Below, piece after piece: positions 1 through 64,000 of a DNA stretch of 64,000 nt. Source of the DNA: a virus (taxonomy: Duplodnaviria; Caudoviricetes); the IMG/VR virus record IMGVR_UViG_3300033066_000802, positions 90,612-154,611 of that record. One strand, written 5' to 3'. The notes below the pieces were generated by a model. The model did not search any database, was not told the origin of the DNA, and worked only from the letters and a program-made list of their open reading frames with translations. Numbering within the stretch: the first letter of the stretch is position 1; every line of letters starts with the position of its first letter. The translations under genes were made by a program, and so were the position numbers.

Positions 1-228
1 CATTGAAACTATATTACCAGGTGGTATATCAAAAGTTATACCATTTACCGTAATGTTTATTGAATCTTCGCTATTACCCGAACCCATAAAACTATGTAAT
101 ACTATAGTATAATTAGGGTTTTGAGTCGAACCACTTGCATGAGTATCAAAAAAACTATTATTTGTATCTGTATCACCATTGGTTAATGTTTGACCAGCGG
201 TAAGTAATTGCATGAAATTCTCTCTCAT
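1..228 (-). CDS. hypothetical protein, runs off the window start (partial)
   Basis: ATG at 228 (minus), open to position 1: MRENFMQLLTAGQTLTNGDTD...; directly downstream of 235..1038. Confidence 0.7.
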   Translation of the reverse strand, partial: MRENFMQLLTAGQTLTNGDTDTNNSFFDTHASGSTQNPNYTIVLHSFMGSGNSEDSINITVNGITFDIPPGNIVSM

Positions 229-234
229 TATATA

Positions 235-1038
235 TTAAAAGTTTATACCTTCTCTTTTATCTTTATCGTCATCAATATTGAAACTTTTTTTAATTTCATT
301 TGGGTCATAATTCGACATTAGATTATCCATCATTGATAACTTATTAGGTTTCTTTTCCATTGCTGTTTGATTCTTATAACCAACACCTTCTAAATAATCA
401 CTATCAGTTACACTGTAAGGGTATGATTTATCGGCTAAAGCCCTTCTTCTTTCAGCTTCGGTTGGTGGACGCATTAACTCAATTTGTTTTTCAATTTGAC
501 CCATCTGGTTTATAATTGAATCCATTTTCATTAATTTAGTATCAACATCACCCAATCTATCATAAACCATTTGAAGCCTATTTAAAGCCCTTTCTGTCTG
601 TTTTAATACGTTTTGTGTATCTTGTACCAAAGAAGTTACATCGATCTCCACATCACCACCAGGATTACCACCCATTGCATTAGGATCACCTATCTGGTCT
701 ACAGGTGCCGCATCAGTACCCATTGCTGGGTCAACTGGAGCAGCCGCTGCATTAGGATCAGCTGGTTGAGCCTGGTCTTGCGCACCAATAACTTCACCTG
801 GCTGTGCTGTTGCTATTTGATTAGCAACATCGTCAGTACCACCCATTGCTGGATCTGTTGTTACATCACCTGGTTGATTTTGTGGCGGCATACCAGAATC
901 ATCAACTGGAGCCTCATCCTCAGCCTCATTATAAAAGCTATAAACCGTTTCATTAATAGTATTATCATTATATGACATAATACTTCTATATCGGTTTATT
1001 TCATTCTCCAATAAAGTATTCGACCTTTTATTGCTCAT
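235..1038 (-). CDS. acidic low-complexity protein, possible head/scaffold-associated protein
   Basis: 267 aa; D/P/A/Q-rich middle with DPAMG/DPNA repeats followed by a coiled coil; N-terminal LLENEINRYRSIM motif. Confidence 0.5.
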   Translation of the reverse strand: MSNKRSNTLLENEINRYRSIMSYNDNTINETVYSFYNEAEDEAPVDDSGMPPQNQPGDVTTDPAMGGTDDVANQIATAQPGEVIGAQDQAQPADPNAAAAPVDPAMGTDAAPVDQIGDPNAMGGNPGGDVEIDVTSLVQDTQNVLKQTERALNRLQMVYDRLGDVDTKLMKMDSIINQMGQIEKQIELMRPPTEAERRRALADKSYPYSVTDSDYLEGVGYKNQTAMEKKPNKLSMMDNLMSNYDPNEIKKSFNIDDDKDKREGINF

Positions 1039-1079
1039 ATGTTATAAAATTTAAATATATGTTAAACATATATATTTAA

Positions 1080-1286
1080 TTATCTTAAGTAGTTTCTCGT
1101 GCTATTACTTACAGGTAATTCTTCCCTTAAAAGTTCACGACCATCTTCAACCACTAATTTCTTCTCAATCATCGTCTTTTCAATCAAACCATCCTTTGTT
1201 TTGATGAAACATTTACCAGTGTTTGGGTCACAAACTTCCTGACCTATACCGATAAAGTTATTTAAATTTGCGTTTAAATCGTTCAT
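1080..1286 (-). CDS. small hypothetical protein (CDPNTGKC motif)
   Basis: 68 aa ORF in operon orientation, preceded by AACTATTTAT. Confidence 0.7.
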   Translation of the reverse strand: MNDLNANLNNFIGIGQEVCDPNTGKCFIKTKDGLIEKTMIEKKLVVEDGRELLREELPVSNSTRNYLR

Positions 1287-1328
1287 AATATGTATTATTT
1301 AATATAAATAGTTTTATTTTTTGTAAAG

Positions 1329-4300
1329 TTAAGCTAAAGTATTCACATAATTCTTAAAAGCTGTAACATCTATAACCTTCCTCCCATTAATTAATCTTTT
1401 ACTATTTTTAGCGATAACCTCATTATTTTCAGCTATCTTGAATGCACTCTTACTATCATTTATCGGTGCTGTCAACGAACCTAAAATATAATCATCTGGT
1501 TTACCAATTAATACTGGATAAAACACAGCGGAATATATATCATATATGGTTTTTCGTTCATTATTTTTTAAAGTCGATTTCAAATATTTCTCTACATATT
1601 CTAATTGTTTGATTGGTGTCATCTCATATAAATCCTTTGTTGTTGTACCTAATTTTATTGCAGTACTTTCTAAAAACTGTATATAACCTGTGGCGGTACT
1701 TGCTCGATTTGTTGTATATGGTATATCTTTACCACCATCACCATATTGCGCTTTAGACCTAATACCACTTTCTGCATATATAACACGAACAAGATCTAAT
1801 TCATCAACGCCAAGATTAGTAGATATTTGTTTCATTTTATCACCAAAACCAATATTCGTTTCTTTAACAATATTATATCTATCCAAAACCCTTTGTTTAA
1901 TTGGTGTTTTAGTTGTTATTAATTCTGTTGGCGTATAACCACCTAATAAAGACTCATTTGATTGTATATCAATACCATAATCATCTGGAGTTACGCTGGA
2001 ATCATTAACATAACCAAAGAAAGATATACCCAAAATTTTGTCAAAACAACCCAAGTATATATTATTAATATTCTTACTATTAACATTCAACCCTGGCACA
2101 GCAAATGTATTTAAATATTGATACTCTTTAATATTATTATAATTATTAACATTTACGTTGTATATATTATCCTCAGCTTTAGGGTCTGTTGCTATATATT
2201 TCATATATATGATATCATAAGCCCTCCAGAAATTTGAAAAATCACTTGTTTGTGTGTCAGTAAAATTAATTTTTGGTGCCGTATTTGTCTTTGTATTAAA
2301 TACACCGTCACCACCTGTATTATATTTACCATTTATATCCGTAATAATTAATTTTTGAGTAACCAACGAAGTTGGTTTTAAAACATTAATAACATCATCA
2401 ATCGATTTCGCCTCTGTTAAAGCTGTTAATGTTTTCCATATTGGTTTTTCTGGGTTAACTGGATATTCATTATATAATTCACTTAAAGAGTGTTCTTTAT
2501 TCGTGTCAAAATATAGTTCATTTTCAAATGATAATGAATTAGCTCTCAAATTCAATGCCATATCAACCATATACGTTATAATAATATTTGGCTTAACAGG
2601 TTTATTTCCGTATTCCAAATAAGCGAAGCGCTTTGCACGATTATATAAAACCATTAACACCATTTTATAAATCTCAGTATTAGCTGGAAAATACTTACTT
2701 AAGAATGAATATAGTATTTGATTACCCTGAAATTCACCCATAGTATATGATTTTTGACTCATTTGATAAAATGTACCATAAGGGTTACTTACAGTGTTTC
2801 TTCTATTTTGTTTAATAGTTCCAACAGTATAATCATTATCAGTATCCGATGCCTTGGTTGTTGTTATTTTTGCTATAGTATCAGCTATCTGCCTAATAAT
2901 ATCAGATTTATTAGTTGTTTTATTAGCTATTGGTTGTCTGGTACCTTTAAATGTGGTTACCATATTATTTGGTGTAACATTATGTTCAACATTAGTTATC
3001 CAATAACTACCATCAAATAATGGAACATCTTTCAAATAGAAATATGTTAATGGTTGTATCATAGCGTTACCCATTGATTGTACTTGGCAAGTATATGATC
3101 TGGTTTCCATTAATGAATATAAATTACCCGAAGCCACAGTCTGTATACCCTTCGCATCTTTATTAACGAGATTAATAAAAGCATTAATTGATTCCTCTGT
3201 ATTAGCGAATTGACTCGTATCCAATTTAACATTACTAAACATGCTTTGATTTTTGTTACCAAAATCCACAACAAATGAAGTTACATTACCATTTTTAACA
3301 TCACTTGGAATTGTGTGTACTTCAGTCAAACCAAAAGGTTGTCTGGTTGTATCAATATCTAACGGGAATGAGTTCATTAAACTAAGATTTGATGAACCAT
3401 TCAGCTTTTTTTCAAAAGATGATGTGTGATTTATCCACTGTAAAATAAATGATGGGTTTGAGTCAACTCTTTCAGTATTAGAATGCACACCAAATAAATT
3501 ATCAGCGTATTTATCTATATTATTATTAACGTCAGAAAAAGGTGATAAATAGTCAACATAACTGTTCATCGGATGTAATAAAAAGTCATTCTTAGTAGCT
3601 ATATCACTAAATAAACTATATACCGACTTATTAGTAATTTCACTATTAACAACATTGTTATTATGATTATCAATACTATTAAATTTAAGTTCCAAACTAT
3701 CACCTAAACTAAGCACATCAATTAATATATCACCACCGATATCTCTATTACCTCTATCAACAATGTTAACATATTCTATCAAATGTTTAGGCATTTTACT
3801 ATCAAAAATACTCGTAACGGAATCACCAACGTTTTGAGGGTCATTTATATCACCATCTTTAAATAAAAAGTTATAAAATAACGACCCATTATTGACGTCC
3901 AATTCTGAATTAACATTTACATCAATATAATCCTGTGGATATGTATGAATTGTTTTAGGTTGATATGATATATATTTATCATATAAGTTTTTTATATTAT
4001 AATATGTTTTACCTTTTAATTCATCAACAGAATCCTTTATATGTAATTTACTTATAAGTGAATTAGGATCTTTAGGATCAAGTTTTGTTAAACCCTCTAA
4101 TCTAACTTTTATAGCGTCAAGGTGGTTATTAACACCCATTATATTTTGATCGTAAAAATCCCCAACAAATTTCACTAAATATTCAGATATTTGTTTATCC
4201 AACTCTTTATTTGATAACACATTAAGATTAAATAAATATTTAATAACAGCACCTAATTGATCGTTGTTTTGTATCTCAAAATCAATAGCTTTTACTATTG

Positions 4301-6977
4301 ACTGTAATTCTGTTGGCGCTTTTGATTTGTTATTATTTAACAAATATCTCATTAAATCAGTTATAAGGTTATATAATAATATAACATTATTTTCGGTAAC
4401 TTCAATATTTAAGAAAAAGAATAAATTAACGATCAATCTTGAATATGAATATGTTATATCGGGATCATCTCCATCATAAAAATACTTAATAATTAATGGT
4501 TTATCAGCATTAACTGATTGTGTTTTATAGGATGATATTAACTTGTCACCGAAAATTAATTTTCGTGTATAATATTTTAAATATTTAGCCTCAACCAACT
4601 TACCTTTAATATCTGGTACAAACATAACATCTGGTCTAAATATGAAATTATCATAATATAATTGTTTGGTATTATCACCAGGAACAGCTATTGACCCAAC
4701 AGTACTATAATTGTTTATTGGTAATTTCTGAGAAGCAAAATCTTTAAATACTTTACCATGTCTATTATATTGCGCTTGAGTTAGAATAGCATTAATTTTG
4801 GCACTAATACCGTATTGATCACAGAAATAATAATTATAACTTGAATAACCGAGTAATAAATACATGGAATCCTCAACCGTTATAGGTGAATCAAGAGTTA
4901 TTGGTGTTATGTCTGGATCACTTATAGTACCAATACCTTTCATTAAGGTTTCAAATGTGTGATTATCATTATGTGTAATACCATAACATTGTGCTGAAGT
5001 TGCAAATTCCAGAAAAACATTCTCAAATGCGTTAAATTTTTCAATATCAATGATACTATACAAATCATATAACCTTAATCTATTTTGGTCTTCCCATATT
5101 GTTAAATCGGTATAACCAGAACTCTTTCTGTAAGGTTCTGTGAAATAATTATTCTTATCAAAATTTGTTGATAGTGTTGAAATTAAAGAATCGTTTGTTT
5201 TTTCGTTATGATTATTTTTATTAATATTATCTAATGTTGCAAACTGTAATCCACCATGCGCCGTATCATACCAAAATAACCTTGTAGCATTCTCAATAAC
5301 AGATCTGTTATCAAATGAAAGTTTATACTTATCATCACTATATAAATAAACCCTATCAGTTATATGTGTTGTTAAACCTTCAGGTTTGTTCAGAATCCCA
5401 CGAGTATTTGATCTACCTCTAAAATCTATTTCTTTCGGAGTATAATTTAAAGGTAAATATTCGTTAATTTGTTTATTTCTCCTTAACGGTGTTACACTTG
5501 AAGCAAATTCCTTTTTATTAAAAATATTCCTATCCAATAAAACAGAATCTTTCGGTATTATATTGTTTGGGTAAAATACACCCCCAGCTGATGGGTATAA
5601 TAACACCATAAATGGATCTTGTGTACTCGAAAATTCACTTTCATTGTGATATTTTTTTTCAATATCCCAGAACTTTAAAATAAATTTAATTAAATAATCT
5701 ATCTCTGACGATTCGGTTATACCATTAAAAAAATTATGATTTAAAACATCTAAAAACAACTTATTCACCTCATCAAATATTACATTAATTTGACTCAACA
5801 CCCCAGCGCCAGGTAAACTCAAAGTACTGATATTCTCAACCCTATTAAAAAAATTAGCAAATACAAGATAGGTAAAATAACTTATCTTAAATGATTTGGT
5901 GTCATTCACCTTAACCTTAGCAGTAAAATTAAATTTACCGTTAAATTTCTGATTAATTGTAGTTATTGTTGTTTTAATACCATTTTCACTAAATCTACCA
6001 TATAGATAACCAGTTTTTAACTTACTATAAGCCAAAAACATATTATATAGATCATTTTCACTAAGACCATCAAAGACATTAGAAGAAACGAAATTGTTTA
6101 TTTCGTCCAAAGTTAATTTAGTAAACCCATACTTATTTTTAAGTATTGTATAATGACCCATGAAGTTAATACCACCACCATATGTCTTAAATGATTTTAC
6201 AAATCCGTTTTTAGCACCATATATATGAAAAACCTCAGTTGTGTCATCAATTCTAACTTGATTTTTAACAGCTTGGTTATCCACCATAAAGTTATGGTAA
6301 TCATTCATATATTTCGAATAAGTACCGTAACCGAATTTCGGTATAAAATTACCAACATTAACTGAGGACTCCCTATATATCTTATCGGTAATTATAGGTA
6401 CCGATTGTAATAATATATTACCAGTTTTAGTACTTTCAGCCCCATATATTGGTGCCAAAGTACCGTTAATTTTTAAATCAAATGATTCACTACCATCTAA
6501 TTCATTAGGATAGTTGTACCAATCACCAATTAATCTGTTGTTTTCTGAATTTTTATGAAAATGATGTAACCCACCCAAATATAAAATAAGTGAATATGGT
6601 AAATCTGATATACCAACACCCGACTTAAATAAAACCGCTAACCTATCCTTATCAATTGTGGAAGTATTAATATCCTTAACATATAGGGATGAAAGTAAAT
6701 AAAACGCCGATTCTTTAAAATTACCAAGATCACCTGTAGTTGTACTATTAATACCAACAGATAAACCCTTAGAAAAATTAATATTATTTATCGGGGTTAC
6801 AATACTCGTTTTTTTAACTTCCGAATTTTTTTCTGGTTTACCATCTTGTTGTATAAACGAATATAATGATTTCTGATATGTATCAAAAGCCGAATAATCC
6901 ACTTTATCAAGTGAATTAAATATGTCATTATTTTTCACATATTCATTTAATATGTTACTAAGGTTTTTATCAGCCAT
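1329..6977 (-). CDS. giant baseplate hub/tail protein with C-terminal lytic transglycosylase (SLT-like) domain
   Basis: 1882 aa; hub-like segment RSYTCQVQSMGNAMIQP...GSYWITNVEHNVTPNNMVTTFKG (gp27/gpD-like); C-terminal VIYAESG...ATGYIQFLESTA (catalytic Glu and GxxQ motif). Confidence 0.75.
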   Translation of the reverse strand: MADKNLSNILNEYVKNNDIFNSLDKVDYSAFDTYQKSLYSFIQQDGKPEKNSEVKKTSIVTPINNINFSKGLSVGINSTTTGDLGNFKESAFYLLSSLYVKDINTSTIDKDRLAVLFKSGVGISDLPYSLILYLGGLHHFHKNSENNRLIGDWYNYPNELDGSESFDLKINGTLAPIYGAESTKTGNILLQSVPIITDKIYRESSVNVGNFIPKFGYGTYSKYMNDYHNFMVDNQAVKNQVRIDDTTEVFHIYGAKNGFVKSFKTYGGGINFMGHYTILKNKYGFTKLTLDEINNFVSSNVFDGLSENDLYNMFLAYSKLKTGYLYGRFSENGIKTTITTINQKFNGKFNFTAKVKVNDTKSFKISYFTYLVFANFFNRVENISTLSLPGAGVLSQINVIFDEVNKLFLDVLNHNFFNGITESSEIDYLIKFILKFWDIEKKYHNESEFSSTQDPFMVLLYPSAGGVFYPNNIIPKDSVLLDRNIFNKKEFASSVTPLRRNKQINEYLPLNYTPKEIDFRGRSNTRGILNKPEGLTTHITDRVYLYSDDKYKLSFDNRSVIENATRLFWYDTAHGGLQFATLDNINKNNHNEKTNDSLISTLSTNFDKNNYFTEPYRKSSGYTDLTIWEDQNRLRLYDLYSIIDIEKFNAFENVFLEFATSAQCYGITHNDNHTFETLMKGIGTISDPDITPITLDSPITVEDSMYLLLGYSSYNYYFCDQYGISAKINAILTQAQYNRHGKVFKDFASQKLPINNYSTVGSIAVPGDNTKQLYYDNFIFRPDVMFVPDIKGKLVEAKYLKYYTRKLIFGDKLISSYKTQSVNADKPLIIKYFYDGDDPDITYSYSRLIVNLFFFLNIEVTENNVILLYNLITDLMRYLLNNNKSKAPTELQSIVKAIDFEIQNNDQLGAVIKYLFNLNVLSNKELDKQISEYLVKFVGDFYDQNIMGVNNHLDAIKVRLEGLTKLDPKDPNSLISKLHIKDSVDELKGKTYYNIKNLYDKYISYQPKTIHTYPQDYIDVNVNSELDVNNGSLFYNFLFKDGDINDPQNVGDSVTSIFDSKMPKHLIEYVNIVDRGNRDIGGDILIDVLSLGDSLELKFNSIDNHNNNVVNSEITNKSVYSLFSDIATKNDFLLHPMNSYVDYLSPFSDVNNNIDKYADNLFGVHSNTERVDSNPSFILQWINHTSSFEKKLNGSSNLSLMNSFPLDIDTTRQPFGLTEVHTIPSDVKNGNVTSFVVDFGNKNQSMFSNVKLDTSQFANTEESINAFINLVNKDAKGIQTVASGNLYSLMETRSYTCQVQSMGNAMIQPLTYFYLKDVPLFDGSYWITNVEHNVTPNNMVTTFKGTRQPIANKTTNKSDIIRQIADTIAKITTTKASDTDNDYTVGTIKQNRRNTVSNPYGTFYQMSQKSYTMGEFQGNQILYSFLSKYFPANTEIYKMVLMVLYNRAKRFAYLEYGNKPVKPNIIITYMVDMALNLRANSLSFENELYFDTNKEHSLSELYNEYPVNPEKPIWKTLTALTEAKSIDDVINVLKPTSLVTQKLIITDINGKYNTGGDGVFNTKTNTAPKINFTDTQTSDFSNFWRAYDIIYMKYIATDPKAEDNIYNVNVNNYNNIKEYQYLNTFAVPGLNVNSKNINNIYLGCFDKILGISFFGYVNDSSVTPDDYGIDIQSNESLLGGYTPTELITTKTPIKQRVLDRYNIVKETNIGFGDKMKQISTNLGVDELDLVRVIYAESGIRSKAQYGDGGKDIPYTTNRASTATGYIQFLESTAIKLGTTTKDLYEMTPIKQLEYVEKYLKSTLKNNERKTIYDIYSAVFYPVLIGKPDDYILGSLTAPINDSKSAFKIAENNEVIAKNSKRLINGRKVIDVTAFKNYVNTLA

Positions 6978-6979
6978 TA

Positions 6980-9601
6980 TTAAAAATTATATATATCTTT
7001 GTAGTTAAAATTGTTCTGTTCGCTATTAGTTGTACTATTAAATCCTATAAGTTTATTTAATAAATCTGGATCATCAATAGTATATGTAAGAGTTGGTAAT
7101 AATCTCTCGTAATTCTTCAGTAATCTATCTACTTTATAATTATTAACATTAAAGTTTTTATTTTGATTACGTATAATTTTATTATTTGCTGTACCAAAAA
7201 TATAACCAGATTTATCAATTTCACTATTATTTACATATTTAACAGTATCTAATGCATTAAAATTATTTTGAATATCTGAAGGTACGAAATAATTCTTTTG
7301 TTTGTCAAATGTTCTTAGGTTAAATATTGGTGATACCGTATTGTCATTATATGTTAACTGTGAATTTTCAGGATTTAATAACCCTAATAGCTTACTATTT
7401 AAAGCATATTTACTAAAGAATTTTTTTCTATTATTTATAGCACCTTTAAGTGCGGTTTCCGTATAATTATTTTGCAATATTACCGCTGACTCACCATCAA
7501 TAACTTTTAATAACCCAGATACATCAACCGTAGTACCATTTTCAATATCTTTTTTAATATCATTATAATGATCAGACAAGGAACCTTTAATTAAATTCTT
7601 TAATTCGATTGCTGTTTTATATTTTAATTCATCCGTTAATTTTGAAAATATTGTTGTATTAAATATGTCAAATTCAAAATTACCGTTAGCTTTCATTATT
7701 TCATTAAAATCATGACCAGCAAACCATTTGAATATATTTCCAGAATATATGTAATTCAATTGAAATGTTCGTATCATATTACCCATAAAGTCAAGGTGAT
7801 CTTGAGTATCTTTATTATAATATTCTATATTATTACCAACATAAAAATTGGTTGATAGCGCCGCTGGAATATCACCATGCTTCGGTTTATCTTCAGGTGG
7901 CGTTAGTCTTGTTTTTAAATAACTTACAGCATTATAAATCTCATCAACAAACCTAACCTCAGCCCAAGAGTCATTTTGTTTAAAACCACCAGGGTATGAT
8001 TTTTGAAATAGGTTATTATCTGATGTAGTATCTGGTTCTTTGTAAAAGAAGTTCGGGTATGGGGAATATTTCTCAACACCGTTACTTTTTATGTATTCAC
8101 CATCCTTACGCTGGTTACTTAATCTATAATTTACATCATTATTTATCTCATATAACGCCTTTTTACCTGAAATATTTAATAATATTAAAAATGTTTGTAT
8201 ATTATTAAATAATATTCTAAACACATTATACGTGTTAGGTTGAAAACCCAATTTATTACCTAAAATCGTTAATTCCGTATCAACAACATTAGCATTTAAT
8301 TCACTTTTTTCCTTATTAATTTGATCTATCAATTTTTGAAATGTATCAGCAAAACTTTGTATGTTTTTATAAAAAAAATCAATTGTTTTAGTTGATCCAA
8401 GGAAAGATTGAACGTTACTTTTATTAGGTAACACATTTTTTATGTTTGATTGAACTCGTGCATCTGATATACCACTAATCGCCTGGTCAATCTCATATAA
8501 ACTATTATATAGTGTTGTATAATCCTTAGCCCCACTATTACTATTATTCTGTATAATAATATCGTAATTAATATTTAATAATATTTTTGTGGCATCAAGA
8601 CTTAATATGGTTTCATTATTTTTTACAACAGAATCATCACTTAATAACGTATCCGCATTTAATTTATTTTTAATTAGGTGTAAATCTAATATTGTTGGGT
8701 TATCATTTATTATATATTTACTACGTTGTGTTAAATCGGTAAATTTTTTTGTGAAATAATCATTCTGAGCAGCATATAGTTTTTTAAGTATTTCCATACC
8801 AAGGTATGAACCATCTTTCTTCTGAAACATATATGGTGCTACATAAGCATAAATTAATAAAAAAGAATTATATATTGAGAATGTTCTTGACACAAACTCA
8901 GCTGATATCTTATAATTACCCGTTTCAGGGTCAAATCGTGTATTCGATTTAAGTAAAATTAATGGATAATCAACTGTCTTACCATAAAACCCTTTTAAAC
9001 TTAAAATGAATGTTGGGTATGGGAAGGTATAAAATAGATTATATGGATTATTGGGGTCGTGACCTCTTTCAAAAAGTGTTTTACCCCTAACATCCGTAAA
9101 TTCAATTTTTATCATTGAATTCATTGATGGGTTCTGAGATATATTAATTGAATCGATACCAAAGGTTTCTGGGTCAACCATAGAATCTCCGCTATTATAA
9201 TTTGTTGTACCGTCATCAATAAATTGGAATGATTTAGCTGTAAAATAATCAGTATAATCTGTTGTTAATTTACCTTTATTAGTATTTACACCCTCAACAA
9301 TTGATTTAATTGGGTTCATCATATTAACCCTAATACCACCAACATTTATAACATTATCGTTTTTATCCGATGAATCCTTAAAAATAGCAGTTGATGGTTG
9401 TTTATAAACCTTAAGATTGGCATACATAACCATATCTTCTTGATTTACATACCTATCAGTAATAATATTCGTGGCGGGATCTCTTACCTTATTTGGGTTG
9501 ATGACGATAACACCTTTGTTTCTATCTGAATCACCTAAACTCGTATTTTGAAATTTCGTTACTAATATATTTTCATTTACAGTTGATAAATTATTCGCCA
9601 T
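6980..9601 (-). CDS. large virion/baseplate hub protein (N-terminal hub-like)
   Basis: 873 aa; FGIDSINI...IKIEFTDVRGKTLFE...FTFPYPTFxLxLKGFYG-type segment; located in baseplate module. Confidence 0.6.
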   Translation of the reverse strand: MANNLSTVNENILVTKFQNTSLGDSDRNKGVIVINPNKVRDPATNIITDRYVNQEDMVMYANLKVYKQPSTAIFKDSSDKNDNVINVGGIRVNMMNPIKSIVEGVNTNKGKLTTDYTDYFTAKSFQFIDDGTTNYNSGDSMVDPETFGIDSINISQNPSMNSMIKIEFTDVRGKTLFERGHDPNNPYNLFYTFPYPTFILSLKGFYGKTVDYPLILLKSNTRFDPETGNYKISAEFVSRTFSIYNSFLLIYAYVAPYMFQKKDGSYLGMEILKKLYAAQNDYFTKKFTDLTQRSKYIINDNPTILDLHLIKNKLNADTLLSDDSVVKNNETILSLDATKILLNINYDIIIQNNSNSGAKDYTTLYNSLYEIDQAISGISDARVQSNIKNVLPNKSNVQSFLGSTKTIDFFYKNIQSFADTFQKLIDQINKEKSELNANVVDTELTILGNKLGFQPNTYNVFRILFNNIQTFLILLNISGKKALYEINNDVNYRLSNQRKDGEYIKSNGVEKYSPYPNFFYKEPDTTSDNNLFQKSYPGGFKQNDSWAEVRFVDEIYNAVSYLKTRLTPPEDKPKHGDIPAALSTNFYVGNNIEYYNKDTQDHLDFMGNMIRTFQLNYIYSGNIFKWFAGHDFNEIMKANGNFEFDIFNTTIFSKLTDELKYKTAIELKNLIKGSLSDHYNDIKKDIENGTTVDVSGLLKVIDGESAVILQNNYTETALKGAINNRKKFFSKYALNSKLLGLLNPENSQLTYNDNTVSPIFNLRTFDKQKNYFVPSDIQNNFNALDTVKYVNNSEIDKSGYIFGTANNKIIRNQNKNFNVNNYKVDRLLKNYERLLPTLTYTIDDPDLLNKLIGFNSTTNSEQNNFNYKDIYNF

Positions 9602-9911
9602 AATAACTTAATATTTTTTTTACCGCCGATTTATAATCAGACATACTTAAATTAAGTGGGAATGGAACCCTCAATGATGCGTTATCTGGTATATTCCACT
9701 CTAAACCACCATATTCAGGATTTGCAGCAAGTATAAGAAACCCAAAATAAGGTGTACCATATTTATCCTGACTTATCTTATCCAACCTTGACCTATTACG
9801 TTTATATACAACAAATTTATCGGTTAATTTCTCAGGTATCTTCACGAAAGGTACCGTAACCGCATTATTGTTTATTGTAAACTGCGCATATCTGTTATAA
9901 TAATCACTCAT
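9591..9911 (-). CDS. baseplate wedge protein, LysM-like/gp53-like
   Basis: 106 aa; RLDKISQDKYGTPYFGFLILAANP...LRVP pattern typical of LysM/tail-X baseplate proteins. Confidence 0.7.
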   Translation of the reverse strand: MSDYYNRYAQFTINNNAVTVPFVKIPEKLTDKFVVYKRNRSRLDKISQDKYGTPYFGFLILAANPEYGGLEWNIPDNASLRVPFPLNLSMSDYKSAVKKILSYYGE

Positions 9912-9961
9912 ATATTCAATTTAATATAAATACAACTTAGTGGAAAATAAATACTTTATCA

Positions 9962-12900
9962 TTAATTAACAACCCTATATTTATTATATATTAAAATATT
10001 ATTATTTGTTTGCTCTATATTTTTAGCAACTCTCATTTTTAATGTGTATTCACTATCACCACCTTTCAATAAGGATGCTGATGATAATTTAACCGTTCCA
10101 GCCACTGGTACATTCTGATTAGCTACTGTGTTAAACGATGTGTTAAGATAATCTGTTAATGGTGAATAAACATTAGTCTTATGTATTTTAATTAAATCAT
10201 CGTACAATGTATTAATTTTTGTTACATATTTATTTATTTGTTCAAAAAAGTTAGTTAATGTTGTTTGTATAACTGAAGTTTTTCTACTAATTTCCCTACT
10301 ATTACCAGTTATAGTCTTACTCATCTGATCCATAATAGCTTTAATATGTACATCTTTGTTAGCGTATAATTTTTCAAAAAATTCTAACATTACAGCTTCA
10401 GATAATGAACTCATAGCAACCTTGGTACCTTTTAACGTATTTAATTTAGCTTGTACACTCGTATCAGGTGATGGTGTTGAGCAATTATAAGTTGTCCATA
10501 TATTATCAATAAATTTGTCAGTAAATGAAACACTATAATCCACACCATCCATTAAAAATAATGTGGCATCGCTATAATTTGTATCAGTTGTTGTACCAGT
10601 AACAGTAAAATAATTAAACTCATAAACACCGCTCGAATTTTTAGGGAACATTATTTTATATAATAGTTCTTGTTCATCGCTTGTATATGTGGATAATTTA
10701 GATTTAACTTTTGTCTTAAAATTAAGATCATCCCTTTCTACCCAACTAATAGTATAGTTATCAATATTATCGTTAGCTACCACACCAAGAGATTTATTTG
10801 TAAATTCAAGAAACTCATGTGATACTTTCTCATATACATAAGTCATCTTGTATTTATTTTGCAGTGTACTACCACCTTCCTTATTTGCTAATGTTGGTAT
10901 CAATAAATTAAATTGTGTTGTGCCAACAATAGTTGTTGGGTCAAATTCAATAGTTGTTGCAGAACCATGTGATTTTAATTGGAAATTATTTACATCACCC
11001 GTTAATGTTGTACCATTCAATAAAGATGTATTATTAGGTAAAACACAATAACTATCATTCGTTAAATATGAGGTATTATTCAATATAACACTTGAACCAG
11101 CTATATTATTAGTTGATCCCACTTGTCTAAAATAATACGGACTATTACCTAAAGCTAATTTATCATCAAGAGTTCCACCTGTGAAAATGTCATGTATTAC
11201 TTTTAATTTTACAATATCATTATAATTTTTGGTATTTGTATCATATATTTTTAAATATGAATCGAATGGATCATAACCAAATAATTTTTCACTATCAATT
11301 GTTAATTTAGTTTCGTTTGGTATTACTGTATATTGTTGGCTTATCCTATCATTATCAACAACACCATCGTAACCCGATAAAGCATACGTTAATCCCGCTA
11401 AATTTGTGTTTAATTCTTTTAAATTATTAACTTGATCATATACCATACTTGTTATGGTTTCAGTATACGATTGTGAACTATAAGTTTTTAATTGATTTAA
11501 TAAATAACTCCTTAATATATCCTTCTGAGTTTCATCATATCCACTCATATAAGCATCCAATACTTTAGTATCATTATACCAGAAAACTAATAAATCAGAA
11601 TCAATTTTTTTATTCAAATCATATATGAAATGATTATATAAACCAGTTAAATAACCACCATCAACTGGTTTTTTAGTATATAAACCAGCAACATCAGAAC
11701 CAATGAAAACACCATCGGTTAAATAACCAGGATTATATGTCATACCAGTTAACATTGATGTGCTATTTGGCGATACCGAAAATAATGGTTTTTTATAATA
11801 TAAACTTTGTGGATACAAATGTAATTGACTACCAACCATAGCTGTATCACCTGGTGCAAATTTTAAACCATTTGTATAGTTTTTGTTTACAGCCTTAGCC
11901 CTATAATAATCATAGATTCTTGACGTTACAGCATTATCAACACCCAGATTATTCTTAATATTACGCATGAATACCAAATCATCGGTAATCGTCAAACCTG
12001 TGTAATTAGCACATAACAATGTGTTAAGTAAGAACTTAGGTTTACTTGTGTGTGCTAACGTATCAATATAGTCACTAATATTCTTAAGGTAACTATCGTA
12101 AACCTTAGTAAATAAACCCTTGTAATTTACATCAAATGTTTGTAAATACCCCTTACTTGAATACTCACTAATAAACGCCTCTTGACCGAAGTTCTTATTA
12201 TCAATTAATTTCCATGCCTTTGTATCAGTAAGTGATTTACCAGCGACATTTGCTGTTGCATTATTATTAACTTTATCATCATATAATCTCTGATAGTAAT
12301 TTATACCATATAAACCAATGATATCACCATCGTATGAATAAGCAAATGGTTGATAAACTGTACCTGAATCATAGAATACACCAAGTTCAGTAGCTAAACT
12401 ATAGTTACTATCACCCAGGAACGATTCTGTATACGTTTTAGTTATAACATCACCAACCAAACCAACTGGTTCAGTAGATGTTTTATCATTTATCTTATAT
12501 TCCCTCGCTTTACGAGCTATAGGTATTAAATCTAATGTATCGTTATTAGATGGATCTGGATCACGCTCTTCATTAATTGATTGTCTTTCAACACCACTCA
12601 AATTAGCAGATGTTCTTTCATCGTAAATATCAGCATTAGCGTAATAATTAAAAGATAAAGCATTCTGTAACTCATTTACATGTTTCTTTAAACCAGAACC
12701 ACCTAAATATTTAAAACTTATATTAACATTCGCTATCATTGGTTGAACACCTATACCTTCTGGGTTTAAATCATAAAGCATAGGATCATAACTTATATTG
12801 CAAGAATTTATTATAATTTTTGTATTATAAAAATCACCTATCCTTAACACACATACGGGTGGTTTACCAAACACTGTATTTGTTGCATCCGTTTCAGCAC

Positions 12901-15900
12901 CATTAGTAATTGTATCACCTGGTCTTAAACACTGTTGTAAGAACGTTAATCTTGAGTTCAAACCTTCTGGTGTCATAGAGTGGAAAGCTGGTAAGAAATA
13001 TTTTAACTTCTCTTTCAATGATTTATGGATGATTGGTGTATTCTCTTCCATGTACTTGAAGTAATCAGCTTCGGTAATTAACCTATTCAACAATTTTTGA
13101 GCAATTTCTCTCTTTGTTATGTTTTGCTTTTTAGTTGTCTGATCCTCAGATGTAACCAGAGGAATTGACGTATTTGTTTTGGTTTTAGTTTTATTATCCG
13201 TAACAACATTAGTTTCAGATATTACAGTAACCTCAGCTCTTCTCGCATAAGAAGCCTGGATTGATGTAACAGCACATATAACATCCGCTTCACTATAAAC
13301 CTGTGTTGCTGGTGCTAAACAACCAATACTATCAGATGTCACACCTGTAATAATACCATCAGTTGTGGCTATTGTTCCAGCCGATATTTCAGATATTAAT
13401 TTCTCTTTATTTGCTTGAGTATCTGTGCAATAGAATACTTTATAATCAACAGCTGGTGATACACCTCTTATGATTGTCGTAAATGATACATTATTAACCT
13501 TAGAGTGTTTTATACCACCACCGTTACCAATAGCCAACATAGCCTCAGAAGGTGTTACTGTTTTAGTTTTGTTTAACTTAACGGTAATACTATCTGGTTT
13601 ATCACTATTTGACGATGGTCTATACAATGTGATCTTACTACCCGTATTTAACATAGTGTTAATACTCGATTGGTCAACGGTTTGGTTTTTATCATCAACT
13701 AAACCTGTAAATACTTCCGTTAATATCCATTTAGCGACAGATTTATACCTTCTGATAGCAACTTTTTTATTATAATCAGAAACCTGGTCATTCAACGAAC
13801 TTGTGAACGCATCAATATTTATTGTAATATTATTACCATTCTTAGTTTTTAAATCATTTAATGTCGTTGACAGTTCCTTAAAATTCTGATATAATTTATA
13901 ATAATCGGTACTATTAGAGTTATTCGGGCTGAAATATATATCAGATCCATTAACACCAATAACCTTATCATATGTTACATATTGTGCATAACTTCTACCT
14001 TTTTTAGCCTCAGTTGTTTCATCAGAAGATAACGTACCAAGTGCTAACTTAGAAAATGTATCAAAATAAACAGAACCATATGAACCAACGTTTGAATCAT
14101 CCGACTCAAGCGGTGTGTCGTTCTCGAAGAACAACGCTCTCATGTATGGTGCCGAATTAACATTATTTGTATTGTCATTATTTGGTTTCACTGTCGGTTC
14201 CTTAGCATCACATTGATCTAATTTATTTTTTATACGATCATTACCCTGATTTGTTTGAATACCCGCAATAACACTCTCAAAATAGGTTATATCATCTGTG
14301 CTGAATCGAGCCCATATTCTCGCCAACTCATATATGTCAAAATTAACACAACCAGCCCAGAAAGAATTTAAAATTTCATCAACAACACTATCTGGCATAC
14401 CATCCAATTCTTTTTGAACAAGTATGTTTAAGATTGTAGGGTGATCGACAATTATTTTGAATGATAATGAACCTGAACGCTCAGTATTATTGTACGTATA
14501 GATTGGTTCTGGTCTACCAAGGAATTGGTGTGTTGTCCAGTTTACACTCGTATCGTCAGTAAACTTCAAATCATATGGTGGGAACCACATAATTCTACCT
14601 TTATTAGGTCCTTTTTCAAATGCTCTTAAACTATCATATTGTTTAGCATCTCTCCACGCCAAATTCTCAAGTGAGAACATGAATTTGGTTGCGTTACCAT
14701 CATTAATCGCACCCTGTGGTGTTGACTTAACATTTATACCACTTTGTGGTGTTGACTTAACATTTAAACTACTTGGAAATATATTAAAATTAGCATATTT
14801 GTCTATTACCGAACCTCTCTCAAGTCTATTTAATTCAGAAAACCTTATTAGGTTAGTAACATTCATGAATGGTCTTGTTTTAGTCCATGTTCTACAGAAC
14901 TCAGCCTTATCATTTAATTCGGTTGGGTGTCTTTTACCGTTCCTTAAACCAGGTACAGCATAAACATTCTTTGTTTTGTCAGCATTCAGAGTTTTAACAA
15001 CACTTAAGGTACCATTACCTCTTGGGTAAAGAGTATAACCATCATAAAATTTGGTTTTTGTTTGATCTATAACTAAATTTATACCAGTATCATCACCAAC
15101 TTTCTCTAATAAACGTTGAGTTTTAAATAATATTGAACACTCTCTAAATCTATCGATGTAATTATTACTACCAGCAGCATTTAATAAATTACCAGCAAAA
15201 TTTGGATATGATTCATCAAAATTTGGATATGATTCATCAATTTTCGTTAATGTATTAAAATCATCAATCCTACCATCACTATTTAATTTAACTGTTGCTG
15301 GATCATAAAATGTTTCAAGATAACCATCTTTATGCCAAACAAAATCAGTTGATATTGACCCATAACCAGAAACCTCATCATAACCAGGTTCAATAAAGCC
15401 ACCAGGTATTTCATCGGTATAATCGGTTTTCATTATATTACCAATTTCTTCAACACCCTTAACCTGATCACCTTCAGAATCTTGTAAAGCAAAGAAAGGA
15501 TATTGCTTTGAAGCATCACCAAAATAATATCTTGATTTAGGTCTTTTACCACCAGTTATACCCAAAAAACCAGTTACACCGCCAATAGCTTGTAACGTTT
15601 TATCTATAGCTTGAAATATACCACTTTCATACGTTGGATCGTAACTTGGAGCATATCTATTAAAGTATAAATTTGAAAATAATTGAAATTTTTGACCAGC
15701 GCCTGTATTATTTAATGTTGTAATATCTCTTGCATTATCAGCGCCCTGCGAAGATTTACCAAGTATATCATCTAATAATCTACCAACCGCACTTCTATTT
15801 GTTGGTGATGTTGGTTGAACTGATGTATTAAAGCAAGATGGTGAATATGGTGATTGATTTTCAAGATTTAAATAATTAAACACATCCGTAGTACCTAATA

Positions 15901-16810
15901 ATGTGTTTGTAAAATAAGCCACCCTACCTATAGGGTTATTAGGTACAGTTATATCATAATTTTTAGATATTAAATTATCTTTAGGATTTTTTAATATATT
16001 AATAGCTTGTAATGGGTTACCTAAAGCATCATCCATATTGTTAAATGGCGATTCTTTAGCTAATTCACGTTGAATTCTTGCATCAAAAGCTGCATTTAAT
16101 TCCAATGCAGCGATATTCATTAATAAGGTTTCATTTTGTAAAACCTTACCTGAATAATTTATATATGTTAAAGGATCTGTTGCATAGTTTATACCACTCC
16201 TTTTATTAATATTAATATTTAATATATCTGATGGTGAATAATCATTTATAACGTATTGTGAATTTAATGAACCACCTTCGTTAACATATGGTAATTCACG
16301 CTTTGCAGGATATGAACTACTAACATTATATTTGTCAAGTGATTCAGGTACAAACTTATTTAAAGATGTATTCAATTTAACCGATTTATCAGATGTTAAA
16401 TTAAATTGAGAGGAAACCGATTTTAAAGTAGGTATTGAGTAGTCACTTAATTGTGTTAGTTTACCAATACTATCAGATAATGCAAAATATGTGTAACCAA
16501 GATTATCTGTATTAGCATCTAACTCAGAAAAATCAGTTAAAGTTAATGGTCTATTTTTAGCCAAAATTTTAGCTCTAAGTTTATTAGCCTCACTATCTAT
16601 TGTCCCAGGGTTTTTAACCCTCTGATTACCTATTACAGCATCTTTACCGAGTGCATATTCATATGCTTGTAACATACCTGAACCTTCGGTATCAAGTAAA
16701 CCCGCAATAATATCTGGCGGTGTCTTCAAGTTTAACTTTAAAACATCGTCCCTAAATTTTTTAGATAATGATTTTAAACCATTAGCACTTTCTGGCTTCT
16801 GTACATTCAT
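9962..16810 (-). CDS. giant baseplate protein with tube-initiator (gp48/gp54-like) segments and an OmpA-like domain
   Basis: 2282 aa; WTTHQFLGRPEPIYTYNNTERSGSLSFKI and PPVCVLRIGDFYNTKIIINSCNISYD...PMIANVNISF; intervening YNKKVAIRRYKSV...RRAEV. Confidence 0.65.
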   Translation of the reverse strand: MNVQKPESANGLKSLSKKFRDDVLKLNLKTPPDIIAGLLDTEGSGMLQAYEYALGKDAVIGNQRVKNPGTIDSEANKLRAKILAKNRPLTLTDFSELDANTDNLGYTYFALSDSIGKLTQLSDYSIPTLKSVSSQFNLTSDKSVKLNTSLNKFVPESLDKYNVSSSYPAKRELPYVNEGGSLNSQYVINDYSPSDILNININKRSGINYATDPLTYINYSGKVLQNETLLMNIAALELNAAFDARIQRELAKESPFNNMDDALGNPLQAINILKNPKDNLISKNYDITVPNNPIGRVAYFTNTLLGTTDVFNYLNLENQSPYSPSCFNTSVQPTSPTNRSAVGRLLDDILGKSSQGADNARDITTLNNTGAGQKFQLFSNLYFNRYAPSYDPTYESGIFQAIDKTLQAIGGVTGFLGITGGKRPKSRYYFGDASKQYPFFALQDSEGDQVKGVEEIGNIMKTDYTDEIPGGFIEPGYDEVSGYGSISTDFVWHKDGYLETFYDPATVKLNSDGRIDDFNTLTKIDESYPNFDESYPNFAGNLLNAAGSNNYIDRFRECSILFKTQRLLEKVGDDTGINLVIDQTKTKFYDGYTLYPRGNGTLSVVKTLNADKTKNVYAVPGLRNGKRHPTELNDKAEFCRTWTKTRPFMNVTNLIRFSELNRLERGSVIDKYANFNIFPSSLNVKSTPQSGINVKSTPQGAINDGNATKFMFSLENLAWRDAKQYDSLRAFEKGPNKGRIMWFPPYDLKFTDDTSVNWTTHQFLGRPEPIYTYNNTERSGSLSFKIIVDHPTILNILVQKELDGMPDSVVDEILNSFWAGCVNFDIYELARIWARFSTDDITYFESVIAGIQTNQGNDRIKNKLDQCDAKEPTVKPNNDNTNNVNSAPYMRALFFENDTPLESDDSNVGSYGSVYFDTFSKLALGTLSSDETTEAKKGRSYAQYVTYDKVIGVNGSDIYFSPNNSNSTDYYKLYQNFKELSTTLNDLKTKNGNNITINIDAFTSSLNDQVSDYNKKVAIRRYKSVAKWILTEVFTGLVDDKNQTVDQSSINTMLNTGSKITLYRPSSNSDKPDSITVKLNKTKTVTPSEAMLAIGNGGGIKHSKVNNVSFTTIIRGVSPAVDYKVFYCTDTQANKEKLISEISAGTIATTDGIITGVTSDSIGCLAPATQVYSEADVICAVTSIQASYARRAEVTVISETNVVTDNKTKTKTNTSIPLVTSEDQTTKKQNITKREIAQKLLNRLITEADYFKYMEENTPIIHKSLKEKLKYFLPAFHSMTPEGLNSRLTFLQQCLRPGDTITNGAETDATNTVFGKPPVCVLRIGDFYNTKIIINSCNISYDPMLYDLNPEGIGVQPMIANVNISFKYLGGSGLKKHVNELQNALSFNYYANADIYDERTSANLSGVERQSINEERDPDPSNNDTLDLIPIARKAREYKINDKTSTEPVGLVGDVITKTYTESFLGDSNYSLATELGVFYDSGTVYQPFAYSYDGDIIGLYGINYYQRLYDDKVNNNATANVAGKSLTDTKAWKLIDNKNFGQEAFISEYSSKGYLQTFDVNYKGLFTKVYDSYLKNISDYIDTLAHTSKPKFLLNTLLCANYTGLTITDDLVFMRNIKNNLGVDNAVTSRIYDYYRAKAVNKNYTNGLKFAPGDTAMVGSQLHLYPQSLYYKKPLFSVSPNSTSMLTGMTYNPGYLTDGVFIGSDVAGLYTKKPVDGGYLTGLYNHFIYDLNKKIDSDLLVFWYNDTKVLDAYMSGYDETQKDILRSYLLNQLKTYSSQSYTETITSMVYDQVNNLKELNTNLAGLTYALSGYDGVVDNDRISQQYTVIPNETKLTIDSEKLFGYDPFDSYLKIYDTNTKNYNDIVKLKVIHDIFTGGTLDDKLALGNSPYYFRQVGSTNNIAGSSVILNNTSYLTNDSYCVLPNNTSLLNGTTLTGDVNNFQLKSHGSATTIEFDPTTIVGTTQFNLLIPTLANKEGGSTLQNKYKMTYVYEKVSHEFLEFTNKSLGVVANDNIDNYTISWVERDDLNFKTKVKSKLSTYTSDEQELLYKIMFPKNSSGVYEFNYFTVTGTTTDTNYSDATLFLMDGVDYSVSFTDKFIDNIWTTYNCSTPSPDTSVQAKLNTLKGTKVAMSSLSEAVMLEFFEKLYANKDVHIKAIMDQMSKTITGNSREISRKTSVIQTTLTNFFEQINKYVTKINTLYDDLIKIHKTNVYSPLTDYLNTSFNTVANQNVPVAGTVKLSSASLLKGGDSEYTLKMRVAKNIEQTNNNILIYNKYRVVN
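14715..14766. repeat. in-frame 30-nt-period duplication (NVKSTPQ x2)
   Basis: tgtggtgttgacttaacattta at 14715 and 14745. Confidence 0.9.
15196..15240. repeat. perfect in-frame 21-nt tandem duplication (DESYPNF x2)
   Basis: caaaatttggatatgattcat at 15196 and 15217. Confidence 0.95.
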
Positions 16811-16821
16811 TGTTATATATT

Positions 16822-19245
16822 TTATTTACTTATAGGTGTTACAGGCATTTTGTTATTATTATGTTGTGCTGAACCATGATCTAAACCATGTTTTAGACTA
16901 TCCATATAAGTTGCTAATGTATATCTACCTATTTTTTCCAAATCATTTATTGTTATTTCCTTACCGTCTTCCGATCTTACAGTTATGGTTCCACTATGTT
17001 TCATTTCAGCGGCACCACCAGTGGAATTACCACCACCATTCATTGACGCTTTATCAAATAGTACCCCAATATCACCCTTTCCACCCTTCAATACCCTACC
17101 ACTCGGTGTAACCAGAGCATCATTTACTAATTCATGTGTTGCACCGTATTTGGTCTTGAAACCATCTTTAAGTTCCTTAGCTACACTCTCATCACTCGAC
17201 AAGAATGATGAGGTATTATTAGCTAAATCATTTAATCTTTTATTAAAACCCTCTTTACCACCACCCATATTAGCTATGTTTTTATTTTCTAACATAGCCT
17301 CTAATTGATTATTCACACCTAAATTCTTAAGTTTATCACCACCTAACCAACCAGGTAATATATCACCGATTGATTGAAACAATTTACCAAAACCATACTT
17401 TAAATACGGACCTATTAACCCCCATAGTTCAGTGGCTAACGTAACAAATCCATTTTTAATTTTATCCCAAAAAGAACCATTACCTTTCATAACATCAATT
17501 AATTTGGTTATAATACTTGTTGTACCTTTAAAAATATCATCAAGTGTTTTAGCTAAACCACCATTTGGATCAAATAAACCCTTTAATCCAGGTATAATCA
17601 ATTTCACCATCGAATCCATAAATTCATCAAGTTGATCCATAAAACCACTACTCTCCAACTGATCAAAAATCTGTGCAAATACCTGTGTAAAACTATTTGT
17701 AAACCTATTGAATAGGTTAGATATTTTATCCATAAAACTCATTCTATCATTAGCTGATTTTTCATCCTTCTTCTTTTGTTCAATTATTTCCCTGAATTGG
17801 TTCGTATCTGTTAAATTCTCAAGTAATGTATCAGCACCCTTCGAATTCTTTATTACATATCCTTTCTGTTTATCATCAAACCTTATTAAATTCGATAAAG
17901 CCATTTTATCCTGATCACTAAACATTCCACCAACACCCATCTTAGTTAAAGCATTCATCTTATCCGCTAACTTAGCTTGTTCGATTGCACCATTTTTCAT
18001 CTGTTCAAAATCAACACCCAGTCCAGTAGCCGCTTCTTTCAAGATCCTCATTTGTGCTGGTGGTATGTAGAAGATACCATCACTATTTTTTTGAGCTAAA
18101 CCTTTCGTTGCATCCATAAGATCCTTCGCAAATTCTTCTGGTGTGTTTTGAGCCTTATACATTAACTCAAAAGCATCACCAAATTTCTCAGCAAATTGAC
18201 CACCAAGTACCTGCATTTTAGCCGCAGCTTCAACAGCACCCTCTGGTTCAAAGAATGAATCAGACATTTTTTGTGATATCTGTGTAATATCCATTCTCAA
18301 TTGAGTCGCCTGTGTTGCTAATTTAACCATATTATCCAAACCGCTCTTCATCTGGAAACCAGTTAAACCCACAACCAGCTGTTGATACTGTGATAGTATT
18401 TTACCAACATTTAAACCAAGCTTTGCTCCCAAATCCCTGGCTGTGTTAGTCGATTTTGTAACTTCATCAATACTGATACCCAGATTATCAAATTCAGCGG
18501 CTAATTTAGTGGCACCATCTATACCAAGATTTGTACCCAAACCCAATTTAGTTAAATTTTCAACATCTTCCGAATTAATCAGTCTATTTTTACCAGTAAC
18601 CTCAGTAAAACCACCAATCATTTTAACAACATCTTCCATTGAACCACCAAACCTCATAGCGGTATCAGTCATTTCAGTGAAATTGATTAATAATTGCTTT
18701 GAATCTACTTTTGCTAAACCAATATCAGCAGCTAAACCGCCAACAGCTTTTTGCATAGCCATGTAGTTATTGAATGCCGTTGTAAGGATACCTTTAGCAA
18801 AAGAATACATAGAACCCAATACACTATTGATAACACCGAAAGCACCACCAATAATACCTGTAATACCCTCAAGTATCGTTTGCATCCACTGTGGTAACAT
18901 ACTTTTAAGTGAATGACCAATATTACCAATACCTGCAATCAATTTACTTGGCATTTTAAGTAATAATTTATCAATACCGTCAGCTATTTGTCTAACCCCA
19001 CCACCAATTGTTTTTGGTATGTTGAGCATAACCTTATTAACAATTTTATCAGCATCTCTCGATACCTGTTGTGTTAATGTACCTGTACTTGAAAAATTAG
19101 CCGATGAAAAGTTACCACTTTGCCTATACCTACGTGCATAGTCAGTTGTACTGGAATGCCCACCATATTGACCAATTCTATGAATTTCTTTCAATTCTTT
19201 CAATTGGCGCTCCAATAAATTAGCTATGTCATTTAAATCAGCCAT
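16822..19245 (-). CDS. tape measure protein
   Basis: 807 aa, helical A/G/L/M/K-rich; lies after the chaperone pair and before baseplate genes. Confidence 0.8.
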   Translation of the reverse strand: MADLNDIANLLERQLKELKEIHRIGQYGGHSSTTDYARRYRQSGNFSSANFSSTGTLTQQVSRDADKIVNKVMLNIPKTIGGGVRQIADGIDKLLLKMPSKLIAGIGNIGHSLKSMLPQWMQTILEGITGIIGGAFGVINSVLGSMYSFAKGILTTAFNNYMAMQKAVGGLAADIGLAKVDSKQLLINFTEMTDTAMRFGGSMEDVVKMIGGFTEVTGKNRLINSEDVENLTKLGLGTNLGIDGATKLAAEFDNLGISIDEVTKSTNTARDLGAKLGLNVGKILSQYQQLVVGLTGFQMKSGLDNMVKLATQATQLRMDITQISQKMSDSFFEPEGAVEAAAKMQVLGGQFAEKFGDAFELMYKAQNTPEEFAKDLMDATKGLAQKNSDGIFYIPPAQMRILKEAATGLGVDFEQMKNGAIEQAKLADKMNALTKMGVGGMFSDQDKMALSNLIRFDDKQKGYVIKNSKGADTLLENLTDTNQFREIIEQKKKDEKSANDRMSFMDKISNLFNRFTNSFTQVFAQIFDQLESSGFMDQLDEFMDSMVKLIIPGLKGLFDPNGGLAKTLDDIFKGTTSIITKLIDVMKGNGSFWDKIKNGFVTLATELWGLIGPYLKYGFGKLFQSIGDILPGWLGGDKLKNLGVNNQLEAMLENKNIANMGGGKEGFNKRLNDLANNTSSFLSSDESVAKELKDGFKTKYGATHELVNDALVTPSGRVLKGGKGDIGVLFDKASMNGGGNSTGGAAEMKHSGTITVRSEDGKEITINDLEKIGRYTLATYMDSLKHGLDHGSAQHNNNKMPVTPISK

Positions 19246-19277
19246 TAATCTATGTTTAGTATAAATAGTTTATAATA

Positions 19278-19307
19278 AAAAAAACCAATTATTATTAGTA
19301 ATTGGTT
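19278..19307 (-). terminator. probable intrinsic terminator
   Basis: minus strand aaccaatta-ctaataa-taattggtt followed by a T-run, right after the 19306 stop. Confidence 0.55.
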
Positions 19308-19557
19308 AGTTAGTATTTCCAGATGCAGCAGCATCGGCTCTCTTTTTTCTTTCCTCAGCTTCGTCCATAAGATGATCCAGCATTATTTTTCGCTCATATA
19401 CTGGCATTATCAATAAGTCTGAATATGCGAAACGTCCATGTCTTATCAAGACATACATCTCATATATTAAATCATACTTATATGTCGAAGTAGGGCCAAA
19501 GAAACTTGGTTGTGATGGGAAGTTCACCAAAAAAAAACTCACCAGACGGTGCCTCAA
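19306..19557 (-). CDS. tail/baseplate assembly chaperone C-terminal part (T4 gp51-like), start uncertain, possibly frameshift product
   Basis: FAYSDLLIMPVYERKIMLDHL resembles the gp51/gpGT-type motif; overlaps the upstream gene in the +1 frame. Confidence 0.7.
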   Translation of the reverse strand: MRHRLVSFFLVNFPSQPSFFGPTSTYKYDLIYEMYVLIRHGRFAYSDLLIMPVYERKIMLDHLMDEAEERKKRADAAASGNTN

Positions 19558-20236
19558 TATTGATAGTAGTATCTAAACCAGGCTCATGTTCGTTGATGTA
19601 TTTCCTAAGTGAAGATGAGTCATAAGGCGACATATTATTTACAAATTCTATAATTGCCGATTTATCTCTAATACCGTCAATTTCCATTATTTGTGATTGT
19701 AATCGTTTAGTTAAAACCTCAGATACGGCATTTACCCCTATCTTTTTTCTCTTACTCTCATCATCCTTAACGATTTGATCGTCTTCGGAAGCGGTAAGAT
19801 ACCTGTATTTCACATTTTTCTTAGCTCTTGGTAACAAGAATTCAATTTCACCGTTTTGGTCTGGTTGAACTGTAATCACTTTAGCTTGGAATGTACTAAT
19901 ATCAATATCAGCTTCGAATTTCTGCCTTGTTTTAGGGTCTTCTAATTCAACGTTGTATATCTCACCATACCCAGTAGCCCTTAACCAGAAAAGAATGGCA
20001 TTCCTGTCGCAAGCAAGCATATCCTTTGGTCTTAGATCCTTATCCATAACCTTCCTATCCAGTAACATCTCCAAAACCTTACCCGATTGAATCAAATTCG
20101 GTGACGTTAATAGGTTTTCATCGGTTGCCGTAAGATACGAAACCTTCACTCTATCTTTCTTATTCTTATAAAATAAGCCACCTGATGGTAATTCAATTAC
20201 ATCATGTTGTGGTTCAAGCATTTGCATTTCATTCAT
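19478..20236 (-). CDS. baseplate hub assembly/tail assembly chaperone (T4 gp26-like)
   Basis: IELPSGGLFY...YLTATDENLL...DRNAILFWLRATGYG...FLLP...YRYLTASED; located between tube and tape measure. Confidence 0.8.
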   Translation of the reverse strand: MNEMQMLEPQHDVIELPSGGLFYKNKKDRVKVSYLTATDENLLTSPNLIQSGKVLEMLLDRKVMDKDLRPKDMLACDRNAILFWLRATGYGEIYNVELEDPKTRQKFEADIDISTFQAKVITVQPDQNGEIEFLLPRAKKNVKYRYLTASEDDQIVKDDESKRKKIGVNAVSEVLTKRLQSQIMEIDGIRDKSAIIEFVNNMSPYDSSSLRKYINEHEPGLDTTINIEAPSGEFFFGELPITTKFLWPYFDI

Positions 20237-20237
20237 A

Positions 20238-20579
20238 TTATATTGTTTTTGTTATCTTTAATATATAGTCGTTATTTTGGTTTTTCAACAAATTTATATT
20301 CTTTTCAATAGTACCACATCTTTCTTCAAAAGTCAATACATCATTAATATTTAAATTAAACCATTCACCCATTACTGATTTTGAACTAAATTCACGATGT
20401 AATGTTTTCTCAATAATTGAAGCGTAATTTGTATTATATGTTTTTAATACAATTAATTGTTCAGAGCTACCTGTTTGGAGGTTTCTAACTCTATTATTTA
20501 AATTCTTACTTGATGTAATACCAATTTTGTAATAATCAGTATTATTTGCATGTATTAGATAAATGACGTTCTTTCCCAT
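20238..20579 (-). CDS. GIY-YIG-like nuclease (T5orf172/Mug113 family)
   Basis: IYLI...YYKIGIT...RVRNLQTG...EKTLHREF...GEWF. Confidence 0.85.
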   Translation of the reverse strand: MGKNVIYLIHANNTDYYKIGITSSKNLNNRVRNLQTGSSEQLIVLKTYNTNYASIIEKTLHREFSSKSVMGEWFNLNINDVLTFEERCGTIEKNINLLKNQNNDYILKITKTI

Positions 20580-20622
20580 GTATTTATTAATATAAGAATA
20601 AATAAGTCAAAATAAAGTTTAT

Positions 20623-21051
20623 ATGATCAAAACCCCGAAAAAAAAGACAAAACCAAAATCAACCAAATCTACAGGTAAGATTGGTAAATTATTTAAAAAG
20701 ATGAAAGGTACCTCAAATCTTGAATATAATTTTGCAAAATTATTGGATAAATTAAAAATTTCATATATACAACACTATACATTCAAAAAAAGAGAATTTG
20801 ATTTCTTATTAGTTGATTATAATGTCCTGGTTGAAACACATGGTTGTTTCTTCCACTGTTGTAAAGAAGATAAGATTGAACCGAAGTATCCATTCCAAAG
20901 AAATAACATAAAGAATGATACTCATAAGGCTAAATTAGTTAAATTTGATCCAACCTATAAGTTATTAGTTGTCTGGGAACATGAAATGAAAAATTCAAAA
21001 CTATTGAAGGAAAGAATAAATTCATTTTTAGATAATTTACTTACCGATTAA
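20623..21051 (+). CDS. Vsr/DUF559-like endonuclease
   Basis: SNLE...FDF...LVETHGCFFH...ND..K...LLVVWEHE. Confidence 0.8.
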   Translation: MIKTPKKKTKPKSTKSTGKIGKLFKKMKGTSNLEYNFAKLLDKLKISYIQHYTFKKREFDFLLVDYNVLVETHGCFFHCCKEDKIEPKYPFQRNNIKNDTHKAKLVKFDPTYKLLVVWEHEMKNSKLLKERINSFLDNLLTD

Positions 21052-21065
21052 CACTATTTATTAAT

Positions 21066-21584
21066 ATGAATATTGAAACATATTATAAATTAATTGGGTT
21101 ATCTGAAGTATATTCTAAAAATTATTGTGATAATAATTTAGAATTAATAGCTTGTGGTTCTGGTCGTTGTGTTTATACCATAAATAAAGATAAAGTAATT
21201 AAAATAGCCATTAATAAATTTGGTGTTTTTCAAAATTTTGTCGAGGGTATGATTTACGATAGAAATCGTGAAAGTGAAACATTAAATAGAGTACATAAAT
21301 ATGACACTGAAAATGGTAATTACATAATAATGGATAAAGCTAATAATATTACAAATAGATTATTTAATGATTTAACTAAAATATCATTCACAAATTACAA
21401 ATATATTTTAAAAGGCAATAAAAAAATTAATAATACCATAATTAACGATCTTGTTAATACAATATATAATGAAGAATTAGATATTAGCGATATGACAAAA
21501 TTAAATTCTTATGGTATAGTTAATGATAAAATCAAAATCATTGATTACGGTTTCACTGAAAAAGCAAAAGAAATATTTAAATAA
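21066..21584 (+). CDS. minimal protein-kinase-like protein
   Basis: Gly loop ACGSGRCVY, VIKIA Lys, QNFVE Glu, DMTKLNSYG catalytic-loop-like, IIDYG (DFG-like). Confidence 0.7.
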   Translation: MNIETYYKLIGLSEVYSKNYCDNNLELIACGSGRCVYTINKDKVIKIAINKFGVFQNFVEGMIYDRNRESETLNRVHKYDTENGNYIIMDKANNITNRLFNDLTKISFTNYKYILKGNKKINNTIINDLVNTIYNEELDISDMTKLNSYGIVNDKIKIIDYGFTEKAKEIFK

Positions 21585-21591
21585 TTATTAT

Positions 21592-21882
21592 TTATGATGT
21601 TTCAAACTCGAATATTAAATCATATTCCGATATTTCATTATTAACTTCATGTGAATATATATTAAAATTTAATATTCCACTATTAATAAAATCATTTATA
21701 GTAAAATTATATGATAATTGTTGTTTAATAGCATTATCTAAACGTTCCTCAACAATATCAATTTCATTATCATCAAAACTTTCATCCAAAATTTTATTAT
21801 ATTCGTTTCTAAGATTCATTATATCTTGATTGATTTCAATTATCTTTTCTATTTTACCAAGCCTTAATTTCATTTTGTACAT
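21592..21882 (-). CDS. hypothetical protein
   Basis: 96 aa ORF with a TACTTTTG (TAnnTTTG) element upstream at 21900-21907. Confidence 0.55.
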   Translation of the reverse strand: MYKMKLRLGKIEKIIEINQDIMNLRNEYNKILDESFDDNEIDIVEERLDNAIKQQLSYNFTINDFINSGILNFNIYSHEVNNEISEYDLIFEFETS

Positions 21883-21919
21883 ATAAATTTATTTTACAAC
21901 AAAAGTAATAAAACTTATC

Positions 21920-22810
21920 CTAAATACCTAATTTTTCTTTTAGATCAGATATAACCCATTCAGTATTATTTTTTATATCATTCTCCCAATACCTTATTAA
22001 TTGAATATTATTATCGACACATAGTTTATTTTTAAAATTATCGTTTTTAAGTGTGATTTCTTGAACTTTATATTTCGTATCTTTATATTTAGTATTTGGA
22101 TTACAGTGGTAGAAATCCCCATCAACTTCAATTAATATTTTATATTCTAACAGGTAATAATCAAATAATCGTTTTTTAAATTCAAATTGTGATTCAAATA
22201 AAATATTTAAATTATTCAATATATTATCAAAAATTATTTCTAATTTTGATTTTTTTGATGATTGTTTACTTTTTAACCATTTAATTCTTTTTTCCGATTG
22301 TTTATTTCTTTTTTCGATATTTGAAATCCATGAATTAATTTGCCAATCTCTATTTTTTTGTTTTTGTTCGTCAGTTCTTTTAATATTTTTAGATAATAAA
22401 CTTTTAGATATATTATTTCCTCTTTCCAAATTACTTCTTGTTTTTTCAGAATAAATTTTAACTCTTTCATCAGTATCTTCAGTAAGTCCCTTATTCCATA
22501 TAGCCAATAAACCACTTTGATACATTTCCGTCTGTTTTTGATGCGATTTTTCAAGAGATGTTGGATTGTGACCCCAATTATTTTTTATCCTGGAAATATG
22601 CCCTTGCTTGTATTCTCTATAACCAAGAACATCACCTAAATATTTAGTAGTTTCACCACAACCGCACTTACAAGTTGGTTTATCCGACTTTAATTTATAT
22701 TTTAAATAAATTTCCTCAGATGATATCTGGTGTTTACGACTCATATGTTTTCTAAAAGAATTATAATTATTAAATTGTTTTTCACAAATATTACAATAAA
22801 AAAGTTCCAT
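21920..22810 (-). CDS. free-standing homing endonuclease: C2H2 zinc finger + CxCGCG + DUF559/Vsr-like nuclease
   Basis: CNICEKQF...HMSRKH; CKCGCG; SKLE...FDY...IEVDGDFYHCNP...ND..KN...LIRYWE. Confidence 0.8.
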   Translation of the reverse strand: MELFYCNICEKQFNNYNSFRKHMSRKHQISSEEIYLKYKLKSDKPTCKCGCGETTKYLGDVLGYREYKQGHISRIKNNWGHNPTSLEKSHQKQTEMYQSGLLAIWNKGLTEDTDERVKIYSEKTRSNLERGNNISKSLLSKNIKRTDEQKQKNRDWQINSWISNIEKRNKQSEKRIKWLKSKQSSKKSKLEIIFDNILNNLNILFESQFEFKKRLFDYYLLEYKILIEVDGDFYHCNPNTKYKDTKYKVQEITLKNDNFKNKLCVDNNIQLIRYWENDIKNNTEWVISDLKEKLGI

Positions 22811-22905
22811 ACATTTATATTTTATTATAAATATATAGAACTTAATGGTAAAGTCAATGTATGATAAAGGTATTTTAGTATTTCTATATTAGAATATAAT
22901 ATTTG

Positions 22906-23394
22906 TCAGTAAACTAATATAGCTCTATCGTAACGGATAGTGATATCAATATCAGCTAAATCACCAACTGAATAATCTAATGTACCAAAATCACTTGAAG
23001 TTATAAATGAACCTTGAAGTATCCATTTTTCAACAACAACACCTGTTGGGTCTAACATCTCAATCTCAATATCCTTTTTATAACCAGCCGCATAACCCAT
23101 TCTACCTGTAACAGACTCAGCACAAAGACGAATCCATTCCATAATAGCTTGTGATGCTGAAGGACCTATTGGATCTCTAAGTTTAAGAGAAATTGTTTCC
23201 CATTTAAACCTACCTGCAACAAAAGTTGAAGTGTTCAAAAATGGTATTTCAACCTCATCTACCGTTACCTTTGGTCTTGCAGCTGTTTGCACAAACCATT
23301 CGTTAATACCTAATGCACTTGGAAACCTAAATATAAACCTATTTTTCTTTTTTGGTTCATATGGTACGGGCATTTTCATCAATAAATTAGCCAT
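22906..23394 (-). CDS. tail tube protein (T4 gp19-like)
   Basis: EPKKKNRF...RPKV...VAGRFKWETI...YKKDIEIEMLDPTGVVVEKWILQG...FGTLDY; follows the sheath gene. Confidence 0.92.
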   Translation of the reverse strand: MANLLMKMPVPYEPKKKNRFIFRFPSALGINEWFVQTAARPKVTVDEVEIPFLNTSTFVAGRFKWETISLKLRDPIGPSASQAIMEWIRLCAESVTGRMGYAAGYKKDIEIEMLDPTGVVVEKWILQGSFITSSDFGTLDYSVGDLADIDITIRYDRAILVY

Positions 23395-23540
23395 GTTATA
23401 TTCTTTAAATTAAATTTTTATTCTTATACAAATAAATAGTTGAAAATCTGAAACATTCAATTAGTTAAAAAAATATGTGTAATTTTTTTCATTAAAACTT
23501 GACTTAATGAATTTGTTTTTATATTTTTGTATATATAGTA

Positions 23541-23645
23541 TATAATATTAGGTCCTAAAGTTAATATATTATATATAATATAGGTCCTAAATAATATATA
23601 TTATATATAATAAGGTCCTAATAATATATATATTAGGAACCTTAT
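23541..23645. repeat. spaced near-palindromic TAGGTCCTA repeats with pure A/T spacers
   Basis: taggtccta at 23549 and 23581, aaggtccta at 23612, taggaacct at 23634; spacers of the aatatattatatataata type. Confidence 0.85.
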
Positions 23646-23654
23646 TACAATTTT

Positions 23655-26600
23655 TTATATGTTTTCAAACGATACACTTGTCGGTGTAATATTGAATTCC
23701 AGATCAATAAATTCCAATGCATCAATTGGTTTAAGGTGAATTTTACCTTTCATTGTATTTCTATCAGAATCAGATACTGGATCTAACTTAATTCTAAAAT
23801 CACTTAAACCTCTTTCCTTTCTGATATTATCCAATATTGGATTAACTAAAGATAAGAATTGTGACCTTACAGCTGAATCATTAGGATCAAATAATAATCT
23901 ATTTGAAACTGATATAATAAGTTTTCTTGCTTGTAATAACAATCTTCTAATATTCAACCTATTAAGCGCACTATCTCTCAATTGTAAGTTTCTATTACCC
24001 CATATTACAGTACCAACATCAGAGAAGGTTGCAATCGGATTAATTCTTGCTGGATATAATAAATCTCTCGATTCCTGATCTAATACAATTCTTGTTCTTT
24101 TACAGTTAACCAAACCTCTGTTATAACCAGCCGTAGCAAACCAAGGGAATGAAACGTTATCGGTATATGCTAAGTTTCTTACAACTTCAGCGGTTGGTGG
24201 TATCCATAAGTAGGCGTTATTTTCAACATCAGCAATTTGTATCCAAGGGTAGTAAACCGCAGTATAGTTCGAATCCAAATTAAGATTATCCATTTGTTCA
24301 GATATATCATTTGGAAAATACCAATCATCTGTGTTAGCTGAATTTGTATTGTTATACAAACCTATATCAGGTAATGTTGGTATATAAATCGAATCCAATC
24401 TTTTTTCTTCAACTATTTCAATTACAGCTTGACATAATTGATTGTTATTAATAACATCAATACCTGGTGTAACTAATATGTTTATATTAACTTTTTCAGG
24501 ATTTTGGAAAGTTTTATAGCCGTATAAGAAAGCGTAATAGTCAGATGAACCAAATGTTTCATCATATTCAGCATTAGCAAATGTAGCAAAATCACCGTTT
24601 ACGAAACCTGATTGACCTATTCTATAAAGGTCAGTTGTCGTTCTTGACTCCCTATACATATCCCATGCATCAAAACCACCTGATAATACAGCTGTGAACT
24701 TTCTTGTTCTGATATCATAATATGGTTCGTCAATATCTGTTGCTAAAACAACAGAATCTGTAAATTGACCAACACCAACTTCGAATAAATCAGCATCAGC
24801 GTTAACATCCAAGTGGAAACCTTTAGTTTTTTCACCCCATTCATTACCAGTATTATATGTTAAAGTACCTGTAGCATTTACTCTACCTTGGAACTTAGTT
24901 ATATCGGTATCAAAACCATAATCAACATCACTGAAACCTAAATATGTTTTTCTTACTTTATCACCAGAGGATACTAAATCAGCACCCAATGGATTAGATT
25001 GCCATACTTCACCAGGTACAAAATACTTAGTTTTATATGTAATTTCAGGAACACCTAATTCCAAATCAGAATGTGTTTTGAAATTATAACCATCAAAACC
25101 ACATGGTACCGCATCAGATGGTGCATTTTCAGCTATCTCAATTAATATATATGAACTATTTACAGTATATTTATTATCTACAGTACCCACCAATCTACCA
25201 ATAAATCTACTACTTAATTCATTCATTGAACAGTTAGTGTACCTTTCAATAATAACAGGTGTTTTATCCGTATCTTCAAATCTCCTTACATATAAGTCGA
25301 ATGTCTTTTTAGCTAAATCAACGTTTGCAATTGAAATTTTAATTTCAGTATTAGCGTGATCACCATCAGATATTGATATAACTCTGAATAAGTTCTCAGC
25401 CACACCACCCCTCAATTCAGAAACAAAGTAAGGTGTTGCTGGTGATTGGAATTGGAATTTAAAATGATCCCATGCTCCAGATTCACCACGTGGTATATGT
25501 ATTAATTCAGGATATAAACCTTTAACATAACCATTTAACCATCCTTTAGCTAAAGCAGAGTTATAAACGTCCTCAACATAAAGATTAGTTGATTTATCAA
25601 AGTTAGTTAAACCTAACACATTTTCAATATAGTTCTTTTTACTCGTATCTAAAGATACGGTATATGTAAATGGTGTTGATGTAATTGTAGAACCTGTAAT
25701 TGTGAAATCAGCATATGGGTCACCACCAGTTAAACCTGGAGCTATACCTACAGTTGAACCGCTAACTAAAAATTCTAATTCATCATTAACATACAAACCC
25801 TTACCTCTTATAGTCGCAACCAATTTATTATGGTATAATGCTACAGGTGAAGCTTCATAATCAACATTATAAAGTATTACCTTACCAGATATTGTTGTAC
25901 CAGTTCCAAGCTCAACTTCATCAGTTGTTAATATGAAAGCTCTTCCGTAATAAGTACCACCTGTATAGGTAAACTCTGTGTTAATATAGTAATTATCTTG
26001 ATCTATTGTTGGTAATCCTGATGGATAAACATAAGCATCCCTTGTTAAAGGTGCTGTATTACTATATGTTGATGTATTTTCTGGTGATGTTGCACCTGAT
26101 GTAACAAGATCAGTTGTACCTGATGGTATCAAACCCCAATGGAATACATCGTGTTTCCAGAAGTTCTTAGTTGTACCAGTAGCTGTTGTGTATTTAGTGA
26201 AATATGCAGCGTAAGCGTCAGCGAACTTAGTCGTAGCAACGTTTGTTTGTGTTCCAAGCTCTGTTAATAAGTTGGTTGATGTTCCAGACACATAATAAGT
26301 TGAGCTATTGGTATTACCAGTAAAGTATACCTCAATAGCTGATGATGTTGTACCTGTTAAAGTATCACGATCAATCGATCCAATTGTTTTAAGTGCAAAA
26401 GCATCACCCTTATCATAACCAGATAAACCAAGAATACGGGTTACGTATAACTGATTTGATTGTGTAAGGTAATTTTTAGCAATATATGATAACTCATATT
26501 TTACTATTTGTGTATTTCTAAACTTTTCAGGATTAATACCACCAAAAATTGTTGAGAATTGATCATAATTCTTAACAGGAATTGGTTGAAACGCAGGACC

Positions 26601-26714
26601 TTTTACGGTTTCACCCGCTGCACCCAAAGTCGTAACACCCAAAGTTTCGATACTGTATGTTAGATCTTTTTCTGAGGTGTAGACACCTGGTGACGCATAA
26701 ACTCTATTAGCCAT
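23655..26714 (-). CDS. tail sheath protein
   Basis: SPGVYTSEKD...GETVKGPAF; YYPW...PWFATAGYNRG...LYPARINPI...WGNRNL...LNIRRLL; contractile sheath motifs. Confidence 0.96.
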   Translation of the reverse strand: MANRVYASPGVYTSEKDLTYSIETLGVTTLGAAGETVKGPAFQPIPVKNYDQFSTIFGGINPEKFRNTQIVKYELSYIAKNYLTQSNQLYVTRILGLSGYDKGDAFALKTIGSIDRDTLTGTTSSAIEVYFTGNTNSSTYYVSGTSTNLLTELGTQTNVATTKFADAYAAYFTKYTTATGTTKNFWKHDVFHWGLIPSGTTDLVTSGATSPENTSTYSNTAPLTRDAYVYPSGLPTIDQDNYYINTEFTYTGGTYYGRAFILTTDEVELGTGTTISGKVILYNVDYEASPVALYHNKLVATIRGKGLYVNDELEFLVSGSTVGIAPGLTGGDPYADFTITGSTITSTPFTYTVSLDTSKKNYIENVLGLTNFDKSTNLYVEDVYNSALAKGWLNGYVKGLYPELIHIPRGESGAWDHFKFQFQSPATPYFVSELRGGVAENLFRVISISDGDHANTEIKISIANVDLAKKTFDLYVRRFEDTDKTPVIIERYTNCSMNELSSRFIGRLVGTVDNKYTVNSSYILIEIAENAPSDAVPCGFDGYNFKTHSDLELGVPEITYKTKYFVPGEVWQSNPLGADLVSSGDKVRKTYLGFSDVDYGFDTDITKFQGRVNATGTLTYNTGNEWGEKTKGFHLDVNADADLFEVGVGQFTDSVVLATDIDEPYYDIRTRKFTAVLSGGFDAWDMYRESRTTTDLYRIGQSGFVNGDFATFANAEYDETFGSSDYYAFLYGYKTFQNPEKVNINILVTPGIDVINNNQLCQAVIEIVEEKRLDSIYIPTLPDIGLYNNTNSANTDDWYFPNDISEQMDNLNLDSNYTAVYYPWIQIADVENNAYLWIPPTAEVVRNLAYTDNVSFPWFATAGYNRGLVNCKRTRIVLDQESRDLLYPARINPIATFSDVGTVIWGNRNLQLRDSALNRLNIRRLLLQARKLIISVSNRLLFDPNDSAVRSQFLSLVNPILDNIRKERGLSDFRIKLDPVSDSDRNTMKGKIHLKPIDALEFIDLEFNITPTSVSFENI

Positions 26715-26815
26715 ATTTTGATTTTTTTGTTTTAACTTATTATCTTAAAGATAAATATTAGAAATTTGACCAAAATACTTTACTTTCATATAATAATTTG
26801 TACTTTCAGCAAATT

Positions 26816-27583
26816 TTATCCATTTGTAAGGATAATTCGATTTATGGCTGGGACAACTGTAAAGTCATCAGGATCTAAAATAAAACCTTGTAATATGAAA
26901 TTATACGTATGAACGTAAAATCTTCTTTGTTGTGAGTCGCTTATTTGGCTTTCATCAGAATCATCTTCCATTAAAATTGGAATATGGTGACCATTAACTA
27001 ATGTATATGCTTGTAAACTTCTAAATTCCTTTATTACTATTTTATTAAATAAATTTAAATCTGTTTGTCTTGTTGTGAATAGACTAACATTATAAATAAT
27101 ATCAATAGGTGTTGGCATTGGAATTTTATATAAATCAACACCTTTTCTATTCCCATCCCATGTTGGTACCTCAGAAAAGAAGTAAGATAGGTTTCCTGGT
27201 ATGTTGTTTAGTAGATTAACATTTGTACCTGGTCTTGTATTAGGTTGTCTAACAATCGTGAGGAATGGCATCTGGATTGATTTATTTTCATCTGTAAATT
27301 GCCATGTTTCTGAAAATTCATTCCATTTTTGTAAACTAAGCCAAATATTTGGTAATTTCACATTATCAATTACCGCACTAAGTTTGTCATTTACAAATGA
27401 TTTAAACCCTTTATCCAAATCATAGTGCAATACACCATTCGGTAGATACGTAGATTTATCGATAATTAGATCTTTCATTGCCTCAGCTGCCGCACTTTTC
27501 ATATTACCCGATTGAGGGTATTCTGAGTTAGGTGGTAAACCATATGCATTAATATTTTTCTTATATGTTTGTGGTGTAGCCAT
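26816..27583 (-). CDS. tail terminator/tail completion protein (T4 gp15-like)
   Basis: MPFLTIVR...PTPIDIIYNVSLFT; located between neck and sheath. Confidence 0.65.
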   Translation of the reverse strand: MATPQTYKKNINAYGLPPNSEYPQSGNMKSAAAEAMKDLIIDKSTYLPNGVLHYDLDKGFKSFVNDKLSAVIDNVKLPNIWLSLQKWNEFSETWQFTDENKSIQMPFLTIVRQPNTRPGTNVNLLNNIPGNLSYFFSEVPTWDGNRKGVDLYKIPMPTPIDIIYNVSLFTTRQTDLNLFNKIVIKEFRSLQAYTLVNGHHIPILMEDDSDESQISDSQQRRFYVHTYNFILQGFILDPDDFTVVPAINRIILTNG

Positions 27584-27585
27584 AA

Positions 27586-28107
27586 TTAAAATCCTTTAAA
27601 TTGATCACCCTCAACTGTAACACATATTATTTTTTTATAATAAGATTTAAAATTGTTATGTTTTTGTGCCGAGGATGTTATATAATTTGGGTTTGAAACT
27701 GAGAAATATTTAAGTTGTGTTTCAGTTTCAGCATACCCAATAATGTCACCATAATTTATTTCCACACCTTTTTTTTGTAATTCTTTCAAAAAGACTATAA
27801 ATTCAAGATTACCAAAATTTTCATATCTTAGTGTACCTTGATTTTTATTATATGTTTCATTTGTTGCTGGGTTAACAGTTAATAAGACATTTAATTCTAC
27901 AGGTGGTAAATAAACAACGTCACTAACCTTGGATTCATTATAAACATCATCATATGTTGTATTTTTACGATCAATCCGATATAAAATAACCCTAAAATTA
28001 GAATCCTCCTGTATTATATCCTGGGAAATTCCAACATCAAAGTTAAAATCAGCCTCATCATAAAACATTGAAAGTCTGGTATTTGGTATTTTATTTTTTC
28101 CGTCCAT
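27586..28107 (-). CDS. neck/head-closure protein (gp14-like)
   Basis: VILYRID...DDVYNES...PPVEL...INYGDII; position upstream of the tail terminator. Confidence 0.6.
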   Translation of the reverse strand: MDGKNKIPNTRLSMFYDEADFNFDVGISQDIIQEDSNFRVILYRIDRKNTTYDDVYNESKVSDVVYLPPVELNVLLTVNPATNETYNKNQGTLRYENFGNLEFIVFLKELQKKGVEINYGDIIGYAETETQLKYFSVSNPNYITSSAQKHNNFKSYYKKIICVTVEGDQFKGF

Positions 28108-28137
28108 ATATAATAAATAGTTTGTGTAAGTAATATG

Positions 28138-28168
28138 TTGACTTTATCATTTTTTTTTATTACTATTG
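28138..28168 (+). promoter_or_regulatory. host-type promoter at the strand switch
   Basis: TTGACT-N17-TACTAT(TG), a few nt before ATG 28175. Confidence 0.55.
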
Positions 28169-28174
28169 TATATT

Positions 28175-28678
28175 ATGGAAGCAGCTCAATTTATTGATAG
28201 TTTAAGAGAAACAATTGAAATTATGGAACCAATCGAAGGTTTTGACGATTGTATTTCAGAAAAAACCTCTTATAGGTTTGGTGAATATTGGGTTTTAACA
28301 TACGATTTTGATAAAATTAGAAAAAAATTAGGAAAGAATTTTACCGAAAACCAAACACTTAATTACATATATAAAAATTTTAATTATAAAAATAATTGTT
28401 TTGTAAAATTCTTTAATAAAATAACACCGAATAAATTATCCAAATTATATGGTAATGATATGTTATATGCTGATGGATTTAAAGATGCTTTAGTTGGTGT
28501 TAGATTTGGTTTTGATGATAATAAAAATATTGCTGTATATGATTACGATTTATGTGTGTCGACTATGATGGAACAGAGTGAAGAAATGGACGAAATGGAT
28601 GCTATTGAATATATGGAGTATAATACAGTAGGTGCTTACGTGGGAGAATATACCCCATGTTTTTTAATGACATTGTAA
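28175..28678 (+). CDS. conserved phage hypothetical protein
   Basis: ATG at 28175; C-terminal ADGFKDALVG...AVYD...AIEYMEYNTVGAYVGEYTP domain common in phages. Confidence 0.7.
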   Translation: MEAAQFIDSLRETIEIMEPIEGFDDCISEKTSYRFGEYWVLTYDFDKIRKKLGKNFTENQTLNYIYKNFNYKNNCFVKFFNKITPNKLSKLYGNDMLYADGFKDALVGVRFGFDDNKNIAVYDYDLCVSTMMEQSEEMDEMDAIEYMEYNTVGAYVGEYTPCFLMTL

Positions 28679-31447
28679 ATGGCTAATAAAATACCAGTTG
28701 AAATAAGGGCTAAAGAAATACTATTAAATTATAATGGAACAAACGATTACCTTCTCGAATTAAAGTCGACTTTAATAAACAAAAAGACTTTACCATTTAC
28801 TCCAAATCTATGTACCTATATCATTAATAATCACAAAGTTAAGCCAGTAATAATTAATAACAAATTTTTATTACATAAGAGTTTAAGAAAATATTTACAA
28901 TTACACTATAAATTACAATTTGAACCAGAATTTATCTACGTCAATAAACTATTGACAAGGAAAAAAGATAATTTACATATTTGGGGATGTTTTTCAGATG
29001 ATTGTAAGTATTATTTTTCAATCTTCATTGATAAGAATGCAATGAAGAAGACTAAGAATGTTGAATTACCATCTTTTGATGATTATAAAAGACCGCCACT
29101 ACCACACCAATTACCAGCTATAAAAACATTATTAGAAAATGATAAATTTATTCTGGCTGATGATATGGGTTTAGCGAAAACAAGTTCAGCTATTGTTGCT
29201 GCAATTCTTGGAAACTACCAAAGAATTCTTGTTGTATGTCCAGCCACACTTAAACTAAACTGGAAAAAAGAAATATCCATATATGATGACCCAAGTAACA
29301 TATCTGTTATTGAGGGTTCGGATTTTACATTCAAAAAATGGACAATCATAAATTACGATATACTTAAAAACTTCCACTTTTTAAAGGAAAAGGGTGAGGA
29401 TGAGGTTAAACCGTCAATAATAGATTTTTATAAATATGACCTTATCATTGCTGATGAGTGTTTTCCATATAAAACTTTAGTGGATACCGATAAAGGTAAA
29501 TTAGAAATTGGTAATATAGTTGAAAACTGTTTAGATGTTAAAATATTATCATATAATTTAAAAAATTCTAAATTAGAATACAAACGAATTAATAGATGGA
29601 TTAAAAAAGAAAGTAACACTATATTAAAAATATCACTTCAAAACGAAAAATTTATAGAGTGTACACCTAATCATAAAATATATGTTAAAGATAGGGGTTA
29701 TATTAGAGCAGATAAAATATTAAAAAATGATGAATTATATACATTGCAAAAACCCAGTGACAAAAAATTGTCAATTCTGTGGAAAACAGATGATTCTAAC
29801 AGGGAAACGGAAGAAAAATCGATTCTGCGATACTGTTTGTTCAGCAAAATGGAAAATGAACCAACCAGAGATAAAAAAGAAAATTCACAATCCAGAAGTT
29901 TACAAAAAAGCAAAAATATCAAATATAGAAAATTACAAGAAAAATCCACAACGTGCAAAAGATTCATCAGATCGTATGAAAAAAAACAACCCAATGATGA
30001 ATATAGAAACGTTGGAGAAAATGAAAAATTCATTGAAAGGGAAAACCTTTTTATCAAGAGGTGGGAACGGAAAAACAACAATACAAGAACAAAAAATGAA
30101 AAATATTTTGGGTGTTGGCTGGGAACTACATTACGCAATAAAAACATCGATGGTAAAAACAATGTTCAAATCCTTACCGCCAGCATATCAAGTAGATTTA
30201 GGAAACGAAGATTTAAAAATCGCAATAGAGGTGGACGGAAAAACACATCTAACAAAAAAATGGAAATTTCTGGACAAAAGAAAAACGGAAGTATTAGAAG
30301 CGTTAGGGTGGAAAATATTGAGATTTTGGAATCAGGATGTGGACGATCAAATAGAAAATTGTTTGACGAAGATAAACGAGTTTATAACATCGAAGTAGCC
30401 GATAACCATAATTATTTTGCTGATAATATATTAGTTAGTAATTGTCATTATTTGAAAAACGCTTCAGCTAATCGTACCAAATTATTCAACGACTTTGCTT
30501 TAAAAATCAATACCAGGTGGCTTTTAACAGGTACACCTATTACAAGTAAACCAATTAATTTATATAATCTTTTATTATTATGTGATTCACCTTTGGCTAA
30601 TAATTGGGTTAGTTATGTTAGAAGGTACTGCGCTGGTAAACAATTCAATAGAAAGGGTACCACCCAAAAATATTGGGTAACTGATGGAGCAACAAATTTG
30701 GAAGAACTAAATGATTATATTAGTGATATATTATTACGTAGGTTAAAAAAAGATTCTGTTGAGTTACCACAAAAAACGGTTAAACCAATCTTCTTACCGT
30801 TATCCTCATCAAAAAGGTATAATGAATACATGATTGAATACCAGGAATGGTATAATGATATGGTTGAAAATGGTCTTGAGCCAAAACCAACGGAACATCT
30901 GACCCAACTGATTAAAATCAGACAATTATTATCTGAGGATAAAATGAGTAATACAATTAAGATTGCAGAAGATCTCATTGAAGAAGGTCATAAGGTAATC
31001 ATATTTTCTTGTTTCACCAACACCATACGTGGTATTCATGAGCATTTTGGTAAAGAATCCGTATTGATTGATGGTGCTATAAACTCTAAAAATAGAGATA
31101 TTGCTGTGGAAAAGTTCCAGAATGATAAGAAAGTCAAAGTATTTTGTGGTAATCTTATTGCCGCTGGCGCTGGCATTACTTTAACCGAAGGTACAATTGT
31201 AATATTTAATGACCTTGATTGGTTACCAGGAAACCATGCCCAGGCGAGTGATCGAGCCTATAGAATAGGTCAAACAAAAGATGTACATATTATATATATG
31301 TTGATTGATGACACATTGGATAATATGATGTATACAAGACTTCAAGAGAAAATAAAGGAAATCAATACTGTTATGGGTGATGAACATACGGAAGATGTAT
31401 CACTACTTAATGCTGTGGTTAGTAATTTATTAGTGGAAAGTAAGTAG
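28679..31447 (+). CDS. SNF2/HARP-like superfamily 2 helicase containing an intein
   Basis: LADDMGLAKT (I), VVCPA (Ia), DE|CH (II, split by intein), LTGTP (III), GAGITLT (V), QASDRAYRIGQ (VI). Confidence 0.93.
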   Translation: MANKIPVEIRAKEILLNYNGTNDYLLELKSTLINKKTLPFTPNLCTYIINNHKVKPVIINNKFLLHKSLRKYLQLHYKLQFEPEFIYVNKLLTRKKDNLHIWGCFSDDCKYYFSIFIDKNAMKKTKNVELPSFDDYKRPPLPHQLPAIKTLLENDKFILADDMGLAKTSSAIVAAILGNYQRILVVCPATLKLNWKKEISIYDDPSNISVIEGSDFTFKKWTIINYDILKNFHFLKEKGEDEVKPSIIDFYKYDLIIADECFPYKTLVDTDKGKLEIGNIVENCLDVKILSYNLKNSKLEYKRINRWIKKESNTILKISLQNEKFIECTPNHKIYVKDRGYIRADKILKNDELYTLQKPSDKKLSILWKTDDSNRETEEKSILRYCLFSKMENEPTRDKKENSQSRSLQKSKNIKYRKLQEKSTTCKRFIRSYEKKQPNDEYRNVGENEKFIERENLFIKRWERKNNNTRTKNEKYFGCWLGTTLRNKNIDGKNNVQILTASISSRFRKRRFKNRNRGGRKNTSNKKMEISGQKKNGSIRSVRVENIEILESGCGRSNRKLFDEDKRVYNIEVADNHNYFADNILVSNCHYLKNASANRTKLFNDFALKINTRWLLTGTPITSKPINLYNLLLLCDSPLANNWVSYVRRYCAGKQFNRKGTTQKYWVTDGATNLEELNDYISDILLRRLKKDSVELPQKTVKPIFLPLSSSKRYNEYMIEYQEWYNDMVENGLEPKPTEHLTQLIKIRQLLSEDKMSNTIKIAEDLIEEGHKVIIFSCFTNTIRGIHEHFGKESVLIDGAINSKNRDIAVEKFQNDKKVKVFCGNLIAAGAGITLTEGTIVIFNDLDWLPGNHAQASDRAYRIGQTKDVHIIYMLIDDTLDNMMYTRLQEKIKEINTVMGDEHTEDVSLLNAVVSNLLVESK
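29459..30442 (+). mobile_element. intein (328 aa) inserted in the helicase DECH motif
   Basis: Block A CFPYKTLVDT, block B CTPNHKIY, block F VYNIEVADNHNYFA, terminal VSN followed by +1 Cys; excision restores IIADECHYLKN. Confidence 0.93.
29727..30398 (+). CDS. DUF559/Vsr-like homing endonuclease overprinted in the +1 frame inside the intein
   Basis: 223 aa with its own ATG and TAG; CQFCGK...FCDTVC zinc motif, NPM/NUMOD-like linker, VDLG...IAIEVDGKTH...DKRK...LEALGWKILRFWN. Confidence 0.9.
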   Translation: MMNYIHCKNPVTKNCQFCGKQMILTGKRKKNRFCDTVCSAKWKMNQPEIKKKIHNPEVYKKAKISNIENYKKNPQRAKDSSDRMKKNNPMMNIETLEKMKNSLKGKTFLSRGGNGKTTIQEQKMKNILGVGWELHYAIKTSMVKTMFKSLPPAYQVDLGNEDLKIAIEVDGKTHLTKKWKFLDKRKTEVLEALGWKILRFWNQDVDDQIENCLTKINEFITSK

Positions 31448-32527
31448 AACTGATCTAACATCTGGACGCATTGCAGCATCATCACCATCATCTGGTGTAA
31501 CAATTACACTATAGATTTTGTCTTTACCTACAGGTGTTTGCATCATTTCATCATACGTTAATACGGTGTTCAGGTCTAACTTAAATTTTTCAGCTACCCG
31601 TTTCTTTAATGTTGCGAGATCCACAATTTTATTCAGATTTAGATCCGAAAATAACTCTTTTGGTATTACATCAGACGTACTCTGGGTGGTAAAATCGACT
31701 TTATCAGTTTGTTTTTTGTTAGCGCCGTTAGAAAACCTGGCTAATTTAAATTCTGGGTCTGCGGCAACATCGGCAACCTTAGTATACATGTAGTCACCAA
31801 TATTATATCCCTCAGCTGTTAATATACTTATTACATTTTTTGCTATTTGTACATATTTTTTGGTGAAAAAATCACCAGAATCATTCCATCTGATGATTAC
31901 CTTATGTCTAAAACCACTATATGCTTGGTGTTCCCTACATTTAATTCTCAACTCTTTACACATTTGTTCCTGATATTTTTCAGGGAAATTAAGTAAGTAG
32001 TTTAATCTCCTGGTCATACTATCATATGATCCTGGGTAGTGTATATACTCACCTTTCAAGGCATAACAAAAATTAGCGCAAGCACCCGCACCTGGACATG
32101 TATTTATATAATAAAATTTCTCCTTATTAAGGTCGTAAGCGATACCTCTAAAAGCTGGGATACCAGTTTTGTAAACAAATTCGTTAGCACCACCAGTTTT
32201 TAGTATTTTATCGTTTGTATTAACGGTATTTTTAGGCGGTGCTGTGATTCTTTTTATAAATTCTTGAACATCAACAAATTCTTTTTCTTTAATGAAGAAG
32301 GATGATTTTGCATGTATATATGGTTGTGATTTTGGAAATTTATCTCTTTCACCGTAGTTTTTAAAAGCATTTGCTCTGACTGAGTTTAAATATTCAACAA
32401 CGTCTTTAGGGTTTGGACACGTTTTTTGAACATCACTAAAGTCACCTTCCCAATCAATTTCATTTAATTCGGTACCTGAATGTGTCCTAATTTTGTTTAA
32501 TGATTCTATTAACGTGACTTTTTTCAT
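31430..32527 (-). CDS. GP88-like protein (Cys-cluster, radical-SAM-like fold)
   Basis: TCPGAGACANFCYALKG and IRWNDSGDFF, plus YTK, characteristic of the phage gene-88 family. Confidence 0.75.
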   Translation of the reverse strand: MKKVTLIESLNKIRTHSGTELNEIDWEGDFSDVQKTCPNPKDVVEYLNSVRANAFKNYGERDKFPKSQPYIHAKSSFFIKEKEFVDVQEFIKRITAPPKNTVNTNDKILKTGGANEFVYKTGIPAFRGIAYDLNKEKFYYINTCPGAGACANFCYALKGEYIHYPGSYDSMTRRLNYLLNFPEKYQEQMCKELRIKCREHQAYSGFRHKVIIRWNDSGDFFTKKYVQIAKNVISILTAEGYNIGDYMYTKVADVAADPEFKLARFSNGANKKQTDKVDFTTQSTSDVIPKELFSDLNLNKIVDLATLKKRVAEKFKLDLNTVLTYDEMMQTPVGKDKIYSVIVTPDDGDDAAMRPDVRSVLLTFH

Positions 32528-32564
32528 ATTTTATTTTTTACTTTTTTCATATTTTATTTTTTAC
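32519..32564. repeat. 23-nt tandem duplication of the start region of 31430..32527
   Basis: ttttttcatattttattttttac at 32519 and 32542. Confidence 0.9.
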
Positions 32565-32594
32565 TTTTGTATACACTGTTCTGCTGTTACAAAC

Positions 32595-32610
32595 TATTTA
32601 TAGATAAATA
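32595..32610. promoter_or_regulatory. paired opposite-strand TATTTAT late-promoter motifs
   Basis: TATTTAT-ag-ATAAATA between divergent genes 32527(-) and 32619(+). Confidence 0.6.
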
Positions 32611-32618
32611 TTATACAA

Positions 32619-33713
32619 ATGAGAATAAGCCCAGCGGAAAGAGAAAAAATTTACAGACAAGCCAAACATAGATTAGGTGAACCAATTAGAAAAGTTCAAC
32701 TTAAAGATGAGGCTTTAGATAGTTTATTGGAAATTGCCACCGAGGACTATGTTGAATATATACAAAATTATTTAATAGAACAACAATGGCCCTCACTTAT
32801 AGGTATAAATGTCACAGAAGCTGACTTAACCAGAGCTTTTATTAATAGAAACTACGATTTATTAACACAATACACATATTCATACTCTAAAATTGTGGGT
32901 CTTGGTGCGGGTGAAGGTGGATATGTATTAAAAAAAGATTATATAACATTACTATCTGGTGTTCAAATGTATGAAATACCTGCAAACAGAGAAATAAACG
33001 AGGTTTTGTGGTATAACCCACCAACAATGAGCCAAGCCATGATTGACCCATTCCTGGGTGTGTGGAATAATCAATTTGGTGGTCAATTAGGTATTGGTCT
33101 TGGTAGTAATTACATATTACCCGCATTTGACATACTTATGAGGCAATCAGACATCAATCTTAAAAATAGGATGATGAAGGGTGAGTTACTTTATAAAATA
33201 ACTGGTGCGCCTGGTGGTAAAAAATATTTACATATTTTTAATGTACCTGGCGGTACTTATGATAGAAATACTGCGATTATTCAAACTGGTAGGGTTTGGT
33301 ATTGGTATTACGATATTAATGGTAATAGAGAAGATTGTTTAGCTAAAAACAAAGATATTATTAAAACACCTTCCGATGTACCTCTTGATGATGTGTCTTT
33401 TGAAGATTTAAACGATCCTTCAAAAGTTTGGATTAGACGTTATTTTATAGCGTTGTGTAAAGAAACTTTGGGTAGAATCAGAGGTTATGCTAACGGTAAG
33501 GTACCTATTAGTGAAACAGCCAGTTTGGATCTTGAGTATCAATCGCTTTATACTGAAGGTAAAGATGAAATGATGGTATTAAAACAAGAATTATCTGATA
33601 GATTAGCTAAATTCCACCCAACCGAAACCTTAAAGAGAATGGCGACTGAAGCTGAAGAGATAAATAAAGCTCTTAAATTCAGACCTATGCCAAAACCAAT
33701 TAAAATAATATAA
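32619..33713 (+). CDS. neck protein/head-tail adaptor (T4 gp13-like)
   Basis: RLGEPIRKVQL at the N-terminus; WIRRYFIALCKETLGRIRG...EGKDE at the C-terminus. Confidence 0.8.
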   Translation: MRISPAEREKIYRQAKHRLGEPIRKVQLKDEALDSLLEIATEDYVEYIQNYLIEQQWPSLIGINVTEADLTRAFINRNYDLLTQYTYSYSKIVGLGAGEGGYVLKKDYITLLSGVQMYEIPANREINEVLWYNPPTMSQAMIDPFLGVWNNQFGGQLGIGLGSNYILPAFDILMRQSDINLKNRMMKGELLYKITGAPGGKKYLHIFNVPGGTYDRNTAIIQTGRVWYWYYDINGNREDCLAKNKDIIKTPSDVPLDDVSFEDLNDPSKVWIRRYFIALCKETLGRIRGYANGKVPISETASLDLEYQSLYTEGKDEMMVLKQELSDRLAKFHPTETLKRMATEAEEINKALKFRPMPKPIKII

Positions 33714-33715
33714 CT

Positions 33716-35245
33716 ATGTATAACCTATTCTTACACGAATCCGAGTTTGATTTCGTCTTAACTGACGATACCATAATTTATGATCGTAATTATAGTGACT
33801 ACGAAGCTTTTAATATTGATGTAACGGCAAGTTTATCATCAATATCGGGTATTAGCTTGGATGATAGTGTAACACTAAATAATATTATTTTAACTGGTTA
33901 TGATAATTTTTTAATACCAGATATTAATATAACTGGTCATACCATAACCAGCGGTAGTACATTTACTTTACATGCCGTTTCTGGTTATAGTGGAAATATA
34001 ATATATGATATATTAACAGGTAGCACATTTAATCAGTTAAATGGTGGATTCTATCAAGGGTTCTTTAAATTATATAGTTATCCTGTTGAATATTTTAAAG
34101 TTAGAGCAACAAAGGGTTGGACTGTAAATATGTTAATAACAAACCCAATGAGTTCAGGTACAACCACTGGGGATACATTAAACACCTTACACCCAGAAAA
34201 TAATGGTTTTATATTCTATCTTGGTACTCGTGCTGAAAATAAATATTATACTGTTACAGGGTCAGCTATCGATAATTTAAGTACAATTCTTGGGATACCC
34301 GAATCGGGTATAACAACCCCAGTATATACTGGGGAAACCATAGGTAGAATTAATGATGATTTATCAAATGGTTTAATTACCCAAGAAAATTTATATACTA
34401 ATGAAGATATTTTTACTCTCAGCGGTACAACATATTCTGGATTTTATAATGTGAAGGATGGTGTTTATTATACTGGTAGAACATATGACGGTACAGGTCA
34501 GTTAGTTAAAAGTGATCTTAAAAGATATGATGATATTATTAACAATGCTTTTGGTGTCTTCATAACTGAGGATGGTCATATCGGGTACAAAAATATTTAT
34601 AAAACAGACAGGTGTGATTCGGGTACAACCGACAACCCAATTCAAGATGCCAGTACTATCACAAATAACAGCTTTATTGATATTACAACTGATTGTGATA
34701 TTAATAAGATTGAAGAAATTAAAACCAAATATTTCACAATCAGAAAAGTTACAACAAAAAATAGTGTTATTAGTATTGATACTGATAGACGTTTTTTAAA
34801 TGTAACGGTTGTATTTAATAGAGATTTTGAATATGGTAATAATTGCTTACTGGAATATGGGAAACATAAAATTGGTAAATTACAAATATATATTAACGGT
34901 ATTTTGATTTTTAAGGATAATAATTTTACTGAGGTTATACCACATATTTTGGATACTAATTACTTCTACCAAGAGGGTGTACCTTTTAATATTTCGTTTG
35001 GTGGTGGTAGTCAAGGTTTATTAGATTCTGTTGATGTATTAGATGATTATAATAACCCATATAATCATCCGATTATTGATGAATTTTTTAGCGGAACCTA
35101 TATCGGTGGTGTTAGATTAATTAAAATGTATATGACACCATTATATGCAACTGAAATAAAAAAAGAAGTAAATAACATAAAAAACACTTACAATCTGTAT
35201 GTTTTACAGGGTGGAAGACGTGTACTACTAAAAAATCTATACTAA
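33716..35245 (+). CDS. virion structural protein, lectin/LamG-like beta-rich
   Basis: 509 aa, T/G/S-rich; LQIYINGIL...ISFGGG...GGVRLIKMYMTPL resembles a LamG C-terminus. Confidence 0.55.
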   Translation: MYNLFLHESEFDFVLTDDTIIYDRNYSDYEAFNIDVTASLSSISGISLDDSVTLNNIILTGYDNFLIPDINITGHTITSGSTFTLHAVSGYSGNIIYDILTGSTFNQLNGGFYQGFFKLYSYPVEYFKVRATKGWTVNMLITNPMSSGTTTGDTLNTLHPENNGFIFYLGTRAENKYYTVTGSAIDNLSTILGIPESGITTPVYTGETIGRINDDLSNGLITQENLYTNEDIFTLSGTTYSGFYNVKDGVYYTGRTYDGTGQLVKSDLKRYDDIINNAFGVFITEDGHIGYKNIYKTDRCDSGTTDNPIQDASTITNNSFIDITTDCDINKIEEIKTKYFTIRKVTTKNSVISIDTDRRFLNVTVVFNRDFEYGNNCLLEYGKHKIGKLQIYINGILIFKDNNFTEVIPHILDTNYFYQEGVPFNISFGGGSQGLLDSVDVLDDYNNPYNHPIIDEFFSGTYIGGVRLIKMYMTPLYATEIKKEVNNIKNTYNLYVLQGGRRVLLKNLY

Positions 35246-35647
35246 ATGGTATTCAATATAAGAAAAAATGCGACTTTACCTATATTAAGGTTGGCGTTAT
35301 ATAACGATGGTAGAGATACCTATAAAAAATTTCAAGAAAATTTACCTAATGCGGCAATTACATTCTCAATGAGGGATGTTAAAACTGGTGTTTATAAGGT
35401 TGCAAATAAACCTGGGGTTCTTTATTTAAAGGATCCTTGCACTACCGATAGCGAACCAGAATATTACATAGGGTATCAATTCACCTCTAACGATACTGAC
35501 ACTTGTGGTGTTTTCGAAGGTCAATTCAAATTACAATTAGTTAATATTGACAATACACTTATCGGTGAATTAATAACACCAATACGTGAAGATTTATTTA
35601 TACACATCAACGATAGTTTTAACAAATCCCAAACTTATTACGAGTAA
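35246..35647 (+). CDS. Ig-like virion protein (BppU N-terminal-like)
   Basis: FNIRKNATLPIL...ITFSM...YQFTSNDTDTCGVFEGQF. Confidence 0.55.
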   Translation: MVFNIRKNATLPILRLALYNDGRDTYKKFQENLPNAAITFSMRDVKTGVYKVANKPGVLYLKDPCTTDSEPEYYIGYQFTSNDTDTCGVFEGQFKLQLVNIDNTLIGELITPIREDLFIHINDSFNKSQTYYE

Positions 35648-35650
35648 AAT

Positions 35651-35681
35651 TTTGTTTTTAAGGTTTATTTTATTAAATTTG
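35651..35681 (+). promoter_or_regulatory. Bacteroidota-type housekeeping promoter
   Basis: TTTG(35651)-N19-TAAATTTG(35674) matches the -33 TTTG / -7 TAnnTTTG consensus; upstream of the polymerase. Confidence 0.65.
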
Positions 35682-35698
35682 TTAATTAAGTTGACCAT

Positions 35699-38600
35699 AT
35701 GACAGAATTTAGTGTACCTATTGAAACTATTGAACGATTTTTATCGGGACATGGTGAGGAAAAATATATTGTAAATGTTGAGTATGATATGAATACTAAT
35801 TTAATCTATAAGATTAAAGATGTACCAGGTCAAGGTATAACAATAGAAACCGAACCATTAAAAGCCTTTATGTGGATTAAAAACCTTAATGAGGTTAAAA
35901 AAATATGTCGTTTTTATGGTAATAATGATCTTTTGATTAAGAAAAAAATGACCGAATATGGTATTGAGATTAAAACATTACGTCATGATAATCACCCAAG
36001 ATTAGTACAGGGTTTTAATTACTTAGTTAAGTGTAACCAAGGTTATAAAAGAATGGTTGCATTCTTTTCCGATGGTGGTATCAATATTTATAATAAATAC
36101 GAAAAAAGAATTAACATCCCGTCATATTTTAATATCTTACCACCAGTTGAACAATACTTTATTGGTACAGGTAATAGATTATACAAAGGATTCGAATCTT
36201 ATGATGAAATTAACAAGTTTATATTTGACTTGGAAACCACAGGATTAGATCCAAATATAAATAAAATATTCCTTATTGGTATTAAAACAAATAAAGGTTA
36301 CGAGAAATTGATTGAATGTAATCTTGAAGATGAAGAATCTGAAAGACAAGGTATTATACAATTTTTTGATGAAATTAGTCAAGTTAAACCAGCAATCATA
36401 GCTGGATACAATAGTGCAAATTTTGACTGGTATTTTATCTTTAAAAGGTGTCAGGTACTTGGTTTAGATATTGAAACTATCGCAAAGACGCTTAAACCAG
36501 ATCAAAAAATATGGGTTCGAGAATCTATGCTTAAACTCGGAAATGAGGTTGAAACATATATCCAAACTAATATGTTCGGATATAGTATTATTGATATTAA
36601 TCACTCAACTCGTAGAGCGCAAGCTATTGATTCGGATATGAAGTATACGAAATTAAAATATGTGTGCAAATATAATGACGTAGCGAAACCTAATCGTGTA
36701 TATATTGATGGTGAGAATATAGGTAAATATTGGGAAAGTAATAATAAATTTTATTTTGATAATAAAAGTGGGTCTTATACTAAGACAATGCCACGTATTG
36801 AATATATGGATTTTATTACTCGTAAAATCGTGCAAGAAAACCCAGATAAAATATTCGTATTTGGTGATAATGACTTACGTGAAGGGTATGGTGGGCAAGC
36901 TAAAGAAATGCGTGGTGAAAAAAACACAATTGGTATCGTAACTAAGAAAGAGCCATTTTCAAATGAAGATTCTTATTACACAGATGATGAATTTGAATTA
37001 AATAAAAAGAAAATTAATATTGATATTAAAAATATCATTAATGAAATTAAAAAAGGTAAAACCATCGTATTTCCAACTAACGGAATAGGTACTGGTTTAG
37101 CTAAATTAAAAGAAAAGGCACCAAAAACATATAAATTTCTTCAGGGTTCCATTAACGCATTAAAAATGTACGCTGAAAGTTATATTGAGTGCAATGGGAA
37201 ATATATTGTTGAGCGCTATCTTATGGATGACCTTTGGGAAACATTAGAAGTTGATAATATATATAACCAATCTTCATTTATGTTGGCTAAGTTGATTCCA
37301 ACAACATATCAACGTGTATCTACAATGGGTACCGCTGGTTTATGGAAAATGTTGATGCTAACCTGGTCATACGAAAATGATCTCGCAATTCCAATACCTG
37401 ATACTAAACGTGACTTCGTTGGTGGTTTATCTCGCTTATTTAAAGTTGGGTTCTCAAAGATACTCAGAAAGATGGACTATTCATCACTGTACCCATCAAT
37501 TCAATTAGCACATGATGTATTCCCAACCTGTGACATATCTCATGTATTGAAGTCTTTCTTAAAATATTTCCACTCTGAACGATTCAAAGCTAAAAACTTA
37601 GCTAAGAAATATGGTAAAGCTGGTGATAAACAAATGAAGAGTTTCTATGAGAGAAAACAACTACCACTGAAGATATTCATCAACTCAATGTTTGGTGCCC
37701 TTGGTGCGCCAAATGCATTCCCTTGGGCTGAAATGGATGTTGCAGAAGGTATTACGACCAGAGCAAGACAATACCTAAGAGCTATGGTTAAATTCTTTAT
37801 GAGGTATGGTTATGATCCACTTGTACTTGATACCGATGGTGTAAACTTTATGGCACCTAAAGGTGGAGAACATTTTACTTATATTGGTCTTGGAAATAAT
37901 GAGGCAGTTGAGGCTGGTAAAACATATACTGGTGTTGAAGCTGTAATCGCTGAGTTTAATGATTTGTATATGAAAGGTGAAATGGCTTTAAGTTTAGACG
38001 GTACTTGGCCCTCAACTATTAATTTAGCAAGAAAAAATTATGCAATGTTAGAGGATAGTGGTAAAATTAAATTAACGGGAAATACCATAAAATCTAAAAA
38101 AATGCCTGTATACATTGAAGAATTTATTGATAAAGCAATGATATTACTTTTAAATGAAAAAGGTGCTGAATTTGTAGATTATTATAATGATTATGTGAAA
38201 AGAATCTATTGTAAAGCCATACCTCTTGCCAAAATAGCGACAAAAGCCAGGGTAAAAAAGAGTATACAACAATATGTTAATCGTGGTTTAAATAAAAATG
38301 GGAAACCATTACCTAAACAAGCTCATATGGAATTAGTGTTACTGAATAATATGAGTGTTAACCTTGGCGATACCTTATTATATGTAAATACGGGTACGAA
38401 AGCATCACATGGTGATGTAAAAATGGATAAAACTGGTAAAATATATGCGAGTCTAATTAAATCCGATGATCTTGAACAAAGACCAGATATGTTAGGTGAT
38501 TATAATGTAGCCAAATATTTAGATATGTTCAATAAGAGAATTAAACCACTTTTAGTTGTTTTTTCAGAGGATGTTAGAAAAGGTTTGATTATTAAAAACC

Positions 38601-38812
38601 CAGCCGATAAGAAAGATTGGTTGAATAATGAACTTAATATGATTAATGGTGTACCTTACAAGGAAGCTGATCAAGATACTATTGAAGAATTGTTTACCCC
38701 ATCAGATCTTGAAAAAGCTTATTGGGCTAAATTTGATTATGAACCAGATATCTGGTTCCAAGAAAATATATTATTTACTGTTCCAGGGTTAGGAAAAACT
38801 GTTCCCATCTAA
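35699..38812 (+). CDS. polB: family B DNA polymerase with an inserted macro-like domain
   Basis: ExoI FDLETTG, ExoII GYNSANFDW, ExoIII YLMDD; region A DYSSLYPS, B KIFINSMFG, C DTDG, KNYA. Confidence 0.95.
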   Translation: MTEFSVPIETIERFLSGHGEEKYIVNVEYDMNTNLIYKIKDVPGQGITIETEPLKAFMWIKNLNEVKKICRFYGNNDLLIKKKMTEYGIEIKTLRHDNHPRLVQGFNYLVKCNQGYKRMVAFFSDGGINIYNKYEKRINIPSYFNILPPVEQYFIGTGNRLYKGFESYDEINKFIFDLETTGLDPNINKIFLIGIKTNKGYEKLIECNLEDEESERQGIIQFFDEISQVKPAIIAGYNSANFDWYFIFKRCQVLGLDIETIAKTLKPDQKIWVRESMLKLGNEVETYIQTNMFGYSIIDINHSTRRAQAIDSDMKYTKLKYVCKYNDVAKPNRVYIDGENIGKYWESNNKFYFDNKSGSYTKTMPRIEYMDFITRKIVQENPDKIFVFGDNDLREGYGGQAKEMRGEKNTIGIVTKKEPFSNEDSYYTDDEFELNKKKINIDIKNIINEIKKGKTIVFPTNGIGTGLAKLKEKAPKTYKFLQGSINALKMYAESYIECNGKYIVERYLMDDLWETLEVDNIYNQSSFMLAKLIPTTYQRVSTMGTAGLWKMLMLTWSYENDLAIPIPDTKRDFVGGLSRLFKVGFSKILRKMDYSSLYPSIQLAHDVFPTCDISHVLKSFLKYFHSERFKAKNLAKKYGKAGDKQMKSFYERKQLPLKIFINSMFGALGAPNAFPWAEMDVAEGITTRARQYLRAMVKFFMRYGYDPLVLDTDGVNFMAPKGGEHFTYIGLGNNEAVEAGKTYTGVEAVIAEFNDLYMKGEMALSLDGTWPSTINLARKNYAMLEDSGKIKLTGNTIKSKKMPVYIEEFIDKAMILLLNEKGAEFVDYYNDYVKRIYCKAIPLAKIATKARVKKSIQQYVNRGLNKNGKPLPKQAHMELVLLNNMSVNLGDTLLYVNTGTKASHGDVKMDKTGKIYASLIKSDDLEQRPDMLGDYNVAKYLDMFNKRIKPLLVVFSEDVRKGLIIKNPADKKDWLNNELNMINGVPYKEADQDTIEELFTPSDLEKAYWAKFDYEPDIWFQENILFTVPGLGKTVPI

Positions 38813-38854
38813 TTTTAATCTATTTTCTGATATTTATAATAAATACAATTATAA

Positions 38855-39403
38855 ATGTCAAAAAATAATATAAAAGAGGTTTCGAGTATTGATTTTTTAA
38901 CATCAGGTTCGAAAGTTCCACCAAATATTGACCCAAAGACGACATCCAGTGTAACATCAGATAAAATGATGCGTATGGTGGCGCAACCGTATGTCTTCGC
39001 TAACTATAGAAGATATTATGGTGAGGCGGTACTACCATATAATGAAGAAGCTGATAAAAATAAAGATAAACCTGAGCATTTCTATAAATTTCTTAAAGAA
39101 GTTGGTGCTGAAAAAACATTTGAAAAATATTTTACAGATGAAAAACCAGTAGATACCAAATTAAAAGAAATAGCTAAAGCTAAAGCTATTGACATCATTG
39201 AGGATATATTAACAAAAAAACAAATATATGATGATGTTTTCAATAAAGTTAACCCAGATAATTTACCAACCATTGATGAGGTTAAGGGTAAAAATAAGTT
39301 AATTTTCGGTCAATTAGATAAGATACTTGAATTTGCAAAAAATAATCTGGATAGCTCGGAAAAGAAGTTAATTTTATCATATATACAAGAAAATCTAATA
39401 TAA
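38855..39403 (+). CDS. hypothetical protein (late, possibly head-associated)
   Basis: 182 aa; GATATTTAT upstream at 38829-38837. Confidence 0.7.
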   Translation: MSKNNIKEVSSIDFLTSGSKVPPNIDPKTTSSVTSDKMMRMVAQPYVFANYRRYYGEAVLPYNEEADKNKDKPEHFYKFLKEVGAEKTFEKYFTDEKPVDTKLKEIAKAKAIDIIEDILTKKQIYDDVFNKVNPDNLPTIDEVKGKNKLIFGQLDKILEFAKNNLDSSEKKLILSYIQENLI

Positions 39404-39876
39404 TGGCTAATGCGAAATTAAGAGGAACACAGTTCGTCATACCGAAAAAGTTATATTTAACATTATCGAATATTTTAAGAAAATATTCAGATATGTCGGG
39501 TAATGCTGGATTTAAACGATTAAATTTCCTTATTAATAATCGTCAATGTAGTTATGAACAGATGAAACGTATTAAAAATTACTTCGATCATTACGACCCA
39601 AATAACGGTGATGAGATTCAATATGAATTAAATGGTGGTCAAGCAATGAAAAATTGGGTAAATTTTACATTGGATCAGGCGAGAAAAAGTGTGGAAAATA
39701 CTAAAATACATAATACTAACGCTGGGTTAACTAATCAATTTAATCGGGCACCTGAACAAGATTTGGTAGCAGCCGCAATGCCACCAAAAATTAGAAAATA
39801 CCCAGATATATTAACAAATAGTCCTTTAATGGAACAAATAAATAAAATAAAAACATTGATAAACAAACTTGATTAA
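39403..39876 (+). CDS. hypothetical head-associated protein
   Basis: 157 aa; MKRIKNYFD...LNGGQAMKNW motif as seen in phage head-associated domains; C-terminal LMEQINKIKTLI. Confidence 0.55.
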   Translation: MANAKLRGTQFVIPKKLYLTLSNILRKYSDMSGNAGFKRLNFLINNRQCSYEQMKRIKNYFDHYDPNNGDEIQYELNGGQAMKNWVNFTLDQARKSVENTKIHNTNAGLTNQFNRAPEQDLVAAAMPPKIRKYPDILTNSPLMEQINKIKTLINKLD

Positions 39877-40121
39877 TGGAAACTTACGATAATTTATCAG
39901 GTCCTTTAGGTAGGACACCAGCCGCTGAACAATTAAGAAATACAGCCGCAACTCAAGAAGCTACACTTGAAGCTATAAATAAATTCAAGGAAAATTCTAA
40001 CGAATATAGTGCTATAAATAAAGAAGTTGTCGATAATATTGATATCGACAGTAAATATTGGGCACCAAATTCTGCGGTAAACTATTACCGTATAGATAAT
40101 CAATATAAATCACCAGAATAA
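39876..40121 (+). CDS. hypothetical protein
   Basis: 81 aa, TAATG-coupled to the upstream gene. Confidence 0.7.
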   Translation: METYDNLSGPLGRTPAAEQLRNTAATQEATLEAINKFKENSNEYSAINKEVVDNIDIDSKYWAPNSAVNYYRIDNQYKSPE

Positions 40122-40139
40122 CTTTACAATTAAGTTAAT

Positions 40140-40892
40140 ATGCTTATAATTGAGAACTTAGGGGGTATCGATAAAGAAGAAGCGATAAGGAATGCTATAG
40201 AAAATGGCTACACTATCACTTTTTACTATATGGGTAAAGATTATGAAGAAAGGAAAAAACGTGGAGAAAAACCCAAAGCTAATTATAGGCGTGTTGAACC
40301 ATTTGCATTAGGTAAAACAAAAGAAGGTAATAGTATATTAAGAGGATTTCAATACGCTGGAGCAACAAATAGTAAAAATGGTGTATATAAAACATTTAGA
40401 CTTGACCAAATTAAAGGTAACGTAATTAATGTTTATGATAGCCAAGGTAAAACTATAAGGTCTTTTGAACCAAGAACATATAAAGAAAAAAGGGTATATA
40501 AAGATGGTAGTGTTAGATATGTTGATGCATCTTACCGTGAAGATGGTACAGATAAAAAAATGAAAGGTGGGGTAAACAAGTATTTTGATGTTGATCGTGA
40601 GAATTTGGTGGACATACCAACCAAACAAGTTCAACAAAAAGAACCAGAACCAACTGTTAATGAACCAGTTAAACCTAAAATCAATCAACCAGCACCAAAA
40701 CAAATAGTAAAACCATTACAACAAAAAGAACCCGAACCAAATTTACCAGATGATAAAATGGGTGATTTGGAACGGTTAAATAAAATAACTCAAGATCAGA
40801 ATGAATATACCGCAGATGATGAAATTGAACTTGCGGAAAATGTTAGTTCTGGTTTTTTAAAATGGCTATATAAATTATATGAATCAAGATAG
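40140..40892 (+). CDS. WYL-domain protein with Pro/Gln-rich tail
   Basis: AIENGYTITFYY...RRVEPFALG...LRGFQ...KTFRLDQI; QQKEPEP repeated twice. Confidence 0.8.
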   Translation: MLIIENLGGIDKEEAIRNAIENGYTITFYYMGKDYEERKKRGEKPKANYRRVEPFALGKTKEGNSILRGFQYAGATNSKNGVYKTFRLDQIKGNVINVYDSQGKTIRSFEPRTYKEKRVYKDGSVRYVDASYREDGTDKKMKGGVNKYFDVDRENLVDIPTKQVQQKEPEPTVNEPVKPKINQPAPKQIVKPLQQKEPEPNLPDDKMGDLERLNKITQDQNEYTADDEIELAENVSSGFLKWLYKLYESR

Positions 40893-41778
40893 ACAAGAAA
40901 AATTAGACTTCATTGCTCAAAGTATATCACGAGCAAAACAAGTTATGGATAAGGTTCATGAAAAATATGACAGGAACTCAACAACTGGTAACAATACTAA
41001 ACAACCAGGTAGAAGAAGTTATTCAGAAGCTGATTATACAACTCAAGCTGATAATACAGCACAGTATTTAAGCCCAGAACAACTAATGGAGATTCAAAAT
41101 AGTAGAATGGGTGCGGAATCTTATGCTCAAGCACCTGGGTTACCACCTAATTTTGCACAACCACAACAACAAAGACCCGTCATGCAACAACCACAATTAC
41201 CAGCTGGTCGTTATCCACGTGAAATAACAAGTGAAAATTATAATATGTATGATGACCCTACTGATCGTGAAAGACCATTACCATTTCCTGATGCGAGTCA
41301 ATATCAAAGTCAGATAAATCAGCATATGGGTCAACCACAACCACAACAACCTCAGTATCGACCATACAAAAACTTAAATAGTTCGAAAATGCCTAAAGAA
41401 ATATTAGAATCTTTCTTACAAAAACCAATGATAGATCCTACACAACCAATAGGTATGGAACAACTTTTTCAAAAAGTCGCACAACCGCCGCAACAACAAC
41501 AACCACAACAATATCAGCAACCGATACCACAATATCAACCACCAGCACAGCCATATTATGCACCACAACCAGCACCAATAAATGAAAGTGTCGCACCTTC
41601 GAGTGGCATGGATATTAAATTATTGGAATATGTTATTAAAAAAACTGTTGAGGAAACATTGAAACAGGTTAGCAAACAAACTAATATTAATGAAAACATC
41701 CAAATTAAGATCGGTGATCAAACATTTGGTGGTACAATAAAAACACTAAAAAAAATAGCAACAACCACAAAAAAATAA
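40879..41778 (+). CDS. Gln/Pro-rich low-complexity protein
   Basis: 299 aa; SKMPKEILESFLQKP core; C-terminal IQIKIGDQTFGG. Confidence 0.75.
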   Translation: MNQDRQEKLDFIAQSISRAKQVMDKVHEKYDRNSTTGNNTKQPGRRSYSEADYTTQADNTAQYLSPEQLMEIQNSRMGAESYAQAPGLPPNFAQPQQQRPVMQQPQLPAGRYPREITSENYNMYDDPTDRERPLPFPDASQYQSQINQHMGQPQPQQPQYRPYKNLNSSKMPKEILESFLQKPMIDPTQPIGMEQLFQKVAQPPQQQQPQQYQQPIPQYQPPAQPYYAPQPAPINESVAPSSGMDIKLLEYVIKKTVEETLKQVSKQTNINENIQIKIGDQTFGGTIKTLKKIATTTKK

Positions 41779-41782
41779 ACAT

Positions 41783-41965
41783 ATGAATCAGACAATCACA
41801 TTTTGTAAAAACAAATGTTGCCCAGTAATCGAAGTTCACGAAAATAAAATCGTGTTGGGTGACGCTGAAGGACCTGAAGGTATAACAACCTGGACAAGGA
41901 ATAATTTTAAGGATTTTGTTGAAGCCGCTAAAAACGGAAAATTTGATGAAATTGTTAAAGATTAG
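41783..41965 (+). CDS. small DUF397-like protein
   Basis: CKNKCCPVIEV...FKDFVEAAKNGKFD. Confidence 0.5.
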   Translation: MNQTITFCKNKCCPVIEVHENKIVLGDAEGPEGITTWTRNNFKDFVEAAKNGKFDEIVKD

Positions 41966-41987
41966 TTATTAACATCATTTTTTAAAT

Positions 41988-42014
41988 AAAAGTCCGTAAA
42001 TTACGGACTTTTTT
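41988..42014 (+). terminator. intrinsic terminator (potentially bidirectional)
   Basis: aaaAGTCCGTAA-a-TTACGGACTttttt inverted repeat with flanking A and T runs. Confidence 0.85.
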
Positions 42015-42076
42015 GTTTTATTTGAAAACAATACTTGTTTTCATCATATTTTTTTATTACTTTTATAAAAAAAAAG

Positions 42077-43309
42077 ATGAGTCAATTTAAATTATTAGTT
42101 GCTCCAGGTGATAATGCTGGTAGTGGTAAATATAGATGTTTAGATCCACATATAAAATTACAAGAAAACCATTCTGATAAATTTTTTGTTGAAATTAACA
42201 ACAATATAAATTTTACTGATGTAGAATATTTGAAAAAATTCGATGCTATATTTATACATAGAGTACCACAACACGATTACAAAAACGCTATTGCTATCAT
42301 AACAAATCTAAAAAAACTTGGGTTAAAAGTTATTATAGATACGGATGACTATTGGCATCTCGATCCATCACATGGGTCATATACACAAGTAAAGAAAGAG
42401 GGTATCCCACAAATCTTAATTAATTGTCTTAAAATGGCTGACTTAGTTACCGTTCCAACGGAAATTTTAGCTAAAGAGGTTAGGGTATTAAACCCAAACG
42501 TATTTGTAATACCAAACGCTATTAATCCAGATGAAGAACAGTTTAAACCAAAACCAGTTAAAAGTGATCGAGTAAGGATAGGTTGGTTAGGTGGTAGTTC
42601 ACACATAAAAGACTTAAATCTTATAACAGGATTATCTGCCTTGGGTACCCATCAATATAGAGATAAATCACAAATAGTTCTTTGTGGATTTGATACACGT
42701 GGAAGTGTTAGGGAGTTAAATCAAGCTACAGGTGAAATTAAAGAAAGACCAATGAACCCAACTGAAACTGTTTGGTTTATGTATGAGTTATTCTTAACAG
42801 ACAACTATAGAATGTTTCAGGACAATGTTGAATATATGAGGTTCTTAGCACAATTCAAAGAGGATAGTAGTTACGATGACTCTAATCAAATATATAGAAG
42901 AGTTTGGACTAAACCAATAGAAACATACGCTAAAAACTATAATTTATTTGATGTATCTTTAGCTCCACTGGAATCAACTAAATTTAACCTATATAAATCG
43001 CAATTGAAAGTTATAGAATCTGGATTCCATAAAAAGGCGTTAATTGCACAAAATTACGGCCCTTATACAATTGATCTTGTAAGCGCTATTAAACCAGGTG
43101 GTGAAATTGACCCTAAAGGTAATTGTTTACTTGTTGATTCAAATAAAAACCATAAATTGTGGGCTAAATACGCAAAAAGGTTAATTGATAACCCAGAATG
43201 GGCGAAGGAACTTGGTGAGAAATTATACGAAACTGTAAAAGATAAGTATAATTTAAATAATGTAACAAAAACAAGATCAGAAATATATTATAATTTATTA
43301 AATAAGTAA
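42077..43309 (+). CDS. glycosyltransferase, GT-B fold (GT4-like)
   Basis: ATG 42077; IDTDDYW, RIGWLGGSSHIKDL, DVSLAPL...FN..KSQLKVIESG. Confidence 0.88.
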   Translation: MSQFKLLVAPGDNAGSGKYRCLDPHIKLQENHSDKFFVEINNNINFTDVEYLKKFDAIFIHRVPQHDYKNAIAIITNLKKLGLKVIIDTDDYWHLDPSHGSYTQVKKEGIPQILINCLKMADLVTVPTEILAKEVRVLNPNVFVIPNAINPDEEQFKPKPVKSDRVRIGWLGGSSHIKDLNLITGLSALGTHQYRDKSQIVLCGFDTRGSVRELNQATGEIKERPMNPTETVWFMYELFLTDNYRMFQDNVEYMRFLAQFKEDSSYDDSNQIYRRVWTKPIETYAKNYNLFDVSLAPLESTKFNLYKSQLKVIESGFHKKALIAQNYGPYTIDLVSAIKPGGEIDPKGNCLLVDSNKNHKLWAKYAKRLIDNPEWAKELGEKLYETVKDKYNLNNVTKTRSEIYYNLLNK

Positions 43310-43312
43310 AAT

Positions 43313-43894
43313 ATGCAAGGAAAAGAAAAATTTTTAGAGATTGTAAAAAAATACAATGTCTGCTCTGACTCACTTTTAGAGTTCTTAGAAACATCAGGCT
43401 TTTATAATGCCCCAGCATCAACTGTTACCACACTGCATAATGCATTTGAAGGCGGTTTAGTTGATCACTTAATAACTTTAACCAGAAGAACAATTATGGT
43501 TAACGAACTTAATGCTAAACTCGACCCAAGGCACAAATGTGACCCAAATAGTGTTGCAAGAGTATCACTTTTACATGGTATAGGTAGAGCATTGCTTTAT
43601 AAACCAAACCCAAGCGAATGGCATAGGAAGAACTTAGGTAAGATGTACGAGTTCAATGACAAACTTGTGTCAATGACACCTGGCGAAAGGTCATTGTATT
43701 ACATACAGAAGTATGGTGGTGATATGACTTTAACAGATGTTGAGTACCAGGCAATACTGGGTGCTGAAAAAGATATAGCGAATGATGATGCTGCAAAGTG
43801 GCACTCTGAATCATTAACTGTATTATTAAGGCAACAAATCGAATGGGCTATTTCAACTGAAAAACTTGATTATCTCGAAAAGAATGGAAAATAA
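43313..43894 (+). CDS. HD-domain protein (YhaM-like), degenerate HD
   Basis: FYNAPAS...HNAFEGGLVDH...LLHGIGR. Confidence 0.75.
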   Translation: MQGKEKFLEIVKKYNVCSDSLLEFLETSGFYNAPASTVTTLHNAFEGGLVDHLITLTRRTIMVNELNAKLDPRHKCDPNSVARVSLLHGIGRALLYKPNPSEWHRKNLGKMYEFNDKLVSMTPGERSLYYIQKYGGDMTLTDVEYQAILGAEKDIANDDAAKWHSESLTVLLRQQIEWAISTEKLDYLEKNGK

Positions 43895-44117
43895 CTTTAC
43901 TAAAAAATTACTGGAAAAAAGACCAGAGTATGATATAAGGATCGAACCTTTTGTCCATCCATTGGATAAAAAAAGAGATTATATAACATTATACATCAAT
44001 AACGAACCAACAAAAATCGTGTTGGATAAATCAGAATTAGAATCTGAAAATCCATCTGCGATAAATGAGTTGACAGACATTGTAATTGATTATATCGAAA
44101 AATATAATAAAGAATAA
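43884..44117 (+). CDS. hypothetical protein
   Basis: ATG 43884 overlapping the upstream stop. Confidence 0.65.
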   Translation: MENNFTKKLLEKRPEYDIRIEPFVHPLDKKRDYITLYINNEPTKIVLDKSELESENPSAINELTDIVIDYIEKYNKE

Positions 44118-44118
44118 T

Positions 44119-44661
44119 ATGAATGATATAGAACTTTTTAATCAAGAAATTGATAAAATGCTGGATACAGCAAATGGATTATTAAAAGATTGGCAATATG
44201 TTGACGGTGTGATGAAACTCAGAATTAAATTCATCAACAAATCACAAAACCCAAACCCAACTTATGCTAAGGATGGTGATAGTGGTTTTGATTTAAGAGC
44301 CAACTTAACCGAATATGTAATTTTAGAACCAGGTGAAAGGGTGTTAATACCTACAGGTTTATTCTTTCAAATACCCGAAAATTTTGAATTACAGGTTAGA
44401 TCACGTAGCGGTTTAGCTTTAAAAAATGGTGTAATGGTACTGAACTCCCCAGGTACTGTTGATTCTGGTTATAGGGGTGAGGTTGGTGTTATATTGTATA
44501 ATACCTCAAAGGATAATTTTACAATCAATAATGGTGATAGAATTGCACAGGCTGTAATAGCCCCAGTTCAAACGTTAGCAAATACGGTTTTCGTTAAATC
44601 GGACACACTGGATTCAAGTGAGCGTGATTCAACAGGTTTTGGTAGTAGTGGTATAAAGTAA
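44119..44661 (+). CDS. dut: dUTPase (trimeric)
   Basis: SGFDLRA, RSRSGLA, GTVDSGYRGE, GDRIAQ, RDSTGFGSSG. Confidence 0.97.
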   Translation: MNDIELFNQEIDKMLDTANGLLKDWQYVDGVMKLRIKFINKSQNPNPTYAKDGDSGFDLRANLTEYVILEPGERVLIPTGLFFQIPENFELQVRSRSGLALKNGVMVLNSPGTVDSGYRGEVGVILYNTSKDNFTINNGDRIAQAVIAPVQTLANTVFVKSDTLDSSERDSTGFGSSGIK

Positions 44662-44670
44662 AATAATAAA

Positions 44671-45204
44671 ATGTTTAAAATTAAGTATTACAATCAACGC
44701 AGATGTTCTGGAAAAACATCGGATCTGATTAATATGTTTTGTATGAACCCAGAAGATTCATTCTATATAACATATAGTGTTGAAGAGAAAAAACGTGTTA
44801 GGGATTTAGTTGATTCAAAATACCATAAAAGGGTTATAATGCATAATAATTTACCTATTTGTGGTTTCTCAATAAAGAAATTATTTATTGATGAGTATGA
44901 CTTCATCAAAGATAAGGCTAAGTTTTCGTATATGGTATTACCTATGTTAACTGAAGATGCTGAAATTATAATTAAGACAACACCAAGTAAGGTATATAAA
45001 AAACAAAACTTAGCGATAGCTCAGTTACTACACTTTAAACCTAATTATAATTTGTCTTATCTATCTGAAGAAGATAATATAGAAGTCAATGAGTTAAAAG
45101 TTAGTTTAATAAGTCACCCAAATTGTAAGGTTTACGATTCATCATTAATAAAGTACGGTGATTATTATACAAAGTGTGAAATAAATGGGGAAATGTTTGA
45201 ATAA
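44671..45204 (+). CDS. small P-loop NTPase-like protein
   Basis: RRCSGKT Walker A and LFIDE Walker B. Confidence 0.6.
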   Translation: MFKIKYYNQRRCSGKTSDLINMFCMNPEDSFYITYSVEEKKRVRDLVDSKYHKRVIMHNNLPICGFSIKKLFIDEYDFIKDKAKFSYMVLPMLTEDAEIIIKTTPSKVYKKQNLAIAQLLHFKPNYNLSYLSEEDNIEVNELKVSLISHPNCKVYDSSLIKYGDYYTKCEINGEMFE

Positions 45205-45500
45205 TGGAATGTTTTGAACAACAAATAAAACTCTATAAACGAGTGACAGCCGACATATATGATCAAATAACATTTAAACGTGTGTGGTCAGGTGATATAA
45301 TTCAGGTTGGTGATAAAGTACTTTACGCATACGCCTTTGATCCAGAAGATGATGGTTTAAAGTTATTATCGGTTCTCGAAAGAGAATTAAATATGATTGC
45401 GAAAAAATTTGATTTCGTTGGGTATAAAGACAACATAATACCAGTTTTAAAATTCAAAACAGATGGAAAGAAAAGGGAATATTCAGATAAAAAAGATTAG
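45204..45500 (+). CDS. hypothetical protein
   Basis: 98 aa, TAATG-coupled. Confidence 0.65.
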   Translation: MECFEQQIKLYKRVTADIYDQITFKRVWSGDIIQVGDKVLYAYAFDPEDDGLKLLSVLERELNMIAKKFDFVGYKDNIIPVLKFKTDGKKREYSDKKD

Positions 45501-46155
45501 TGTTGTCTTCTCAACAAGATTGTTAGATGAGGAATACCTTACACATATTAGAGAAACATCTGGTATGGGTAATAAAATAGAAATATTACCATTTGTGAAT
45601 AATGGTGAGAAGTCTTTGACTGAAATATATAATGAGGGTTTAGCTTTAGCTAAAAATGATATTGTTGTGTTTTGTCATGATGATTTGATATTCAATATTC
45701 AAAATTGGGGTGTTGCTATAGGTGACCATTTCACCCGAAATTTAGGTTTCGGTATACTTGGTATAGCTGGTACTAATAAGCTTGTAGATGGTCGTTGGTG
45801 GACGTTAAAAGAACATATGCATGGTATTGTGAATCACACTGACGGTAAAAAGGTTTGGACGAGTAATTACTCACCATCACAAGGTATAGGTTTAAAACGT
45901 ATGGTTGTTTTAGATGGTTTACTTATTGCCGCACATAAAAAAAGAATTAAAGCTAATTTTGATGAGAGTGTTAAAGGGTTTCATTTTTATGATTTAAATT
46001 TTTGTATGGATAATTTCTTACAGGGTGTTAAAATTGGGGTTATGACTAACGTAAGAGTTACACATCTTTCAGTTGGTGAAACTAATGATCTCTGGGAAGA
46101 AAATAAACTACAATTTGAAGAGAAATATAAAGACAAGCTACCAATAGAAATATGA
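45463..46155 (+). CDS. glycosyltransferase family 2-like (GT-A)
   Basis: YNEGL...VVFCHDD...GIAG...LDGLL...FHFYDLNFC. Confidence 0.88.
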   Translation: MERKGNIQIKKISVVFSTRLLDEEYLTHIRETSGMGNKIEILPFVNNGEKSLTEIYNEGLALAKNDIVVFCHDDLIFNIQNWGVAIGDHFTRNLGFGILGIAGTNKLVDGRWWTLKEHMHGIVNHTDGKKVWTSNYSPSQGIGLKRMVVLDGLLIAAHKKRIKANFDESVKGFHFYDLNFCMDNFLQGVKIGVMTNVRVTHLSVGETNDLWEENKLQFEEKYKDKLPIEI

Positions 46156-46817
46156 TAAAGAGCATAAAAGAATTAAAAGGTATACACCAGGACGAAGACA
46201 TTTATATTGTCGGCGCTGGTGCCTCCGTTGATTATATAGATGAATCTTTTTTTGATGGTAAAATTGTTATCGGAATAAACCAAGTATATAAAAAAATTAA
46301 ATGTGATTATTTGGTTCGTAAAGAGGTTAAATTTCTTGAGCCAGCTCTTAAGACAGGTTCAAAAGTTATTGTGTCTGAGTATGATAGTGGTAATTTAAAC
46401 TCTGGTTCAGCAAAACTAAATACAAATAAAATTGAACACGATAATCTATATTATTTTGAACATTTGGATAACTTACATGATAAATTAGATTTATCCGTAA
46501 TTGGTACTGATAAGATTGTTGTAAGTTACTCAACAATAACATCAGCTTTACATATTGCCGCATACATGGGAGCATTCAATATTATTATTGTAGGACATGA
46601 TTGTGGTTCACTTAATGGTAAATTAACCTTTAAAAACTACTACGATTCAATAAATGATACACCCTGGAAGGATTGGAACCAATATAAAAATTGGTTAAAA
46701 ATAATTGAGAGTCAGACTATAGCTGTAAGAAATAAACTAAAGGATCATTATCAATGTAATATTGTATCCATCAACCCATTTGTTTCATTTAACTTGGAGA
46801 ATAATATATTTATGTAA
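46152..46817 (+). CDS. DUF115/Maf-like (MptE-like) putative nonulosonic acid transferase
   Basis: LKGIH..EDIYIVGAGAS...IGIN...STITSALHIAAYMGAFNIIIVGHD. Confidence 0.75.
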   Translation: MIKSIKELKGIHQDEDIYIVGAGASVDYIDESFFDGKIVIGINQVYKKIKCDYLVRKEVKFLEPALKTGSKVIVSEYDSGNLNSGSAKLNTNKIEHDNLYYFEHLDNLHDKLDLSVIGTDKIVVSYSTITSALHIAAYMGAFNIIIVGHDCGSLNGKLTFKNYYDSINDTPWKDWNQYKNWLKIIESQTIAVRNKLKDHYQCNIVSINPFVSFNLENNIFM

Positions 46818-46819
46818 TT

Positions 46820-47488
46820 ATGTTTGATGATGTAAAAATAATAATACCAGCAAGAAGAAATTCCAAAGGATTTCCTTTTAAAAATAGGGAATTATTTGAT
46901 ATAACAATCAATAAAATACCTGAAGAATTTTTGGGTTCCATAATTGTATCAACCGATGATGAATGGATTATTGAAAAATGTCAGGAATATGATTTAAAAT
47001 ACGATCACCGTAAACCAGAATTAGCTAATGATGGTACCTCAACAATGGAGGTAATGATGGATCTTTATGAACGTAAATTAATATTAGATGATGATACCGT
47101 TGTTATGTTATATTTAACATATCCCGAAAGAACTTGGTTAGAGGTATTAGATTGTTTAATAACCTTCAAATTTAATAATTTAAGCTCACTATTATGTAAA
47201 AAAGAAATAAAAGGTACACACCCTTATTTATATATGTTAGATATTGGGAATAATCGAGGCGCTCAATTGATTGCCCATGATTTGTATCGCAGACAACACT
47301 ACCCAAAAGTATTTGAACTATCACATTTTATTTGTATTTTTAAAGGTTATGAGGTGTGTAATACGAACCCACTATTAAATAATAATTTATATGGTAAACA
47401 TACGTTTTTTTATGATATTGGGGATGTTATTGATGTTGATACTAAAGAGGATTTAGAATTAGTTAAATATGGAAATAGTACAAATTAA
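46820..47488 (+). CDS. neuA: acylneuraminate cytidylyltransferase (CMP-nonulosonate synthetase)
   Basis: IIPARRNSKGFPFKN, VSTDD, RKPELAND, LTYPER, IDVDTKED. Confidence 0.9.
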   Translation: MFDDVKIIIPARRNSKGFPFKNRELFDITINKIPEEFLGSIIVSTDDEWIIEKCQEYDLKYDHRKPELANDGTSTMEVMMDLYERKLILDDDTVVMLYLTYPERTWLEVLDCLITFKFNNLSSLLCKKEIKGTHPYLYMLDIGNNRGAQLIAHDLYRRQHYPKVFELSHFICIFKGYEVCNTNPLLNNNLYGKHTFFYDIGDVIDVDTKEDLELVKYGNSTN

Positions 47489-48314
47489 AAGAACAAAGTT
47501 ATCTGAGGCTCCAGACTTATTATCTGAAGCCATAAACAAATATACTAAACACAACTCAGTCGTTCAACGTAAAATTGATACAGGTGAGAGTAAATATGAT
47601 GCTGTGATATTTCACAATAAATATATCCCCACGAGTATCAAAAATCAATCTATTATTTACCATAGTGAACCGTACATGGTTGACTTAAAAATTCCAAATT
47701 CAGTTAAAAAACACGTAATAGCCCAATATCAATCTACTTTACCACAATTTAGTAACTGCGATATCGTTAGAAATATCGTGGATTTCAATAATCCTATTTA
47801 CAATCCTCAATATTTTAGTAAAATTAAAATAGGTTACTCACCATCATTTAAAAATGTTTTCGGTGAGTGGCATAATAAAGGTTTTAAAGAAACTAAAGAA
47901 GCTTTAGAAAGAATAAAGAAAATATATGATTATAGAGTCGATTATGACATCATCACAGATGTACCATTAGAAGAATGTTTAATACGTAAATCGAAATGTA
48001 ATATCATTATTGATGAAGTTGTTACGGGTTCCTACCATAGATCAGGATTAGAAGGTCTGGCTATGGGTAAGTTAACAATATGTAATCTATCACATAAAGT
48101 AAAAGATGTTTTAGCTAATGTATCGGGTACTAATGAAATACCATTTAAATTATCAAACGCACATGGGTTAACACAGACTTTAATAGACATTATTGAAAAT
48201 GGTATTGATTACATTAATGATGTTGGTAAAAATAATAGAGTGTGGATGGAAAATCATTGGAATCCTGAAACTATAGTAAACGAATTTATTAAAAAAATCG
48301 AAAAAAATGGATAA
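47469..48314 (+). CDS. glycosyltransferase, GT-B-like
   Basis: IGYSPS...KG...IIIDE...SGLEGLAMGK...R.WMENHW. Confidence 0.7.
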   Translation: MEIVQIKRTKLSEAPDLLSEAINKYTKHNSVVQRKIDTGESKYDAVIFHNKYIPTSIKNQSIIYHSEPYMVDLKIPNSVKKHVIAQYQSTLPQFSNCDIVRNIVDFNNPIYNPQYFSKIKIGYSPSFKNVFGEWHNKGFKETKEALERIKKIYDYRVDYDIITDVPLEECLIRKSKCNIIIDEVVTGSYHRSGLEGLAMGKLTICNLSHKVKDVLANVSGTNEIPFKLSNAHGLTQTLIDIIENGIDYINDVGKNNRVWMENHWNPETIVNEFIKKIEKNG

Positions 48315-49155
48315 GGTTAAAATTATAGCCGAAATAGGTATCAACCATAATGGTGATTTAGATATAGCCAAAAAATTAATAATGGTAGCTAAGGCTGCTG
48401 GTTGTGATTACGTTAAGTTTCAAAAAAGAAATCCAGATATTTGTGTTCCAGAGGATCAGAAAACACAGATAAGACAAACACCTTGGGGTGAAATGACATA
48501 TCTCGAATATAAATGGAGAATTGAATTTAATATTGTACAGTACCAGGAAATTCATGATTTTTGTAAAAGTATCGGTATTAAATGGTTTGCCTCGGTTTGG
48601 GATAAAGATTCGGTAGATTTCATTAAATATTTGAATGATCTTAATAACTATGAAAGCATCATGAAGATACCATCAGCGCTTATTACAGATCATGAATTAT
48701 GTACATATGCTGGCTCAAGGTGTGATACATTGATTATATCAACAGGTATGAGTGATGAGTCCGAGATTTTGTCGTGTATCAATGTTTGTGATCCAGATGT
48801 TATAATGCATACTAATTCAACATACCCATCTCCAGTTAGTGAGCTAAACCTTAATTACATAACACACTTAAAAGAAAGCCACCCTGGTAGGGATATCGGC
48901 TACAGCGGTCATGAATATGGGTTGGTTACGACATTTGCAACAATACCAATGGGTTGCACCTGGATTGAAAGACACATTACACTTGATCGCACTATGTGGG
49001 GTTCTGACCACTCAGCTTCAATTGAACCATCTGGTTTATTTAAATTGGTTAAAGGTATTCGTGATGTGGAATCAGCGATGTCGATACCATGTGCCCCAAG
49101 GAAAGTGTTTGGTGGTGAATTAATAAAACAAAAAACACTACGGAAAAAAAATTAA
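48307..49155 (+). CDS. neuB: N-acetylneuraminate/nonulosonate synthase (NeuB family, no C-terminal SAF domain)
   Basis: IAEIGINHNGD, VKFQKR, KIPSA, ISTGMS, HTNSTYP, GYSGHE, ERHITLDR..GSDH..S.EP. Confidence 0.95.
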   Translation: MDKVKIIAEIGINHNGDLDIAKKLIMVAKAAGCDYVKFQKRNPDICVPEDQKTQIRQTPWGEMTYLEYKWRIEFNIVQYQEIHDFCKSIGIKWFASVWDKDSVDFIKYLNDLNNYESIMKIPSALITDHELCTYAGSRCDTLIISTGMSDESEILSCINVCDPDVIMHTNSTYPSPVSELNLNYITHLKESHPGRDIGYSGHEYGLVTTFATIPMGCTWIERHITLDRTMWGSDHSASIEPSGLFKLVKGIRDVESAMSIPCAPRKVFGGELIKQKTLRKKN

Positions 49156-49156
49156 T

Positions 49157-49471
49157 ATGATAATTTTTGTTGATATTGATAATACTATTTGTGAAACCAT
49201 CGGCACCAATTACGCTGATGCTAAACCGTTTTATGATAAAATAAATAAAATTAATAACCTATATGATGCTGGTCACACGATTATCTACTGGACAGCCAGG
49301 GGTACTGGTTCTGGGATCGACCATAGTTTTTTAACGATTAGCCAATTTAAGGCGTGGGGTGTAAAATATCATGAATTAATGTTTCGTAAACCAATTTACG
49401 ATATATTTATATGTGATAAAACAGTTAATGATATAGATAATTTAGTGTTAAATAGTAACGATATTGCATAA
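49157..49471 (+). CDS. small HAD phosphatase (capsule-biosynthesis phosphatase type)
   Basis: VDIDNTIC, WTARG, KP..D.FICDK. Confidence 0.85.
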   Translation: MIIFVDIDNTICETIGTNYADAKPFYDKINKINNLYDAGHTIIYWTARGTGSGIDHSFLTISQFKAWGVKYHELMFRKPIYDIFICDKTVNDIDNLVLNSNDIA

Positions 49472-50276
49472 TAAAGAGTTAAGAAGAGCTGCAAAACTTA
49501 AAAAGCCAGCCTATGTTGATCCACTCACGATATCCAAACCTGATATTAAACTCAGAAATGGTGATACGGACATTAGAATACACAACATAAAAAATATTGC
49601 TGTAAAACCATCCGAAAACATGGAATATTCGGTAATCATACCTACCATGTGGGTACCTGAGAAATTATTGGATATATTAGAAATTTATGATAATTGTAAG
49701 TATATAACTGAGATTATATTAATCGATAATAACCCAACTAAAAATAAATTGGGTGACTTTAAATCCGATAAATTAAAAGTTTACACAAAAAATTGTAATA
49801 TCTATGTGAATCCCGCTTGGAATTGGGGTGTTGAATTGGCAACTAATGAAAACATTATCATAGCCAATGATGATGTTTTTATAACATTAAATAACCTAAA
49901 TGGTTTAATAGAGAAGGTAATAAATAAATTAAGACCCGATACGATTTTTGCCCCATCTGAGAAATGTTTTAACAAAAGTATTAATTCGGATATTCAAATA
50001 ACTGAGGTAAAGGGGTCTTCCATAAATTATGGGTTTGGTACATTTATGATTATGAAGAAAAAATCATACACTATTATACCCGATGATATATTAATATTTT
50101 ATGGTGACAATATTCAAGCGGAAACAAATAAAATTTATAATTTTCATGTTAACATAGACACCAAGATGAGTGTTACTATACATAGTAGTAACGAATTAAG
50201 GTTTTTATGTGAGAAAGATCATGAAAAAATAATTAAATATAAAAAAAACTATAAGTTGCTACCTAAATTTAAGTAA
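49464..50276 (+). CDS. glycosyltransferase family 2 (start may be ATG 49620)
   Basis: SVIIPTMW, ILIDN, NPAWNWG, IANDD. Confidence 0.85.
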   Translation: MHNKELRRAAKLKKPAYVDPLTISKPDIKLRNGDTDIRIHNIKNIAVKPSENMEYSVIIPTMWVPEKLLDILEIYDNCKYITEIILIDNNPTKNKLGDFKSDKLKVYTKNCNIYVNPAWNWGVELATNENIIIANDDVFITLNNLNGLIEKVINKLRPDTIFAPSEKCFNKSINSDIQITEVKGSSINYGFGTFMIMKKKSYTIIPDDILIFYGDNIQAETNKIYNFHVNIDTKMSVTIHSSNELRFLCEKDHEKIIKYKKNYKLLPKFK

Positions 50277-51643
50277 TGAATATTGAAGTATATACAATAT
50301 GCTATAACGAAGAATTCTTGTTACCATTTTTTTTGAATCACTATACGAGTCATATAAAAGCTAATAAGATAGTGATATACGATAATCATTCAACGGATAA
50401 AAGTGTTGAAATTGCCAAGTCATTTAATAAATGTGAGGTTGAAGTAATACCATACGATACCAATAACACATTGGATGATAACAGATACCTGGAAATTAAA
50501 AATAACTGCTGGAAGAACTCAAAAGCTGACTGGGTTATAATATGTGATATTGACGAATTAATATATATTAAAGATTTTAATCTATTATATGATGAGAATG
50601 TTAATATATATAAGCCGAAGGGATTTCAAATGATCTCTGATACTTTACCAGATATTAATAAGGGGTTGTTAACGGATCAGATTACCTATGGCTCACCCGA
50701 CATCAAATACTCCAAATGTGCTATTTTTAGACCAAAGATAGCTAACATAAATTATGATCATGGGGCACATACGTGCAAACCATCACAACCCATCACACCA
50801 ACCGCTGATATATTATTATTACATTACAAATATATTAATTATGAGTATGTGGTGAATAATTTCAAAAATAGATTTGATAGATTATCACGAAATAATATTA
50901 GGCATGGTTATGGTGGTCACTACGGGTTCAGTGAAGAAAAAATTAAGGAAATTTTCAACGATTTAAATAAAAATAAATATAGTTTTTTAAAAACTGGTGT
51001 TTCATTTTCGATTACAAGTTGCTCAAGGTTGGATTTATTAGATACCACAATAAATAGCTTCTTAAAGTATAACACGTACCCAATAGATGAGTACATAATG
51101 ACAGATGATTCTGGTGATAAGAAAATTTATGATACGCTGGTTTCAAAATATGGTGACAAATTTAAAATAATTAGAAATAACCCTAAAGTCGGTTTAGCTA
51201 AATCGATTGATATCCTTTACAATAACTGCAACAATGAGTATATTTTTCATTGTGAAGATGATTGGTTATTTAACGATAATAACAGTACCTTTATCGAAGA
51301 ATCGTTATCGATATTAGAAAATAAAAATATACACCAAGTATGGTTAAGAGATATTGATGACTTACCAGAGATATATAGTGATCTGGGTAAGTCGAACCTT
51401 TATAAAGGTATTGAATATTACGATATACCAACCATAGGTAATTGGTGTGGGTATTCATATAATCCTGGACTAAGGAGGAAATCAGATTACCATAGATTCT
51501 TCCATAAAGGTGTTTCAAGTATAGGGGATGAACAAACATGTTCAGTTCACCTAAAACAATTTAACTACAAAAGTGTGTTACTAAAAAACACATGTTGTAA
51601 ACATATAGGTTATGAAAATAAAACAAAAAATTTTAAACATTAA
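50276..51643 (+). CDS. two-domain glycosyltransferase (tandem GT2-like domains)
   Basis: N: CYNEE...YDNHSTD...ICDIDE; C: ITSCSRLDLL...TDDSG...FHCEDDW...NPGLRR. Confidence 0.85.
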   Translation: MNIEVYTICYNEEFLLPFFLNHYTSHIKANKIVIYDNHSTDKSVEIAKSFNKCEVEVIPYDTNNTLDDNRYLEIKNNCWKNSKADWVIICDIDELIYIKDFNLLYDENVNIYKPKGFQMISDTLPDINKGLLTDQITYGSPDIKYSKCAIFRPKIANINYDHGAHTCKPSQPITPTADILLLHYKYINYEYVVNNFKNRFDRLSRNNIRHGYGGHYGFSEEKIKEIFNDLNKNKYSFLKTGVSFSITSCSRLDLLDTTINSFLKYNTYPIDEYIMTDDSGDKKIYDTLVSKYGDKFKIIRNNPKVGLAKSIDILYNNCNNEYIFHCEDDWLFNDNNSTFIEESLSILENKNIHQVWLRDIDDLPEIYSDLGKSNLYKGIEYYDIPTIGNWCGYSYNPGLRRKSDYHRFFHKGVSSIGDEQTCSVHLKQFNYKSVLLKNTCCKHIGYENKTKNFKH

Positions 51644-51646
51644 CAC

Positions 51647-52201
51647 ATGATATCAAAAACAGGTATTTGGTCAGAGGAAGAAAAAATATTTCACGCTGAC
51701 TCAAAAGATTTATTAGATAGTCTAATTGAACACTTTGACCCACAAAAACCAGTATATGATTTTGGTTGCGGTACAGGTTATTACCTAAAAAACTTAAAGA
51801 AAAATGGATTCACAGATTTGATAGGATTTGAGGGTACAGATGTAAACCCTAAAGATGGAGTTACCTTTCACGTTCTTGACCTAAGTAAACCAATAACCAT
51901 TGATCTACCAAAGGGTCAGGTTATCTCATTTGAGGTCGGTGAACACATTCCAGAAGAATATGAATCAACATTTATCGAGAACATAACCAAATATTGTGAT
52001 AGTAAGTTATTTATTTCCTGGGCATTAGTAGGTCAAGCTGGTGTTGGGCATGTTAATTGCAAACCGCAAGAATACATTATAAAAAAGATCTGCGAAAAGG
52101 GGTTTGTTTATGATGAAACCCTATCGGAGCATCTTAGAAATTTGGGTCATAAAAACACACCCTGGTTTAATAACACATTATTAGTCTTCAATAAGGTATG
52201 A
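51647..52201 (+). CDS. class I SAM-dependent methyltransferase
   Basis: YDFGCGTG, SFEVGEHI, GQAGVGHVNC. Confidence 0.9.
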   Translation: MISKTGIWSEEEKIFHADSKDLLDSLIEHFDPQKPVYDFGCGTGYYLKNLKKNGFTDLIGFEGTDVNPKDGVTFHVLDLSKPITIDLPKGQVISFEVGEHIPEEYESTFIENITKYCDSKLFISWALVGQAGVGHVNCKPQEYIIKKICEKGFVYDETLSEHLRNLGHKNTPWFNNTLLVFNKV

Positions 52202-52761
52202 TAACATTTATAGCACCAACGTTTAACGAAAAATTAGATCCATACCTCTTCATAACATCACTTTTGTTACAAAAAGATGTTAGGTGGAAAGCTATCATTT
52301 ACTCCAACGGTATAAACACGGATTGCAAAAAAATAGTTCAACATTTTAATGACGATAGGATAACCTATTTAGAATCTGAAACAAATAATGGTTATTGGGG
52401 TTGTTATAATCGAATTGACGCATTAATGAACTATGTCGACACTAAGTATGTTTGCCAAACATCAATACAGGATTATTTCACACCCAACGCTGTTAGGCAA
52501 ATATTAGAAAACCTGGGTAACGATTTTATATATTGGGACTCACTACACAATCATTATGATTGGGAAATCCTTAAATCCGAAATAAAAATATCAAAGATGG
52601 ATTGGGGTAATTTCGCAATAAAAACTGAAATAGCCAAACAGGTTGGGATTAATCATCCAAAAGAATTTGCCAGCGATGGTTTATTCATTGAAGATTGTGT
52701 TAAAAGTGGATTATTAAAAAACATAATAAAAATAAATAAAATATTAACAATACATAACTAA
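52198..52761 (+). CDS. glycosyltransferase family 2-like
   Basis: FIAPTFN...WKAIIYSNG...DDRI.Y...GYWG...R...QDYF. Confidence 0.7.
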   Translation: MITFIAPTFNEKLDPYLFITSLLLQKDVRWKAIIYSNGINTDCKKIVQHFNDDRITYLESETNNGYWGCYNRIDALMNYVDTKYVCQTSIQDYFTPNAVRQILENLGNDFIYWDSLHNHYDWEILKSEIKISKMDWGNFAIKTEIAKQVGINHPKEFASDGLFIEDCVKSGLLKNIIKINKILTIHN

Positions 52762-52765
52762 ATCT

Positions 52766-53542
52766 ATGAGCAGAGGTACACAAAGAAAAGCATCAACAAG
52801 ATCTTCAAGAAAGAGATTAAGTTTAGACGAACAAGATGAGGTTTATGACGCATTAATGAATGATAAATCTGACAAAACGGGTGAAAACATAATCAAGTCT
52901 ATTCAGGTAAGAGTCAAAGCCAAAACACCTAACCAAAAAAGGCTAATCAATTCAATAAAAGATCATGACATCACAATATGTGCTGGTTCACCAGGAACTG
53001 GTAAAACATTTGTAACATGTGCCACAGCTCTCGATGTATTAAAGAATAACCCAAATATTAAAAAAATTGTAATAACTAAATCTGTTACAACAATTCCAGA
53101 AGAAGAAATGGGTTATCTTAAAGGTACCGTTAAAGAGAAGTTAGAACCAGTCATGTATTCATTTACTGGTAACTTTGAGAAAATAATAGGTGCATCATTA
53201 TTAGAAAACTTAAAAACCGCAAATCTTTTAATAGAATTACCTTTAGCCTATATTAGAGGTACAACAATCGATAATGCCATTATTATTGTTGATGAAACAC
53301 AAAATATAACTAAAAGAAATATGAAAACACTTATGACCAGATTAGGTGAGAATTCTAAATTCGTATTTCTTGGTGATCTTGAACAGGTTGACATTAAAAA
53401 ACCAGAAAATAGTTCACTTAGTTATTTATTAAAGAATTTTTCGAGTATTGAAAACGTTGGTACTATCGAATTAACGGATGAGGATATTGTGAGAAATGAA
53501 TTAATTAAAACTATTTTAAAAATTTTCAGAGAAAATCCATAA
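52766..53542 (+). CDS. phoH: PhoH family ATPase
   Basis: KTPNQ, GSPGTGKT, GYLKG, YIRGTT, VDETQN, TRLGE, GDLEQVD, DIVRN. Confidence 0.96.
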   Translation: MSRGTQRKASTRSSRKRLSLDEQDEVYDALMNDKSDKTGENIIKSIQVRVKAKTPNQKRLINSIKDHDITICAGSPGTGKTFVTCATALDVLKNNPNIKKIVITKSVTTIPEEEMGYLKGTVKEKLEPVMYSFTGNFEKIIGASLLENLKTANLLIELPLAYIRGTTIDNAIIIVDETQNITKRNMKTLMTRLGENSKFVFLGDLEQVDIKKPENSSLSYLLKNFSSIENVGTIELTDEDIVRNELIKTILKIFRENP

Positions 53543-53595
53543 ATAGTTTACTTTTGCACCTATTATCATATTTTTATGTAAATTAATATAAAAAT

Positions 53596-54282
53596 ATGGT
53601 AATAGGATTTACAATTAACAACATTCTTCGCAATCACATTGAAAAATTAAGCGAAGCTTACGAAGCAATAACGTACAAAAAACCAATCGAACCGATTAAC
53701 CCATTCGAATTGTACGATTCATTCCCTAAAGAAGAAGATGATGAATTAGTCTTTAGCGAATTTGATGTGAATAATACTTCAGACGGGGAAAAAATAGATA
53801 ACGACCTAAATATGGCTGGCAATGATATATCATTCGATGTGTATGAATATTTGTACATGGATGCCGCCTTTGAAATATTTGGTCGTTGTGAACAAGCTGA
53901 AGAAAACTTAATGGTTAAATTAACAAACCTGAAGAGTCAGGATGTTGAAGTAATACTACTCAATAAGGAATCACCAAGATCTAAATGCGCCACTCTATTC
54001 TACCTATCAAAAATAAATTTTGATTTAAATAGAATAATATTCCCAGACCAATTCAAAGAATTTGGTAATTACTGTGATGTCATCGTTACCGATAACCCAA
54101 GAATTATCGAATCAATGGATGAAAGGAAAATAATAGTAAAAGTTGAAAATCAATTTAATGTTGATTATAAATCAGATTTTACTATACTTAAAGTGTCCGA
54201 TATTTTTAACATTTTTGATGATATCAAAAAAGCTTATAATGATAGACAACCAAAAGAACCAAAAGAAGTAATAAATAATTAA
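53596..54282 (+). CDS. HAD-fold 5'(3')-nucleotidase-like protein, degenerate active site
   Basis: IGFTINNILR in place of motif I DxDxxL; IVTDNP; VKVENQFN. Confidence 0.5.
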   Translation: MVIGFTINNILRNHIEKLSEAYEAITYKKPIEPINPFELYDSFPKEEDDELVFSEFDVNNTSDGEKIDNDLNMAGNDISFDVYEYLYMDAAFEIFGRCEQAEENLMVKLTNLKSQDVEVILLNKESPRSKCATLFYLSKINFDLNRIIFPDQFKEFGNYCDVIVTDNPRIIESMDERKIIVKVENQFNVDYKSDFTILKVSDIFNIFDDIKKAYNDRQPKEPKEVINN

Positions 54283-54292
54283 AAATAATAAT

Positions 54293-55357
54293 ATGAGTAA
54301 GAAGGAAGAAATTTTACAGAATATCGAATCTTCGATAACAAAAATTAATAATAAGGAACAGAGAATTATATTTATGGTTCCAGATACTAAGGGTAACGCC
54401 AGAGCGAGTATTGCCGTCATTTATAGGCAAGCTATGACCCTTAAAAATCTTGGTTATGATACAGCTATTCTACTGGAGAAAAAGGACTCAATAAAACCAG
54501 GTGTATGGTTAGGTGATGAATACGATTCTTTAACACATTATTCGGTTGAGGAAAATAATATGTCAATTGGGGCACAAGATTTCATAGTTATACCAGAGGT
54601 ATTTGGTACGGTATTCGAACAAGTTGAAAAACTCCCAATGGAAAAGGTGTTATTCGTTCAATCATTTGAATATCTCTTGGATTCTTACGCACCTGGTTCA
54701 ACCTTTCTTGATCGTGGTGTTACTGAGGTTTTAACCACAAGTGAGCATGTTGCAAATCTAATAAAAGAAATTGTTCCATTACCACATATAGGTGTAGTAC
54801 CCGTTGGTATATCCGATCATTTCAAACCAAGCGAAAATTTACCAAAACCAATTGTAGCAATACATTGTAGGGAGGCGAGAAAAGCTGCGAAAATAATTAA
54901 AACATTTTACTTGAAATACCCAATCTATCGTTTTGTGTCATTTAAAGATATGCACACAATGAGTGAGAAAGATTTTGCTAATAATCTTAAAGATTGTTGT
55001 TTGTCTATATGGGTTGATGATGAGTCATCATTCGGCACATTCCCAGTGGAATCCATTAAATGTAATGTACCTGTAATTGGTAAAGTACCAACAATAATAC
55101 CAGAATGGATGGAGGATAATAACGGTATGTGGGTTTACGATGATAATCAAATACCTGACCTCGTATCAACGTACATGAAAAATTGGTTGGAAGATAATAT
55201 CCAGGACTCATTGAAAACCGTATCAACTTCTTTAGATGGTAAGTATACAATGGCTGAATTTGAAAGTAAGACCAAAGAAGTTTGGGAAACATTCTTCACA
55301 AGAAGAGTTGAAAAACTTAAAACAATAAAAGATAATTATTTAAAGAATAACTCATAA
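54293..55357 (+). CDS. glycosyltransferase, GT-B (GT4-like)
   Basis: DFIVIPE...SSFGTFPVESIKCNVPVIG. Confidence 0.8.
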   Translation: MSKKEEILQNIESSITKINNKEQRIIFMVPDTKGNARASIAVIYRQAMTLKNLGYDTAILLEKKDSIKPGVWLGDEYDSLTHYSVEENNMSIGAQDFIVIPEVFGTVFEQVEKLPMEKVLFVQSFEYLLDSYAPGSTFLDRGVTEVLTTSEHVANLIKEIVPLPHIGVVPVGISDHFKPSENLPKPIVAIHCREARKAAKIIKTFYLKYPIYRFVSFKDMHTMSEKDFANNLKDCCLSIWVDDESSFGTFPVESIKCNVPVIGKVPTIIPEWMEDNNGMWVYDDNQIPDLVSTYMKNWLEDNIQDSLKTVSTSLDGKYTMAEFESKTKEVWETFFTRRVEKLKTIKDNYLKNNS

Positions 55358-56031
55358 TGGATACACTTATCAGTTTAATAGAGAAATTGTGTGAGGATAG
55401 TGAAGGTGCTGTCTTAGGTGATATAAACACCACACTACCATTAGAGGCTAAAGAGCTTTTAATAGCTGAGTTGTTAAAACACCCGCAATTCAAAAATACT
55501 AAAAGTTTTGAATTTCTTGAATACCCAACATTTATTGAAAATGATGGTATAACAGTAACTGAGTGCCGTACCATGAAGTTAATGAGTGATGAGGAAATTG
55601 ATAAGCTTCATGAACACACACTTGAAATGGTTAGTAAGCATACTATTGTTGATGGTAAAATTAAAATGGAACTTGTACCAAAAGAGGTAAAACCTAACTA
55701 TACATTATTAAACGAACACGTTAAACTGTATTCAGTTATGATATCGCCAACACTATACAGTGAACCAGATGGTTATAACGAATTATTGGTTAGCCCATTA
55801 ACTTACAACCCAAAAAATTTCATACCATGTCAACGAATCATACTCTCAATGTCAAGAGAAAAAATGCAAGACGATGTTGCTATGGGTGAAGCTGAAACTG
55901 ATTACAAAAAACACCTACATGATTTACTTGATAAGGGTATTGAAATGTTGGAGAATAGGCAAACAAACTATAAAATAACAAAGTGTATTATGATCAGGGT
56001 AACGCCAGACTCATACACTGAGCAAAAATAA
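55357..56031 (+). CDS. hypothetical protein
   Basis: 224 aa, TAATG-coupled, located between two glycosyltransferases. Confidence 0.7.
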   Translation: MDTLISLIEKLCEDSEGAVLGDINTTLPLEAKELLIAELLKHPQFKNTKSFEFLEYPTFIENDGITVTECRTMKLMSDEEIDKLHEHTLEMVSKHTIVDGKIKMELVPKEVKPNYTLLNEHVKLYSVMISPTLYSEPDGYNELLVSPLTYNPKNFIPCQRIILSMSREKMQDDVAMGEAETDYKKHLHDLLDKGIEMLENRQTNYKITKCIMIRVTPDSYTEQK

Positions 56032-56046
56032 AAAAAAACTAATATA

Positions 56047-56886
56047 ATGGAAGAAAATAAGACAATTGACGTAAGTGTAATCATACCAATACACTCAATA
56101 GCTAACGCAAAAACTGCGGAATATTTGGATATAGCTTTAAAAAGTATAAATGTTAACGAAGTAAAACCAAAGAATGTAATCATTGTAAGATGTGGTTGCG
56201 GTGATGTAAAAGAGTTCCTTGATGGGTTTGATTTTAGTGCATATAATTTTAAGGTTGATATAGTTGAAAATTCAACTGGTAAATCATTCCAGAATCAAAT
56301 TAATTATGCTGTATCTAAAGTAACAACCGAATTCTTCAGTTTCCTTGAATTCGATGATGAATACGCATCTAATTGGTTCAGAAACGTTGATTTATATATG
56401 ACTAAACATAAGGATGTTGATATGTTTTTACCCATCATATCAGATGTTAATGTTGATAATAAGTTTTTAATGCTATCTAATGATGCTGTTTGGTCTTATA
56501 ACTTTACAGATGAGATAGGTGTTTTGGATCATGAATCTCTTATGGAATTCCCAAACATTAATATAGATGGTATGGTAATAAGAAAAGAATCATTCATTAA
56601 CGCTGGTGGATTAAAACCATCAATTAAGTTAAGCTTCAATTACGAGTTCTTACTTAGATTTACAAAGAATTCATATAAAGTTATGGTTATACCAAAGATT
56701 GGTTATAAACATACAAACATGAGGGAAAATTCATTATTCTGGAACTATAAACATGAACCAGTAGAAAAATTAACTCCAGATGAGGCAAAATTTTGGATGG
56801 AGTTAGCTAAGAAAGAGTTTTACTATAAGGATGATAGGAATATCGTCTACGCACCAGCACAAAGTGAAGTTATAAATCATGATTAA
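56047..56886 (+). CDS. glycosyltransferase family 2
   Basis: VSVIIPIH...QINYAV...FLEFDDE...GGLK...YEFLLR...YKH. Confidence 0.88.
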   Translation: MEENKTIDVSVIIPIHSIANAKTAEYLDIALKSINVNEVKPKNVIIVRCGCGDVKEFLDGFDFSAYNFKVDIVENSTGKSFQNQINYAVSKVTTEFFSFLEFDDEYASNWFRNVDLYMTKHKDVDMFLPIISDVNVDNKFLMLSNDAVWSYNFTDEIGVLDHESLMEFPNINIDGMVIRKESFINAGGLKPSIKLSFNYEFLLRFTKNSYKVMVIPKIGYKHTNMRENSLFWNYKHEPVEKLTPDEAKFWMELAKKEFYYKDDRNIVYAPAQSEVINHD

Positions 56887-57586
56887 ACCTAAAAACAAAA
56901 ACTACTACGATATCGATCAAGAATCGGCTGTGTTATTGTTTTTAAAATCAAAATCTAACGAAGAGAGAACCAAGATTTATAGAGAATACCTACAGGAACC
57001 GATCAATAAAATGATCGAAATAATTATCAGACGATATAAACTGGAGCGAAAACTCGATCAATTTGAAGATATACATGCAGATGCTTTATCTTTTTTGATG
57101 ACAAAATTTGATAAGTTTGAACCAGAAAGGAATAAAAAATCTTATTCATATTTTGGTACCATTTGTAGGAATTATCTACGAGGTGAACTTATTAAAGAGG
57201 GTAAGAAAAATAGATTACACACCGATATCGATATGGTGGAATCCGAACTCATGGGTAGATCGGATCAAACATATAATATAGATGAGGAAAAGTTTAACGC
57301 TAACTTATTTATAGAAAAATTGATGGTAAAATTAAAGGAAGAATTAATTTCCGATGATTTAACCGATAATGAATTTAAAGTTGGTCACTCTTTAGTTAAA
57401 ATTCTCGAAGAATGGGAGGAATTGTTTAATGATTCTGATAATAAAAACCATACGAAGTTCAATAAAAACCTAATTTTATTATATATTAGAAATATGACAG
57501 GTCTTACAACCAAAGAAATTAGGAATAGTATGAAGCGATTCAAAACACTATATTTCATATTTAAGAACGATTTTATAGAAGACTGA
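56879..57586 (+). CDS. phage sigma-factor-like protein (candidate late sigma)
   Basis: Region-2-like DALSFLMTKFDKFEPERNKKSYSYFGTICRNYL; C-terminal helix-turn-helix-like IRNMTGLTTKEIR. Confidence 0.65.
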   Translation: MIKPKNKNYYDIDQESAVLLFLKSKSNEERTKIYREYLQEPINKMIEIIIRRYKLERKLDQFEDIHADALSFLMTKFDKFEPERNKKSYSYFGTICRNYLRGELIKEGKKNRLHTDIDMVESELMGRSDQTYNIDEEKFNANLFIEKLMVKLKEELISDDLTDNEFKVGHSLVKILEEWEELFNDSDNKNHTKFNKNLILLYIRNMTGLTTKEIRNSMKRFKTLYFIFKNDFIED

Positions 57587-57608
57587 TATTTATATAAAAG
57601 CGAATAAT

Positions 57609-57992
57609 ATGAATTTAACAGCAAATAAAAAGAGGAAAATTGATATAACCGAGGAAAGTTTTAAAGACTTACTCCAAGAAACCTATAATGAAATCGTTGA
57701 TGAGAGGAATAGGGCGCTTGTTGCTTATAAGAAATTCACCAAAGATATCAATGAAAACACCGATATTGCACTTGTTGGTAAGATCACAAACGAATTATTG
57801 AAAATAATGGATGCCGCCACAGAGAAAAAGCTTAGACTTATTAAACTTCAGGGCGATATCCTATACAAATCAGGTAAGCCTGATGGTGGAACTACCGCTG
57901 AAACAACAATTACTGAAGAGGATAGGTTATGGATTCAGGAGCAATTCAAAACACCAAAGGTTGATAAGAACACAAAAGAATATGAGGGGTAA
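57609..57992 (+). CDS. helical protein, possibly terminase small subunit-like
   Basis: 127 aa; VGKITNELLKIMDAATEKKLRLIKLQ; GATATTTAT upstream. Confidence 0.35.
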   Translation: MNLTANKKRKIDITEESFKDLLQETYNEIVDERNRALVAYKKFTKDINENTDIALVGKITNELLKIMDAATEKKLRLIKLQGDILYKSGKPDGGTTAETTITEEDRLWIQEQFKTPKVDKNTKEYEG

Positions 57993-59947
57993 TGGGTACA
58001 CAAAGCGAAATATTTGCAAGATATCGCTCTTTGTTCGACAGTTCAAGTGTTCGACCAACAGAAAGCGAAACCAGTAAAAAACTCAATAATATGAGTTTTG
58101 TTGACTTCCTATTTCAAATTGTGAAAGCAACAAAAGGTCAAAATGAGTTTAAAAATGTTGTACTTAAAGGTTGTTTATCCGAAGCTAAAAAAGCGAATGA
58201 AATAAATAATGTCATAAAAAACGCCATATTTGAGGCTTTTGGTTGTGATAGTAATCTTATAATACCTGGTAAATACACCACAGAGTCAATAAGTGGTATT
58301 GAAATTAGTAAAACAGAAATCGATTTTTATGGGTTATTTAAGCATAATCCTGGCGATTATCCTGGTAAATACATATATGAGGGTAACGATATATCTAAAC
58401 ATATAAATTATTTCTTATATAAATCACAAAGCGTAACCCAAGCATCTCCGATAGTTTTTAGATATAATGGTATTGATTTATTTAATATGTATGCTAAAGA
58501 TTCCGCAACATTAATTTTTAGGTTTGGTTTATCATACAAAAATAAAACATATTCTGAGTGGTTAAAGGATTACCTTGAAGCCGCAAGCCCAATGTATAAT
58601 TTCGTTAATTTTGTTACAATATTAACCGATTTAATAACTGGTTCCGTATCACTGAGTGGTGGAAAAGGTCAGTCTGAGATGGCTCAACAATCGGGACTTA
58701 TTAAAGCATTACAAAAGATTTTTGGGTTTTGTAACGAAAATGATGGTGACGACACACCCAATGGATCTGTTAATGGTTTTTTGAATAATCAAAATAACTC
58801 TATTTCAGTCAATCAAAATAATAATGGTGGATTAAATACTGGTTTTGGAGGAACACAAACAAATGGGCTTGATAACTCCGAAACAATTGACCCATCCGAT
58901 TTATTTGATTTTGATAGTTTATTACTCGATGAAATTAATACAACAGCACAATTAAAAGCTAACGGTTTTATAAGATTCGCAACGTGCGACAATCTCGATA
59001 TACCTGTTAACCCAAACGATATTATGAATGGTTTAAATGAGCTATTCAATAATGCCGATAGTAACTTAATTATCGATTACGGTAATGAGGGTAATAGTAT
59101 TTTAATACCACCAACTGATGTTAGTACTGGCTTCGATAACTCAAAAATCGATCCTAATCTGGATAAGACAACAGATTTTCTCGCAAATACACCACTAAAT
59201 AACGGGTTAAATGATTTGCTTAATTCTGGTGAAGATTCGGTAGCAACAAACTTAGCAAATATAAATTCAGAACATCAATTAAATATTTTAAAAGCAATAC
59301 CATATGCAATGATGGAGATGATAATATCACCAAAATTACTAATGGTACCAAAATTACATGCTGTATTATCGGGTGACACATCTACAAAAAGTAGAAGTCA
59401 AATGATGGAATTGCTACTTGCGATAATTTCTAAAATAGGTGATCATATAACGAAAAAATTATTACAAAACATATTTGATTCGATAAAATCAGATCTTATT
59501 AAATTAGCAAAAACATTAGCTGTTAATTTTTTAAAACAAAGAGGTCTTGATTACTTAGCGTGTCTTTCATCCTTATTAAGTTTAGTAAATTTATTATCTT
59601 CGTTAACAAACGATGGTGGTTGTACGAGTATTCTGGGTAAATTATTAAAATTACTGAAATTAGGTAATTTCGGCCCTATGCCACCAATACCACCACCACT
59701 TGTTTTAGTGGGTGGTGCGCTTAAACCAGGTCTTAACCAGGTATCAATTATTAATGATGTAAAGTCCTCATTGGAGGAAAAAGGTATAGTAACATCACCA
59801 ACAATGCCAGATGGTACACCTAATAATATGATGATAGCTATCGAGGAAACCATAAAAACAATAATACAACACATAAAAACAAATGCCAGTATATCCGTTA
59901 CCACAACTGGCATGGGTTTATCAATGGGTTATGGTCAAATTCAATAA
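57992..59947 (+). CDS. virion/baseplate-associated protein
   Basis: 651 aa in a late operon just upstream of the gp5-like gene; no catalytic motifs recognised. Confidence 0.5.
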   Translation: MGTQSEIFARYRSLFDSSSVRPTESETSKKLNNMSFVDFLFQIVKATKGQNEFKNVVLKGCLSEAKKANEINNVIKNAIFEAFGCDSNLIIPGKYTTESISGIEISKTEIDFYGLFKHNPGDYPGKYIYEGNDISKHINYFLYKSQSVTQASPIVFRYNGIDLFNMYAKDSATLIFRFGLSYKNKTYSEWLKDYLEAASPMYNFVNFVTILTDLITGSVSLSGGKGQSEMAQQSGLIKALQKIFGFCNENDGDDTPNGSVNGFLNNQNNSISVNQNNNGGLNTGFGGTQTNGLDNSETIDPSDLFDFDSLLLDEINTTAQLKANGFIRFATCDNLDIPVNPNDIMNGLNELFNNADSNLIIDYGNEGNSILIPPTDVSTGFDNSKIDPNLDKTTDFLANTPLNNGLNDLLNSGEDSVATNLANINSEHQLNILKAIPYAMMEMIISPKLLMVPKLHAVLSGDTSTKSRSQMMELLLAIISKIGDHITKKLLQNIFDSIKSDLIKLAKTLAVNFLKQRGLDYLACLSSLLSLVNLLSSLTNDGGCTSILGKLLKLLKLGNFGPMPPIPPPLVLVGGALKPGLNQVSIINDVKSSLEEKGIVTSPTMPDGTPNNMMIAIEETIKTIIQHIKTNASISVTTTGMGLSMGYGQIQ

Positions 59948-59948
59948 A

Positions 59949-60161
59949 ATGAAAAACGAAATATTACAAAAGATTTGTGAAACATATAAAGATCTATCAA
60001 ATAAAGAATTATCTAAAATATTGATTAATTTAAATAATGATTTTGAAGTTTTGAAAGAAACAATGCTTGAATTAACAATAGCTATTGGTGAAGTTGAAGA
60101 TACATATGATAAGGTTTATAATGAATTACAAACAAGGTTAAAATTTAAGGATAATGAGTAA
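59949..60161 (+). CDS. small coiled-coil protein
   Basis: ATG 59949, MKNEILQK... Confidence 0.7.
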   Translation: MKNEILQKICETYKDLSNKELSKILINLNNDFEVLKETMLELTIAIGEVEDTYDKVYNELQTRLKFKDNE

Positions 60162-61782
60162 TTTGGATATTATATACGGTGTATGTGTAGATAATTCTGA
60201 TCCTAACAACGCCTATCGTATACGTATGGTTGAAATAGCTTCGTCATTAGATTCAGTTAATCGACCATATGAAGATATATTGAAAATTGTTGAAGTAAAT
60301 GATGCTAAAGGTAAATATATACCCTGGCAATATTCCACAGGTTCAAGAACCAGTGACCCGTATTTAGCTGAAAGTTTCATGCCAATGCATTTAACTATGT
60401 TACCAGAAAAAGGTCAACTTGTTAAGTTATTTAAATACAACGGATCACCCACAAGATATGAATACTTAGGACCTATAACAAATAACCCAATAGATAAATG
60501 GCAAAATTATGCCTTGGCTTTACAAAAAACCAAACCAAATAGTAATTACGAAAAAGGTTTAATACCAAATAAAACCAAATTTCCGTTAAGTGGAAAAAAT
60601 AATGAGCAAATAATAATGGGTGAAAATACTATAGTTCAAAGATTGGATTATATCACCCAACAAAAGAATAGGCGTGAAAAATACCCTTTTCTTCAATTTG
60701 TACAATACCCATCATCAATAAATGTTACAACAGAGAGTAAAACGGAAACAACTGAAAATGATTACCCAGTTGATTTTGTTTTAACAACAGTTTTTGATTA
60801 CGAACCAAAAACGCAAGCGAATAATTTAAATTTATCGTGTACTATTAAGGTATATGATTCATCAAAAATTATAAATGATCGTGGATTAAGTGGTTTAAAG
60901 AAATCTCAGGTTACATTTACTCCAAATTTTCGTTCATTATTAAAAACACCAACAATAACATTCAAATTAAAAGCTGGCACATATAATAAGCTTATAAATG
61001 AGTTTACTAATTTATTAACAGCTATAAAAAATAAGAAGATTTATAAGTTCCCAGCTGATGGGACAATAGAATCTTATACATATACCGATGAATTTATTAA
61101 TTTAGATATTAATAACCAATACGGTTTTTCATCTAATAGTGGTGGCGCTGTACCCGAAAAACCAAACGAGATTATTAATGATAGTTTTGTTGTTATGAAA
61201 GACAATGATCAGGTTGAATTTTTAAAATTGGATTCAGCCACATTAAGTAAGAATTATGGTACAACCGATATTAATAAGTATCCTGAATTTTTATCACTCG
61301 CTGAATTTGTATCTAATGGAGCGTATGAAAAATTCGTTACTAAAATTCAAGCACCATCAACATCAAAAACCATTGATAGCGATGTATCTGAGTATATTAA
61401 TGAATCAGAGAGTGCTAATATCACACATGTTGACAAAATTCTACTATATTCAACCAAAAATGATGTTTCATTAACAACCCAAACACCTGAGATAGATGGG
61501 TTATCTCAGGATAAATTAGCACAATTATTCAAAAATAGTGGGAACCCAGATGAGCGATTTAAATTAGCACACCCAATGCTAAGAGGTGATAAAATGTTAA
61601 ATGTTATTATAAAATTAATTAATTTGTTATTAACACACGGGCATGAAGCTGGAAAGAACCCACCAGATTCATTGGATCAGAATAGCCGCACTGAATTATC
61701 TAATATTATCCAGGATTTACAAAAGGATTTAACGGATAATAAAAATAGTGTTACATTAAACCATTATATACGCTTAAATTAA
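60154..61782 (+). CDS. baseplate central spike protein (gp5/gpV-like)
   Basis: N-terminal OB-fold GVCVDNSDP...RIR...LPEKGQLV; C-terminal LRGD...LTHGH HxH tip motif. Confidence 0.7.
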   Translation: MSNLDIIYGVCVDNSDPNNAYRIRMVEIASSLDSVNRPYEDILKIVEVNDAKGKYIPWQYSTGSRTSDPYLAESFMPMHLTMLPEKGQLVKLFKYNGSPTRYEYLGPITNNPIDKWQNYALALQKTKPNSNYEKGLIPNKTKFPLSGKNNEQIIMGENTIVQRLDYITQQKNRREKYPFLQFVQYPSSINVTTESKTETTENDYPVDFVLTTVFDYEPKTQANNLNLSCTIKVYDSSKIINDRGLSGLKKSQVTFTPNFRSLLKTPTITFKLKAGTYNKLINEFTNLLTAIKNKKIYKFPADGTIESYTYTDEFINLDINNQYGFSSNSGGAVPEKPNEIINDSFVVMKDNDQVEFLKLDSATLSKNYGTTDINKYPEFLSLAEFVSNGAYEKFVTKIQAPSTSKTIDSDVSEYINESESANITHVDKILLYSTKNDVSLTTQTPEIDGLSQDKLAQLFKNSGNPDERFKLAHPMLRGDKMLNVIIKLINLLLTHGHEAGKNPPDSLDQNSRTELSNIIQDLQKDLTDNKNSVTLNHYIRLN

Positions 61783-61795
61783 ACTATTTATCAAT

Positions 61796-63184
61796 ATGGG
61801 ACTTTATAGAACATATTTTGATAAAAATAATACGATAATTAAGGATAGCTCGGTTAACACAGCCAAGAATCCTATATCTGAGTTATATTGCGGTGAAAAT
61901 GTTAGTCGTTTCTTATTTAATTGTGATTTCACAAATCTAAAAGAAATGTTTAGCGAAAACAACATTAATCTTGATACCGCAAGACATATTCTAAAAATAA
62001 AGAATACGTCTGATTTTGATATTAAGAATGGTTTAAATACATTCAACGATATTCTGGTTAGTGATAATGATCGTTCAACATCATTTGACCTTGAATTAAG
62101 ACCGCTTACACAATCTTTTGACGAGGGTACTGGTTATGACTTTACACCAGTTCGTTTAACTGGTGATACATCTTATAAAATAGAACCATCGAACTGGTTC
62201 GAGGCTACCCGTTTAGTTGATTTTACAGAACCAGGTGCGGTAAACACAAATGAAATACTTGCCACACAACACTTTGATAATGGTAACGAAAATGTTGAAT
62301 TAGATATAACAGATTTTGTTAATAGTATAATTACTGAAGCACTTTCATTTCAAGATCTCGATAATAATGAAATAACTACACCATATGGTTTTATTTTAAA
62401 ATATAGTGATGAGTCAGAAACAGCTGACGCTGGGATTACTCGCACACTTGGATTATATACAAAATACACCCAAACCTTTTATGAACCATACATTGAAACA
62501 ACCTGGGATGATCATATCAGTGATGATAGAATAAATTTTTATCATAATAAAACAAATAGATTATATTTATATGTGAATGTTAATGGCGTTCCTACTAATT
62601 TAGACGATGTGCCAACCTGTGTTATAAATGAAACTGAAACTTATTTTCCTGTACATCAAGCAAAAGGTGTCTATTATGTTGAAATAACTGGAAATACATA
62701 TACTGAAACGTATGTTGAAAATATTGATGTGTGGTCTGAACTATATATTAATGGTGTACACCTTGATGATGTTAGATTAAGATTTGTACCAATTGACGGT
62801 AAAACATATTTCGGAATAGGTTCCACAATGAGCGAACCAATTAAATATGGGTTATCTCTCAGCGGTATAAAATTCGGGGAAACAATAGATCAGGGTAATA
62901 TTAGAAAGGTTAATGTACTCTTAAGAAAACCATACACCTTAAACGACTATGATTTTGCTTCTCAGATATATTATAGAATGTATGTGAAACAAGGTAAAAA
63001 TTTGGTTGAAGTTATTGATTGGCAAAGGGTTTCTAAGGGTTATGATACACATTTTTTTAATATAGATACCTCGTGGATGTTACCGCAAACATATTATGTG
63101 GATATAAAAATCATATTAGGTGGAGAGGTAAATATTTATAATGAGCAATTAAAATTTACAATAAATAATAAAATAATACATTAA
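61796..63184 (+). CDS. virion structural protein
   Basis: 462 aa; YFDKNNTI...SRFL...FDEGTG...ELDIT...P.IE..WDD (DNRLRE-like) followed by Ig-like domains; AACTATTTAT upstream. Confidence 0.55.
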   Translation: MGLYRTYFDKNNTIIKDSSVNTAKNPISELYCGENVSRFLFNCDFTNLKEMFSENNINLDTARHILKIKNTSDFDIKNGLNTFNDILVSDNDRSTSFDLELRPLTQSFDEGTGYDFTPVRLTGDTSYKIEPSNWFEATRLVDFTEPGAVNTNEILATQHFDNGNENVELDITDFVNSIITEALSFQDLDNNEITTPYGFILKYSDESETADAGITRTLGLYTKYTQTFYEPYIETTWDDHISDDRINFYHNKTNRLYLYVNVNGVPTNLDDVPTCVINETETYFPVHQAKGVYYVEITGNTYTETYVENIDVWSELYINGVHLDDVRLRFVPIDGKTYFGIGSTMSEPIKYGLSLSGIKFGETIDQGNIRKVNVLLRKPYTLNDYDFASQIYYRMYVKQGKNLVEVIDWQRVSKGYDTHFFNIDTSWMLPQTYYVDIKIILGGEVNIYNEQLKFTINNKIIH

Positions 63185-63185
63185 T

Positions 63186-63578
63186 ATGTTTTTACTATAT
63201 ATAAATCCGCTAAATAAAAATTATAAAGGTGAGTTCATATATGAATTTATCTTTGGAAATAGTGTTGATATCGAATGCGGTGAAGATTGGATGATAACAC
63301 CAGCATCAAGCGGAAGACCTACACCGCCACCAATGAATTATATCGATCAAGTTGAATTACTTCAAAACGAAAGAACTGAACTCGAATTAGCTTTACAATC
63401 AGATAATTTCTCAATGATAGATGCTGTTGAGAATATTATAGCTATCGGTTGGGAAAAGGAATCACCTGATATTGAAAAAAGGTTGGTGTTTCACTATGGT
63501 GAAGAATTAAAAAGTGTTGTAGATAAACTATACAGTAGGGATTTAGCATTTCAAAATAAAACAAACAAAATAAATTAA
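63186..63578 (+). CDS. hypothetical protein
   Basis: 130 aa ORF in operon. Confidence 0.75.
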   Translation: MFLLYINPLNKNYKGEFIYEFIFGNSVDIECGEDWMITPASSGRPTPPPMNYIDQVELLQNERTELELALQSDNFSMIDAVENIIAIGWEKESPDIEKRLVFHYGEELKSVVDKLYSRDLAFQNKTNKIN

Positions 63579-63579
63579 T

Positions 63580-64000
63580 ATGGGAAATATATTTGATAAA
63601 TTAAAAGAAGTTCAAGCGCAAGCGCCTGTATTAAATCTTACATCAGTTAATAAAACCACATTACCACAGATCACTCAGAATCTTACTAATATGGTGAAAA
63701 CTCAAGATCAATTACAACAACAGCAACAAAAATTAACACAAATTCACCCACAGCAATCTGGGGCACCACAACAACAACCAGGTCAACTCGGACGTTTACC
63801 TTCTACAACGATAAGTGAAGAAGGTGATTATCCTGGATCTGTTGATGGTAAAGGGGATAGTAAGGCGTTTGAACCTAAAACACTACCAACTAAAAGTACG
63901 ACAACAATGGGTAGTGGTGGTGAGGATTTTAAAGCTATGGGTATGACAAATATGGCTTCTGATGGGATACCAATTTTGGAAGATGAACCAGAAGATGAAC
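63580..64000 (+). CDS. Gln-rich hypothetical protein, runs off the window end (partial)
   Basis: ATG 63580, MGNIFDKLKEVQAQ..., open to 64000. Confidence 0.7.
   Translation, partial: MGNIFDKLKEVQAQAPVLNLTSVNKTTLPQITQNLTNMVKTQDQLQQQQQKLTQIHPQQSGAPQQQPGQLGRLPSTTISEEGDYPGSVDGKGDSKAFEPKTLPTKSTTTMGSGGEDFKAMGMTNMASDGIPILEDEPEDE

Follow-up and report, generated by a model that had tools for sequence, protein, structure and literature searches.

The SNF2-family helicase gene of a tailed phage is interrupted by what is probably a contiguous, cis-splicing class 1 intein at a DE|(A/C)H site, and within this intein lies a nested, probably separately translated homing endonuclease gene of the DUF559/Vsr type in the +1 frame. 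The locus belongs to a stretch of 64,000 nucleotides which was analysed as a whole (hereafter the window). An initial annotation had read it as an out-of-frame endonuclease gene in the intein linker, with splicing removing the junk translation, and this core reading is supported by every computational test run. Both frames and the identities of their domains are plain in the DNA, the openness of the helicase frame (frame 0) is selected, and in relatives, which are widely distributed, the endonuclease is under purifying selection and has recognisable start signals. The features of the locus are as follows, in window coordinates.

28679 to 31447, + strand: SNF2-family helicase precursor ORF, intein included (922 aa)
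28679 to 29458, + strand: N-extein, with the C-terminal end LIIADE, the Asp-Glu of motif II (Walker B)
29459 to 30442, + strand: predicted intein in frame 0 (328 aa), from Cys1 to Ser327-Asn328
29459 to 29752, + strand: N-terminal portion of the predicted Hint fold, with blocks A and B (residues 1-98; pLDDT 71-84 with AlphaFold)
29721 to 29723, + strand: TAA stop of the endonuclease frame, shortly upstream of the ATGATG start
29727 to 30398, + strand: nested gene for a homing endonuclease of 223 aa, in the +1 frame with respect to the helicase and with an ATG and a TAG of its own
29753 to 30283, + strand: linker read through in frame 0 (residues 99-275), rich in K/R/N/S and predicted to be disordered, a by-product translation of the nested gene
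29769 to 29840, + strand: zinc-ribbon-like module CxxC...CxxxC (endonuclease residues 15-38)
30135 to 30389, + strand: Vsr/DUF559-type catalytic domain (about residues 137-221 of the endonuclease)
30284 to 30442, + strand: C-terminal portion of the predicted Hint fold, with strand SVRVENIEILESG and with blocks F and G (residues 276-328)
30293 to 30398, + strand: apparently doubly functional overlap, with an intein strand and the start of block F in frame 0, and LGWKILRFWN and the C-terminal helix in the +1 frame
30443 to 31447, + strand: C-extein, whose first residue is the +1 Cys (CHYLKN...), in place of the Ala of DEAH

The helicase ORF matches SNF2-rel_dom (2.2e-21), Helicase_C (6e-15) and the DNA helicase family phrog_62 (3.3e-91), and the insertion falls at ADE|CH. 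All that had been stated about the sequence of a 328-aa intein splitting the DE|CH motif holds: the insert begins with CFPY, has TPNH as block B and ends in YNIEVADNHNYFADNILVSN, after which comes C. Intein_splicing (PF14890) is matched over residues 13-328, with both splicing halves included (5.8e-13; 49.4 bits, cut-off 35.8), and C1, T69, H72, H317 and N328 are invariant across 11 loci. The marks of a class 1 intein are present, namely the C1 nucleophile, the T69-P-N-H72 block B, N328 and the +1 Cys. The penultimate His of block G is common among inteins, not obligatory; it is absent from the window intein and all AT-rich relatives, which have Ser327 (LVSN|C) at this point, and several GC-rich relatives have LVHN|C at the C-terminal splice junction. 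In the AlphaFold model of frame 0, the predicted Hint fold is built from two beta-rich parts, residues 1-98 and 279-328 (pLDDT 62-84), the C-terminal strands being placed at 279-291 and 308-326 (pLDDT 62-81), and VRVE.IEILE in the C-terminal half is kept among relatives. The residues between the two parts (99-275) are modelled at a pLDDT of about 20-25. The intein probably splices, since selection keeps its frame open in an essential-type replication helicase.

The overprinted ORF was described from the outset as a complete 223-aa gene with its own ATG and TAG, a CxxC..CxxxC motif and a DUF559/Vsr-type nuclease, a description with which Pfam and fold matches agree. Profile searches of the two frames divided as anticipated, with Intein_splicing found only in frame 0 and DUF559 only in +1. 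The 223-aa product matches DUF559 (PF04480; 2.1e-13, 50.5 bits, cut-off 20.6) and MTES_1575 (2.2e-8). Among solved structures, its nearest relative is 3HRL, a DUF559 protein (PDB profile match, E 1.2e-8), which is also matched by the structure model (pLDDT 79) in Foldseek (TM 0.79, probability 1.00), along with I-Bth0305I (3R3P, TM 0.70) and, at lower scores, 1CW0/1VSR. The profile and fold matches place the endonuclease in the DUF559/Vsr-like (PD-(D/E)xK-derived) superfamily, with a Vsr-type nuclease fold. Residues D157, E168, D170, H174 and D183 are invariant among 11 sequences, line up with the E.DG..H...D block in 3HRL and may include counterparts of the Vsr catalytic residues D51, H69 and D97. 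In the zinc-ribbon-like module, presumed to be the DNA-binding part, C15, C18, C34 and C38 are invariant, and there are weak matches to zinc fingers of the FCS/YacG type. A likeness of SERMKxNNPM...EKMxxxLxGR to NUMOD3 is not claimed here, as Pfam gave 0 NUMOD matches.

Selection on the two frames is of different kinds. Across the nested gene, frame 0 contains no stop codon where 12.1 are expected, and when the +1 gene was shuffled synonymously 20,000 times, the count never fell below 4; the third frame, with 29 stops where 27.5 are expected, is at expectation. In the equivalent frame of ordinary window genes, stops number about 17 per 100 codons, and a free-standing relative (L031) has 6 observed and 6.8 expected, i.e. 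no avoidance. Frame-0 stop avoidance is repeated in 10 IMG/VR loci (12-15.5 stops expected), 13 further loci of 48-63% GC (8-17.5 expected) and 2 cultured Vibrio phages. It is visible in codon choice, as T-ending endonuclease codons are depleted and none stands before AA, AG or GA. In the linker-only part of relatives, dN/dS is 0.14-0.39 in the endonuclease frame, whereas frame 0 gives 0.93-2.0 and the third frame 0.72-1.39; the frame comparison suggested by the initial annotation came out in favour of its reading, and the +1 ORF is conserved among relatives under purifying selection. Column variability at endonuclease codon positions 1/2/3 is 0.80/0.70/1.08 bits, and the nucleotide position which varies least is codon position 3 of frame 0. 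By these measures the amino-acid constraint sits in the endonuclease frame, with purifying selection measured in relatives, while frame 0 is kept free of stops by selection that leaves the amino acids of the tether unconstrained. At the 3′ end of the endonuclease, about 35 codons appear to work in both frames: over 30293-30398 the intein strand and the nuclease motif are both conserved (17 loci), and variability at endonuclease third positions drops from 1.10 to 0.69 bits over the intein strand.

The signals for expression of the endonuclease vary within the family. In GC-rich relatives a Shine-Dalgarno motif and the endonuclease ATG are embedded in conserved intein codons, the ATG lying within the codons for G-Y-V, 5-9 nt after GAGGAAGG, GGAGGAGGA or AGGAGGA. 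Genes in the window have A/T-rich leaders similar to that before 29727, and none of them has a Shine-Dalgarno motif. In three relatives (L012, L028 and L029) the first zinc module has no ATG before it, and by sequence independent initiation of the endonuclease is not evident in every relative. A scan for sigma-70 type promoters found 25 against 23.9 expected, with nothing above chance upstream of the nested gene, and the Bacteroidetes-type TAnnTTTG is absent from the + strand of 28841-32488; no separate promoter is therefore claimed for the independent regulation which the initial annotation thought the nested gene might have.

Relatives were examined for evidence of a class, as had been proposed, and the +1 arrangement recurs in 30 other loci inspected, which range from 29 to 63% GC and include the cultured Vibrio phage CP-T1. 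Frame 0 is stop-free in these loci except for two evidently damaged copies, one with a 52-nt deletion (L010) and one with a single indel (L030). A profile of the read-through peptide matched 405 protein clusters at E<=1e-10, the safer figure, and 936 at E<=1e-3, an upper bound because a repetitive false positive (P0160, which was rejected as a family member) is among these matches. There are 235 called homologues of the endonuclease, the best relative of the window copy having 52% identity. Proteins hosting the family are SNF2 and ResIII helicases and one DnaX-like clamp loader (L035). The nested gene lacks annotation in all 40 of the 40 GenBank phage records with a relative, where the region is labelled "helicase" or "hypothetical". 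Two candidates for other layouts were rejected. P0067, with Intein_splicing and DUF559 in one product, had been considered as an in-frame form and is an overprinted unit with one indel; P0022, considered as free-standing on a long contig, is nested in a helicase cut off by an N-run.

The helicase itself gave no blastn match among GenBank phages, i.e. no close DNA relative. Its closest protein relatives (L014-L017, 73-77% amino-acid identity) have no intein and read ADE|AHYLKN, while more distant helicases carry it, a presence/absence polymorphism. The intein-less allele had been reconstructed as ...GAG|TGTCAT, but natural alleles have GATGAA|GCACAT (DE|AH) instead. Between extein clades the exteins are 28-35% identical, the intein's N-terminal part 43-56% and the endonuclease 42-58%; this higher identity of intein than extein is suggestive of transfer, though not decisive.

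Several other explanations of the locus can be weighed against these results. Two compensating indels from sequencing or assembly might have put an ordinary in-frame domain out of frame, and A-rich homopolymers are indel-prone, with an indel and a 52-nt deletion actually present in the two damaged copies. This objection, raised in the initial annotation, is effectively refuted by the recurrence of the same +1 offset, with its own start and stop, in the 30 other loci, which come from various samples and technologies and include complete, finished genomes of cultured phages; in addition, no in-frame intein-endonuclease fusion was found among longer proteins. The overprinted arrangement is, from the sequence comparisons, neither chance nor a sequencing artefact. 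It is scarcely credible that the locus is a fractured gene, in which a split intein would join two helicase halves by trans-splicing around a free-standing endonuclease (Dassa et al., 2009). The endonuclease superfamily and the overlap between the 3′ end of the endonuclease and the C-intein are shared with such genes, and there is a conserved frame-0 Met/Val 26 codons before the C-terminal strand. This residue was rejected as a C-intein start, however, as it follows from the invariant endonuclease Trp codon (AAA/AAG TGG one base earlier), and frame 0 has no stop, its openness being strongly selected in undamaged loci (0 against 8-17.5 expected), which would serve no purpose if ribosomes stopped after the N-intein. 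The frame-0 linker might instead be functional and selected in its own right, e.g. as a basic tether that binds nucleic acid or regulates splicing, with both frames functional over the whole 670 nt. Its K/R-rich composition and the recurring frame-0 positions QSRYW, NRxRW and KEMEI would fit, but these residues lie under invariant endonuclease residues, its dN/dS equals that of the non-coding third frame, the third codon position of frame 0 varies least, and the stretch is modelled as disordered. With 0 Pfam families matched between the Hint halves and dN/dS near 1, the objection that the linker could be a conserved domain fails, its earlier description as motif-less stands, and we regard a functional linker as highly improbable.

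Two further explanations concern how, and whether, the endonuclease is made. Programmed +1 ribosomal frameshifting would yield a fusion of N-extein, N-intein and endonuclease, and could account for the three relatives without an ATG before the first zinc module; there is also an A-rich run, TTAAAAAATGATG, at the junction. We consider it very improbable, as the +1 stop at 29721-29723 is two codons before the ATG and leaves about 5 nt for a shift, most relatives have an ATG, with a well-spaced Shine-Dalgarno motif in the GC-rich ones, and inspection revealed neither a conserved slippery sequence nor a conserved stimulatory element. A recently inactivated relic, in which the intein splices and frame 0 is open but the 223-aa product is not made or is inactive, is unlikely for this phage, though it has several points in its favour. 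In the window copy the ancestral start is gone (TATATT, against TATGTT in relatives), as is the first of the two zinc modules, leaving one, and given these losses the copy may be weakened or inactive; the TAA at 29721 lies ahead of the new start, and the copy has no near relative by which selection could be gauged. On the other hand, its reading frame of 223 codons is unbroken in a genome of 30% GC, all 50+ family-invariant residues are kept (D157, E168, D170, H174 and D183 among them), the new ATGATG start stands behind an A-rich leader typical of genes of this phage, and other called members of the family are just as short (174-235 aa).

The preferred reading remains that of a cis-splicing intein with a nested, separately translated endonuclease gene. 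We infer that the intein splices, that the +1 ORF is translated in this phage, that cleavage is specific and that the unit homes; these events would run as follows. Ribosomes translating the helicase would pass through the nested gene in frame 0, and the read-through would give a disordered tether of ~177 residues joining the two Hint halves, after which protein splicing would excise the whole insert and leave a DECH helicase. The endonuclease would be translated from a start codon of its own, on the transcript that also serves the helicase, and would presumably cut the intein-less DEAH alleles of co-infecting genomes, with repair after the cut copying intein and nested gene together. As to the wider family, we give even chances to a large, old and hitherto undescribed lineage (at least about 400 clusters at 50% identity) with co-adapted frames (start signals in Hint codons, ~35 dual codons, stop-avoiding codon choice), the unit moving among non-homologous P-loop ATPases (SNF2 and ResIII/DEAH helicases, methylase-helicase fusions and DnaX-like clamp loaders) via the DNA for their shared DExH Walker-B motif.

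The locus provides unusually clean, quantitative evidence that selection upholds a long same-strand gene overlap (670 nt), and with one frame selected for protein and the other only for readability, overprinting theory has a natural test case here. It also bears on how free-standing endonucleases turn into intein domains, a step missing between the fractured genes of Dassa et al. and canonical inteins. The tether is a measure of how much unstructured insert a Hint domain may tolerate, which is useful for intein engineering, and for annotation, the read-through peptide is a marker that retrieves hundreds more units. Family members in cultured phages, with carriers among phages of Vibrio lentus and V. 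crassostreae besides CP-T1, leave translation, splicing and homing open to direct test.

The initial annotation knew of no characterised example, but out-of-frame intein endonucleases had already appeared in preprints of 2025-2026 (bioRxiv 10.1101/2025.01.02.630785; bioRxiv 10.64898/2026.09.14.751524). Gosselin, Arsenault and Gogarten describe inteins in which a LAGLIDADG or VSR-like endonuclease is antisense, and a type whose EndoVII-like endonuclease is out of frame on the same strand (frame 3), hosted by terminase, polymerase, capsid and thymidylate synthase genes of high-GC actinophages (bioRxiv 10.1101/2025.01.02.630785). In the passages of that preprint that match the present case, the inteins are likewise contiguous, the extein frame is read through as a structureless peptide, a complete endonuclease ORF lies in another frame and is missed by annotation, and the proposed origin is invasion of the intein by a free-standing endonuclease gene. 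The present family differs from what those passages report in its sense-strand +1 DUF559/Vsr-like endonuclease, where their VSR-like ones are only antisense, and in its helicase and clamp-loader Walker-B sites at 29-63% GC; stop-avoidance statistics, dN/dS for each frame and embedded start signals are absent from the same passages. The second preprint reports on the dnaX intein of cyanobacteria, whose homing endonuclease lies out of frame (bioRxiv 10.64898/2026.09.14.751524); this intein resembles the present family in having an endonuclease outside the host frame and a P-loop ATPase as host, L035 being in a DnaX-like clamp loader. The terms Vsr, DUF559 and HNH do not occur in that preprint, and a linker search from L035 matched only L035, with no named cyanobacterial protein. 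As far as these partial texts go, the general idea of out-of-frame intein endonucleases has been known since 2025, and a sense-strand Vsr-like family is not among the reports.

Fractured genes combine a split intein with a free-standing Vsr-like or GIY-YIG endonuclease, with a stop after the N-intein, 27-51 nt of non-coding DNA and a new Met for the C-intein, and the endonuclease overlaps the C-intein by 6-69 bp (Dassa et al., 2009; PMC2677866). The present family resembles them in endonuclease superfamily, in the position between the intein halves, in strand and in hosts that are mostly phage DNA-metabolism genes. It differs in having no stop and no spacer, the host frame being selected to run through the endonuclease gene; its 3′ overlap is longer, at about 105 bp, and SNF2 and ResIII helicases are not among the eight host enzymes of fractured genes (PMC2677866). 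I-Bth0305I, which resides in a group I intron and belongs to the EDxHD family, has an N-terminal DNA-binding region and a C-terminal Vsr-fold nuclease (PDB 3R3P; Taylor et al., 2011; PMC3239194). The endonuclease described here is predicted to share its bipartite design, the conserved acidic and His residues and the fold (TM 0.70), whereas sequence similarity is not significant (3R3P profile, E 0.13) and CxxC...CxxxC zinc modules are found with no NUMOD repeats. The ShiLan-type insertion, an HNH endonuclease that lies out of frame in DNA methylases of phages (Arsenault et al., 2025; PMC11855218), also hides an endonuclease gene out of frame while the host ORF stays open. It has no splicing domain and its peptide stays in the host protein, whereas in the present family the complete Hint domain on either side should remove it.

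The window, with a GC content of 30.5% and phage-like content, encodes a SNF2 helicase whose reading frame (frame 0) is interrupted by an intein, and inside that intein lies an endonuclease gene in the +1 frame. The features concerned are as follows.

28679-31447, plus strand: helicase precursor ORF of 922 aa (SNF2-rel_dom 2.2e-21, Helicase_C 6e-15, phrog_62 DNA helicase 3.3e-91)
29459-30442, plus strand: intein insert of 328 residues, placed after ...LIIADE of the helicase and followed by CHYLKN
29721-29723, plus strand: TAA ahead of ATGATG, in the endonuclease frame
29727-30398, plus strand: nested endonuclease gene, +1 frame, 223 codons, ATGATG start, TAG stop

The intein starts with CFPY, contains TPNH and ends in ...YNIEVADNHNYFADNILVSN. 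Pfam Intein_splicing matches the helicase ORF (5.8e-13; 49.4 bits, cut-off 35.8) across residues 13-328 and therefore bridges a long insertion, while the nested product matches DUF559 (2.1e-13; 50.5 bits, cut-off 20.6) and MTES_1575 (2.2e-8) at residues 153-220. The intein limits, motifs, +1 ORF and nuclease family proposed in the initial annotation are all correct by translation and Pfam. On the minus strand, an antisense ORF of 154 codons (29698-30162) overlaps the nested gene, and one frame has just 2 stops over the nested-gene region; this openness is most simply a by-product of an A-rich, T-poor sense strand.

The overlap in the window is beyond chance. When synonymous codons of the +1 gene were permuted with protein and codon counts fixed (20,000 trials), a mean of 12.1 frame-0 stops was expected and the minimum was 4, against 0 observed; the third sense-strand frame had 29 stops against 27.5 expected. 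In ordinary window genes, the frame that begins one base ahead of the codon contains 17 stops per 100 codons (observed/expected ratio 1.14), so a typical 223-codon gene would break the helicase ~38 times. The nested gene avoids such stops because T-ending codons are depleted and those left never stand before AA, AG or GA. Frame-0 stops were likewise absent from 25 of 25 further loci shuffle-tested (8-17.5 expected), with the third frame at expectation in 24 loci checked out of the 26 tested including the window. As a control, L031, a family member that is truly free-standing and sits among small genes, shows 6 stops where 6.8 are expected.

Across 11 AT-rich loci, column variability at endonuclease codon positions 1, 2 and 3 is 0.80, 0.70 and 1.08 bits. 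The base that varies least is position 3 of the helicase-frame codon, contrary to what a frame-0 coding constraint would produce. The per-frame dN/dS comparison suggested in the initial annotation (Nei-Gojobori, linker-only part, 15 pairs among six closer loci) gave 0.14-0.39 in the endonuclease frame, compared with 0.93-2.0 in frame 0 and 0.72-1.39 in the third frame. Together with the invariant residues of the endonuclease alignment (D157, E168, D170, H174, D183 and the four Cys of the CxxC...CxxxC module), these ratios establish that the +1 ORF is conserved in relatives, the lack of which had been named as grounds for abandoning the proposal. Purifying selection thus acts on the endonuclease as a protein, and the sole constraint on the frame-0 linker is to stay open. 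Structure prediction agrees with this split: in frame 0 a Hint fold is predicted from residues 1-98 and 279-328 (pLDDT 62-84), with residues 99-275 at pLDDT ~22, while the endonuclease gives a folded model (pLDDT 79) whose C-terminal domain resembles the DUF559 protein 3HRL (TM 0.79) and the I-Bth0305I catalytic domain (TM 0.70).

Whether homologous inteins form a class had been left as a question, and the same +1 layout, a relative of the endonuclease inside a read-through intein frame, occurs in 30 other loci. Thirteen come from IMG/VR (endonuclease identity 40-52%) and 12 from GTDB genomes, mostly Anaerolineales MAGs (48-63% GC); three were reached via called endonuclease proteins (L030, L033/L034) and two via the read-through peptide (L035, L036). 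A GenBank phage search added 40 records with a relative, and both of those examined (L037, L038) have this layout. Two compensating indel errors in a canonical in-frame nuclease would give the same appearance, and deviant copies do exist. L010 is near-identical to L003 but lacks 52 nt (L010:3560-3600, L003:3560-3650); part of the intein is lost along with the endonuclease 3' end, and the helicase is thrown out of frame, so the genome is either defective or an assembly variant. In L030 (860-960) the nested gene has a single mid-gene indel, which brings the C-terminal endonuclease half into line with the N-intein frame; the product called there (372 aa) matches Intein_splicing as well as DUF559 and looks like a canonical in-frame intein endonuclease. 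Both deviations are evident damage, and with the 30 recurring loci and the stop-test results this excludes compensating indels without recourse to reads. The overprinted intein/endonuclease architecture is robustly supported as real.

From their sequences, the two frames appear to interlock at either end of the nested gene. Towards the 3' end, nt 30293-30398 are read in frame 0 as the intein strand SVRVENIEILESG with the start of splicing block F, and in the +1 frame as the nuclease motif LGWKILRFWN with the last helix. Strand and motif are both conserved in 17 loci, where endonuclease third-position variability drops from 1.10 to 0.69 bits across the strand. In one Anaerolineales group (L021:58-4578, L022-L024, L026) the nested gene extends beyond block F, ending ...STISKLKETTTTS, so that even more of the C-terminal splicing region is overlapped. 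At the 5' end, the endonuclease ATG in most relatives arises from the intein codons Gly-Tyr-Val (GGN TAT GNN) just past block B, and in GC-rich copies the codons Thr-Glu-Glu-Gly spell GAGGAAGG, GGAGGAGGA or AGGAGGA 5-9 nt upstream, a well-placed Shine-Dalgarno motif within the Hint domain. No such motif was found at 26 gene starts listed in the window (e.g. 32619, 43313, 54293). Leaders there are rich in A/T, consistent with a host that initiates independently of SD motifs (Bacteroidota, for instance), and the 30 nt upstream of 29727 resemble an ordinary gene start of this phage. The window copy has lost the ancestral ATG (TATATT), which is followed by TAA and the new ATGATG, giving a shorter protein without the first of two zinc modules. 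Three loci (L012:2857-3000, L028:2198-2290, L029:1556-1630) have no ATG ahead of the first zinc module, which may reflect a non-canonical start, another route into frame, or decay.

The closest helicases to that of the window (L014-L017, 73-77% aa identity) are without the DE|CH intein, their site reading FDLVIADE|AHYLKN, the canonical DEAH; what they have is an unrelated LAGLIDADG intein, located at motif I. Identity between three extein clades is 28-35% for exteins, 43-56% for the intein N-part and 42-58% for the endonuclease, and within clades all three diverge in step. This pattern fits occasional movement among diverged helicases with vertical inheritance thereafter, but falls short of proof of recent homing. 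The motif-I intein (L014:2501-3605, also L016 and L017; junctions DDMGLGK|MEF...IVTHN|TTS) is canonical, with an in-frame LAGLIDADG, and has Met as first residue after GLGK, unusual for an intein N-terminus; its site is empty in the window helicase. A similar insert lies at L001:1265-2331, and L001/L002 appear to carry inteins at both sites. Besides the overprinted DE|CH intein, L012 has in its ResIII-type helicase a second one downstream (L012:4150-5300; LCLDLDTEILT...IMGNT) with in-frame LAGLIDADG-like motifs. P0129, a 1718 aa helicase, matches Hom_end_hint with LAGLIDADG_3, an overprinted-type Intein_splicing and a further Hint_2, which suggests three inteins within one SNF2 gene.

A profile built from the frame-0 read-through peptide (alignment A3) was run against 1.84 billion representative proteins, of which 936 passed E<=1e-3, 405 passed E<=1e-10 and 41 passed E<=1e-30; the match is mostly internal, in proteins of 600-2000+ aa. 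Seven of eight sampled matches are ATPases with an interrupting insert; the eighth was rejected as a repeat false positive. Intein_splicing was found in six of the seven (SNF2 or ResIII-type helicases and one DnaX-like AAA+ clamp loader), the seventh being a ResIII helicase with the junction DE|C...HN|CH, and the DNA of two sampled matches holds an intact +1 endonuclease. Hosts seen are SNF2 helicases, ResIII/DEAH helicases including CP-T1 gp10, the clamp loader, a 2086-aa helicase and a DUF6094 methyltransferase-helicase fusion (the L021-L024/L026 group). Most loci have the junction DE|C(H/Q); one Anaerolineales group has DEFH|CYKN, and L013 has DEMHR|CK. Called endonuclease proteins number only 235, mostly from ~1 kb contigs, and the window's own is absent from them; in 30 listed GenBank records (of 40) the nested region carries no label other than "helicase", "P-loop NTPase", "coil containing" or "hypothetical". 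No in-frame intein-endonuclease fusion was found among the longer proteins searched, a weak negative.

In the mechanism we propose from the sequence, one transcript would yield two products. The frame-0 precursor, its Hint halves joined by a disordered tether, would cis-splice to the DECH helicase, and the +1 endonuclease would be produced through internal initiation, probably at a low level because elongating ribosomes pass over its start. The endonuclease would cut DEAH alleles, and repair would copy the entire unit, including the Ala-to-Cys change at +1.

Dassa et al., 2009 (PMC2677866) found split inteins whose halves flank a free-standing gene for a Vsr-like endonuclease, the arrangement including a stop, a spacer of 27-51 nt and a 3' overlap of 6-69 bp, and proposed such genes as possible forerunners of in-frame domains. 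Gosselin, Arsenault & Gogarten report actinophage inteins that are contiguous and hold antisense LAGLIDADG or VSR-like endonucleases or, in one case, a sense-strand frame-3 EndoVII-like endonuclease, and they predict under-reporting (bioRxiv 10.1101/2025.01.02.630785). A 2026 preprint describes an out-of-frame endonuclease in the cyanobacterial dnaX intein, the words Vsr, DUF559 and HNH being absent from it (bioRxiv 10.64898/2026.09.14.751524), and Arsenault et al., 2025 (PMC11855218) report HNH genes lying out of frame in methylases, with no splicing domain present. Given these 2025-2026 precedents, the initial annotation, which was aware of no characterised example, needs correcting on this point, and the window case belongs to a recently recognised kind, the intein with an out-of-frame endonuclease. 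Within that kind it is a form that we did not find described: its DUF559/Vsr-like enzyme has zinc modules and is encoded on the sense strand in the +1 frame, and the unit occupies Walker-B sites in helicases and in a clamp loader, whether the genome is AT-rich or GC-rich. In passages of the precedent papers matching term searches, there is no stop avoidance with controls, per-frame dN/dS, start signals in Hint codons, doubly functional overlap or marker-based census. The case remains well above ordinary in its family breadth, clear selection signal and cultured carriers.

Follow-up and report, generated by a model that had tools for sequence, protein, structure and literature searches.

The SNF2-family helicase gene in the window (the whole 64,000-nt stretch of phage DNA analyzed here) carries an intein, and within this intein a complete open reading frame for a predicted homing endonuclease is read in the +1 frame with respect to the helicase. 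The codons of the nuclease are chosen such that the helicase frame passing through it contains no stop codon. We assign a probability of approximately 0.87 to this architecture with selection acting on both frames. Third-base choice alone keeps 223 codons open in a genome of 32% GC, where ~26–28 stops would be expected, and we regard the locus as being among the cleanest available demonstrations of selection maintaining an overlapping frame.

The helicase frame comprises the following features:

28679..31447, + strand: SNF2-family helicase precursor ORF (N-extein, intein, C-extein), 922 aa with the stop counted in
29459..30442, + strand: intein, 328 aa, helicase residues 261–588, in motif II; junctions ...IIADE / CFPY...ILVSN / CHYLKN
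29459..29758, + strand: N-terminal half of the Hint splicing domain, intein residues 1–100 (AF2 pLDDT ~90, β-strands)
30284..30442, + strand: C-terminal half of the Hint domain, intein residues 276–328 (AF2-confident strands at 279–291 and 307–327)

The helicase ORF matched the Pfam families SNF2-rel_dom (2e-21), Helicase_C (6e-15) and Intein_splicing (PF14890; 44.7 bits against a cutoff of 35.8). The insert is a class-1 intein at the Walker B/motif II site (DE/CH) of the helicase. The junction residues of this class are present, namely C1 (CFPY...) and the terminal ...VSN followed by C+1, and block B contains the TxxH pattern, whose T69 and H72 are, like C1 and N328, unchanged in an alignment of 12 relatives. 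The C-terminal half, which consists of the strand VRVENIEILE, blocks F and G and the terminal SN, contains the residues Y309, E312, N316, N318, F320 and N328, all invariant in the same relatives. In the AF2 model, the Hint fold is built from the N- and C-terminal segments of the intein, and a Foldseek search with this model returned RecA, DnaE, DnaB and DnaX mini-inteins (E ~1e-6, TM by target up to 0.87). The intein would be expected to undergo protein splicing. The closest helicase relatives (62–73% identity) possess an uninterrupted DEAHYLKN site, i.e. no intein; L017, L018 and L020 (DE/AHYLKN) are candidate intein-free target alleles. When the whole helicase gene was used as a DNA-level query against the phage collection, no match was obtained, and relatives surfaced at the protein level only.

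The second frame contains the following features:

29727..30398, + strand: predicted homing-endonuclease gene, 223 aa plus TAG, wholly inside the intein and in frame +1 with respect to the helicase ORF
29769..29840, + strand: zinc-ribbon-like module of the nuclease (C15, C18, C34, C38; four invariant Cys)
30228..30275, + strand: putative catalytic core of the nuclease (E168, D170, H174, D183; invariant in the alignment and aligned to 3hrl)

The nuclease matched Pfam DUF559 (PF04480; 2e-13, 50.5 bits against a cutoff of 20.6), and among PDB sequences it matched the DUF559 structure 3hrl at E = 2e-4. With its AF2 model (pLDDT 79.6), the top folds in Foldseek included the catalytic domain of I-Bth0305I (3r3p; E = 7e-4, TM 0.70 by target); the TM value for 3hrl was 0.81, and Vsr (1cw0) appeared further down the list. 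The zinc-ribbon-like module was modeled as two short strand pairs (pLDDT ~88). E168, D170, H174 and D183 fit the EDxHD composite motif (PMC3239194), the correspondence with I-Bth0305I being at the motif level and not residue by residue. These models and matches indicate that the nested gene encodes a zinc ribbon joined to a Vsr-like EDxHD/DUF559 endonuclease, which would cleave intein-less alleles (DE/AHYLKN) and drive homing. The locus combines an unbroken splicing frame with an intact same-strand nuclease ORF between the Hint halves, as described for non-canonical inteins with an out-of-frame nuclease; its helicase is a single 922-aa ORF uninterrupted by a stop, and not the two ORFs of a fractured gene with a split intein.

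If the next codon begins with AA, AG or GA (hereafter, a risk junction), a T at the third position of a nuclease codon creates a helicase-frame stop, which would truncate the helicase. The first-pass annotation had listed 11 risk junctions with a C-ending codon in place of its T-ending synonym. All 11 were present and are exactly the two-fold NNY codons at risk junctions, without exception ending in C; the list was correct but undercounted the effect, because a T-ending synonym was possible at 50 risk junctions. Among the 223 junctions of the ORF, 84 were risk junctions, and the base ahead of them was A in 44, G in 29, C in 11 and T in none. For example, Ile was encoded by ATA (7/7) and Gly by GGA or GGG (7/7). 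T-ending codons were used freely elsewhere in the ORF, as had been claimed: for the amino acids of the 11 pairs, non-risk junctions had T in 32 cases and C in 8 (Fisher test of C at risk against T/C at non-risk junctions, P = 1.6e-6).

We shuffled synonymous codons according to genome codon usage and obtained a mean of 28.2 stops in the helicase frame, with a minimum of 15 in 100,000 runs, compared with 0 observed. The analytic probability of no stop was 10^-18.9 with genome usage and ~10^-16.6 with the usage of the ORF itself at non-risk junctions. The two free-standing DUF559 genes of the window contained 22 stops in 143 codons (20623–21051) and 58 stops in 297 codons (21920–22810) in the same frame; the family HMM does not find these genes, and they serve as controls only. 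The preference for C was not a genome-wide habit; the bias of the genome points the opposite way, with 15% of NNY codons ending in C before risk dinucleotides against 22.5% before non-risk ones. Genome-wide, 49% of all codons preceding risk dinucleotides end in T. Across 122 crude genes, the same frame had an average of 16 stops per 100 codons, and its longest stop-free run in any other gene was 64 codons. Because the genome is 32% GC, keeping the frame open requires active maintenance.

We searched viral, metagenome and genome collections for related loci and found the same two-frame register in 99 of 111 (85 clusters at 90% identity; GC 26–67%). Because these 99 loci share ancestry, they do not represent 99 independent origins of the layout. 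Across the related nested loci, T occurred at 0 of 6182 risk junctions, compared with 3539 of 12 824 non-risk junctions. The recurrence of the register bears out the earlier proposal that the overlap is not an assembly frameshift. The layout is kept by nuclease relatives with only 31–52% amino-acid identity, which bears out that it is long-standing. In the cultured Vibrio phages 159E43-1b, CP-T1 (gp10) and 1.088.O, the nuclease homolog lies in the +1 frame within an annotated helicase CDS and is itself unannotated. The family occupies Walker-B sites of helicases, clamp loaders and terminases, and its nucleases were found in three contexts: out of frame, in frame and free-standing. An in-frame nuclease does not hold the second frame open, as had been argued: the in-frame members (L103 and L104, inteins in Phage_Mu_F proteins) had 25–27 stops in the tested frame, and free-standing members had 5–30. 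As possible donors of the nested nuclease, the two free-standing DUF559 genes of the window were rejected (BLASTP E = 0.12 and 2.4).

The intein frame and the nuclease frame overlap in two distinct ways:

29759..30283, + strand: intein-frame read-through of the nuclease gene, a 175-aa linker predicted to be coil (AF2 pLDDT ~30, intein residues 101–275)
30284..30395, + strand: true dual-coding stretch, in which nuclease residues 186–223 (LGWKILRFWN...) overlie strands of the Hint C-terminal half (AF2 confident for both proteins)

The claim that both frames are under selection was sustained, but the two kinds of selection differ. In the 175-codon middle, substitutions by nuclease codon position were ordered third > first > second (e.g. 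0.39/0.17/0.13), which identifies the nuclease as the protein-constrained frame; over this region the intein frame is only kept open. The most variable codon position of the linker is the first, which corresponds to the third of the nuclease. The linker is 75% polar or charged, with a net charge of +27. Its codon positions 2 and 3 are set by the nuclease protein, leaving little freedom. Folded Hint strands are overlapped only by the last 38 nuclease codons and by ~11 at the start, and in close pairs all three codon positions were slowed where the nuclease overlaps these strands.

The start of the nuclease gene has the following context:

29705..29732, + strand: probable internal translation start; two consecutive ATG codons behind an A/T-rich leader, the nuclease frame being closed by a TAA two codons before them

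No recognizable ribosome-binding motif was found at the nuclease start, and this was also true of nearly all genes here: Shine-Dalgarno motifs occurred in 2 of the 122 genes of the genome, whose leaders are A-rich. A search for the Bacteroidota-type promoter motif TAnnTTTG, covering the 430 nt that precede the nuclease start, found none. We infer that the nuclease is probably translated on its own: ribosomes would initiate internally at the ATG at 29727, behind an A-rich leader that has no Shine-Dalgarno sequence. In all three Vibrio phages, an SD-like GAGG lies 7–9 nt 5΄ of the nuclease ATG, although this is weak evidence because conserved Asp-Glu-Val codons also yield GAGG.

We considered whether an artefact or base composition could produce such a locus. 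Under an assembly or sequencing frameshift, the second frame would be spurious and the nuclease would truly be a domain of the intein in the same frame, and one short metagenome contig (L021) does have a 1-nt frame switch at the RMKxNNPM A-run that fuses both frames. However, in the phage studied this would need two compensating errors, which would not yield a second frame free of stops for 223 codons; the true in-frame relatives L103 and L104 have many stops in that frame, and the recurrence of the register in 99 loci from independent assemblies refutes this reading, to which we attach a negligible probability. It is just as hard to credit that an A-rich, T-poor or foreign-codon-usage ORF opened other frames by chance. 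The T content of the nuclease ORF is just 21.6%, and in GC-rich relatives a few permutations reached 0 stops. Nevertheless, when codons were permuted within the ORF, which preserves its composition, a mean of 12.1 stops remained, with a minimum of 3 in 100,000 runs, whereas 0 were observed. The third + frame over the nuclease stretch contains ~37 stops, so that low T content is insufficient as the sole explanation, and T-ending codons are frequent at the non-risk junctions of the same ORF (43/139). Chance opening is refuted by the shuffles and the junction counts.

Other alternatives concern how, and whether, the nuclease is produced. Slippage of the ribosome or RNA polymerase from the helicase into the +1 frame would yield a fusion of the N-extein, the Hint N-terminal half and the nuclease, with no internal initiation. 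The A8 and A7 runs within the ORF, the naturally frame-fused variant L021, the start without a Shine-Dalgarno motif and a nuclease frame that is open 50–100 codons upstream of the match in many relatives are consistent with this. However, the nuclease-frame TAA two codons 5΄ of the ATG means that any shift must fall downstream of it, while the conserved zinc ribbon starts directly after the start codon; in most relatives the start codon lies at the Hint/linker boundary, and the GAGG of the Vibrio phages also speaks for initiation. We consider slippage quite unlikely. Alternatively, the nuclease ORF could be a decaying relic here, with the helicase frame alone still selected. Decay after fixation is expected from homing-cycle theory, and five relatives (L044, L045, L054, L061 and L098) have one nuclease-frame stop with the intein frame open. 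In the phage studied, however, the ORF is intact, all 49 alignment columns that are invariant in 12 relatives are conserved (49/49, including E168, D170, H174, D183 and the four Cys), the AF2 model is confident, and substitutions across the family are distributed as in a constrained protein; a relic is therefore very unlikely.

Under the preferred reading, that of a nested nuclease gene with selection on both frames, a mobile intein in the helicase carries a complete +1-frame endonuclease gene in place of the canonical in-frame endonuclease domain. To produce the helicase, frame-0 ribosomes would have to traverse the nuclease gene and reach the C-terminal Hint strands, allowing the intein to be spliced out, and selection would remove any T that truncates the helicase at a risk junction. 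NNT and NNC are synonymous in every case, so that avoiding stops has no amino-acid cost for the nuclease. In the third + frame, 9 TGA codons are forced by a Met that precedes K, N, T, I or M; this frame therefore cannot be cleared at zero cost, which leaves +1 as the sole clearable alternative register. That the overlap is functional, beyond being merely tolerated, seems unlikely. On such a reading, helicase-frame ribosomes that cross the internal start could hold down nuclease synthesis and, if so, the amount of a potentially toxic nuclease would be coupled to helicase expression. The 175-aa linker, with its net charge of +27, could tether the precursor to DNA, or could gate splicing. The +1 register may also have been favored family-wide as the sole one from which the genetic code permits all stops to be removed without any price for the nuclease.

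These results expose a large, mostly unannotated family with at least 85 distinct members, including those of cultured Vibrio phages such as CP-T1. Nucleases of the nested type escape gene callers, and inteins labeled 'mini' or 'decaying' may actually be armed. In this family, free-standing nucleases, fractured genes and canonical in-frame inteins are also linked by natural intermediates.

Out-of-frame intein nucleases of other families were already known from preprints of 2025–2026, and we show here that this layout is widespread. Separate-frame intein endonucleases were described in a preprint from the Gogarten laboratory (bioRxiv 10.1101/2025.01.02.630785). These non-canonical inteins share with the present case a contiguous splicing frame, a second overlapping nuclease ORF between the Hint halves, an in-frame read-through without recognizable structure and a layout that annotation pipelines overlook. 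However, their out-of-frame nuclease is endonuclease VII-like, lies in 'frame 3' and occurs in GC-rich actinophages, and their VSR-like nuclease is antisense, whereas the present nuclease is Vsr-like (EDxHD) and sense-strand, in the +1 frame of a 32% GC genome, and its family resides in Walker-B sites of helicases, a clamp loader and a terminase. Searching that preprint for stop codons or synonymous sites revealed no codon-level analysis. A cyanobacterial dnaX intein is also reported to have its endonuclease in a separate frame (bioRxiv 10.64898/2026.09.14.751524); a term count in that preprint gave no mention of Vsr, HNH or stop codons, and a search gave none of DUF559.

In the fractured genes reported by Dassa et al. 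in 2009 (PMC2677866), split inteins flank a free-standing Vsr-like or GIY-YIG endonuclease gene. The nuclease superfamily and its place in the intein are the same as here, and phage DNA-metabolism genes are mainly affected, but the host gene consists of two trans-splicing ORFs, whereas here one unbroken ORF reads through the nuclease gene; the 3΄ end of the nuclease overlaps the C-terminal intein part by 6–69 bp in fractured genes and by ~112 nt here. I-Bth0305I (2011, PMC3239194; PDB 3r3p), whose C-terminal Vsr-like catalytic domain is the best structural match to the present nuclease (sequence identity only ~22%), likewise has an N-terminal DNA-binding region, a C-terminal nuclease and, at the level of the composite motif, conserved E, D, H and D. 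It is, however, encoded by a group I intron and carries NUMOD motifs, in contrast to the Cys4 zinc ribbon plus helices of the intein-borne nuclease. Finally, Arsenault et al. reported in 2025 that an insertion in a phage methylase, the ShiLan domain (PMC11855218), hides an HNH endonuclease; there too, a homing nuclease lies out of frame beneath an unbroken host frame. That insertion has no splicing domain and is probably retained in the protein, whereas the read-through described here is flanked by an intact Hint domain.

The source genome is a single contig of 154,611 bp with 32% GC, of which the window is the final 64 kb, and it holds one copy of the nested element. The relevant features are as follows:

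28679-31447, + strand: SNF2-family helicase ORF, 922 aa, with an Intein_splicing match
29459-30442: intein of 328 aa (helicase residues 261-588), inserted in motif II
29727-30398, + strand: nuclease ORF of 223 aa in the +1 frame, entirely within the intein (Pfam DUF559, 2e-13)
20623-21051, + strand: free-standing DUF559/Vsr-like gene
21920-22810, - strand: free-standing DUF559/Vsr-like gene

The intein follows ...IIADE, runs from CFPY to ...ILVSN and is succeeded by CHYLKN. Across the nuclease ORF, the third forward frame contains about 37 stops. A 154-aa antisense ORF (29698-30162, - strand) is likewise open over the nuclease gene and is probably a by-product of skewed composition. The intein nuclease is only a remote relative of the two free-standing genes (E = 0.12 or worse), and the phage therefore has three distinct superfamily members.

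Each helicase-frame codon spans a junction between nuclease codons, taking its first base from the third position of one and its other two from the start of the following one, so that a stop arises only if a T-ending codon precedes AA, AG or GA. Such at-risk junctions number 84 out of 223 in the nuclease ORF, and the preceding third base was A in 44, G in 29, C in 11 and T in none. The first-pass annotation had listed 11 C-ending codon pairs that keep the helicase frame stop-free, and these match exactly the 11 NNY codons at risk junctions, all ending in C. T-ending codons were used freely elsewhere, as it had also stated: for the same amino acids at non-risk junctions, we counted 32 T and 8 C (Fisher P = 1.6e-6). 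The bias is broader than that list, because a T-ending synonym was available yet avoided at 50 risk junctions; there, Ile was always ATA (7/7) and Gly always GGA or GGG (7/7).

We shuffled synonymous codons according to genome codon usage and obtained a mean of 28.2 stops and a minimum of 15 in 100,000 trials, with the frame never open. Permutation of synonymous codons within the ORF gave a mean of 12.1 stops and a minimum of 3, and the analytic probability of no stop was 10^-18.9. A genome-wide preference for C before AA or GA was ruled out, since T is the last base of 49% of codons that precede AA, AG or GA, and C is the last base of just 15% of the NNY codons there. In 122 other genes, the same frame contained on average 16 stops per 100 codons, with a longest open run of 64 codons; the free-standing genes at 20623 and 21920 contained 22 and 58 stops, respectively. 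These results confirm the initial observation, and the codon-choice signature at the nested nuclease is unusually clean.

We collected nuclease relatives from viral contigs (13 loci), metagenomes (80 loci) and prokaryote genomes (12 loci, mainly Anaerolineales MAGs), together with GenBank phage records, three of which, all from Vibrio phages, were looked at in detail. A nuclease match was present at 111 loci; at 99 of these, the nuclease was nested in an ORF of at least 340 aa in the same relative frame, free of stops. Single-linkage clustering groups these 99 loci into 85 clusters at 90% identity and 63 at 70%; their GC contents are 26-67%, and T preceded 0 of 6182 at-risk junctions compared with 3539 of 12824 non-risk junctions. 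Hint halves, detected with an intein HMM, flanked the nuclease in nearly all of them. In the Vibrio phages 159E43-1b, CP-T1 (gp10) and 1.088.O, the homolog is unannotated in the +1 frame of an annotated helicase CDS; this family of nested nucleases is large and unannotated.

Relatives with other layouts served as natural controls. Free-standing family members (L022-L024, L070, L086, L087, L094, L099, L100) contained 5-30 stops in the corresponding frame, and two Phage_Mu_F-like head proteins contained 25-27:

L103:1636-3651: canonical in-frame nuclease domain of an intein, junctions HPxC|...HN|CRC
L104:1708-3876: the same arrangement and junction

Both nucleases have the RMKxNNPM motif, the Cys ribbon and the DUF559 core. 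Since the controls carry stops, the open second frame is specific to the out-of-frame layout. The shared register and the stops of the in-frame relatives support the earlier interpretation that the overlap is long-standing, with both frames under selection, and that no assembly frameshift is involved.

NNT and NNC are synonymous for all amino acids, and thus a frame whose stops start at the third nuclease position can be cleared with the nuclease protein unchanged. The other alternative frame has nine unavoidable TGA codons (Met before K, N, T, I or M), two of them in the conserved RMK motif region. Shared ancestry explains the uniform register of the family equally well as this property of the genetic code.

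In codon alignments of the linker, the intein-frame read-through of the nuclease gene, differences were most frequent at the third nuclease position, followed by the first and second (0.39, 0.17 and 0.13 for the relatives L001 and L004), the signature of purifying selection on the nuclease protein. The intein frame, in which the third nuclease position is the first codon position, drifts freely over the linker save for stop avoidance. Close pairs showed slower change at every codon position over nuclease residues 186-223 (0.17/0.11/0.06), the pattern that would be expected if both proteins are important in this stretch. Structure predictions are in line with this. The intein model was confident for residues 1-100 and 276-328, which resemble solved mini-inteins, and residues 101-275 were predicted as coil (pLDDT about 30); this linker of 175 aa is 75% polar or charged, with a net charge of +27. 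The nuclease model (pLDDT 79.6) comprised a Cys4 ribbon, a helical region and a C-terminal alpha/beta domain, and its top fold matches were the I-Bth0305I catalytic domain (3r3p), the DUF559 protein 3hrl and Vsr. The 49 invariant alignment columns include E168, D170, H174, D183 and four Cys.

The nuclease may be translated separately from the ATG at 29727. Its frame has a TAA two codons 5΄ of the ATG ATG at this position, preceded by an A/T-rich leader like those of other starts in the genome. An AGGA/GGAG/GAGG motif was found upstream of just 2 out of 122 crude gene calls, and positions –12 to –10 and –3 to –2 of the leaders are rich in A, which points to a Bacteroidota-like, Shine-Dalgarno-poor initiation context. 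In the Vibrio phages (L014, OZ196825.1; L015, JQ177061.1, CP-T1 gp10; L016, MG592463.1), the candidate nuclease ATG is preceded by GAGG at a distance of 7-9 nt, which is weak evidence because conserved Asp-Glu-Val codons also yield GAGG. Slippage at an A8 run is a minor alternative. A fusion of this type occurs on the short contig L021 (204-1921), where a 1-nt change of frame in the A-run of the RMKxNNPM motif joins the helicase/Hint frame to the C-terminal half of the nuclease and breaks both genes; L021 may represent a dead allele or, equally, a homopolymer assembly error.

In the nearest helicase relatives, at 62-73% C-extein identity, nothing interrupts the DEAHYLKN site, and family inteins were found in far more distant helicases and other P-loop NTPases. 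Junctions read DE^C...(H/S)N^C(H) or, three residues on, DExH(R/K/Y)^C. The latter, seen in helicases L013, L028, L053, L032, L033, L031-L036 and L060 compared with DE^CH in the window, is a shifted site in the same motif. Hosts include SNF2 and ResIII/DEAD helicases, giant methyltransferase-helicases and the following:

L068:2280-4358: clamp-loader/DnaX-like AAA protein
L097:2202-4361: terminase large subunit
L101 and L102: terminase large subunits, assigned by common junction sequence

The junction of the terminase large subunits is ...GIDIAW^C...HN^CEE. Because one out-of-frame element occupies both kinds of host, the family moves among P-loop NTPases at Walker B codons. In five relatives, a stop interrupts the nuclease frame with the intein frame still open, as the homing cycle predicts. 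In L010:1603-4590, near-identical to L003, both frames terminate early after ...VESIEI, and the helicase frame of L029 is interrupted by a single stop; the two loci may be degenerate copies or artefacts of their contigs.

A preprint on actinobacteriophage inteins describes separate-frame nucleases that are endonuclease VII-like and in frame 3, as well as antisense VSR-like and LAGLIDADG nucleases, citing Gorbalenya 1998 for antisense LAGLIDADG (10.1101/2025.01.02.630785). A codon-level analysis was not found in it using stop-codon and synonymous-site terms. It otherwise ties VSR-like nucleases to inteins in split form only, whereas those of L103 and L104 are in-frame. The fractured-gene form with free-standing Vsr-like genes was described by Dassa et al. 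2009 (PMC2677866), the EDxHD family was defined by Taylor et al. 2011 (PMC3239194), and Arsenault et al. 2025 reported an HNH nuclease hidden out of frame within an insertion that does not splice (PMC11855218). A 2026 preprint, in the portion available, presents a cyanobacterial dnaX intein with an out-of-frame nuclease (10.64898/2026.09.14.751524). The nested intein nuclease is a variant of a recently described kind and not a new kind, set apart by the combination of an EDxHD nuclease in the +1 frame of the sense strand with Walker-B target sites and an AT-rich genome.

What the first reader, a model, noticed from the sequence alone, without database searches (positions are those of the whole stretch)
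36788..37165. Macro-like domain inserted in-frame in the proofreading exonuclease of DNA polymerase B
Seen: between ExoII (GYNSANFD) and ExoIII (YLMDD) lies a ~125-aa block starting with its own Met: MPRIEYMDFITR...PDKIFVFGDNDLREGYGGQAKEMRGEKNTIGIVTKK...IVFPTNGIGTGLA. It has no intein termini. From family knowledge, VFGDN..G.GGQA plus GIGTGLA resembles small stand-alone phage proteins with macrodomain-type (ADP-ribose binding/hydrolysing) Gly-rich loops. Established: DarT toxins ADP-ribosylate ssDNA and stall phage replication, and the macrodomain DarG reverses this. Inference: a captured gene tethered to the polymerase could strip ADP-ribose from template DNA at the fork, giving built-in anti-DarTG defence, or could sense NAD-derived signals.
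Basis: partly seen in the sequence, partly recalled or inferred. Interest (0 to 1): 0.8.

Follow-up and report, generated by a model that had tools for sequence, protein, structure and literature searches.

The report
Mini-macrodomain built into phage DNA polymerase
A giant phage's DNA-copying enzyme carries, inside its proofreading part, a complete small domain related to the DarG/TARG1 enzymes that strip ADP-ribose marks off DNA, so the polymerase may itself erase a bacterial defence mark, but no one has tested this.

Summary
Observation confirmed. The 1037-aa family-B polymerase (window 35699-38812) carries a full-length Pfam DUF7831 domain (E 1e-45) at aa 364-489, between ExoII and ExoIII. 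It has no intein features, and all exonuclease and polymerase motifs are intact.

The domain is normally a stand-alone ~125-aa protein of phages and giant viruses. Sister polymerases lack about 118 aa at this site.

New here is a homology chain to macrodomains. DUF7831 matches the A1S_2505 phage family by hhalign (Prob 94.7%, E 6e-8). The A1S_2505 model is clearly a DarG/TARG1-type macrodomain (VIA Z 10.7 to Mtb DarG; Foldseek list almost all macrodomains; hhalign to DarG E 1.4e-4). The chain aligns the DarG catalytic Asn and Lys with the invariant N391 and K416.

Of 81 insert-bearing polymerase clusters, 64 keep all 13 family-invariant residues, and the insert evolves as slowly as the polymerase body. 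It decayed at least six times and was deleted twice. This fits an accessory counter-defence module.

Fusion partners elsewhere are NADAR, SLOG, DUF4326, SF1 helicases and XRN.

Removal of ADP-ribose from DNA at the fork is plausible (about 0.4) but untested. The scan reached similar conclusions on at least five other genomes. No paper mentioning DUF7831 was found.

The parts
35699..38812 (+). Family-B DNA polymerase gene, 1037 aa, one continuous frame
   Evidence: Pfam DNA_pol_B, DNA_pol_B_exo1 and RNase_H_2. phrog_262 DNA polymerase at E 4e-47. Nearest solved relatives are archaeal PolBs.
36224..36244 (+). ExoI motif FDLETTG (aa 176-182)
   Evidence: D177 and E179 are invariant in the 24-sequence polymerase alignment.
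36404..36427 (+). ExoII motif GYNSANFD (aa 236-243)
   Evidence: F242 and D243 are invariant.
36755..36778 (+). Clade-specific segment FDNKSGSY, immediately upstream of the insert (left junction)
   Evidence: Conserved in relatives with and without the insert, absent from outgroup phage PolBs.
36788..37165 (+). Inserted DUF7831 domain (aa 364-489), a stripped DarG/TARG1-like macrodomain
   Evidence: PF25176 at E 1e-45. AF2 model pLDDT 95.8. VIA Z 6.1-6.5 to TARG1, DarG and Poa1p. hhalign to the A1S_2505 family gives Prob 94.7%.
36854..36901 (+). Loop-1 region FVFGDN...GYGGQA. N391 aligns with the DarG catalytic Asn (Taq N22).
   Evidence: G26, D27, N28, G33, G36, Q37 and A38 are invariant in 63 homologues. 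Residue correspondence through and 94/103. Catalytic residues named in PMC13309987.
36935..36949 (+). IVTKK. K416 aligns with the DarG catalytic Lys (Taq K80) in the PTK motif.
   Evidence: K53 invariant. hhalign.
37082..37102 (+). Loop-2 GIGTGLA, aligned with IGCGLAG of A1S_2505 and LGAGNGG of DarG
   Evidence: G101 and G103 invariant..
37181..37231 (+). Right junction YIECNGKY followed by the ExoIII helix (YLMDD, aa 507-511)
   Evidence: Y507 and D511 are invariant. Aligns to KOD-type PolB residues 307-315.
37475..37498 (+). Polymerase motif A, DYSSLYPS
   Evidence: Invariant D593, S596, L597, Y598 and P599.
37829..37840 (+). Polymerase motif C, DTDG
   Evidence: Invariant D711-G714.

Best explanation
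The insert is a stripped-down macrodomain of the DarG/TARG1 class (Pfam DUF7831). It was captured from a stand-alone phage gene and sits in a surface loop just before the ExoIII helix of the replicative family-B polymerase of a jumbo-phage clade. It keeps the Asn (N391) and Lys (K416) that are catalytic in DarG, plus both Gly-rich loops. I infer that it binds ADP-ribose and hydrolyses ADP-ribose-base adducts on single-stranded DNA. The most likely substrate is the thymidine-ADP-ribose written by DarT2-type defence toxins. It would act in cis at the replication fork, so a lesion that stalls the polymerase is removed by the stalled enzyme itself. It is an accessory counter-defence function, not a structural part of the replisome. 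Shown: domain identity, insertion site, homology chain, residue conservation, purifying selection and the loss pattern. Inferred: the ligand, the chemistry, the DNA substrate and the action in cis.
For: (1) Full-length DUF7831 at E 1e-45. The family is mostly stand-alone, about 120-135 aa.
(2) The AF2 model (pLDDT 95.8) gives macrodomains as 12 of the top 13 hits in an exhaustive VIA search: Poa1p Z 6.2, Mtb DarG Z 6.1, TARG1 Z 5.7, rmsd about 3.5 A over 103-109 of 126 residues. TARG1 4j5q is top in the second look, Z 6.5.
(3) hhalign of DUF7831 against A1S_2505 gives Prob 94.7%, E 5.6e-8. With 4 sequences it gives 87.8% over 79 columns. No block-shuffled control reached the real score, 0 of 40.
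(4) The A1S_2505 model (pLDDT 93.6) matches Mtb DarG at Z 10.7, rmsd 2.4 A over 111 residues, and the top 24 VIA hits are macrodomains. The Foldseek top-50 is almost entirely macrodomains, with TARG1 at E 2e-3, prob 1.00. hhalign to a DarG family gives E 1.4e-4 over 101 columns.
(5) The chained alignments put N391 and K416 on DarG N26 and K84 in the numbering of the EPEC DarG reading frame (= Taq N22 and K80). N22 and K80 are named as active-site residues, and the equivalent Asn-to-Ala mutation (N23A) reduces activity in PhiKZ AdfM (PMC13309987).
(6) 64 of 81 insert-bearing polymerase clusters keep 13 of 13 family-invariant residues down to 48% polymerase identity. Insert pairwise identity is 0.59, against 0.55-0.61 for the N-terminal, exonuclease and C-terminal regions.
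(7) Fusion partners elsewhere are NADAR, YpsA/cpYpsA SLOG, DUF4326, SF1 helicase and XRN nuclease. These are the partners reported for viral Macro domains (PMC9503650, section 3.7.4).
(8) DNA-polymerase mutations are a known route of escape from DarTG2, and stand-alone phage macrodomains (AdfM) remove DarT2 marks (PMC13309987).
(9) The same phage record encodes a NADAR protein. NADAR is the fold of the anti-DarT1 factor AdfN.
Against: - No biochemical data exist for any DUF7831 protein; a literature search for the name found 0 papers.
- Direct DUF7831-versus-DarG hhalign is not significant (E 0.28).
- Foldseek finds no PDB match for the DUF7831 model. VIA Z of about 6 lies within the range the tool calls common.
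- The domain has only 4 DSSP strands and lacks about 30 residues between the Asn and the Lys, so the adenosine pocket may differ.
- The family is often fused to small-molecule ADPr and nucleotide-processing domains, which suits a soluble substrate equally well.
- No DarT or ART gene was seen next to bacterial copies.
- The host and its defences are unknown.
- The position of the domain relative to the template path could not be determined, because no coordinates were available.
- 17 of 81 lineages let the motifs decay while keeping the scaffold.
Confidence: 0.4

Rival explanations
1. The domain does process or sense ADP-ribose-type molecules, but soluble ones: NAD-derived immune signals, ADPr-1''-phosphate or O-acetyl-ADPr. 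On this view the polymerase is only a carrier, or is regulated by the ligand.
For: Recurrent fusion to NADAR, SLOG (YpsA, cpYpsA, YAcAr) and DUF4326. Iyer et al. assign these partners mainly to low-molecular-weight ADPr derivatives (PMC9503650, sections 3.4 and 3.7.4). Stand-alone copies sit among small early-type genes.
Against: Insertion inside a folded exonuclease domain, kept for a long time at the same site, is hard to explain by convenience of expression. Other fusions are to DNA/RNA enzymes: SF1 helicase, XRN and DprA. The closest structural relatives, DarG and TARG1, act on macromolecular ADPr.
Confidence: 0.2
2. The domain is a macro-derived hydrolase or binder for a different nucleic-acid adduct or nucleotide, not ADP-ribose. 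It would be a new chemistry on a trimmed scaffold.
For: Strong divergence from canonical macrodomains: no PF01661 hit and a shortened core. DUF7831 has its own invariant polar residues that were not mapped to any DarG residue here: D27, Q37, R42, E44, N46 and D66. It is fused to DUF488-N3a, which is of unknown function.
Against: The conserved Asn, Lys and two Gly loops are the ADPr-contacting elements of DarG-type macrodomains. The fusion partners belong to the NAD/ADPr network.
Confidence: 0.2
3. The insert is now mainly structural or regulatory, for example a docking surface for a replisome partner, with catalysis irrelevant.
For: 17 of 81 lineages lost the Gly-loop motifs yet keep a domain-sized segment at the site. 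The insert appears ancestral to the clade.
Against: In decayed lineages insert identity collapses to 0.24, against 0.47-0.59 for the body, so no structural constraint is visible. The insert was deleted cleanly twice. Phages with insert-less polymerases carry no separate DUF7831: 0 of 36 records, including one 100% complete genome. In 64 clusters all 13 family-invariant, active-site-like residues are kept.
Confidence: 0.1
4. The insert is a selfish or neutral insertion with no benefit to the phage.
For: Repeated decay and loss. This genome and its relatives are rich in inteins and homing elements: an intein in the relative P0173, and earlier scan notes on the helicase intein.
Against: No intein, Hint or endonuclease features. 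The site is the same in all carriers, and a single origin is not rejected. Purifying selection equals that on the polymerase body in 64 clusters.
Confidence: 0.05

Closest known systems
DarG antitoxin macrodomain (T. aquaticus 5M3E, M. tuberculosis 5M3I; EPEC DarG used here)
   Same: Best structural class for the model (Z 6.1). The sister family A1S_2505 matches at Z 10.7. The Asn and Lys catalytic positions and both Gly-rich loops align through the profile chain.
   Different: No PF01661 hit. About 30 residues shorter between Asn and Lys, with fewer strands. No C-terminal DarT-binding domain and no adjacent DarT gene. Embedded in a polymerase rather than in a toxin-antitoxin pair.
Human TARG1/OARD1 (4J5Q, 4J5S, 2LGR)
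   Same: Top hit of the second-look structural comparison: Z 6.5, rmsd 3.5 A over 104 residues. A small, minimal macrodomain.
   Different: Only 15% identity. From memory and not tested here, TARG1 uses a Lys/Asp pair, and the Asp position would be Ala in the GLA of DUF7831.
AdfM (PhiKZ gp104), a phage anti-DarT2 macrodomain (PMC13309987)
   Same: A phage-encoded DarG-like enzyme proposed or shown to remove thymidine-linked ADP-ribose from phage DNA. Its active site is Asn/Lys (N23, K78).
   Different: AdfM is a canonical stand-alone macrodomain that is imported into the phage nucleus. Here a divergent mini-version is fused into the polymerase. PF01661 was found in 0 of 47 records of this phage group.
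A1S_2505 family phage non-structural protein (NCBIfam NF049995)
   Same: Same size (about 120-135 aa) and same motif order: FVFG[SD]N, a Gly loop, PTK, then IG.GLA. hhalign Prob 94.7%. There are reciprocal weak HMM hits.
   Different: A separate family with no Pfam model. It is closer to canonical macrodomains, and it was not found in this phage group.
Pfam DUF7831 / phrog_2072 stand-alone proteins and polyvalent-protein modules
   Same: The insert is a bona fide, full-length member.
   Different: Most members are free-standing, or are terminal or tandem modules. Here the domain is nested inside another folded domain. One other nested case was seen, in an XRN nuclease (P0357).
Macrodomains of alphavirus nsP3 and coronavirus nsp3 replicase polyproteins
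   Same: A macrodomain physically tied to the viral replication machinery to counter host ADP-ribosylation. They appear among the structural hits.
   Different: They belong to RNA viruses of animals and target protein ADP-ribosylation. They are separate domains in a polyprotein, not inserts in the polymerase fold.

Membership tests
Pfam DUF7831 (PF25176) | HMM match above the gathering score over the whole profile | tested here: met
   154.6 bits against a cut-off of 27, profile positions 2-116 of 118. All 13 family-invariant residues are present.
Macrodomain superfamily, DarG/TARG1 (ALC1-like) class | Macro-type alpha/beta fold | tested here: inconclusive
   DUF7831 model: VIA Z 6.1-6.5 with macrodomains filling the top of the list. 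Foldseek finds nothing, and only 4 strands are called. The homologous A1S_2505 family clearly has the fold: Z 10.7, Foldseek prob 1.00.
Macrodomain superfamily, DarG/TARG1 (ALC1-like) class | Sequence homology detectable by profile methods | tested here: inconclusive
   Direct tests fail: PF01661 does not hit, and hhalign to a DarG family gives E 0.28. The indirect chain succeeds: DUF7831-A1S_2505 E 5.6e-8 and A1S_2505-DarG E 1.4e-4, with controls.
Macrodomain superfamily, DarG/TARG1 (ALC1-like) class | Catalytic Asn and Lys of DarG (Taq N22, K80), plus Gly-rich loops 1 and 2 | tested here: met
   N391 and K416 align to these positions through and 94/103. N28, K53, G33, G36, G101 and G103 are invariant in the family. 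The roles of the residues are taken from PMC13309987.
Macrodomain superfamily, DarG/TARG1 (ALC1-like) class | Binds or hydrolyses ADP-ribose conjugates | not testable with these tools
   Needs biochemistry or a ligand-bound structure.
DarTG toxin-antitoxin system (DarG antitoxin) | Adjacent DarT ADP-ribosyltransferase gene and a C-terminal DarT-binding domain | tested here: not met
   The insert is only the macro-like core. The neighbouring genes are a helicase, unknowns and a glycosyltransferase. Bacterial DUF7831 loci show no ART neighbour in the sample examined.
Intein | Hint/splicing domain and conserved termini (Cys/Ser/Thr at +1, His-Asn at the C-terminus) | tested here: not met
   No intein Pfam family hits P0001. 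The insert starts at MPR and ends at ALK. A real intein in the relative P0173 lies elsewhere, in motif C.
Family-B DNA polymerase with active proofreading | ExoI DxE, ExoII D and ExoIII YxxxD; polymerase motifs A, B and C | tested here: met
   All motifs are present and invariant across 24 relatives.

The most novel reading that the evidence does not exclude
A replicative DNA polymerase has acquired its own lesion-reversal enzyme. On this reading, a DarG-like mini-macrodomain on the exonuclease domain removes ADP-ribose from template bases at or ahead of the stalled active site. That would make the replisome intrinsically resistant to DarT-type DNA ADP-ribosylation. It would be a third route of escape, beside polymerase point mutations and free antitoxin mimics, and DUF7831 plus A1S_2505 would form a large unrecognised branch of DNA de-ADP-ribosylases in phages and giant viruses.
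Probability: 0.3. Interest if true: 0.85.

Novelty: new variant of a known kind. Interest (0 to 1): 0.7.

Why it matters
Phage macrodomains that erase DarT marks have only just been described, and only as free proteins (AdfM). Polymerase mutations are the other known escape route from DarTG2. A polymerase with a built-in eraser would join these two routes. It would also be a rare case of a repair or counter-defence enzyme nested inside the fold of a replicative polymerase.

The work has a practical result too. It gives two orphan families a testable function and named catalytic residues. These are DUF7831, with more than 2,000 cluster representatives, and A1S_2505, with hundreds of IMG/VR hits.

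The repeated decay and loss of the insert offers a natural experiment on when such a function pays.

Tried and rejected
- Foldseek of the DUF7831 model against the PDB gave no match at E<=0.001. The best rows were tyrosine phosphatases at E about 0.1 with TM about 0.36. I treated these as noise, because VIA scores them at only about 4.
- An hmmsearch of the DUF7831 profile against PDB sequences returned only spurious triosephosphate isomerase hits.
- Pfam, PADLOC and NCBIfam scans of 63 homologues at E<=10 showed no Macro family. The only notable results were one ThsA macro hit (E 0.037) and the A1S_2505 lead.
- A SLOG/LOG fold (the PGGxGTxxE-like motif) was considered. LOG structures do not appear among the structural hits, and the ThsA SLOG domain reaches only Z 4.1.
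- I tested whether phages with insert-less polymerases carry the function as a separate gene. They do not: DUF7831 in 0 of 36 records, PF01661 in 0 of 47, A1S_2505 in 0 of 47, and NADAR only in this phage.
- I considered that the short connector of insert-less polymerases (..KFPDT) is a remnant of the domain's APKT tail. It aligned that way with MAFFT --auto but not with L-INS-i, so I dropped the idea.
- The atlas structure library was unavailable.
- The LeRoux 2022 paper is not held, so its result is cited only through PMC13309987.
- No complex prediction was run, because no binding claim is made.
Full report
**What is there**

Window 35699-38812 (+) is a single 1037-aa reading frame. Pfam finds DNA_pol_B, DNA_pol_B_exo1 and RNase_H_2. 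Between the exonuclease and polymerase parts it also finds a full-length DUF7831 (PF25176) at aa 368-482, with E 1.2e-45. PHROGs gives phrog_262 (DNA polymerase) and phrog_2072 (unknown function) for the same two parts.

The motif positions are as follows:
- ExoI FDLETTG at aa 176-182
- ExoII GYNSANFD at aa 236-243
- ExoIII YLMDD at aa 507-511
- motif A DYSSLYPS at aa 593-600
- motif C DTDG at aa 711-714

Their key residues are invariant in 24 relatives, so the host enzyme looks fully functional. No intein family matches the protein. The record is an IMG/VR phage contig of 154.6 kb, about 52% complete by CheckV, so the genome is of jumbo size. The neighbouring genes are an intein-bearing helicase, several unknowns and a glycosyltransferase.

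**It is an insertion of a free-standing gene family**

In cultured phages the polymerase matches Salinibacter and Nostoc/Anabaena phage PolBs in two pieces that skip aa 364-495. That segment instead matches separate 'hypothetical proteins' of Caulobacter, Rhizobium, Ruegeria and other phages. The large protein collection holds many stand-alone homologues of 117-160 aa.

A library of cluster representatives gives 2107 hits. Among them are copies embedded in proteins of 2,000-6,700 aa. BFVD shows the fold in phages, in giant viruses (Tupanvirus, Hyperionvirus, Yasminevirus) and in very large crAss-like phage proteins.

**Distribution in the polymerase clade**

I classified the best 119 polymerase relatives:

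| State of the insert | Clusters |
|---|---|
| Insert present (ExoII-ExoIII spacing mostly 255-266 aa; 227-250 in five decayed ones) | 80, which with this window's polymerase makes 81 |
| Insert absent (spacing 145-147 aa) | 39 |

The breakpoints are sharp. The left junction follows the conserved ...G.Y, and the right junction lies about 10 residues before the ExoIII helix. Outgroup phage PolBs have only a short loop there, like archaeal PolBs.

The 81 carriers divide as follows:
- 64 keep all 13 family-invariant residues
- 10 keep 6-10 of them
- 7 are decayed, with deletions

I built a tree from the polymerase without the insert columns and rooted it on three distant phage PolBs. All three basal ingroup lineages contain intact carriers. 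The simplest history is therefore one ancient gain, two clean deletions and at least six decays. The outgroup branches are long, so the root is tentative. The domain tree does not reject a single origin.

Pairwise identity by region shows the selection regime:

| Lineages | Insert | Polymerase regions compared |
|---|---|---|
| Intact | 0.59 | 0.55-0.61 (N-terminal, exonuclease and C-terminal; palm 0.72) |
| Partial | 0.64 | 0.79-0.90 |
| Decayed | 0.24 | 0.47-0.59 |

So there is purifying selection where the motifs are intact and relaxation where they are not.

In IMG/VR, 10 of 10 records with an insert-bearing polymerase have exactly one DUF7831, the polymerase copy. None of 36 records with insert-less polymerases has one, and these include a 317-kb genome rated 100% complete. 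The function is therefore accessory. It is not a replisome requirement supplied in trans.

**What the domain is**

The AF2 model is confident: pLDDT 95.8, with four strands and three main helices. Foldseek against the PDB gives nothing significant.

An exhaustive VIA-align search of about 48,000 chains puts macrodomains in 12 of the top 13 places. These include Poa1p at Z 6.2, Mtb DarG at Z 6.1 and TARG1 at Z 5.7, with rmsd about 3.5 A over 103-109 of 126 residues. The second look ranks TARG1 first at Z 6.5. These Z values are modest by the tool's own calibration, so I looked for independent evidence.

A protein-language-model search and NCBIfam both pointed to the 'A1S_2505 family phage non-structural protein'. 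I collected members from bacterial genomes and from IMG/VR and tested the link in both directions.

- **DUF7831 to A1S_2505.** hhalign gives Prob 94.7%, E 5.6e-8 with 54 sequences. With 4 sequences it gives 87.8% over 79 columns.
- **A1S_2505 to macrodomains.** Against a DarG macrodomain family built from the EPEC DarG, hhalign gives E 1.4e-4 over 101 columns. An AF2 model of A1S_2505 (pLDDT 93.6) matches Mtb DarG at Z 10.7, rmsd 2.4 A over 111 residues, and the top 24 VIA rows are macrodomains. Foldseek's first 50 rows are almost all macrodomains, with TARG1 at E 2e-3 and prob 1.00.
- **Controls.** Reversed and block-shuffled versions never reached the real scores, 0 of 40 in each comparison.

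Direct DUF7831-versus-DarG hhalign remains non-significant (E 0.28), although it pairs the same motifs.

Through the chain the motifs line up as follows:
- FVFGDN aligns with FVFGSN and then VNTVN
- GI.TKK aligns with AIPTKD and then NFPTKQ
- GIGTGLA aligns with IGCGLAG and then LGAGNGG

This places N391 and K416 on DarG N26 and K84, in the numbering of the reading frame I translated. These are Taq DarG N22 and K80 if the protein starts at the fifth codon. PMC13309987 names N22 and K80 as active-site residues, and reports that the equivalent N23A mutation in PhiKZ AdfM reduces removal of ADP-ribose from DarT2-modified DNA.

I conclude that DUF7831 is a trimmed macrodomain of the DarG/TARG1 class (probability about 0.8). 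It lacks roughly 30 residues and at least two strands of the canonical core.

**Context of the family elsewhere**

Multi-domain DUF7831 proteins combine it with several partners:
- NADAR and cpYpsA SLOG (P0245)
- DUF4326 and NADAR (P0303)
- DUF488-N3a
- RecD/Pif1-type SF1 helicases (P0255)
- DprA and a MazG-like domain
- in one case it is nested inside an XRN 5'-3' exonuclease (P0357)

In Pyrinomonadaceae genomes it sits in large proteins with the order YpsA SLOG, DUF7831, DUF488.

Iyer et al. describe exactly this partner set (SLOG, NADAR, DUF4326) for viral Macro domains (PMC9503650, section 3.7.4). Stand-alone copies lie among small early-type or nucleotide-metabolism genes. No DarT-like gene was seen beside bacterial copies in the small sample I examined.

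This phage also encodes a NADAR protein outside the window. NADAR is the fold of AdfN, the anti-DarT1 factor (PMC13309987 introduction).

**Mechanism**

The best-supported reading is that the polymerase carries in cis a DarG-like hydrolase. This hydrolase would remove ADP-ribose from bases of single-stranded template DNA. The lesion is known to block replication, and phages otherwise escape it through polymerase mutations or free antitoxin mimics (PMC13309987; PMC11825919; PMC11481870).

What is shown: the identity and boundaries of the domain, its homology chain, the conservation of catalytic-type residues, the selection pattern and the family's associations. What is inferred: ADP-ribose as the ligand, DNA as the substrate, and action at the fork.

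The main rivals are:
- a soluble ADPr-derived substrate, or a sensor role
- a different adduct chemistry on the trimmed scaffold
- a structural role
- a neutral insertion

The last two are disfavoured by the selection and loss data.

**Novelty**

No paper in the library mentions DUF7831, and I found none describing a macrodomain inside a family-B polymerase. The scan itself has reported the same arrangement on at least five other genomes, with similar conclusions.

I class it as a new variant of a known kind: a macrodomain counter-defence enzyme, here miniaturised and nested in the replicase.

Noticed in passing
G000:C1:3925-4362 (-), about 86 kb before the window start: The same phage record encodes a stand-alone NADAR-domain protein (163-aa frame, E 7e-52). 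NADAR is the fold of the anti-DarT1 factor AdfN. It was found in only 1 of 47 related records.
   Followed up: partly
L125-L208 (A1S_2505 family members), alignment A6: The A1S_2505 family of phage non-structural proteins (NCBIfam NF049995) has no Pfam model. It folds as a clear DarG-like macrodomain (Z 10.7 to 5m3i) with Asn and Lys conserved. At least 443 relatives were found in IMG/VR.
   Followed up: partly
P0357 (693 aa, metagenomic): An XRN-type 5'-3' exonuclease has DUF7831 nested between XRN_N (aa 1-234) and XRN_M (aa 508-689). This is a second case of the domain inserted inside a nucleic-acid enzyme.
   Followed up: no
L100, L106-L110, L112-L114, L117 (Pyrinomonadaceae genomes): There is a conserved bacterial locus: a 717-aa ORF with no Pfam hit, a 75-aa zinc-ribbon ORF, then a protein of at least 950-1200 aa with the order (YpsA SLOG)-DUF7831-DUF488/DUF488-N3a. 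Its function is unknown.
   Followed up: partly
P0173 (1392-aa polymerase relative): It carries a 360-aa intein inserted at motif C (DTDG), together with a decayed DUF7831 insert.
   Followed up: partly
P0242 (300 aa): Two DUF7831 stretches lie in one protein, a tandem duplication, with E 1e-68.
   Followed up: no
P0202, P0204 (1067-aa insert-less polymerases): They lack DUF7831 but have about 110 extra residues near the position equivalent to aa 969 of this polymerase, plus 24 near aa 911. These were not identified.
   Followed up: no
window 36755-36778 and 37181-37204: The whole jumbo-phage polymerase clade, with or without the insert, has an extension of about 45 aa around the insertion point (..YYFN..G.Y ... 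Y.E..G.YIV). This extension is absent from Salinibacter and Anabaena phage PolBs and from archaeal PolBs.
   Followed up: partly
window 28679-31447: The DNA helicase gene (phrog_62) contains an internal ORF in another frame at 29727-30398. Earlier scan notes describe an intein with an overprinted homing endonuclease here.
   Followed up: no
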